The position numbers and the translations under genes are program-made. From positions 1 to 29,706 of the IMG/VR virus record IMGVR_UViG_3300025808_000190: 29,706 bases of DNA, one strand, 5' to 3'. The notes below the pieces were generated by a model. It did no database searches, was not told the origin of the DNA, and saw only the letters and a program-made list of their open reading frames with translations. The stretch is from a virus (Duplodnaviria > Caudoviricetes). The first letter of the stretch is position 1; every line of letters starts with the position of its first letter. Positions 1 to 29,706 of this stretch are shown piece by piece.

Positions 1-49
1 CGCTGCCGCACTTTGGGCGGGCGTCGTGGAGAAAATCAAAGGAGGTTGA
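1..49 (+). CDS. 3' end of a gene cut by the window edge; possible holin/membrane protein
   Basis: Frame from nt 2 reads AAALWAGVVEKIKGG-stop (TGA 47-49): hydrophobic then basic tail, directly upstream of the endolysin. Confidence 0.4.
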   Translation, partial: AAALWAGVVEKIKGG

Positions 50-51
50 TC

Positions 52-594
52 ATGACCATGATGCTTTCAGAACATTTCTCTCTGGACGAACTGTGCCAGT
101 CCGACACCGCCACCCGGCTGGGGATCGACAACACCCCGCCGCCCGAGGTCATCAACAACCTGCGCCGCCTCGCCGAAGACGTGCTGGAACCGATGCGCAC
201 CAGTCTGCGCGAAGCCGCCGGCAGGCCGGTGTATATCGTCGTCAACTCCGGTTACCGCTGCGAAGCGCTGGAGCGCGTGCTATGCCGCAAGGACTTCACC
301 GCCTGGTGTGTGCGCCACGGCGTCATGGCAGACGAGGCGAGCTGGGGCGTGTACTTCGCCCGCAAAGGCCACCCGCGCGGAGACGTGGCAGACATCACCG
401 CCCGCGCATTCGGCACGCCGCTGAAGATCGTCCGCCACGTTTCGCATCAGCCGCACCTCATGCGCAGCATCGACCAGATCATCATGGAAGGCACATGGGT
501 ACACGTCGGCACCGCCGATAACCCGCGCGGCCAAGTGATGACCGCCACATTTGATTCCGCTGGCGTGCCCAGCTACAGCAGCGGGGTGGCATGA
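52..594 (+). CDS. Endolysin, peptidase M15A (Zn D-Ala-D-Ala carboxypeptidase-like)
   Basis: GGAGG at 41-45, ATG 52; motifs HFSLDEL..SDTA..GIDNTP, SGYR, H..G..AD, WVH. Confidence 0.88.
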   Translation: MTMMLSEHFSLDELCQSDTATRLGIDNTPPPEVINNLRRLAEDVLEPMRTSLREAAGRPVYIVVNSGYRCEALERVLCRKDFTAWCVRHGVMADEASWGVYFARKGHPRGDVADITARAFGTPLKIVRHVSHQPHLMRSIDQIIMEGTWVHVGTADNPRGQVMTATFDSAGVPSYSSGVA

Positions 595-950
595 TGGACG
601 AAGCCCAACACACTACCAGCATCCTCTCCTTTGCGGCCGCCTTCATCTGCCTGACCATCGGTGCCTACATGCACTACCGCAAAGTGCGCAAGACCGGACG
701 GCATCGCGGCTCGCTCAAAGACTACCTGCTGGCCGAAAGCCCCGACCGCAGCGGCGTCGTCCTGCTGCTGCTCCTGCTGGCCAGCTGGCAGGCGGTCAGC
801 TCCGGCGCGGCAGACAACATCAACCCCGAGCTGGTCTGGGCGCTGCTGCGGTCGGGCCACCTCCACGACCCCACCATCAACACCCTCATCGCGCTGGTCG
901 GCATCGGCTACACCTTCGACAGCACGCTCAACAAAGGCGGGGGTGAGTAA
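591..950 (+). CDS. Putative holin (multi-TM membrane protein)
   Basis: ATGA overlap with endolysin; 2-3 hydrophobic segments; position in lysis cassette. Confidence 0.6.
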   Translation: MMDEAQHTTSILSFAAAFICLTIGAYMHYRKVRKTGRHRGSLKDYLLAESPDRSGVVLLLLLLASWQAVSSGAADNINPELVWALLRSGHLHDPTINTLIALVGIGYTFDSTLNKGGGE

Positions 951-1528
951 TGGTCGTCCTCAATGCCATAAACACCGCCCAGCGCGCACTGCTCACCGTC
1001 GTACTTCTCCTGGCGCTGTTCGCCGCCGGTGTCGTGCTCGGCGCATGGCTGGCCTACAGACCCGCCCAGCCAGTGGACGACTGGCAACCCGCCCAGCCCG
1101 ACAAGCGCATCGCCAATGCCGGCACCCAAACCGTCCAGCCTAAAGACTGTCGCGTCGTCGTCGTCGGCCCCGCCGCCAAGGACCAGCTCGACCTCCCGCC
1201 CGAGATCCGCAACAACCCCGCACAGCACGTCAGCGCCTCCGCCATCGTCCCCAGCGACGAACACCCCCAATCCGTCGTCACCCTTTTCGATACCACCACC
1301 GGTCAAACCACCGCCATCACCCAGCGCCTCACCCACCCCTGGCTCGCCACCGAACAACGCGGTCAGCTTTGGGCAGGCTACGGCCTCACCCCCGGCGGCG
1401 AACGGGTAGGGCGCATCCTGCTGCGCGAAGACCTGCTGCAGGTCAAAGCGTTGCACCTCGGCACGAATGCCTCGCTGGATACGGACGGGAGGTGGTTCGC
1501 TGGGATAGGGGTGGCTTATCGGTGGTGA
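950..1528 (+). CDS. Lysis-associated envelope protein, spanin candidate
   Basis: TAATG coupling; N-terminal TM (LLTVVLLLALFAAGVVLGAWL); C-terminal amphipathic beta strands ending FAGIGVAYRW. Confidence 0.55.
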   Translation: MVVLNAINTAQRALLTVVLLLALFAAGVVLGAWLAYRPAQPVDDWQPAQPDKRIANAGTQTVQPKDCRVVVVGPAAKDQLDLPPEIRNNPAQHVSASAIVPSDEHPQSVVTLFDTTTGQTTAITQRLTHPWLATEQRGQLWAGYGLTPGGERVGRILLREDLLQVKALHLGTNASLDTDGRWFAGIGVAYRW

Positions 1529-1734
1529 GTTTTCAGCGCGAATAATTCCCAAAAGGCCGGATGCATCCGCCTGTCTCCGGCCTCCCATTGCTGCCACGTC
1601 CGGCAAGTCGTGTGGACGACCTGCGCAGCCGCAGTCTGAGAAAGCCCAAGCGTTTCACGTCCAGCTTTTATTTCGGCTGGGTTTGGATTGCGTGCCGCAT
1701 TTTCGGTGCGGCCCCGGTTCGGATGATTGCTCAT
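1516..1734 (-). CDS. Small XRE-family HTH DNA-binding protein
   Basis: EIKAGRETLGLSQTAAAQVVHTTCRTWQQWEAG is a Cro/C1-type HTH; ATGA-coupled to upstream gene. Confidence 0.8.
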   Translation of the reverse strand: MSNHPNRGRTENAARNPNPAEIKAGRETLGLSQTAAAQVVHTTCRTWQQWEAGDRRMHPAFWELFALKTHHR

Positions 1735-2021
1735 TTTGGCCTCTTTAAAAATTTATCCACCTTGGATTGGTCGAAAACACCCCAGTCGTCGATGCTGTAC
1801 TCGCCGTGAGATGGCATTGAGTTATCGATTCTCCAGTTGATATCAACGCCGTATTGATGTTTTGCGGTGTTGATGTAGCGCGAGACGGTGGCGCGAGACA
1901 AGCCGAGATCGGCGCACAGTTCCGGGATCGCGACGCCGCCATGGCGGGAGATGTAATGCAGCATGGACATGAGCTGCAACACATTGATCCGGCCAGCGCC
2001 GGACCATTTTTCTGCGCTCAT
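1731..2021 (-). CDS. Winged-helix DNA-binding protein
   Basis: IPELCADLGLSRATVSRYI HTH followed by a beta wing. Confidence 0.7.
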   Translation of the reverse strand: MSAEKWSGAGRINVLQLMSMLHYISRHGGVAIPELCADLGLSRATVSRYINTAKHQYGVDINWRIDNSMPSHGEYSIDDWGVFDQSKVDKFLKRPK

Positions 2022-2347
2022 TATGCGACCCCTGGCTGATGCGAGTGTCTGCCGCCGAATTCATTCTCGGCGATGACCAGCGCGCGCAGCGCGGCGAGCG
2101 GGATCAGCTTGTTGATGTCAGAGCCGATCCATAACGCATCCCCGTCCACGATCTCCGCGTTGGTCGCTGCCCGGCCCTTGTGGTAATTTCGCTCGATCAA
2201 CCGGATTACGGCGGCGAGTTGCCTCGCGGTCAGGTCGTGGAGCATCTCGGCCTCGGTGTCCAACTCCTGTTGGATGGCTTTGCGGGTTACCGACATGTTG
2301 GCCAGATTGCACAGAGCATAGGCGCGTTGCAGCTTGATCGATGTCAT
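2021..2347 (-). CDS. Hypothetical protein
   Basis: AAGGAG SD upstream; TAATG coupling to the next gene. Confidence 0.7.
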   Translation of the reverse strand: MTSIKLQRAYALCNLANMSVTRKAIQQELDTEAEMLHDLTARQLAAVIRLIERNYHKGRAATNAEIVDGDALWIGSDINKLIPLAALRALVIAENEFGGRHSHQPGVA

Positions 2348-2424
2348 GGCACACTCTCCTTGCAGTTAGCGGGCCGCGCGAGCGGCCTGATGGATTGAAA
2401 CATAAACAGGTGTTACATCAGCAA

Positions 2425-2452
2425 AGCAAGGCCGCCGTGAGGCGGCCTTGCT
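2425..2452. terminator. GC-rich hairpin between 2456-2887 and 2021-2347
   Basis: AGCAAGGCCGCC-GTGA-GGCGGCCTTGCT perfect 12-bp stem just after a minus-strand stop; weak U-tract. Confidence 0.55.
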
Positions 2453-2455
2453 CAT

Positions 2456-2887
2456 TTATGCGTCGCAATCTCCGTAGCAGTAGGTATGGCATTTTATGCA
2501 ATACCCCGCATGATGTTTACTACGCGCTTCTTGCTCTTCGATTTCAATTTTTTCTAAGGCTGCAACAATCGCGGCTGTTTCTGTAAGTTCTTCCCCTGAG
2601 GCTTCTGTTTTTTCCGGGGTTGGCTCCTGCTCGGAAAGCTCCATAACGTCCCAGACGCCGCCACACCACATGCAGTTGTAGGCTGCCTTTGTGATGCCCA
2701 TTTCGGCCATCTTGGCTTTGACTGCCGCCTTGTAATCGATGCCTGTCTCTGGATCTTTGATGGCGATTACATCAGATCCAGGTGTTTTATTTTCAAGGTC
2801 TTGCCATGCGTACCCTAAGGCGGCTTGCGGGTTGCCATTGTAATCAGATGGGATGACGTTAATTACGGGTAGGTGGTATGCAGTCAT
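2456..2887 (-). CDS. Hypothetical protein with C-terminal Cys-rich (CxxCxxxCxxxC) motif
   Basis: GGAG SD before ATG 2887 (MTAYHLP); ends HHAGYCIKCHTYCYGDCDA. Confidence 0.7.
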   Translation of the reverse strand: MTAYHLPVINVIPSDYNGNPQAALGYAWQDLENKTPGSDVIAIKDPETGIDYKAAVKAKMAEMGITKAAYNCMWCGGVWDVMELSEQEPTPEKTEASGEELTETAAIVAALEKIEIEEQEARSKHHAGYCIKCHTYCYGDCDA

Positions 2888-2945
2888 TTTATTCTCCAAT
2901 CCCCGAGTCCCGAGGTGCGGTGTCTGCGCTGTGCCGACGGTTCTC

Positions 2946-2973
2946 ACTATACGCGCATTGCGCGTATAGTCAA
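2946..2973 (-). promoter_or_regulatory. Sigma70 promoter overlapped by a perfect palindromic operator
   Basis: Minus strand TTGACT-16 nt-TATAGT; ACTATACGCGCA-T-TGCGCGTATAGT (2946-2970). Confidence 0.75.
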
Positions 2974-3095
2974 CAACTTTTTTTGTGGGGCAATGAAGGT
3001 AGATTCGCTGTGCCAATTTTTGCTCGGCGTCTACGTGACTTCGCCGTGTTTTGAGGCGTCTTTTCGGCACATGATTAATTTCCATCTATCTGTAT

Positions 3096-4256
3096 TTACG
3101 CGGCTTTCTTCTTGCGCTGTAGGATTGTGATTCCAGTTGTCGTGGGTTCGAGCCCCATCAGCCACCCCAGTTTCCCGCCGTCTTGGCGATAGTCCTCGCT
3201 AACATCTTCGGCGCTGTGCCCAGAATTGCACCCACGGGCCTGCGCCGCGCTGGTGATGTTCTCGGCGTAGTTGGCCACGTAGCCGGGTGCGAGGTGGGCG
3301 TATTTCATCACCATGTCCAGGCTGGCCCAGCCGCCCAGTTCCTTCAGTACCGTCAGCGGCGTCCCGCTCATTACGTGCCAGCTTGCCCAGGTGTGGCGTA
3401 GGCCGTGGAAGGTAAATGCCGGATCGATGCCGGCGGCTGTAGCGGCGGCGTACCACGCCTTGGTGGTGGTGCGCTCGATCTTCTTCCCTCGGAACGTAAA
3501 AACATAGCGGGCATCGGCGATGGTGATCTTCTTGAGTTTCTTTTTTTGCTCGGATCGTTCCTTTAGCACCGCGATCGCGTCTGTGTTGAGCGGGACGGGT
3601 ATCGCTTTGCCTGCCTTGGCCTCATCTGGCCAGATCCATGCGATCTTGCGCTCGATGTCGATGTTCTCCCACATCAGGCCGGTGACGTTGGCGCGGCGCA
3701 GGCCGGTGCACAGCGCGAGTCTGGTCATGGCGGACAGGTGATCAGGCAGGGCGGCGGTGAAGCGGTCGGCCTGTGCGCGGGTGATCCACAGGAAGCGGTC
3801 GTTGTTCTCCGGCAGGTAGGGTATCTTCGGCACGCCAGCCAGCAGCCCCTTGGCGTGCGCGTAGTTGAGCACGGCGGAGACGATGGCGAGGAAGCGGTTG
3901 GCGGTGGAGGCGGCGCGCGTCTGCATCAATTCCTTGCGGATGGCGAGCAGTGCGTCGGTGGTGATGTGGGTGATCGGCTTGTCGGCCAGTCTCTCGTTGA
4001 GCCATATCAAGCGGACGCGGTCGGTCTCGTAGCTGGCCTTGTGGATGGCGTGTTCTTCGACCCACTGCAGGGCGGCTTCTTCCCAGCTAGCTATGCGGAC
4101 GTCGCCAAGTTTTTGTTCTCGCCAAATTTCAGCACGACGGCGGTCGTGGTATTCCTGCGCGGCTTGGTGGTCGGCTGTGCCAGTAGTTTCTCTAATCTCT
4201 GTTTTGCGGATCGTCCATTTGCACCAATAGATCCTGCCACGCTTGTAGAGCGACAT
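3096..4256 (-). CDS. int: Tyrosine recombinase / phage integrase
   Basis: Catalytic set TGLRR, K (EAKAG), FHGLRHT, LGGW, MKYAH; N-terminal arm-binding-like domain. Confidence 0.95.
   Translation of the reverse strand: MSLYKRGRIYWCKWTIRKTEIRETTGTADHQAAQEYHDRRRAEIWREQKLGDVRIASWEEAALQWVEEHAIHKASYETDRVRLIWLNERLADKPITHITTDALLAIRKELMQTRAASTANRFLAIVSAVLNYAHAKGLLAGVPKIPYLPENNDRFLWITRAQADRFTAALPDHLSAMTRLALCTGLRRANVTGLMWENIDIERKIAWIWPDEAKAGKAIPVPLNTDAIAVLKERSEQKKKLKKITIADARYVFTFRGKKIERTTTKAWYAAATAAGIDPAFTFHGLRHTWASWHVMSGTPLTVLKELGGWASLDMVMKYAHLAPGYVANYAENITSAAQARGCNSGHSAEDVSEDYRQDGGKLGWLMGLEPTTTGITILQRKKKAA
3122..3169 (+). mobile_element. attP: attP core = 3' half of tRNA-His(GTG)
   Basis: GGATTGTGATTCCAGTTGTCGTGGGTTCGAGCCCCATCAGCCACCCCA matches the anticodon arm to CCA end of proteobacterial tRNA-His; 5' half absent; lies within the integrase 3' end. 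Confidence 0.9.
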
Positions 4257-4441
4257 TCTGTTTCTCCCTGAGTCTTATCACGGTATTGTGCGCGTAGCCA
4301 TTCGGCCAGGTCAACGTCAAGGAAGACCCAACATTTACCCGGCTTGGCCCCCGGCACCTCTCCGGCGCGCGCCTTCGCCTCCAGCGTGTGCGGGTGCAGG
4401 CGCAGGAATTGGGCGGCTTCGTTGAGGTCTAGGGTGCGCAT
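4091..4441 (-). CDS. xis: Excisionase-like HTH protein
   Basis: LDLNEAAQFLRLHPHTL..ARAGEVPGAKPGKCWVF (HTH_17-like); immediately upstream of and overlapping int. Confidence 0.8.
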   Translation of the reverse strand: MRTLDLNEAAQFLRLHPHTLEAKARAGEVPGAKPGKCWVFLDVDLAEWLRAQYRDKTQGETECRSTSVAGSIGANGRSAKQRLEKLLAQPTTKPRRNTTTAVVLKFGENKNLATSA

Positions 4442-4443
4442 GG

Positions 4444-4710
4444 TTATGCTTTACGCCTCAGGATGATCTTCACAAGCTTCGGGTGCGACCACATGGCGGC
4501 GATGATGCCGACGGGGCCGCCGTTGAGGGTGGCGAAGATCTCGGACCAGCTCATGTGCGGCACGGTGTGCCAGATGAACAGGTTGAGCGCGCCGATGGCG
4601 TAGCTGGTGATGATGGCGAGCACGTAGTGATTGCCCTGCACGTTGAGCTGCTGCAGGCCGAGGGCGAACACGACGAGGGCGCTGGAGCAGAAGAGAGTGA
4701 GTTCGGTCAT
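4444..4710 (-). CDS. Small membrane protein (about 3 TM)
   Basis: Hydrophobic 88-aa ORF, TAATG-coupled. Confidence 0.65.
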   Translation of the reverse strand: MTELTLFCSSALVVFALGLQQLNVQGNHYVLAIITSYAIGALNLFIWHTVPHMSWSEIFATLNGGPVGIIAAMWSHPKLVKIILRRKA

Positions 4711-4970
4711 TACTTGCACTTGTGGATCGTCTTGCCGGGCAGGCGGGTGATGCCTGGCCTATCCTCTGTTGCCCCCGGAATAAATCCGCTGCCTTCGATG
4801 CCCGCGCCGCGCATGGCATCCACCTCTACCTTGGCGCTGTTGATGATGACTTGTCCGATGTCGCTCACTGCCTTGGCATTTTCGATGTTGATGGTTCCGT
4901 CTTTTAGCTTGCGCATGGTTTCAAAAAGAATGGCTCGCAAGTCGACAATGTTGTTGCTTTCGTTACTCAT
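4710..4970 (-). CDS. Hypothetical phage protein
   Basis: AAGGAG SD; MSNESNNIVDLRAILFETMRKL...AKAVSDIGQVIINSAKVEVD. Confidence 0.75.
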   Translation of the reverse strand: MSNESNNIVDLRAILFETMRKLKDGTINIENAKAVSDIGQVIINSAKVEVDAMRGAGIEGSGFIPGATEDRPGITRLPGKTIHKCK

Positions 4971-5651
4971 GGGATTGCTCCTTTTTGTTGATCTGTCTGG
5001 TGAGCGCGCCGCGTAGCTGGATGACCTGGGCGATCTCTTTTGGGTAGTTGTGGTAGGTGTTGCGCCGCATGTTTTCTGATCGGGTGATGCATTCGATCTT
5101 GTCGAGAGTGATCTCTTCGAGTTTGTTGGTGCGCATGCCTGGCTTGAAGGCGACGATGTGCCCATCTGGAACAGGGCCGTTGGCATCGATCCACATTTGA
5201 CGGTGGACGGCGACCCAGCGCAGTGCGGGCATGATGTTTGGGTCGTCGTTCATCTTGCGTTGCAGGGTGCCGTCGTCGTTGATGCGTAGAGTTCCGATGG
5301 GGACGTAGTTGTGCTGGGCCGCGCCGCGCATCTCGCCTTTTTTGAATCGCGTGTCGGCAGATCGTCCGCCAGCGACATAGTGCTTGCCCTTGTTCCATGT
5401 CTGGTGCCCTTCCGGAAGCGCGAGCCGACACCTTGGCGGCCGTTCGTTCGTCCAGATGCTGGTGATGCCAGGAATTCTTTAGTCTTTTTCAGGCCGAGCC
5501 ATGAGGCTTTGGCATAGACCTTGGCGAGCGGAATGCCGATGTCGCGCGCGATGTCGGCTGTGCGCTCGTGCGGGTAGCGATTGCGCAGGGCCTGAATCAT
5601 GTCGTCAGTCCAGGTGGCGCGTGTGCGGTTGAGGTGGTGGCTCTTGGTCAC
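4963..5651 (-). pseudogene. HNH endonuclease-family gene split by a single-base frameshift near 5407
   Basis: N-part ...RFRKG continues in another frame as HQTWNKGK...RFKKGEM...HRQMWIDANGPVPDGH; one added base restores a continuous ORF. Confidence 0.75.
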
Positions 5652-7501
5652 GAAGCTATCTCCAGCTCAACCGGCATCGGGAACGGCCACTCAGCAGCCG
5701 TGCGCACCGTTGCTGCCTTGGCCGCTGGCGCCGCTTCCTGTTCCGCCTTCTTCGGTTTGATCTTCTCGGCTTTCTTCTCCGCCGCGATCTTGGCTTTGTG
5801 TTCGGCTGCTGCTTCCTTGCGCAGGCTGTCGGCATCGATGTCGAGTTCCTTGGCCAGCGCCAGCATGGTAGTAGCTTGGCTGTTGTTGTAGTTGGTGCTG
5901 ATCTCACCCAGGAGCAGCGTCATCTCGATGATGAGCATGAGGTGCTGTGCGGGGGTGAAGTTGGGAAGGTTCTCTTGGAACTCCGTGATGTGTGATTGCC
6001 AGTCGATCTCTTCCCCGTCCTTTGCTTCGGGCAGGGTGGTGAACTTGCGCATCAGGACCAGCATCTCCTCGTCATCGAAGTACATATCGCTCATCATCTT
6101 GACTGCCACCATTCGATACAGCACGGGGAAGGTGTTCGATGTCGGGTCCATCATGTCGGTCTCGATGCGGGTGTGTAGGGTGTCGAACAGACGACCTCGG
6201 AAGGTGTTCTCGATGGCGAGCTCTTGCTTTTGTTTCTCGCGTTCCTTGGCGTATTTGTCGTTGGGGTGCTGGCTGGCGGCGGTATTGCTTTCTGCCTTGC
6301 CTTTGAGGGTGATCTCGAACCCGGCCTCGCGCAGCGCTTTGGTGGCGGCTTCGATATTGACGGTCTCGATCATCACTTCGGTGTTGCGCGGGTTCTCGAT
6401 GATGGTCTTAGCCAGCGCTGGCTTGGCCGCGCTCTTGGTGTCGATGAGCTTCTTTTGCTTGAGCAGTTGCTGCCATGTGCGATTCTGTTCGTCGCCTGGC
6501 ACTATGTTGCCCAGGTCGACAAGGCCGTGGTCTCTCAAGCACTCATCCACCATCTTCATGTGGTTGTTGGGGATGATCTTCTTGGCGTCTTTCCCGACGA
6601 GCAGCGTGTCTCCCTTCTCTTCATATTTTTTCTGCAGCGCCAGCACATGGGCGGTCTTTTTCAGGGCATGGCAGACGGGGTCGGTGCAGACGTCTTTACT
6701 GCCAACGTCGTCGAAGAGCTCGGGCTGGTTGCCGGTGCGTTTGGTGCAGGCTGTGCAGCTGCCGCTCTTCGGTACCAGCGTGGCGTCTTTGATGTCGAAA
6801 GGGGCATCGGCAAGGTCGAGCATGTAGCGCTCTTGCAGGATGGTGCGTGCGGCGCGGTAGGATAGGGCTTTGTCGCCTTCCGCCCATCCTTGCGCTCGGC
6901 TGTCGTAGGTTTGTTTGCGTGTCACTTCCTTCAGCGCCTCGATCTGCAGCTTGTGCACCGGGATGCGTGCGATCAGCAGGGCAGTTGATGCGTCCAGCTC
7001 GCCGGCATAGCAGGCGTCTCGTGCTTCCTGGCACAGGTCGAGCAGCTTGAGGCGGGCGTACACATAGGCGCGGCTCTTGCCGATCTCGGCGGCGATGGTC
7101 TCGGCGGTGTAGCGCTGGCCGGTGCGGTCTTTCTCTTGCAGCAGGCGTTCGTAGCCTTCAGCCTCTTCGAGTTCGTGCAGGTCGTCGCGCTGCAGGTTCT
7201 CGATCACCTGGGCGTGCAGCACTTCAGTGTCGGTGAGGTTGCGGATCATGACGGGGATGTTGGTCTCGCCTGCCAGTTTGCTGGCGCGGTATCGGCGCTC
7301 TCCCGCGATGATCTCGATGCGGCGGGGCTTGCCTTCCTCCTGCACCAGCTCGCGGCCCAGCAGTGGCTGCAGCACGCCGTGTGATTTGATGGAGTTGGCC
7401 AACTCTTGCAGCTTGGCATCATCAAAGCGTTTGCGCGGGTTGGTGGTGGATGCCTGCAGCTGGTCGATGTGCAGGTAGAGGATCTGGTCGGATGCGTTCA
7501 T
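5648..7501 (-). CDS. ParB/RepB/Spo0J-family protein (617 aa)
   Basis: NPRKRFD..L.ELA.SI..HGVLQPL, IIAGERRYRA, ENLQRDDL, HTH; Cys cluster CTAC...C...C. Confidence 0.9.
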   Translation of the reverse strand: MNASDQILYLHIDQLQASTTNPRKRFDDAKLQELANSIKSHGVLQPLLGRELVQEEGKPRRIEIIAGERRYRASKLAGETNIPVMIRNLTDTEVLHAQVIENLQRDDLHELEEAEGYERLLQEKDRTGQRYTAETIAAEIGKSRAYVYARLKLLDLCQEARDACYAGELDASTALLIARIPVHKLQIEALKEVTRKQTYDSRAQGWAEGDKALSYRAARTILQERYMLDLADAPFDIKDATLVPKSGSCTACTKRTGNQPELFDDVGSKDVCTDPVCHALKKTAHVLALQKKYEEKGDTLLVGKDAKKIIPNNHMKMVDECLRDHGLVDLGNIVPGDEQNRTWQQLLKQKKLIDTKSAAKPALAKTIIENPRNTEVMIETVNIEAATKALREAGFEITLKGKAESNTAASQHPNDKYAKEREKQKQELAIENTFRGRLFDTLHTRIETDMMDPTSNTFPVLYRMVAVKMMSDMYFDDEEMLVLMRKFTTLPEAKDGEEIDWQSHITEFQENLPNFTPAQHLMLIIEMTLLLGEISTNYNNSQATTMLALAKELDIDADSLRKEAAAEHKAKIAAEKKAEKIKPKKAEQEAAPAAKAATVRTAAEWPFPMPVELEIAS

Positions 7502-7560
7502 GGCGGTCTCCTTATTGGGTGGCGAGTTGTTTCAGTAGTAGCAGCCGGGTGCGAGGTATT

Positions 7561-7845
7561 TCATCCCAGTACGCTCTGGGCGGCTTGCCATGCTTCTTTG
7601 CGCGAGTGGCGCAGGCGGAGCCAGTAGTCGTAGAACGCCATGTCGGTGTGCCAGCGTTGGCGCAGCTTGCGGACGACTCTGCGCAGCCAGGTGGCGATGC
7701 GCCGGGGGATGCTTTCGCGCACGGGATACCGGAACGGGCCGTTGCCCAGCTCGTTGATGGTCTGCTGCCAAAGGCCGGGCAAGCCGATCAGGACGACGAC
7801 GATGGCGATGGCTGCGCTGATGATGATGTCGAGGTTGTCCATCAT
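7561..7845 (-). CDS. Hypothetical protein with N-terminal TM
   Basis: ATGA coupling; IIISAAIAIVVVLIGL. Confidence 0.65.
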   Translation of the reverse strand: MMDNLDIIISAAIAIVVVLIGLPGLWQQTINELGNGPFRYPVRESIPRRIATWLRRVVRKLRQRWHTDMAFYDYWLRLRHSRKEAWQAAQSVLG

Positions 7846-8030
7846 ACGGCCCTCACTTCGTCATCAGCCAGCTTGCAACCCGGCGTGCACTTGATCGCGC
7901 AAGGCCCGCTGACCTGCGGGAAGGTATTCAGCGCGGTGATCATGGCCAGCGAAGAGTTCAGCGCGATGACCGTCAGCGTCTTGCGGACGTCTGCACTGAT
8001 GAGCGTGATTTCGTAGGGCAGCGGGCTCAT
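7842..8030 (-). CDS. Hypothetical protein
   Basis: ATGA-coupled at both ends. Confidence 0.6.
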   Translation of the reverse strand: MSPLPYEITLISADVRKTLTVIALNSSLAMITALNTFPQVSGPCAIKCTPGCKLADDEVRAV

Positions 8031-8308
8031 GACAGCGCTCCCTCAACAGCCGACCAGCCCGGCCCTGCGCTCACTTCGCCGCCACAGCAGGCGGTTCCGG
8101 CGGCGATGGCGAGGTAGAGCGCTTCGCGTTCGGTTTCTCCGGTGAGGTCAGGGTAGAGCGCTTCGCTGGCGGCGTAGAGGCGGTCGACGAGGCTGGCGGC
8201 TTGGTCGCGCTCGTGCTCGGTGAGGTTGTTGGCGTTCTTGGCCCAGTCAAGGATGACAGCGGCATCCAGCGCGGCTTTGTTGAGCACGGCGATCAGGTGG
8301 GTGTTCAT
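8027..8308 (-). CDS. Hypothetical protein
   Basis: GGAGG SD, ATGA coupling. Confidence 0.65.
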   Translation of the reverse strand: MNTHLIAVLNKAALDAAVILDWAKNANNLTEHERDQAASLVDRLYAASEALYPDLTGETEREALYLAIAAGTACCGGEVSAGPGWSAVEGALS

Positions 8309-8460
8309 GCTGCCTCCTTCTGCTTGGCAAAGTACTCGGCCTTAGCTTGTGCCGCACACTCGTTGGCCGTCCAGTCTGGGTGTTGCGCTTTCAGTTGTTC
8401 AGCGCGCTTGGCCACGGCCGGGCGGCGGGGGCGTTCGGTTGTTTTGGGATTTGTAGTCAT
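8305..8460 (-). CDS. Small hypothetical protein (51 aa, not in ORF track)
   Basis: MTTNPKTTERPRRPAVAKRAEQLKAQHPDWTANECAAQAKAEYFAKQKEAA; GGAGG SD; ATGA overlaps at both ends. Confidence 0.65.
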   Translation of the reverse strand: MTTNPKTTERPRRPAVAKRAEQLKAQHPDWTANECAAQAKAEYFAKQKEAA

Positions 8461-8717
8461 GCGGCCTCCTTCATTTGTTCGGAGATCAGCGCCATCGAGT
8501 CGGCTGCCTTGCAGTATTCAGCCTCGGCTGCGCAGACTTCCTTTTCGAGGCGGTCAGCCTGATCGATGGCGTTTTCGATGCCGTATCTGTTGTCAGTTTT
8601 CATGCAGTCGCGCAGATGTTTGAGCGCGTAGTAGTGGAGGTGCTCGGCGCTTTTATATGTCGCGCGGGCATCGTTGGTGCGCTTATAGGCGTCTTGAAAT
8701 TGCTGGTAGATGTTCAT
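8457..8717 (-). CDS. Hypothetical helical protein
   Basis: GGAGG SD, ATG 8717 (MNIYQQF), ATGA coupling. Confidence 0.65.
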   Translation of the reverse strand: MNIYQQFQDAYKRTNDARATYKSAEHLHYYALKHLRDCMKTDNRYGIENAIDQADRLEKEVCAAEAEYCKAADSMALISEQMKEAA

Positions 8718-8923
8718 GCTGCCTCCCGTTCGGTTAATTGCTGGGCGTGCAGATGTGTGCACGGTATTTGGTGCTTGCGCATATCCCCCACCTGCAGGCA
8801 CAGCGACTTGTAGAGCAGGCTGTCTTGCAGCGCGCGGGTGAGCGTGACGCCGATCTTGCGCAGCTCGGCGCGACGGTAGGCAAGGGCGATCTCCTCGGCG
8901 GTGCAGTCGTTTGGCGCGCCCAT
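8714..8923 (-). CDS. Hypothetical protein
   Basis: MGAPNDCTAEEIALAYRRAEL...EREAA; coupled to the next gene; start uncertain. Confidence 0.55.
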   Translation of the reverse strand: MGAPNDCTAEEIALAYRRAELRKIGVTLTRALQDSLLYKSLCLQVGDMRKHQIPCTHLHAQQLTEREAA

Positions 8924-9036
8924 GGGAACAAGCTCCAAAGGATGTGCAGCCAGATGCCGCAACCGATCGCTGTGGCGATGCCGAATAAGATGCGCTCGCC
9001 TTGTGTGAGCGGGATCGTGTCGTTGCTGGTGTCCAT
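8734..9036 (-). CDS. First PL gene, small single-TM protein
   Basis: GGAGG SD; MDTSNDTIPLTQGERILFGIATAIGCGIWLHILWSLFPW; its 3' part overlaps the next gene. Confidence 0.5.
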   Translation of the reverse strand: MDTSNDTIPLTQGERILFGIATAIGCGIWLHILWSLFPWARQTTAPPRRSPLPTVAPSCARSASRSPARCKTACSTSRCACRWGICASTKYRAHICTPSN

Positions 9037-9078
9037 CGTCGCCTCCGTTTTTTGTCTCGCTGGGTGCGAGTTGGGACA

Positions 9079-9120
9079 AGTATAGAACCGCTAAACATTA
9101 CATGTCAAGCAAAACTAAAC
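9079..9120 (-). promoter_or_regulatory. PL promoter with two 17-bp operators (OL)
   Basis: Minus strand TTGACA-18 nt-TATACT; GTATAGAACCGCTAAAC (9080-9096) and GTCAAGCAAAACTAAAC (9104-9120). Confidence 0.8.
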
Positions 9121-9131
9121 TTGTGCCATAA

Positions 9132-9158
9132 TAAAAACCGCAGGGGCTTCCTGCGGTT
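9132..9158 (-). terminator. Intrinsic terminator ending the cI-nuclease transcript
   Basis: AACCGCAGG-GGCTT-CCTGCGGTT stem with a T-run on the minus strand. Confidence 0.7.
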
Positions 9159-9341
9159 CAATTTTGAGGTGTGAGATGGATGTGGTTGAGAGTGATTGCC
9201 CGCGCGATGGCGGGGTTGTTTATGGCGGCCCCGCGCCACTAAGCATCAGCGAACCACTATGGGCGTTGATGATGGCGGAATTCCGGCGCAACGGCGGAAA
9301 GATGCTTAGTTGTGGGAAGGTGAGATTCCTGCGCAGGCAGG

Positions 9342-9518
9342 TCAGGCGGCGCCGATCACCGTGATGATGGTAATGGTTGTGCCGCATTTGATGCAGGCGT
9401 TAGGGTCGGCGGCATGTGTTTGTTTTGGCTCGTTACCAGTCGGTGCGCCACAGTGTGGGCAGGTTGCGGCTTTGTCGCTGATGTCTTTGTTGCATTCACT
9501 ACAAGTGGTCAGTGCCAT
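9342..9518 (-). CDS. Zinc-ribbon protein (58 aa, not in ORF track)
   Basis: MALTTCSECNKDISDKAATCPHCGAP...CIKCG; G-rich SD; overlaps the nuclease stop. Confidence 0.65.
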   Translation of the reverse strand: MALTTCSECNKDISDKAATCPHCGAPTGNEPKQTHAADPNACIKCGTTITIITVIGAA

Positions 9519-10320
9519 TTGAACCCCCTTGAAGTGTTGATTGATTCGTTGCTGTTTGTGTTGGAAGCGCTTTTGCCTTCGCCTTTTCCGCAGCGCGCAA
9601 GGATTTTTTTAGGAAGTCCTGTGCCTGTTTAGCTTCGTCACCGTCCACTGTTTCGCGTTTCAATACGTCGTTTTGTAAGATGTGTACTAGTTGGTCGTTC
9701 TCGATCTTAATGTTTCCGCTGATCTTGCGCAGTTCCCTACGCAGGGCTTGCAGCATTGGTTCGCTGGTGAGCAGGGCGGCGATGGAGAATTTACTAGTGG
9801 CTTGTTGTTGTTGGAAGAATGCGGTCATTGATGACTGTGTGAATCCCTCGCGGCTGAGGTTGCCAAAGCACTCGATGAACTGTGGATTCTTTGCGCTGGC
9901 CTGTAATAAATCAATCTCGAAGATAAGTGACTTGTCGATGGGCTGGCGGAAATGGATTTTGTAAACCTGCCACACCGCGCCGTTGGTGAGCACGATCCAC
10001 TCAATGCCGTGGTTAGCTCCGTAGTCGATGGCTTGTTTAACGTGGTTGTCTTTCAGTGATTGCCCGATGGCTTTGGCCTCCAGCAGGAAGCGCACGTCGC
10101 TACCAACCTTAACGGCCAGATCCACGTAGGTGCCACGGATGGCAAATTCAGTGGTGATCTCGATGTATTTCTTGTAGCCGAGTAGGTCTGCCAGCATGTC
10201 TCCAATGATAACCACGGTGTCGGATTCACTGACATCACGGTCTTTTGCGTCGGAAAGGATGGATTGATATTTTTTCAGCTGCTGCGCCAAGCGATCGGAT
10301 ACCTTCTTCGATATTGTCAT
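9499..10320 (-). CDS. HsdR N-terminal-like PD-(D/E)xK nuclease domain protein
   Basis: SESDT, VDLAV...LLEAK, QAIDY, LTNG.VWQVY motifs; lower GC than the structural genes. Confidence 0.8.
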   Translation of the reverse strand: MTISKKVSDRLAQQLKKYQSILSDAKDRDVSESDTVVIIGDMLADLLGYKKYIEITTEFAIRGTYVDLAVKVGSDVRFLLEAKAIGQSLKDNHVKQAIDYGANHGIEWIVLTNGAVWQVYKIHFRQPIDKSLIFEIDLLQASAKNPQFIECFGNLSREGFTQSSMTAFFQQQQATSKFSIAALLTSEPMLQALRRELRKISGNIKIENDQLVHILQNDVLKRETVDGDEAKQAQDFLKKSLRAAEKAKAKALPTQTATNQSTLQGGSNGTDHL

Positions 10321-10370
10321 GTCTTCCCCTTGTGAAATCAAAGCTGAGTTGAATTTGGATTGTCAGGATG

Positions 10371-10679
10371 TTATTGCTTACCGTTTGTGCCTTCCTCTGG
10401 TTCAGCAAGTGAATTCCCTGCCCGATACCAGGCTTGCCTCTCTTTCACACCTAAACGCCTGGAGATTTCGTCGGCGATGGATATTTTCCCTGTGTATATC
10501 CAGTCGATAGAAAATTCCAGCGTTTTTTGCAATAGTAATAACCTGTCTGCCGGCGGGGTCACAAGGTTGTTCTCCCATTGAGAGACCATCCCTTTCGATA
10601 CACCACACAACTCTCCAAACTTGTCGCCGGATAGATTGTTGCGTTCCCGTAGTTCTTTTAAGCGCGCGCCGATTGTCAT
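10371..10679 (-). CDS. cI: CI-like repressor (XRE HTH, no peptidase S24 domain)
   Basis: MTIGARLKELRERNNLS...GVSKGMVSQWEN...SIDWIYTG; divergent from cro. Confidence 0.8.
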   Translation of the reverse strand: MTIGARLKELRERNNLSGDKFGELCGVSKGMVSQWENNLVTPPADRLLLLQKTLEFSIDWIYTGKISIADEISRRLGVKERQAWYRAGNSLAEPEEGTNGKQ

Positions 10680-10688
10680 TTGCGAAGT

Positions 10689-10754
10689 GTATAGCCGTTC
10701 TAAATCCGCAAGGTTTAGCATCGCTTGACATTGTGTGTTTAGTGGTATTAAACT
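10689..10754. promoter_or_regulatory. OR region: three 17-bp operators with PR and PRM
   Basis: GTATAGCCGTTCTAAAT (10689), GTTTAGCATCGCTTGAC (10713), GTTTAGTGGTATTAAAC (10737), 24-bp period; TTGACA at 10725-10730. Confidence 0.8.
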
Positions 10755-10764
10755 GCGCGCCATC

Positions 10765-10983
10765 ATGACTATCTCCATAAAAGAAATTGCAGCAAAGGTC
10801 GGCGGGGTGGTTTCCCTGTCAACTCAGCTAGGTTTATCGCGCGGCGCAGTGTCGCAATGGAAAAAGGTGCCTCTGGAGCGCGTGTCATCAGTATCAAAAC
10901 TCACTGGCATCCCTAGAGAGGTCTTACGCTCTGACGTATTCGGGAAATGCGAGGAAGACAACCAATCCAAGGAGGCCGCTTGA
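10765..10983 (+). CDS. cro: Cro-like (YdaS-type) regulator
   Basis: VGGVVSLSTQLGLSRGAVSQWKKVP...LRSDVFG. Confidence 0.85.
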   Translation: MTISIKEIAAKVGGVVSLSTQLGLSRGAVSQWKKVPLERVSSVSKLTGIPREVLRSDVFGKCEEDNQSKEAA

Positions 10984-10984
10984 T

Positions 10985-11296
10985 ATGAACGACCTCACGC
11001 CAGAACAAGAGGCCGCGATCAAGGCGCAGATCGTTCGCGATTGGGGCGGGCAGACGCTGTTTATTCCAAAAGGCCAAACACGCGATCTCGTGTCTTTGCG
11101 AATTGTTCTCGCTGTATTTGGAGTGTGTCTAGCGCCGTTTTTCCAAGTGTCACAACGTTCTGGAACGTGGCACATCGCATGTCGTATTGGCTGCGAAGTT
11201 GAGCTTTTGCGTCGTCCGGGAAAAGCTGAACCAGTGTCGCCATCGCATGCGTCAGCGCAATGTTCTGTGCGCGCAGTTGGTTCAGGTGATCTATGA
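10985..11296 (+). CDS. ORF with a Mor-like N-terminal motif, apparently lacking the HTH
   Basis: AAGGAGG SD; IVRDWGGQTLFIPKG resembles the Mor GGxxxYIP motif; remainder overlaps an antisense gene. Confidence 0.45.
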   Translation: MNDLTPEQEAAIKAQIVRDWGGQTLFIPKGQTRDLVSLRIVLAVFGVCLAPFFQVSQRSGTWHIACRIGCEVELLRRPGKAEPVSPSHASAQCSVRAVGSGDL

Positions 11297-11312
11297 GCTC
11301 GTCTTCTTTCAT
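11061..11312 (-). CDS. Antisense-oriented hypothetical protein (moron-like)
   Basis: AAAGGA SD 6 nt before ATG 11312; extended -10 TGATAGAGT at 11352-11360; helical 83-aa product. Confidence 0.6.
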   Translation of the reverse strand: MKEDELIDHLNQLRAQNIALTHAMATLVQLFPDDAKAQLRSQYDMRCATFQNVVTLGKTALDTLQIQREQFAKTRDRVFGLLE

Positions 11313-11420
11313 GGGCATTCCTTTCGTGATGGGGTTTTGTGTGAGAACTCCACTCTATCACCTGAGCGGATGCCCCCTTTTTATCGGGGGTGTGCGGTGA
11401 TGCGCCTCCAGTCTCTCTAT

Positions 11421-11496
11421 CGCAAGGTGGCGCAGTTGGCAGCGCGCTCGGCTCATACCCGAGAGGTCGCAGGTTCGAGTCCTGCCCTTGCAACCA
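11421..11496 (+). tRNA. tRNA-Met(CAT), initiator-like
   Basis: 76-nt cloverleaf: CGCAAGG/CCTTGCA acceptor with C1:A72 mismatch, GCGC D stem, CTCGG-CTCATAC-CCGAG, GCAGG-TTCGAGT-CCTGC, encoded CCA. Confidence 0.92.
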
Positions 11497-11537
11497 TCCC
11501 TGTCTCCTCCCTGAGCGGGTGCCGCGCAAGCGGCCTT

Positions 11538-11574
11538 GCGTCATCTGCCTCGCGGCCGGTGGCGCTTTTTTATT
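11538..11574 (+). terminator. Probable terminator after the tRNA
   Basis: Imperfect GC stem GCGTCATC...GGTGGCGC followed by TTTTTTATT. Confidence 0.5.
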
Positions 11575-11680
11575 CTGTGGAGGTCGCATGGCGATCTCTT
11601 GTTTGTTCGTCGTTGTTCATGGGTGGACTTTGTGCCAGAGGCGCAATGGCTGTCTACGCCAATCATTAAGGGGGTTTACC

Positions 11681-12205
11681 GTGACCAAAGAACGCTATGC
11701 GCTGCATCCGCTCGATGCGCTGGATGATTCGGTGCGCAAGTATCCGGGCGGACATAAGGCCCTCGCTGCGCGCCTGTGTAAGACCGAGAGCACGCTGCGC
11801 AAGGAGCTGACGCAGGGTGTGGATACGCACCGCATCGGCTATGAGGATGAGCTGTCGAAGATTTTGTTCTGTCTCGAAGCGGCCAAGGTGGACGGATGGG
11901 ATAACACGCTGCATGCGTTGGCCTATCGCCACAGCCGTTTGCTGGTGCCTATCCCGGATGTGCACGATCAAGACGACGACGAGCTGGTGCAGATGGTGTG
12001 CGCGATGGTGAAGGAGGTGGGCGATGTAGGTGGGAGCCTGACCGCAGCCAAGAGCGACAAGGGCGACGGCAAGCGATACATCAGCACCCGCGAGTTCCAA
12101 GGCTTCGATGTGCAAGTCGAGGAGGCGATGGCAGCGCTCGCAGTCCTGCGCGAGCGCGTCCGCGAAGAGCATCAGCAGGCGAAGAAGGTGGGGCTGGTTA
12201 AATGA
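11681..12205 (+). CDS. Phage regulatory CII-family (CP76-like) protein
   Basis: GTG start after AAGGGGG; KYPGGHKALAARL..TESTLRKEL....H; C-terminal D...IS..E helix; position after cro. Confidence 0.75.
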   Translation: MTKERYALHPLDALDDSVRKYPGGHKALAARLCKTESTLRKELTQGVDTHRIGYEDELSKILFCLEAAKVDGWDNTLHALAYRHSRLLVPIPDVHDQDDDELVQMVCAMVKEVGDVGGSLTAAKSDKGDGKRYISTREFQGFDVQVEEAMAALAVLRERVREEHQQAKKVGLVK

Positions 12206-12407
12206 TATTCCCCATCCCCCTACAAATTAAGCCGCTGCTCGGCTGTGCACACAGTTGCACCGCGCTTGCAACGACTGCAACGCACCCACAACCTCAGCCA
12301 GTTCACGGGTCCTCCCTAGCCTTATCCCCTGCGGGTAATCCGCACCGCGATATTCCGCTAGGGTGTGGCTTTTCAAAGTTGGTCAACTGTGGCGCGGCGG
12401 GCGGCGC

Positions 12408-13124
12408 ATGCTGACAGTCAAGATTGAGGGCCTCGAAGAACTGAAGCGCAGCCTGAACGACATGGGCCGCAAGCAGGTGCCATTCGCGGCGGCGCAGGCG
12501 ATCACCAAGACGGCGAAGTCTGTCGAGAAAAAACTGCAGGCAGACATGGCCGGTGCGTTCAAGTCGGCCAGCCCGTACACAAAGCGCGCGACGTTTTCCA
12601 CCTCGGCGACGAAGGCCAACCTGACTGCGACGGTCGGGCTGAAAGACAAGAAGCCATCAAACGGAACTGCGCCGGCAGTGTTGCTGAAAGAACACTTCAC
12701 CGGCGGGCTGCGCGGGAACAAGCCATACGAGAAGGCAATCATCGCGATGAGCGGCATGCCGTCCGGCTGGCGTGCGATACCTAGTCGCGGAATCAAGAAG
12801 GACGCTTACGGCAACCCGAACCGCAAAGAGATTGGCGAGATGCTGGGCGCACTACGCTCGCGCATGCAGGTGTTCAAGGGGCGCGGCAAGAAGGTCGCGC
12901 TGGTGGGCTACTTCATTGTGCCGGTCGGCGCGCCGACGCATCTGCCTGCCGGTATCTACAAGCGCGTCACGCGCGGTGCATTGGCTGCGATGTTCATCTT
13001 CGTCAGGTCTGCCAGCTATCGCAAGGTGCTCGACCTGCAGCGCACGGCTGATCAGATCGTGCGCGCCGAGTTCCAGCCGAACTTCGACGCCGCCTTCGCC
13101 GAAGCCATGAGGACTGCGCGATGA
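12408..13124 (+). CDS. Phage protein resembling HK97 gp10 / lambda gpZ-like neck or tail-completion proteins
   Basis: MLTVKIEGLEELKRSL...KQVPFAAAQAITKTA...PYTKRA; ends FDAAFAEAMRTAR. Confidence 0.55.
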   Translation: MLTVKIEGLEELKRSLNDMGRKQVPFAAAQAITKTAKSVEKKLQADMAGAFKSASPYTKRATFSTSATKANLTATVGLKDKKPSNGTAPAVLLKEHFTGGLRGNKPYEKAIIAMSGMPSGWRAIPSRGIKKDAYGNPNRKEIGEMLGALRSRMQVFKGRGKKVALVGYFIVPVGAPTHLPAGIYKRVTRGALAAMFIFVRSASYRKVLDLQRTADQIVRAEFQPNFDAAFAEAMRTAR

Positions 13125-15562
13125 GCTACGCCAACTACGACGACGCCAGGGCGCAACTGCTCGCGCTCGGGCTGATCATCGACAAGCAGCTCGACACCAG
13201 CGGCCGCATCCAGCGCTGGCTGGTGGATGGTGAAGACCGCGAGAAGCGCGGGTGGTCGAAGCTGGGGGATTGGACATCACCGAAGGGCAACACCTATCTG
13301 GTCGGAGCGTTCGGCGTTTGGCACGGCAACGACGATGGCAAACAAAGGATCGAGTTGCCGAAAGATGACGGCACCGGCAACGGATTAAGCAAGGAGGATT
13401 TGGCCGCCATCAAAGCCAAGCAAGCGCTGCTCAACAAGCAGGTCGAGGCAGACCGCGCCGCAGAAGCCAAACGAGCCGCGCGTTGGGCTGCCAATGTGTG
13501 GGAGCACTGCGCACCGGCTACCGAGCACGAGTACCTGGCGCGCAAGCAGATCAAGCCGAACGGCGCGCGCATGCTGCAGTCACTGGAAGGCATGACGCTG
13601 ACCGGGCTGGATGAGGCGAACGAATACCGCATCAGCAGCGCGAAAGGCTCGCTGGTCATCCCCATGCACAACACGCACGCCGAAGTGTGCGGCCTGCAGT
13701 TCATCCTGCCAAAGGAACACCCGCGCCGCGTCAAGACCGGGCGCGACAAAGAGTTCTGGCCGAGTGGCATGGCCATGTCCGGCACCTTCGGCCTGATCGG
13801 TCACATCAAGCGCAACGGCATCCTGCTGTTTTGCGAGGGATTCGCCACCGGCGCCAGCCTGGCAGACGCCACCGGCCAGACCGTTGCATACGCATTCAGC
13901 GCCAACAACCTGATCAAGGCCGCCAAGGCGCTGCGCAAATCCTACCCCGCGCTGCGCATCCTCATCTGCGCCGATGACGACTACCTGACCGAAGGCAACC
14001 CCGGCTGCACCGCCGCCTCTCAAGCCGCCTCCGCAATCGATCTTTGCGCCTGGACGAAGCCGAACTTTCTCGCCGACGACGGCACAGATCCGCGCGACGG
14101 GAAGAAGCTCACCGACTACAACGACCTCGCCGTGATGACAGGGATTACCCTGACGCTGGCGAACCAGATCAACACAAAGCTCGACGAGCTGAAATGGAAC
14201 GAGCGCGCACCAGTAGTCGCGGGAGAAAATCCACAAGGGGGAGGGGATAAGCGCAAGCGCGCGCAATCCGTCATGCTGATGGACGACGCCATCAATCGCT
14301 TCATCCCGATCGACGACGGCACCGGCAAGACGCTGTTCGACACCTGGACGAACAAGCTCGCGCTCAAGGACGCCATGCTCTCCGTGCTGCCCGCCGGGGT
14401 GCGCTGGGACGACATCAAGCGCGACCCGATGTGGGTGCAGCGGGGCGCGTACTATCTTGATCAGGTCGGGTTCGACCCGTCCGGGAGCGACAAGAACTGC
14501 CTGCTCAACACCTGGCAAGGATGGCCGATCGAGCCAAAGCAAGGGCGCTGCGACATGCTGCTGGAAACCATCGAATACCTGTGCAGCGAAGAAGAGAATG
14601 GCAAGGAAGTATTCACCTGGATCATGCGGTGGATGGCCTACCCGCTGCAGCACCCGGGCGCCAAAATGTCCAGCGCCGTCATCATGCACGGCCCGCAGGG
14701 CACGGGTAAATCCACCGTCTTCCAAACGCTCGCCAAGATATACGGCAACTACGCCACCGTACTCAACCAGCGCGGCCTGGAAGACAAATTCAACAGCGAC
14801 TGGTCAGACTCCAAACTCTTCATCCTCGCCGAAGAAGTCGTCACACGCGCCGAGATGTGGCACATCAAGAACGAACTCAAAGAGCTCGTCACCGGCGAGT
14901 GGATACGCATAAACCCCAAGAACATCGCCGCCTATCGCCAGCGCAACCAACTCAACATCGTCTACCTCTCTAACGACGACCAGCCGCTGCCCATCGAAAA
15001 CGATGACCGCCGCCACCTCGTGGTCTGGACTCCGCCGCAGGTCGGCGAAGAATTCTACGATTCCCTTTATCTTGAGCTGGACAACGGCGGCGTGCAAGCC
15101 TTCTACCACCACCTGATGACACTCGATCTCGGCGACTTCCACCCCAAGAAGCGGCCGCCCATGACCGACGCCAAGCGCAAACTAATCACCCTCAGCAACA
15201 GCGGCGAGCGCGAATTCGTCGGTCAATACCTCGAAGGCGACACCGGATTCCCTGTCTGCCCGGTCGAGGTCAAAGACCTTTTCAAAGGGTACATGAGTTG
15301 GGTGCGCGAGACCAACGAACGCAACCCCAGATCGCTGCGCCAATTCGGCGGAATGATGACGCGCATGCCCGGATGGCAAAGAAAGCGAACGCAGATCTAC
15401 ATGCCAAACGGAAAACGTGAAGCGGCTTGGGTCTATATCCCGCCAGACGCCGCGCTCATCCAGCACAAAGCCACCATGCCGGGGGACGCCACCGAGACAA
15501 AGTGGATCTCTGACAGCATCCAAACCTTTCGCGACGCACTTAATGATCGGGCGAAACCATGA
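13121..15562 (+). CDS. Primase-helicase (Toprim + SF3/D5-like helicase, P4 alpha-like)
   Basis: CEGFATG, ICADDD, TDYNDL Toprim motifs; Walker A GPQGTGKS; ILAEEV; LSND; DDRR. Confidence 0.9.
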   Translation: MSYANYDDARAQLLALGLIIDKQLDTSGRIQRWLVDGEDREKRGWSKLGDWTSPKGNTYLVGAFGVWHGNDDGKQRIELPKDDGTGNGLSKEDLAAIKAKQALLNKQVEADRAAEAKRAARWAANVWEHCAPATEHEYLARKQIKPNGARMLQSLEGMTLTGLDEANEYRISSAKGSLVIPMHNTHAEVCGLQFILPKEHPRRVKTGRDKEFWPSGMAMSGTFGLIGHIKRNGILLFCEGFATGASLADATGQTVAYAFSANNLIKAAKALRKSYPALRILICADDDYLTEGNPGCTAASQAASAIDLCAWTKPNFLADDGTDPRDGKKLTDYNDLAVMTGITLTLANQINTKLDELKWNERAPVVAGENPQGGGDKRKRAQSVMLMDDAINRFIPIDDGTGKTLFDTWTNKLALKDAMLSVLPAGVRWDDIKRDPMWVQRGAYYLDQVGFDPSGSDKNCLLNTWQGWPIEPKQGRCDMLLETIEYLCSEEENGKEVFTWIMRWMAYPLQHPGAKMSSAVIMHGPQGTGKSTVFQTLAKIYGNYATVLNQRGLEDKFNSDWSDSKLFILAEEVVTRAEMWHIKNELKELVTGEWIRINPKNIAAYRQRNQLNIVYLSNDDQPLPIENDDRRHLVVWTPPQVGEEFYDSLYLELDNGGVQAFYHHLMTLDLGDFHPKKRPPMTDAKRKLITLSNSGEREFVGQYLEGDTGFPVCPVEVKDLFKGYMSWVRETNERNPRSLRQFGGMMTRMPGWQRKRTQIYMPNGKREAAWVYIPPDAALIQHKATMPGDATETKWISDSIQTFRDALNDRAKP

Positions 15563-15573
15563 CTTCGGCCCTA

Positions 15574-15830
15574 GTGTTCCGCAAGTGTTCCGCTTGTTCC
15601 GTAACTCCAAAAGCCACGCAAGCCAATAAGCGCGGGGGTGTTCTCTGTGTTCCGCTTGTTCCGTGGAAACGCGCCCGCGCGCGCGCATAAACAAAGCCGC
15701 AGAGTAAATAAATCACCTCTCTCACGCGTACATTTTTTCGCGGAACATACGGAACAAGCAGAACACCCCCGCCGCCATTGGTGTTCAGCGATTTTAACGA
15801 AGCGGAACAAGCGGAACACTTGCGGAACAC
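15574..15830. repeat. Putative replication origin with inverted TGTTCCG iterons
   Basis: Perfect 28-bp inverted repeat 15574-15601 / 15803-15830, nested IR 15632-15644 / 15760-15772, AT-rich centre. Confidence 0.7.
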
Positions 15831-15835
15831 CCATC

Positions 15836-16102
15836 ATGACCGAAAAAACCAAACCCATGCGCCAAGCCATGCCGCTCACCGCCGCCTGGATAGACCAGCT
15901 CCGCGAAGCCTTCGGCACCGAGAGCATCAACAACAGCATCCGCCTCGGCATGCAAGGCTTCCCAGACTGGTTTCACGCCACCGAAGGCGAACACGAAGTC
16001 GGCACCCCATTCAAACCCGTCACCAACAGCATCAGCCTGGCCGACATGGTCATCCGCACAAAAGCAGAACGCGAACAAGAATCGAAAAGGGGAATCAAAT
16101 GA
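15836..16102 (+). CDS. Hypothetical phage protein
   Basis: MRQAMPLTAAWIDQLREAFG...FHATEGEHEVGTPF; ATGA-coupled to the MTase. Confidence 0.7.
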   Translation: MTEKTKPMRQAMPLTAAWIDQLREAFGTESINNSIRLGMQGFPDWFHATEGEHEVGTPFKPVTNSISLADMVIRTKAEREQESKRGIK

Positions 16103-17475
16103 AAGTGCAAGACAAGATCGAAATGCTGGCCGTCACCGCGCTTGTGCCTTACGCCCGCAACAGCCGCACCCACTCAAAAGAGCAGATCGCCCAGATCGCG
16201 CGCAGCATTCAGGAGTTCGGCTTCACCAACCCGGTGCTGATTGACGGGCAGGGCGGCATTGTGGCTGGCCACGGGCGCGTTTTGGCCGCGCAAAGCATCG
16301 GGGTGGGGTCAGTACCATGCCTACGGGTCGATTGGCTGACAGAGGCCCAGAAAAAGGCCTACGTGATCGCGGACAACCAGCTCGCGCTGCAGGCGGGGTG
16401 GGATAACGACATCCTGTCTGCCGAAATCAAGGAGCTGCAGCAGGATGGATTCGCGCTGGACTTGCTCGGTTTCAGCAACGAGGACTTGGATTCCATGCTC
16501 GGCATCGCCGACGAAGTGTCAGGCAAAGACCCGGAAGATTGTCCACCCCCAGTGACCGACCCGGTCAGCGTGCTGGGTGACGTCTGGAATCTTGGGATGC
16601 ACCGCCTTATCTGCGGGGATTGCACCACGCCGACCGCGATGGCCGCGCTGATGGATAGCGAGATGGCAGACGTCTGCTGGACTGATCCGCCGTACAACGT
16701 CGCCTATGGAGACAAGGCAGAGTTCCTGAATAACGGAGACAACGGACGCACGCAGAGAAACACCTCGCGCATTCTCAACGACGACATGGATGACGCCAGC
16801 TTTGCACAGTTTCTCGGCGACTTCTACCGCGCCGCCTTCACTGTGATGAAGCCGGGAGCGGCCATCTACGTCGCCCACGCCGAGACCGAGCGCTCCAACT
16901 TCACCCGCGAAATGCTGAACAACGGATTCAAGCTGTCCGGCGTTGTGATCTGGCGCAAGAACACGCTAGTGCTCGGGCGGTCGGATTACCAGTGGATCCA
17001 CGAGCCGATCCTGTACGGATGGAAGATTGGCGGCGCGCACCGCTGGTTCGGAGGGCGTAAAAAAACCACCATCGAGCACATGGGCGATGGCTCACCGTTC
17101 GTCAAGCGTGCAGATGGAAAGTGGGAATTGCACCTGGGGGGGGGCATATTCGTGGTGGAGGGCAAGGCGGAAATCGAGGAGCTGCTGACCTCAGTGATCG
17201 TCGAGGACAAGCCAAGGCGCAACGACGTCCATCCAACCATGAAGCCGGTCGCGCTGATCGAGCGCATGCTGCGCAACAGCGCGCAGAGCGGGGACATCGT
17301 GCTGGATTGCTTCGGCGGCTCGGGTTCAACGCTCATGGCAGCGGAGCGCCTGCAAATGAAAGCGCGCCTGTCGGAGCTGTCGCCGAACTACGTCGACGTC
17401 ATCATCCGTCGCTGGCAGGAATACACCGGACAGCGCGCGATTCATGCGGTAACCGGCAAGCACTTCCCTGGGTGA
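16099..17475 (+). CDS. ParB-N domain fused to an N6A/N4C DNA methyltransferase
   Basis: PYARNSRTH, AGHGR, IADN; TDPPYN; HPTMKPV; DCFGGSGST. Confidence 0.92.
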   Translation: MKVQDKIEMLAVTALVPYARNSRTHSKEQIAQIARSIQEFGFTNPVLIDGQGGIVAGHGRVLAAQSIGVGSVPCLRVDWLTEAQKKAYVIADNQLALQAGWDNDILSAEIKELQQDGFALDLLGFSNEDLDSMLGIADEVSGKDPEDCPPPVTDPVSVLGDVWNLGMHRLICGDCTTPTAMAALMDSEMADVCWTDPPYNVAYGDKAEFLNNGDNGRTQRNTSRILNDDMDDASFAQFLGDFYRAAFTVMKPGAAIYVAHAETERSNFTREMLNNGFKLSGVVIWRKNTLVLGRSDYQWIHEPILYGWKIGGAHRWFGGRKKTTIEHMGDGSPFVKRADGKWELHLGGGIFVVEGKAEIEELLTSVIVEDKPRRNDVHPTMKPVALIERMLRNSAQSGDIVLDCFGGSGSTLMAAERLQMKARLSELSPNYVDVIIRRWQEYTGQRAIHAVTGKHFPG

Positions 17476-17483
17476 GCTAAACC

Positions 17484-17999
17484 ATGACCGCCGCCACCCA
17501 ATCAGAATTTGCCGCCATCCTAGGCAAGAACAAGTCCTACGTCACCCGCCTAAAGCAGGCCGGGCGGCTGGTGCTCACGGCGGATGGGTTAGTTGATGTG
17601 GAGAAAAGCCAGAACCTCATCGCCATGACCGCCGACCCCAGCCGCGCGGACGCGGTGGCAGCGCGCCAGCCCGAGGCATCCGCGCCGCCGCGCGCGCCGC
17701 AGAACGACGCGGTCGGCAACAGCTTCCAACAAGCCAAAGCGGTAAATGAAAAATACAAGGCGCTCACCGCCAAGCTGGAATACGAGCGCGCCAGCGGCAA
17801 GCTTGTCGATGCCGAAGAAGCCCGCCTGTTCGCCGCCGACCTGGCCGCCACGTTTCGCGGCTCGCTCGAAGTGTTGCCGGATCGTCTCGCGCCTGAGCTG
17901 GTGCCGCTCAACGACACCGAAGCCGTCCGCGCGGTGCTAGTGGAATCGTTCGAACAGGTGCTGACGGATATCGCGGACAAGATCGCGAAATGGGGATAG
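17484..17999 (+). CDS. terS: Terminase small subunit (Nu1-like)
   Basis: N-terminal wHTH (TQSEFAAILGKNKSYVTRL), AKLEYE..SGKLVD; directly upstream of TerL. Confidence 0.8.
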   Translation: MTAATQSEFAAILGKNKSYVTRLKQAGRLVLTADGLVDVEKSQNLIAMTADPSRADAVAARQPEASAPPRAPQNDAVGNSFQQAKAVNEKYKALTAKLEYERASGKLVDAEEARLFAADLAATFRGSLEVLPDRLAPELVPLNDTEAVRAVLVESFEQVLTDIADKIAKWG

Positions 18000-18006
18000 G
18001 CATAGC

Positions 18007-19977
18007 ATGCAAACCCTCTCCGCCCGCCACCTCATGTCCGCCGCCGCCGCCCGCGCGGTGCGCCCGCGAGGGCGGCTCACCGTCTCGCAGTGGGCGGACA
18101 ACCATCGCGTGTTGTCGAGCAAGGGCAGTGGTGAGGTGGGTCGCTGGCGCACGGCGCGCAACCCGATGCTGCGCGAGATCATGGATTGCCTGTCGTTGCA
18201 CTCGTCCGTGCGCGAGGTGTGGATCATGAAGTCGTCGCAGGTGGGCGTCACCGAGATGTCGGTGAACTGGCTGGGCTACACCATGGACTACGCGCCGGGC
18301 CCTGCGATGGTGCTCATGCCGACGCTGGAAGCGCGCGACACCTGGAAGGTGCAGAAGCTCAACCCGCTGCTGACCGATACGCCGTGCATCCGCGACATGC
18401 TGGGCGGGCTGCGCAGCCGCGATGCGGCACACAGCAAAGAACTGATCGACTTCCCGGGCGGCATCCTGTTCCTCGCCGGCGGCAACTCGCCCAACAGCTA
18501 CGCGCAAAAGTCCGTGCGCTGCCTGATGATGGATGATCTCGACCGCTTCCCCGCGCAGATCGGCGACGAAGGCGACCCGGTGGAGCTGGCGCGCTCGCGC
18601 GTGAAAGCCTTTGTGCGCCACAAGCTGCTGTTCGCCAGCACACCCACGCTTAAGGGTGCATCGCTGATCGAGCGCGGCTTTGAGGATGGCGACCAGCGCC
18701 GCTACCACGTCGCCTGCCCGCATTGCGGCGAGCGGCAGGTGCTGCAATGGAGCCACGTCAAAGCCAACATCACGCTGACCGCAGCCGAATACATCTGCGA
18801 GCAGGGCTGCATCATAGAAGAGCACCACAAGCCCGCCATGCTCGAAGGCGGCATCTGGATCCCGGAACACCCCGAGCGCCGCGTGCGCAGCTACCACATC
18901 AGCGCACTCTACGCGCCCATCGGCCTCGGCCCGTCCTGGCTCGATCTGGTGATCCACTTCAAGCGCATCCACAAAGAGCCGGTGCAGCTCAAGAGCTTCA
19001 TCAACCAAAACCTCGGCGAAGCGTGGGAAGACCAATCCGAAAAGCTCAAGACGCACGAGCTGGCCACGCGCGCGGGCGAATACCAGCAAGGCATCATCCC
19101 GCCCGGCGTGCTGGCCCTCACCGTCGGCATCGACACTCAAGACAAATGGCTAGCCATCACCCTGCTGGGCTGGGGCGCACCCGCCGAAGAACACGGCCCC
19201 GCGCGCCTGTGGGTGATCGACTTCACCGAGATACAGGGCGACACCACCGGTGCAGACGTGTGGAACGAACTGGAAGCCTTCCTGCACCGCCCGCTGGTCA
19301 ACAGCTACGGCAAAGAAATGAAGATACGCGCCGCCGGAATAGACAGCCGGGGACACCGCACTGAAGAGGTGAAAAACTTCGTCATGCGCCCCAGCCTGCG
19401 CATCCCCGTCTATTCCGTGCAGGGCGCCACCAACCGCATCGGTCGCGCCATTGCCCAAAGCGGCAGCAGCCCCACCAAAACCCGCACCGGCAAAGTCATC
19501 CGCCACGGCTACATGGTGTGGAACGTCGGCACCGAACACTGCAAGGACTTCATCTTCGCCCACCTCGCCGCCGACGGAGAACGCCAACAGACCGAGCGCA
19601 CCTTCAACTTCCCACAAAGGCTGGAAGACACCTACTACGACGGTCTGCTCTCTGAAGTGTACGACCCCGAGAAAAAACGCTACATCCCCCGCATCGGCGC
19701 GCGCTTCAAACGCAACGAACCGCTCGACACCCTGGTGTACGCCTGGGCCATCGGCCAGCACCGCGACATCAACATCGGGCGCGGCCGGACGGGCAGACCT
19801 GATCCGAAGTATTGGGAGCGCATGCGGGTGACGCTGGAAGGGGAATGCGCCGTGGTCAAGGTTGAGCCGGAACAAACGCTGGATCAAGCCGTCGCCAAAG
19901 CGCCGCCTGATGCCGAAGAAGACCGCATCACCCCGCGCGCACGTCGCCGCCGTGGTGGCTTCGTCAAGGGGTGGTGA
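18007..19977 (+). CDS. terL: Terminase large subunit, lambda gpA family
   Basis: KSSQVGVTE, MMDDLDRF, ASTPT, CPHC, GIDTQ, IDSRG, RNEPLD. Confidence 0.95.
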   Translation: MQTLSARHLMSAAAARAVRPRGRLTVSQWADNHRVLSSKGSGEVGRWRTARNPMLREIMDCLSLHSSVREVWIMKSSQVGVTEMSVNWLGYTMDYAPGPAMVLMPTLEARDTWKVQKLNPLLTDTPCIRDMLGGLRSRDAAHSKELIDFPGGILFLAGGNSPNSYAQKSVRCLMMDDLDRFPAQIGDEGDPVELARSRVKAFVRHKLLFASTPTLKGASLIERGFEDGDQRRYHVACPHCGERQVLQWSHVKANITLTAAEYICEQGCIIEEHHKPAMLEGGIWIPEHPERRVRSYHISALYAPIGLGPSWLDLVIHFKRIHKEPVQLKSFINQNLGEAWEDQSEKLKTHELATRAGEYQQGIIPPGVLALTVGIDTQDKWLAITLLGWGAPAEEHGPARLWVIDFTEIQGDTTGADVWNELEAFLHRPLVNSYGKEMKIRAAGIDSRGHRTEEVKNFVMRPSLRIPVYSVQGATNRIGRAIAQSGSSPTKTRTGKVIRHGYMVWNVGTEHCKDFIFAHLAADGERQQTERTFNFPQRLEDTYYDGLLSEVYDPEKKRYIPRIGARFKRNEPLDTLVYAWAIGQHRDINIGRGRTGRPDPKYWERMRVTLEGECAVVKVEPEQTLDQAVAKAPPDAEEDRITPRARRRRGGFVKGW

Positions 19978-20256
19978 GTGGCAGACGACATCGTCCGCGA
20001 CATTCTCAGCAGGGTCGTGCAGGCCGTGCAGAGCAATGGGCGGTTCGATGATGTATTGGCGGCGAAGATCGAGGTGCAGGTGCGGGCAGACTGGGGGGGA
20101 GACAACCCATACATCGCCCACGGCAAAGAAGCGCGCATCACCGAACGCAACGAAAAGATACAAGCGGTGTGGGATAGCGGCAACCACGACGTCAGGATGC
20201 TGGCGACCCGGTTTGGGTTATCAACGAAACAGATCCGGCGCATCGTCGGGATATAG
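19978..20256 (+). CDS. Mor/C-family transcription activator (likely late activator)
   Basis: DWGGDNPYIA, ERNEKI, HTH LATRFGLSTKQIRRIV. Confidence 0.75.
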   Translation: MADDIVRDILSRVVQAVQSNGRFDDVLAAKIEVQVRADWGGDNPYIAHGKEARITERNEKIQAVWDSGNHDVRMLATRFGLSTKQIRRIVGI

Positions 20257-20265
20257 GAGAAGGTG

Positions 20266-20454
20266 ATGGACGACATAGATCGCGGATGCGAGCGCGAGCA
20301 GATGGACAATGCCAGTGCAGTTGAGGCAGCAAGGCGCGAGGCAGCCAAGATGCCGGCCGGAAACGCAGGCACCTGCTACTCCTGTGGAGAAAAAAGCCAG
20401 CGACTGGTGCAAGGCGCATGCGCACCGTGCCGTGATAAGTACGGCCTTCCGTAG
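20266..20454 (+). CDS. TraR/DksA C4 zinc-finger protein
   Basis: MDDIDRGCEREQ, CYSCGE...CAPC; AGGAG SD. Confidence 0.75.
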   Translation: MDDIDRGCEREQMDNASAVEAARREAAKMPAGNAGTCYSCGEKSQRLVQGACAPCRDKYGLP

Positions 20455-20468
20455 GCCAGCAAAGATAG

Positions 20469-20498
20469 TTGGACATCGCTCCCCTGAACGATGTCCAA
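20469..20498 (+). promoter_or_regulatory. Candidate late-promoter activator site, copy 1
   Basis: TTGGACATCG-N10-CGATGTCCAA inverted repeat; 26/27 identical to 22567-22593. Confidence 0.65.
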
Positions 20499-20520
20499 GC
20501 AGTCGGACATGCTGTGTACC

Positions 20521-21084
20521 ATGTCCATCGAAATCCCTACCATTGAGCCGTCCAAAGTCCGGGCGGGTGACACTATCACCTGGCTGAAGTCTCTGGCGCT
20601 ATACCCTGCCAGCAGCTGGACGCTCTACTACCGCCTCATCAATGCCACCGCCAAGATCGACATCACCGCCAGCGCGGATGGTGATGCGCATCTGGTCAGC
20701 GTGCCCATCGCCACCTCAGACGATTGGGTTGCCGGTGATTACACCTATGTTGCCTGGGTAACGGACGGCACCGACCGCGTCACCGTGGCGCAAGGCCGAA
20801 TGACCGTGCTGCCGAATCTGGCAGCCATCACCTCAGCCGGTTACGACTCGCGCACCCAAGCCAATAAGATGCTGGACGCTATCGACGCAGCAATCTTGTC
20901 GCTCTCCAGCGGCGAGCGGCTGGCCGTGGTCGAGGCCGAGATCGCCGGGCGTCGCTTCAAGTACGACTTCACCGGCCTGATGAAGCTGCGCAATCTTTAC
21001 GCCGCCCAAGTGCGCGCCGAAGAAAACGCCGAGCGCGCCACGCTTGGGCTGGGCTCCCGCAATAAACTCAACGTGAGGTTCTGA
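20521..21084 (+). CDS. Head completion / head-tail adaptor protein
   Basis: EP..VRAGDTITW, DSRTQA.KMLDAID, EIAGRR; sits between terL and portal. Confidence 0.7.
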   Translation: MSIEIPTIEPSKVRAGDTITWLKSLALYPASSWTLYYRLINATAKIDITASADGDAHLVSVPIATSDDWVAGDYTYVAWVTDGTDRVTVAQGRMTVLPNLAAITSAGYDSRTQANKMLDAIDAAILSLSSGERLAVVEAEIAGRRFKYDFTGLMKLRNLYAAQVRAEENAERATLGLGSRNKLNVRF

Positions 21085-22583
21085 TGCGAGTGCCCCATTG
21101 GCTGTCGCGGCTGCTGCCCGCCAAACAACACAGCAAGCGCCGCTTCGACGCTGCGCAATACAACCGCCTCACCCATTCCTGGGCAGAATCAGACCGCAGC
21201 ATCAACACCGAACTGCGCGCCGATCTGGATGCCCTGCGCCGCCGCTCGCGCGACCTGGCAAAGAACGAACCGCTGGCGCAGAAGTACATGGAGATGGTCA
21301 CCACCAACGTGGTCGGCTCCAACGGATTCACGCTGCAAGCGCGCGTCTCCGACGGCAAAGCGCAAGACGGCCTCGCTAACACCGCCATCGAGATCGCATG
21401 GCTGGACTGGTCGCGCGCGACCAATTGCGACGTCTCTGGCCGAATGTCATTCCCAGACATGACCCGCACCATCATCCGTGGTGTTGCACGCGACGGCGAA
21501 GCGCTGGTGCGCATCCGCGAAGGCGCGAAAAACAAATACGGCTATGCGCTCCAATTCCTCGACATCGAGCGGCTGGACACCACACTCAACCGCGAGCAGA
21601 CGCCCGGCGTCAACCAGATCATTATGGGCGTTGAAATGGATGGCGACGGCCGCCCAGTGGCCTACTGGCTGCTGACTGCTCCGTTGGGGCGCGACCCTGT
21701 CGGAAAGAAGCACGCCCGGATCCCCGCCGGCGAGATCATCCATCTCTTTATCACCGACGATCCAGAGCAAGTGCGCGGCATCCCCTGGATGCACGCCAGC
21801 ATGATCCGCATCCATCACCTCAAAGGCTTTCAGGAAGCCGCCATCATCGCTGCCCGCGTGGGTGCCAGCAAGATGGGCTTCTTCACCAGCAAGGACGGTT
21901 CCACAAGTGGTCTGCAGGATGGTGAAGACGAAGCGGGCATCCCCTTCACTGAGGCCGAGCCGGGCCAATTTGGCATGCTGCCGGAAGGCTACGGCTTCGA
22001 GTCCTTCAACCCAGACTATCCGCACGCCAACTATGAATCCTTCGTCAAGGGTGCCAAGCGTGACATCGGCAGTGGCTTCGGCGCGGCCTACCACTCGCTG
22101 GCCAACGACCTCGAAGGCGTCAACTTCAGCAGCATCCGCAGCGGCACTCTGGAAGAGCGCGACAACTGGATGCTGATCCAGCGCTGGCTGGCGGGCGCAT
22201 TGCTGGAAACGGTCTATGCCGGGTGGATGGATAACGCGCTGCTCTCCGGCGCGATCCTGCTGCCGAACGGCTCCGCGCTACCCGCCGCTAAGCGCCAGAA
22301 GTTCATGGCGCATGAATTCCAAGGTCGCCGCTGGCAATGGGTGGACCCGCTCAAGGACATCAATGCCTCCGTCATCGCCATCGAGAACGGCCTCGCCAGC
22401 CCCTACACCATCGCCAGCCAGCAAGGGCTGGATGCCGAGGACGTGCTGGACGACATCGCGCGCTTTCAGGCCGCGATCAAGGCGCGCGGCATCAAGTTGG
22501 GCGGCAACGGCCCTGCAGCGAATGTACCCGCCGAGCCCGAGACAGAGCCTACCAAAAAGAAAAGCGGGACACCGCTCCCCTGA
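21084..22583 (+). CDS. Portal protein, lambda family
   Basis: LRRRSRDL, QVRGIPW, DLEGVNFSSIRSG, WQWVDPLKD. Confidence 0.95.
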   Translation: MRVPHWLSRLLPAKQHSKRRFDAAQYNRLTHSWAESDRSINTELRADLDALRRRSRDLAKNEPLAQKYMEMVTTNVVGSNGFTLQARVSDGKAQDGLANTAIEIAWLDWSRATNCDVSGRMSFPDMTRTIIRGVARDGEALVRIREGAKNKYGYALQFLDIERLDTTLNREQTPGVNQIIMGVEMDGDGRPVAYWLLTAPLGRDPVGKKHARIPAGEIIHLFITDDPEQVRGIPWMHASMIRIHHLKGFQEAAIIAARVGASKMGFFTSKDGSTSGLQDGEDEAGIPFTEAEPGQFGMLPEGYGFESFNPDYPHANYESFVKGAKRDIGSGFGAAYHSLANDLEGVNFSSIRSGTLEERDNWMLIQRWLAGALLETVYAGWMDNALLSGAILLPNGSALPAAKRQKFMAHEFQGRRWQWVDPLKDINASVIAIENGLASPYTIASQQGLDAEDVLDDIARFQAAIKARGIKLGGNGPAANVPAEPETEPTKKKSGTPLP

Positions 22584-22593
22584 ACGATGTCCA
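22567..22593 (+). promoter_or_regulatory. Candidate late-promoter activator site, copy 2
   Basis: GGACACCGCTCCCCTGAACGATGTCCA, about 23 nt upstream of the capsid ATG. Confidence 0.65.
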
Positions 22594-22615
22594 GACCATT
22601 TGCGAGGATGCAGCC

Positions 22616-24484
22616 ATGAAACAGCAAAACACACTGAAGCCGGGCACCAAAGTCGAGCGCACCTTTGTGGTGACGCGCGAAGCCGTCGATGCGGACACCC
22701 GCACCGTCAATCTGGCGTTCTCCAGTGAAGAACCATACGACCGCTGGTGGGGGCGCGAGATCCTTGACCACGGCAAGAAATCCGTCAGGCTCGACCGCCT
22801 CAAATCGGGCGGGCCTGTGTTGTGTGACCACGATGCCAGAGACATCGTCGGGGTGATCGAATCCGTCAGCATCGACGGCGACCTGGTAGGTCGTGCAGTT
22901 GTGCGCTTTGGGAAAAGCGAGCGGGCGGAAGAGGTATACCAGGACGTGCTCGACGGCATCCGCCGGAATATCTCCGTCGGCTACGTGATCCATAAAGCGC
23001 AGCTCGTCGAAACCGGCGACGACACCATCGAAACCTACCGCGTCAATGACTGGGAGCCTTACGAGATCAGTCTCGTTTCCATCCCTGCCGACACGACCGT
23101 GGGCGTTGGCCGCGCAGCAGGTGAAGAAAGCCCAGTCATCCCGGCAACCATCGAAACCAAACAAACGAACAAGGAGCAAGTCATGGACAAAGAACAGCAA
23201 GCAGCAGACCTCGCCGCCATTGAAGCGCGCGCGAAAGCAGACGCAGAAAAAGAAACCAACAAGCGCATGAACGAGATCTTCACCATCGGTGAAGACCACG
23301 CAGACATCGGCGGTCTGGAGCTGGCTCGCGCTGCCGTCAAGGATGGCATCACAGTAGCCGAGTTCCAATCCCGCCTGCTGGCAGCCAAGCGCACCAAGGC
23401 ATCCGAAGGCGAGAAGATCAGCTTCGGCCAAGGCGCTCGCGTCAAGGACCGCCTGGAAGACGACCAGAAACGCGGCTTCGTCAACTACGGCGAATTTTGT
23501 GCAGACGTCGTGCGCGCTTCCACTGGCAAGAAAGTCAGCGAGAAGTTCGCCCGCGCTGCGACGATCTTCGCCAACGAAGGCAGCGGCCCTGATGGCGGCT
23601 TTGCCGTTCCGCCCGAGTTCGCCCGTGAGATCGCTAGCTACACCGAGACAGAAGAGTCTTTGTTGGCCGCTTGCGACAACACGCCGATCAGCGGCAACTC
23701 CATGTCCTTCCCCAAGGACGAGACACAGCCGTGGGGCTCCACCGGCATCACCGCCGCATGGGAAGGCGAGGGCAACCAGTCCACACCCAAGAAGCCAGCG
23801 CTGCTCGAATCTCAGCTCAAGCTGCGCAAACTGAAAGTGCTGGTATCCGCCAGCGAAGAGCTGTTGGCTGATGCGCCTGCCATGTCCAGCTACCTGACCC
23901 GCAAGAGCGGCGAGGCAGTGGACTGGAAGACGCAGGACGCCATCATCAACGGCACCGGTGCAGGCATGCCGCTAGGCATCCTGAAGGCAGCCAGCTTGGT
24001 CGTTCAGGCCAAAGAGACCAGCCAGACCGCCGACACCATCGTCGCCGCCAACATCGCCAAGATGTACGGCCGCGTAATGAAGGGTGCGGGCGCAAACCTG
24101 AAGTGGCTGATCAACCCGGATGCGTTCCAGCAGATTGTCACGCTGCAGCTGAACAACAACCCGATCTGGGTACCTGCCAACGAAGGCTTCAAAGGCGCAC
24201 CGGATGGTCTGTTGCTGGGCCGCCCCATCGTGATGACAGACGCTTGCGACACCGTCGGCGATCAGGGCGACATCATCCTGGCGAACATGAACGGCTACCG
24301 CGCCATCACCAAGGCGGGCGGCATCGAGCTGGCAACGTCCATGCACCTGTGGTTCGACCAAGACCTGATGGCGTTCCGCGTGATCTTCCGCATGGATGGC
24401 CAGCCCGCACTGGGAAAAGCCATCACGCCGCCGAACAGCACGGTCACCCGCAGCCACTTCGTGGCACTGGCAGCCCGCGCTTAA
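22616..24484 (+). CDS. Prohead protease - major capsid fusion (HK97 fold)
   Basis: Protease: LAFSSE, LCDH, ISVGY, WEPYEISLVSIPAD; capsid: DGGFAVPPEF, AAWEGE, INGTGAGMPLGI, LLGRPI, FRVIFRMDG. Confidence 0.92.
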   Translation: MKQQNTLKPGTKVERTFVVTREAVDADTRTVNLAFSSEEPYDRWWGREILDHGKKSVRLDRLKSGGPVLCDHDARDIVGVIESVSIDGDLVGRAVVRFGKSERAEEVYQDVLDGIRRNISVGYVIHKAQLVETGDDTIETYRVNDWEPYEISLVSIPADTTVGVGRAAGEESPVIPATIETKQTNKEQVMDKEQQAADLAAIEARAKADAEKETNKRMNEIFTIGEDHADIGGLELARAAVKDGITVAEFQSRLLAAKRTKASEGEKISFGQGARVKDRLEDDQKRGFVNYGEFCADVVRASTGKKVSEKFARAATIFANEGSGPDGGFAVPPEFAREIASYTETEESLLAACDNTPISGNSMSFPKDETQPWGSTGITAAWEGEGNQSTPKKPALLESQLKLRKLKVLVSASEELLADAPAMSSYLTRKSGEAVDWKTQDAIINGTGAGMPLGILKAASLVVQAKETSQTADTIVAANIAKMYGRVMKGAGANLKWLINPDAFQQIVTLQLNNNPIWVPANEGFKGAPDGLLLGRPIVMTDACDTVGDQGDIILANMNGYRAITKAGGIELATSMHLWFDQDLMAFRVIFRMDGQPALGKAITPPNSTVTRSHFVALAARA

Positions 24485-24500
24485 GTGTAGCTAAACCCAC

Positions 24501-24521
24501 GGGCCAGCCAATGGCTGGCCC
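24501..24521. other. Hairpin after the capsid gene
   Basis: GGGCCAGCC-AAT-GGCTGGCCC; no U-tract, so more likely an mRNA stability element. Confidence 0.45.
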
Positions 24522-24540
24522 ATGAAAAAAGGAAAACATC

Positions 24541-25035
24541 ATGAACGGAATCAAACTGATCGACAAAGCCAAGGTTGTGTTTGGCTCGCCCATCATCGGC
24601 GCACTGGCCCTCACCAACGGCGACTGCGACTACGTCAGCCTCAAAGGCTTCCAGCGCTGCTCCATCGTGCTGGCAGTTGATAACGCGACCGCCGTCACCG
24701 GCGGCGACATCACCCTGAAGCAAGCCACCGCAGTGGCTGGCACCGGCGAGAAGGCACTCGGCTTCGATACCGTGTATGCCAACACCAACACCGGCGCGAG
24801 CGACACGCTGGTCGAGACTGCTGTCACTTCCAACACCTTCACCACCGCCGCCACGGCCAACAAGAACCTGTTGTACGTGATCGAAGTGGATGCGGCTGAT
24901 CTGGATGTGGCGAACGGCTTCGACTGCATCCGCGTCGATTCCCTGGCAATGGCGAACGCAGTCGGCGCAGTGACTTACATCCTGCACGACGCACGCTACG
25001 CGGGCGCGCTGGATACCTCGGCCATCACTGACTGA
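24541..25035 (+). CDS. Probable capsid decoration / virion protein
   Basis: AAGGA SD; beta-rich Ala/Thr protein directly after the capsid gene. Confidence 0.6.
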   Translation: MNGIKLIDKAKVVFGSPIIGALALTNGDCDYVSLKGFQRCSIVLAVDNATAVTGGDITLKQATAVAGTGEKALGFDTVYANTNTGASDTLVETAVTSNTFTTAATANKNLLYVIEVDAADLDVANGFDCIRVDSLAMANAVGAVTYILHDARYAGALDTSAITD

Positions 25036-25042
25036 TTGAGCG

Positions 25043-25339
25043 ATGGCTAACGTTGCCTCTGCAATCGAGACCGCTACCGCCGCACAGGCGGTGGCGGCTT
25101 TTTCGAACTGTACGGCGACGCTCGACGGCGTTTTGGTTGATGGAATCTTCGACAACGGCTCTGCCGCCGGGCTCGGCAACATGATGCTCGGCGGCAACCC
25201 CACATTCACTTGCTGTTCGGCAGACGCGCCGAGCAGCAAGCGCAACAAAACATTGGTGGTATCCGGCACGAGCTACACCGTGCGCGAGATCAAACCGGAC
25301 GGAACTGGCATGTCTGTGATTGAACTGGAGGCCGCATGA
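25043..25339 (+). CDS. Head-tail joining protein (gpFII-like)
   Basis: VDGIFD...Y.VREIKPDGTGMSVIEL. Confidence 0.75.
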   Translation: MANVASAIETATAAQAVAAFSNCTATLDGVLVDGIFDNGSAAGLGNMMLGGNPTFTCCSADAPSSKRNKTLVVSGTSYTVREIKPDGTGMSVIELEAA

Positions 25340-25785
25340 CCTCCAAAGCCTATCAGATTGCCGATGCGATCCAGACCCTGTTCGAGGCTCCCGCGCTCAC
25401 CGGCATTGGTTCTGGCGGCGTGGTGGACGATCCTGATTACGCCTTTGAGCTTGCCGACCTGCCGATGGTCGCGGTGTATTTGGGCGATGAGGTTCCGGCA
25501 GACCGTGTGCTGTTGGGTTCGCACGACCACACGCTCACCCTCACCGTGCGCGTGACGGCAAAGAAAGGCGGGGTCGCTGGCAAGTCGGCGCTGTTGTCGT
25601 GCGACCCGATGATGGTGGCAACACACAACCGGCTGATGGCCGACCTGACGCTGGGCGGCATCGTGCTGGACATCCGCAAGGGCGGCACACGCCGCCAGCG
25701 CGATGTGATCGACGTGCCGGTGGCATACACAGAGATCGAATACCAGGTGGACTACCGCACCACCGCAACCTCACTGGAGGGCTGA
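25336..25785 (+). CDS. Tail terminator-like protein
   Basis: LPMVAVY.GDE, LMADLTLGG, Y.V.YRT; position before the tail tube. Confidence 0.7.
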   Translation: MTSKAYQIADAIQTLFEAPALTGIGSGGVVDDPDYAFELADLPMVAVYLGDEVPADRVLLGSHDHTLTLTVRVTAKKGGVAGKSALLSCDPMMVATHNRLMADLTLGGIVLDIRKGGTRRQRDVIDVPVAYTEIEYQVDYRTTATSLEG

Positions 25786-25786
25786 C

Positions 25787-25948
25787 ATGGCCAAGACCGA
25801 GAAACCAACACCAGACACCGCGCCCATCAAGCCAGCGCAGACGCCGCCCGCAGCAGGCGGAAGCTACACGCTGGACGAGCAGACCGGCGCGCACACGCTG
25901 GTAGAGCGCACCGAACACACCAACCGCACGATGAATAAGGAGTCCTGA
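25787..25948 (+). CDS. Small hypothetical protein (53 aa)
   Basis: GGAGG SD; MAKTEKP...AGGSYTLDEQTG...LVERT. Confidence 0.6.
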   Translation: MAKTEKPTPDTAPIKPAQTPPAAGGSYTLDEQTGAHTLVERTEHTNRTMNKES

Positions 25949-25949
25949 T

Positions 25950-26912
25950 ATGGCCCGCAAACAAATCGACAGCGCCATCCTGGCCAAGATTGAATCCAGC
26001 TACGGCATTGACCCAACCCCAACCGGCGTGGCCAATGCCATGCGGGTCTATGGTCAGTCGGTCGAGCCGCTGAACATCAACTACGTGCCGAACGAATACC
26101 TGAAAGGCTACGCGGGCGGACACGCTGAACTGGTTGGCACCATTATGAAGAAGGTCAGCTTCTCGGTGGATTTGGCCGGCTCCGGCGCGGCTGGAACAGC
26201 TCCCGCCTACGGCCCGCTGCTGCGCGCATGCGCATTTGCAGAAGCCATCAGCGCCGGTGCGCGCGTGGAGTACACGCCGGTCTCCGCCGCCGAAGAATCC
26301 GTCGCCATCTATTACTACGACAGCGGCGTGCTGTACAAGCTGCTGGGCGCGCGCGGAGATTTCGAGTTGGATATGACGTCCGGCAACAAACCGGCTCTCA
26401 AGTTCAACTTCATCGGCATCGATGCCGGCGTGGTCGCCACCGGCTCGACACCGGCCACCACGCTCACCGGATTCAAAGACCCGCTGGTTGTCACCAACCC
26501 CAACACCGCCGACGTGTTGCTCGGCTGCACTTATGCCACCGGCGCGCTCTCCAGCGGCACGGCCTATCCCAGCAAAGGCCTCAACTTCAAGACCGGCAAC
26601 AACCCGCAGCACGACACATTATTGGGCGGCGAGACCATCACCATCGACCGCAAGGGCGTCACCGGAAGCATCGAGCTTGACCTGTCCGCCGCACAGGAAG
26701 TCACCTTCGAGGGCTACGTGCGTGGTGCCATCCTGAACAGCCTTGGCCTGGTTCACGGCACCACCGACGGCTACAAGGTGTTGGTCTATGCACCGAGTTG
26801 CCAGCTCAAGAACCCCAAGCCAACCTACACCAACGGCCAGCGCCGCACCACCTACGACGTGTCAGCGCTGCCCAGCGCAGGCAACGATGACCTGCGCATC
26901 GTTGTTCTGTAA
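25950..26912 (+). CDS. Major tail tube protein
   Basis: ILAKIESSYGIDP, LAGSGAAGTAPAYGPLLRAC; followed by G/GT and tape measure. Confidence 0.85.
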   Translation: MARKQIDSAILAKIESSYGIDPTPTGVANAMRVYGQSVEPLNINYVPNEYLKGYAGGHAELVGTIMKKVSFSVDLAGSGAAGTAPAYGPLLRACAFAEAISAGARVEYTPVSAAEESVAIYYYDSGVLYKLLGARGDFELDMTSGNKPALKFNFIGIDAGVVATGSTPATTLTGFKDPLVVTNPNTADVLLGCTYATGALSSGTAYPSKGLNFKTGNNPQHDTLLGGETITIDRKGVTGSIELDLSAAQEVTFEGYVRGAILNSLGLVHGTTDGYKVLVYAPSCQLKNPKPTYTNGQRRTTYDVSALPSAGNDDLRIVVL

Positions 26913-26921
26913 GGGGCGGGC

Positions 26922-27302
26922 ATGATCAGGCTCATTCCCGATCCGGTGTTCGAAGTCGATGTTGAGCTGCGCGTCCCGCTCGGTACCGATACCGAACGGG
27001 TCAAGGTTCGCTTCCGCTCCCTCGGAAGCGACGACTTCATCTCGCTGGTTGTCGCGCTCGGCTATCAGCGCATCGGATTCTGGGCCGGGCTGCGACACCG
27101 TCTGCGCACCGCCTGGCGATTCAAGCGCCTGCGCCCGAACGTCGCCGACGTGCTGTCCATGCTGATCGAATCATGGGATGGATTCCGCGAACCCTACAGC
27201 CGCAGCGCGCTGGACGAGCTGATAAAGGTGTCGGCGAATTCGCCGGTGCTGTTGCTCAACGCCTACGTCACCGGCCGCATCGAGGCACACCGAAAAAACT
27301 GA
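26922..27302 (+). CDS. Tail assembly chaperone (gpG-like)
   Basis: Position; ends ...HRKN over the A AAA AAC slippery site. Confidence 0.75.
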   Translation: MIRLIPDPVFEVDVELRVPLGTDTERVKVRFRSLGSDDFISLVVALGYQRIGFWAGLRHRLRTAWRFKRLRPNVADVLSMLIESWDGFREPYSRSALDELIKVSANSPVLLLNAYVTGRIEAHRKN

Positions 27303-27652
27303 TCAGCGTCGCCCGCGCGCTATACGGGGGCGGCGCAGACCATGAAGACAAGACGGACGAAGCGCTGGCCCTTATGGGGCTCAAGCGCGAACAGGAAGGC
27401 GTGGCTGCCGTGAAGGCTGAAGCGCCCGGATGCTACCCGGAGAACTGGCCGGCATTTCGCCTTTTTGCCGCGCTCTCCACGCAATGGCGGCTGGCACCGG
27501 GCGGCGAGCCGATCGGGTTGCGATACGAAGCCATGCCGCCGCTGCTCGACCTGATGCAGTTCGACCGCATCGACCGCGCAGACCTGCTGCCACGGCTGCA
27601 ATTGATGGAAAAAGAAGCGCTCCAACTCTTTGGTGAAAAGCATGGCCAATAA
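27299..27652 (+). CDS. gpT-like frameshift extension (DUF1799-like)
   Basis: -1 frame without its own start; PENWPAFRLF..LSTQWR....IGLRYEA...LQLMEKEAL. Confidence 0.75.
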   Translation: MISVARALYGGGADHEDKTDEALALMGLKREQEGVAAVKAEAPGCYPENWPAFRLFAALSTQWRLAPGGEPIGLRYEAMPPLLDLMQFDRIDRADLLPRLQLMEKEALQLFGEKHGQ

Positions 27653-29417
27653 CGAAACCAAGATACGCATCACCGCAGAAACCGCGCAAGCGGAATCTGC
27701 GCTTGGCTCGCTGGGCGGCAAGGTTGGCGGGTTGGCCGACAGCATAACCGGCCAACTGGCCGGCGCATTATCCATCGGCGCATTCGCTGTCTTTATAAAA
27801 AACTCAATCGATGCGGCGGATGAACTCGGCAAGATGGCCGAGCGCACCGGAACCAGTGTCGAGATGTTGTCCGGCTTGAAGTTCGCTGCAGATCAAAACG
27901 CCACCTCGCTCGAATCAGTCGCCAAGGCCAGCCAGAAACTCTCCGCTGTGATGGTCGGCAACCCCGATCTTTTCAAAGAGATGGGAATCACAGCCAAAGA
28001 CGGCGCCGGAGCTATGGTCGAGCTGGCAGACGTGTTCGCCGGAATGCCGGATGGCGTGGAAAAATCCGCGCTGGCAACAAAGCTATTTGGCGACCGCATT
28101 GGCTCCGAGATGATCCCGTTCCTCAATCAGGGGACGGTCGCCTTGAGCGGCTACATCGCAGAAGGCCAGCGCCTATACCCTGTCACCACCCAGATGGCGC
28201 AGGAATCCGCGCGCCTGAATGACCAGCTAGACAAGCTGTTGCTCCAATTCAAAGGCATCGGAATAGCCATTGCGGCAGAGGTTGTGCCGAAGTTTAACGC
28301 TTTCATTGGGGGCATCAAGCTTATTGCCGTCGACTTTGCGCAGGTTATGCAGAAGATCGGCCTCGCGATCGAGTATGCCACCAGCCCGAGCAGATGGGGT
28401 AATGGCGGAACCGCAGAGTTCAAAGCGCGGCTCAAGGTACTTTCAGACCTTGCCGAAGAAGAAAAGATCGCAATCGTCCGGTCGATGGAGGGCATGGATG
28501 AGGCGCGGGTCGCGCCGAGTGGCGCCGGGAGTAGCCTGCTCGGTGATCTTGGCGGTGGTGGGAAAACGCCAAAGCCTCCTAAACCATCTAAACCGCCCAA
28601 GGCTGCCAAGGGGGCAGAAACAGGTGCAACACCCGATTTCAATGGCTACGAGAACTCTCTCTACGGCCAAGGCTTTGCCCTGGACGCGGTCGCCAGCGAG
28701 CAGGCGGCCTACGAAGAGCGTCTGGCCGCCGCGCAGAGCTACCACGAAAAAGCACAAACCGACGAAGCCGCGCACGCCGCAATGGTCGAGCAGATCAGGG
28801 CGGATCATGAAGACGCGCTGATCAATCTGGGCATAAAGGGCGCGCTCAGCCGAGAAAAGTTCGGGCAACTCTCCGCCAAATCACAACTCAAGGTTGTTAC
28901 CGGCACCCTGAGTGAGATCATCGGCGCCAGCGCGCAGCATTCCAAAGGCATGTTCAATTTGATGAAGGTCACGCGCTTGGCTGAGGCGGCGGTCACGCTA
29001 CCCTCAACCATAACCAAAGCATATGAATCCGGCGTGATGGCAGGCGGACCGTTCGGCCCGGCTGTTGGCGCAGCATATGCCGCACTGGCGTTCGCCTCTC
29101 AGATGATCCAGATCAACGCGATGCGTTCCGCCAGTTTTGGCGGCGACGCAGGCGGGGCGGCGCCAAGCGGCGGCAGCGTCTCCAGCATCGCCATCCCAGG
29201 GCAGACAGCAAATCCAAACCAGATTGGCAGTGTTGCGCCGCCGTCCGCCAGCCAGCCGGCGCCAGCCACCATCAACATCTACAACACCGGGAATCTGCTG
29301 TCTGCCGACTACGTCGAGGCAAACATCATCCCGCAGATCAAAGATGCCGTGCAGAACCGCGATGTATTACTCATTGATCCGCGCAGCCGCCAGGCGCAAG
29401 TATTGGGGGCGGTATGA
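27642..29417 (+). CDS. Tail tape measure protein
   Basis: Long Ala/Gly-rich helical ORF; DAADELGKMAERTG..VE.LSGL.FAA; follows G/GT. Confidence 0.85.
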   Translation: MANNETKIRITAETAQAESALGSLGGKVGGLADSITGQLAGALSIGAFAVFIKNSIDAADELGKMAERTGTSVEMLSGLKFAADQNATSLESVAKASQKLSAVMVGNPDLFKEMGITAKDGAGAMVELADVFAGMPDGVEKSALATKLFGDRIGSEMIPFLNQGTVALSGYIAEGQRLYPVTTQMAQESARLNDQLDKLLLQFKGIGIAIAAEVVPKFNAFIGGIKLIAVDFAQVMQKIGLAIEYATSPSRWGNGGTAEFKARLKVLSDLAEEEKIAIVRSMEGMDEARVAPSGAGSSLLGDLGGGGKTPKPPKPSKPPKAAKGAETGATPDFNGYENSLYGQGFALDAVASEQAAYEERLAAAQSYHEKAQTDEAAHAAMVEQIRADHEDALINLGIKGALSREKFGQLSAKSQLKVVTGTLSEIIGASAQHSKGMFNLMKVTRLAEAAVTLPSTITKAYESGVMAGGPFGPAVGAAYAALAFASQMIQINAMRSASFGGDAGGAAPSGGSVSSIAIPGQTANPNQIGSVAPPSASQPAPATINIYNTGNLLSADYVEANIIPQIKDAVQNRDVLLIDPRSRQAQVLGAV

Positions 29418-29706
29418 TCGTCGGTCGCATTACTTACATCACCACGCTGGCCAGCACGCCGAAGCAATCGCCGCTGACGGTGGCGGATGTGTTCGCACTG
29501 GGCGATGTTTTCTCCGAAACGCTCACCTCCGGAGAAATGCAGGACATCTATTTGTACTGGGGGTACAAGTCACAAGACCTGTACTACCAAGACCAGCGCA
29601 ATGTCTCACGATCTGCGGCGGGCGTGGTGGACGTCGTGAATTTTGGCAGCACAACCGGGTTCCGGTTCGCGCTAAATAATGTGTCGCATGACCGCACGGC
29701 AGAGGT
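29414..29706 (+). CDS. Tail protein (distal-tail candidate), truncated by window end
   Basis: ATGA-coupled to the tape measure; open frame MIVGRITYITTLASTPKQ...DRTAE to the edge. Confidence 0.6.
   Translation, partial: MIVGRITYITTLASTPKQSPLTVADVFALGDVFSETLTSGEMQDIYLYWGYKSQDLYYQDQRNVSRSAAGVVDVVNFGSTTGFRFALNNVSHDRTAE

Follow-up and report, generated by a model that had tools for sequence, protein, structure and literature searches.

Introduction

The bias between integration and excision is classically explained by the excisionase Xis and, in lambda, by retroregulation at the RNA level. The lambda element responsible, sib, lies beyond attP and lowers free-phage Int via mRNA and RNase III; integration detaches it. 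In Mx8, attP lies inside the tyrosine integrase gene and, according to the summary of Magrini et al. (1999) given in PMC4701971, integration swaps 112 residues for 13 and the enzyme becomes less active. In BPs, as outlined in PMC3694055, integration removes a tag from the repressor, and Int keeps a tag of its own. Junction sequencing reported in PMC3548686 places attP of phiX216 in the 3′ end of int, and the account in PMC7253208 has SSV-type archaeal integrases split into inactive pieces by integration. Both an attP inside int (Mx8, phiX216) and the removal of a tag from a repressor (BPs) are thus already known.

Here we describe a phage in which int runs through its own insertion site, so that the free-phage integrase carries a degron-like tail and the integrated-phage integrase does not. 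The window that we analysed is the whole 29.7-kb virus record (29,706 nucleotides), which holds lambdoid genes for terminase, portal, capsid, primase and repressor.

The attachment site within the integrase gene

The features of the locus, in window coordinates, are as follows.

3096..4256, minus strand: tyrosine integrase gene int, free-phage (attP) form, 386 aa (Pfam Phage_integrase, E 2.7e-30, and Phage_int_M)
3122..3169, plus strand: attP core, 48 bp, the 3′ half of the host tRNA-His from anticodon stem to CCA, identical to the tRNA-His of viral locus L005
3125..3131, plus strand: inferred strand-exchange region, 7 bp, the anticodon loop TTGTGAT
3096..3122, minus strand: swappable degron-like tail, phage-arm codons LQRKKKAA and stop, replaced by QDSTN and stop in L005
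3083..3095, minus strand: place of an IHF-like site, immediately past the stop of int and degenerate in this phage
3056..3071, plus strand: conserved phage-arm motif (GCGTCTTTTC..CACA), found in the attP arms of L006, L008, L009, L010 and L011 and the attR arms of L328 and L421
2928..2935, plus strand: arm-type repeat GCTGTGCC, copy 1, a putative arm site for Int (direct repeat D2)
3007..3014, plus strand: arm-type repeat GCTGTGCC, copy 2 (direct repeat D1)
3213..3220, plus strand: arm-type repeat GCTGTGCC, copy 3, within int on the opposite side of the core (direct repeats D1/D2)
4091..4441, minus strand: excisionase-like gene xis, 116 aa (Pfam HTH_17, E 3.3e-10; PHROGs excisionase families)

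Positions 3096–3169 are taken as attP because phage genes flank them on both sides. Translated on the minus strand (3096–4256), int gives 386 aa with the C-terminus GWLMGLEPTTTGITILQRKKKAA followed by a stop. The core is read antisense as G-W-L-M-G-L-E-P-T-T-T-G-I-T-I; the eight phage-arm codons occupy 3122–3099 and the stop 3098–3096. An earlier note on this DNA had claimed that attP lies inside int, which reads antisense through the tRNA-His core and then into LQRKKKAA, and that no overlap with a downstream gene explains the Ala-Ala end. The translation and the alignment with L005 confirm the former. The latter also holds, since the next minus-strand open reading frame (2456–3085) begins past the int stop and no real gene overlaps the end of int. 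The heptamer TTGTGAT is the likely strand-exchange region, because at tRNA-His attP loci the identity with the tRNA starts at or just before it and the two preceding bases vary. An Rfam search of 2400–4400 found nothing and ARAGORN found no tRNA at attP, as is expected of a core that is half a tRNA gene. Elsewhere in the window, a tRNA-Met(CAT) lies at 11421–11496, between the repressor region and a CII-like gene.

The catalytic residues R187, K214, H284, R287, W310 and Y319 are invariant among 71 aligned relatives, and this R-K-H-R-H/W-Y set, together with the Phage_integrase domain, identifies Int as a lambda-type tyrosine integrase. An AlphaFold2 model predicts three strands and a helix at residues 2–50; this predicted arm-binding domain, the arm repeats on either side of the core and the excisionase-like gene agree with the lambda type. 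In L006, L008, L011 and L012 the motif WATCAR, which we take to be the IHF consensus and on which the term IHF-like site is based, begins one base past the int stop; L009, with an int that ends short of the core, has it at that distance too. WATCAR is not matched at 3083..3095 in the window itself. The (GCGTCTTTTC..CACA) motif is possibly an arm site or a site for an accessory protein.

On the same strand as int, xis overlaps its 5′ 166 nt and is conserved upstream of related int genes. The overlap covers the first 55 int codons (4091–4256), and the Xis proteins of the closest relatives often end in Ala (LATSA, LETCA, SATPA, LVTPA), which may be a tag or a consequence of the overlap. Immediately upstream of xis, the early leftward operon encodes a small membrane protein (4444–4719) with a holin-like PHROG match (E 9.6e-8). 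Int has no convincing promoter of its own among the matches found; a lambda-pI-like match within xis (4314–4285, 9/12 matches) was dismissed as evidence, because the stretch tracks the Xis coding sequence and relatives differ in its second hexamer. A perfect 12-bp inverted repeat at 2941–2973 overlaps back-to-back sigma-70-like matches (10/12 and 9/12), and downstream of it lies a minus-strand cassette (1516–2887) with two HTH genes, which is likely an operator-controlled accessory cassette. A loose contig end at 2937 in three sequencing runs suggests that this cassette differs between strains.

The integrated form

The integrase of L005 is 99% identical to that of the window over residues 1–378, with 7 mismatches between 3122 and 4256; complete genes for tRNA-His, -Arg and -Pro come after it, encoded on the other strand. 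The identity of L005 to the window core spans 3122–3169 (48 bp). Its integrase ends GITIQDSTN, the stop being supplied by the antisense of the D-arm. The prophage ending had been predicted as QGSTN with a D-arm stop; the stop and the final …STN proved right, the exact residues in L005 are QDSTN, and QGSTN itself is seen with other tRNA-His genes of the Gallionellaceae family. Each of the 55 complete copies of tRNA-His that were checked would yield a five-residue ending (…STN, …STS and once …SNN).

Two Gallionellaceae-family genomes (G001 and G171) carry both junctions of a related prophage. In G001, attL encodes QGSTN; attR has rpsB and tsf as neighbours, and its sequence in that frame is ILPFKKPTA. 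The prophage in G171 is complete, measures 36 kb and encodes homologues of four window proteins (terminase, primase, Xis and Int); its attL gives ILDSTN and its attR IPINIKKIA. With the full tRNA-His of L005, these junctions bear out the proposal that such phages integrate at tRNA-His. Recombination swaps the int tail, and the catalytic domain stays whole in both forms of the gene.

Over 1095 bp, the host flank of L005 matches the Gallionellaceae-family genome G216 at 99.4% identity, and the best DNA matches to the phage are in groundwater and aquifer metagenomes. Pattern searches for the exact attR of this phage returned attP copies only. Metagenome contigs have loose ends at 3121/3122 that are tRNA-His 5′ halves; as no listed piece among the sequencing-run contigs spans the junction, these ends are not assignable to this prophage.

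Several further observations concern the hosts. In G216, the likely host species, locus L437 (G216:C54:222-1750) retains no more of int than its final 276 bp, next to the core, and is the scar of an earlier prophage. An RNA contig with a depth of 109 covers it, possibly as read-through of the tRNA operon antisense to the 3′ end of int. A peak of RNA depth at 3144–3398 was rejected as phage expression, because its end coincides with the end of the int remnant in G216. A T-stem variant of tRNA-His with compensatory changes is common to some Gallionellaceae-family hosts and the attP cores of their phages, as L325, L328, L006 and L008 show. At two loci, L397 (G252:C49) and L402 (G213:C392), the tRNA-His half is present twice, with 50 bp and 920 bp between the copies, which are probably the scars of repeated integrations.

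Conservation of the tail

We considered 320 loci, of which 118 lacked an antisense T-loop near int and were excluded from the DNA-based counts. The remainder were sorted into attP and attL by a D-arm test, giving 29 attP loci in which int reads through the core, 46 attP loci in which it stops before the core, 25 read-through and 97 stop-before-core attL loci, and 5 truncated ones. An Ala-ended tail is conserved among relatives, as the reading in the earlier note requires. The 20 distinct read-through attP loci include this phage and its 99% variant; a final Ala is present at 18 of them and a final Ala-Ala at 14. Translated in their other frames, these loci give 1/30 for Ala and 0/30 for Ala-Ala. 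Where int stops short of the core, the corresponding frame at the attP loci gives 4/21 and 1/21. Dinucleotide shuffles of the 20 phage arms (n = 2907) gave Ala in 10.4%, Ala-Ala in 0.9% and a basic run with final Ala in 2.4%.

The codons point the same way. All four Ala codons are used at the last position and all three stops occur among the read-through attP loci; the 99% variant, L002, keeps Ala-Ala with GCA GCG TGA where the window has GCC GCG TAA, two of the last three codons being changed synonymously. Tail length varies, with the stop lying 27 to 80 nt beyond the anticodon region: just before the IHF-like site in this clade and about 40 nt past it in others.

For a wider sample, 121 proteins were added to the loci (3 of them unclassed) and clustered at 90%. 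A basic run with final Ala ends 43 of 63 read-through attP clusters, 14 of 176 stop-before-core clusters and none of 22 attL clusters, and terminal Ala is found in 45/63, 41/176 (23%) and 0/22. At least two Lys/Arg in positions −6 to −2 occur in 60/63, 39/176 and 0/22. In the protein-only count, attL proteins were defined by an ST[N/S/D] ending, and their 0/13 for Ala is discounted as circular, since the ending itself defined the class. With clustering at 50% the contrast falls to 2 versus 6 clusters, with p 0.036 for Ala and p 0.25 for Ala-Ala. A tree of 205 representatives was built by FastTree with the tails excluded; its support values are weak, and it implies at least 23 changes of state for read-through. 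Across supported branches it gives 9 independent pairs, in which a basic run with final Ala follows read-through 7.2 versus 0.1 times (median p 0.016); Ala alone does so 5.0 versus 0.1 times, which is not significant (median p 0.06).

Host genomes offer a separate view. Among 251 sampled family genomes, 41 have two or more core copies, and all 41 were examined. Of the untruncated tRNA-His half-sites, 2/37 are Ala-ended, and these belong to exactly the two genomes with a read-through attL integrase; none of the remaining 35 is, including that of a sister prophage of about 72% identity whose int stops before the core. In six genomes with a family integrase that stops before the core, the half-sites lack the basic tail with final Ala. 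The clearest, G063, has a 36.8-kb element whose Int (72% identical) ends ASILG and whose attR frame ends LMSRINL beside the same IHF-like site.

These sister phages (L009, L014 and L426, the last in G063; about 72% Int identity) have no tail swap. A variant acceptor stem of their tRNA-His puts TGA in the int frame, so that int ends …LG before the core, and the phage arms of L009, L014 and G063 no longer encode the basic tail. The sequence of the host tRNA seems to decide whether a tail switch is possible. At tRNA-Phe the pattern is the same, phiE202 ending KKRKAA versus RCSTN in related prophages, and KNKKAA (P0043) versus RCSTS (P0046) repeats it for a second tRNA type. A subclade that reads the tRNA-His core in a different frame (P0061, P0066, P0067, P0071, P0080, P0081, P0082, P0097 and L239) has Arg-rich tails such as RRRKKG or RRRRTG, with Ala in 4/10 and Ala-Ala in 0/10; once integrated, its int would continue beyond the D-arm into host DNA. 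Endings such as KRRS, RRTGTK and NSDNNV are found in some members that keep the usual frame. At the level of sequence comparison, these results show the tail to be selected as protein, the basic run with final Ala being conserved only where int reads through the core.

What the tail resembles

The AlphaFold2 model of Int has a mean pLDDT of 87, with values below 50 at residues 346–348 and 350–379. The tail swap falls 59 residues after Y319, and the low pLDDT at the C-terminus places it far from the folded enzyme; the last 40 or so residues are predicted to be disordered, as an unfoldase needs. A PDB search gave distant tyrosine recombinases only, none of which covers the tail. In the tail consensus, positions −5 to −3 are mostly Lys or Arg (−3 in 54/63 read-through attP clusters), −2 is Ala, Lys, Thr, Val or Ile, and −1 is Ala.

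The earlier note had read the tail as an ssrA-type signal, and here it needs revision. A terminal Ala-Ala on a predicted unstructured end is what ClpX C-motif 1 (ssrA-like) calls for, but the tail has no Leu at −3 and carries four positive charges, which is not typical. In the E. coli screen as presented in bioRxiv 10.1101/2024.01.29.576913, 91% of the top 100 tags end in Ala-Ala and the consensus is Leu-rich; strong ssrA-like 5-mers carry no net charge or no more than +2, and weak ones make up 39% of the Ala-Ala 5-mers. That highly charged tags are not among the strongest there, and that Ala-Ala is insufficient, is a point against a degron. The C-motif 2 tags listed in Table 2 of PMC9775585 are MuA RRKKAI, YbaQ RAKKVA and PaaA HARKVA, and according to PMC12723719 the MuA tag drives ClpXP degradation of a model protein. 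By pattern match, RKKKAA, PRKKVA and QVKKIA are of this kind, with a stretch of basic residues and then a final pair of small or hydrophobic ones. Lacking Leu at −3, highly charged and resembling the MuA, YbaQ and PaaA tags, the tail appears closer to C-motif 2, though ending in Ala-Ala, than to a copy of ssrA. As for the hosts, clpX was over the cut-off in 6/6 genomes searched and clpP in 2/2, and the tmRNA tag of G001 is ANDEKYALAA.

A proposed switch and its alternatives

We consider it somewhat probable that the removed tail LQRKKKAA is a ClpXP degradation tag, by which the free-phage integrase would be short-lived and the prophage integrase stable. Integration into tRNA-His replaces LQRKKKAA, the putative degron, with QDSTN, an ending presumed inert. 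Because xis overlaps int in one operon, Xis would be made together with unstable or stable Int, as the case may be. An incoming or freshly excised phage would make Xis and unstable Int, with little integration or re-integration, and lysogenization would be tied to ClpXP and protease load through this unstable enzyme; an induced prophage would make Xis and stable Int and excise efficiently. The switch would likely favour staying excised. Several observations speak against this reading. The tRNA D-arm dictates the attL ending, which therefore bears no mark of selection for itself, and we assume that it is stable. A final Ala is commoner than in the shuffles also among integrases that end short of the core (41/176), so a tag may be a habit of the family. 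Close sister phages do without any swap, and the other-frame subclade and some in-frame members lack the motif.

The basic run (60/63) is kept better than the final Ala (45/63), which makes a role in DNA binding or in ClpX remodelling possible. The tail might raise the activity of Int, for instance through a patch that binds DNA and assists the attP intasome in capturing attB, and the prophage integrase would then be less active, as the Mx8 prophage Int is in the account of PMC4701971. We find this unlikely. The class distribution of the Lys/Arg run and the Arg-rich, non-Ala endings of the other-frame subclade speak for it, but it leaves unexplained why the basic run is always at the extreme end, why Ala follows it in 43/63 clusters, and why tail lengths are very different.

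ClpX disassembles the MuA transpososome, and a MuA-type remodelling handle, by which ClpX would pull free-phage Int off a stable DNA complex with degradation secondary, would suit a tail whose nearest published motifs are RRKKAI of MuA and RAKKVA of YbaQ. We know of no hyperstable product complex for tyrosine integrases, however, and we regard this handle as improbable. The MuA tag, moreover, also drives degradation of a model substrate, as stated in PMC12723719.

Equally doubtful is that the tag is real but only keeps free-phage Int low, its loss at attL being neutral and arising from the want of a stop before the core. The 41/176 Ala-ended stop-before-core clusters, some of them KAA or KVA, fit this, as does the Int of BPs, which carries a tag that integration leaves in place (PMC3694055). 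Against it, a basic run with final Ala is about eight times commoner in read-through clusters (43/63) than in stop-before-core ones (14/176), and 40–60 open codons through arm sites and antisense tRNA are a costly place for a constitutive tag.

That the ending is a by-product of attP DNA motifs (an A-tract beside the IHF-like site) or of chance is very improbable and, on the sequences compared, largely refuted: the Lys codons of the short-tail clade do lie just upstream of the IHF-like site, but sisters with the same site and no read-through encode PKSCIN (L009), LMSRINL (G063) and LTTSYKTI (G062), long-tail clades put the motif about 40 nt past that site, codons change synonymously, and shuffles yield a basic run with final Ala in only 2.4%.

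Returning to the degradation tag, we are evenly balanced on a broader proposition: that widespread tRNA-targeting tyrosine integrases may delete their own ClpXP tag by recombination, a one-gene, self-resetting directionality switch (unstable free Int, stable integrated Int) that would have been gained or kept on repeated occasions, at tRNA-His, at tRNA-Phe and at further tRNAs. The stop of the stable form would come from the antisense D-arm.

Significance

If the tail is a degron, the locus would add to Xis and RNA-level retroregulation a third route, in which the product of recombination sets the half-life of the enzyme, and host protease load would feed into the integration step. The tail swap recurs in dozens of phages of Betaproteobacteria. 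Integrase annotations derived from prophages (…STN) and from free phages (…KKAA) are different proteins, which is relevant to the mining of integrases as integration tools.

Comparison with known systems

As with lambda sib, integration here detaches an element that would lower Int, and xis and int share an operon, as they do in lambda; the difference is that sib acts on mRNA and the tail would act on the protein. SSV1-type integrases likewise have attP inside int and are regulated by integration, as PMC7253208 describes them, but no split occurs here: the attL reading frame matches residues 1–378 at 99% and the swap lies past Y319. The integrases of the Burkholderia P2-like phages phiX216 and phiE202 are 40% identical to the window Int, and that of phiE202 ends KKRKAA; their target, however, is tRNA-Phe, and the available text of PMC3548686 and PMC13026187 mentions neither a tail swap nor proteolysis.

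With BPs the locus shares the removal of a C-terminal tail by site-specific recombination, a proteolysis tag in BPs and a putative one here, and the Int of BPs is itself tagged (PMC3694055). According to the same paper, BPs has its attP within the repressor gene and possesses neither xis nor cII, whereas here attP is in int. By PHROG matches this phage has a separate repressor (10371–10778), 7 kb from attP, a CII-like gene (11390–12205) and an excisionase, so that it is neither a BPs-type repressor switch nor the BPs-type three-gene switch. The removal of the tail would match the logic of BPs if the tail acts as a proteolysis tag.

The closest geometry is that of Mx8, as summarized in PMC4701971: attP lies in the phage's own tyrosine integrase gene, and integration replaces the C-terminus and leaves a complete enzyme. 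The prophage forms here (L005, L325, L404) are likewise intact Int proteins with a new C-terminus. In Mx8, 112 residues give way to 13; here it is 8 for 5, far from the active site, and because the lost piece resembles a ClpX tag the predicted direction is the opposite, with more Int in the prophage. In the literature searched, largely without subscription papers, we found no report of an integrase that deletes its own degron. Read from sequence, the feature joins the geometry of Mx8 to the logic of BPs in one gene; it is conserved, and both of its states are seen.
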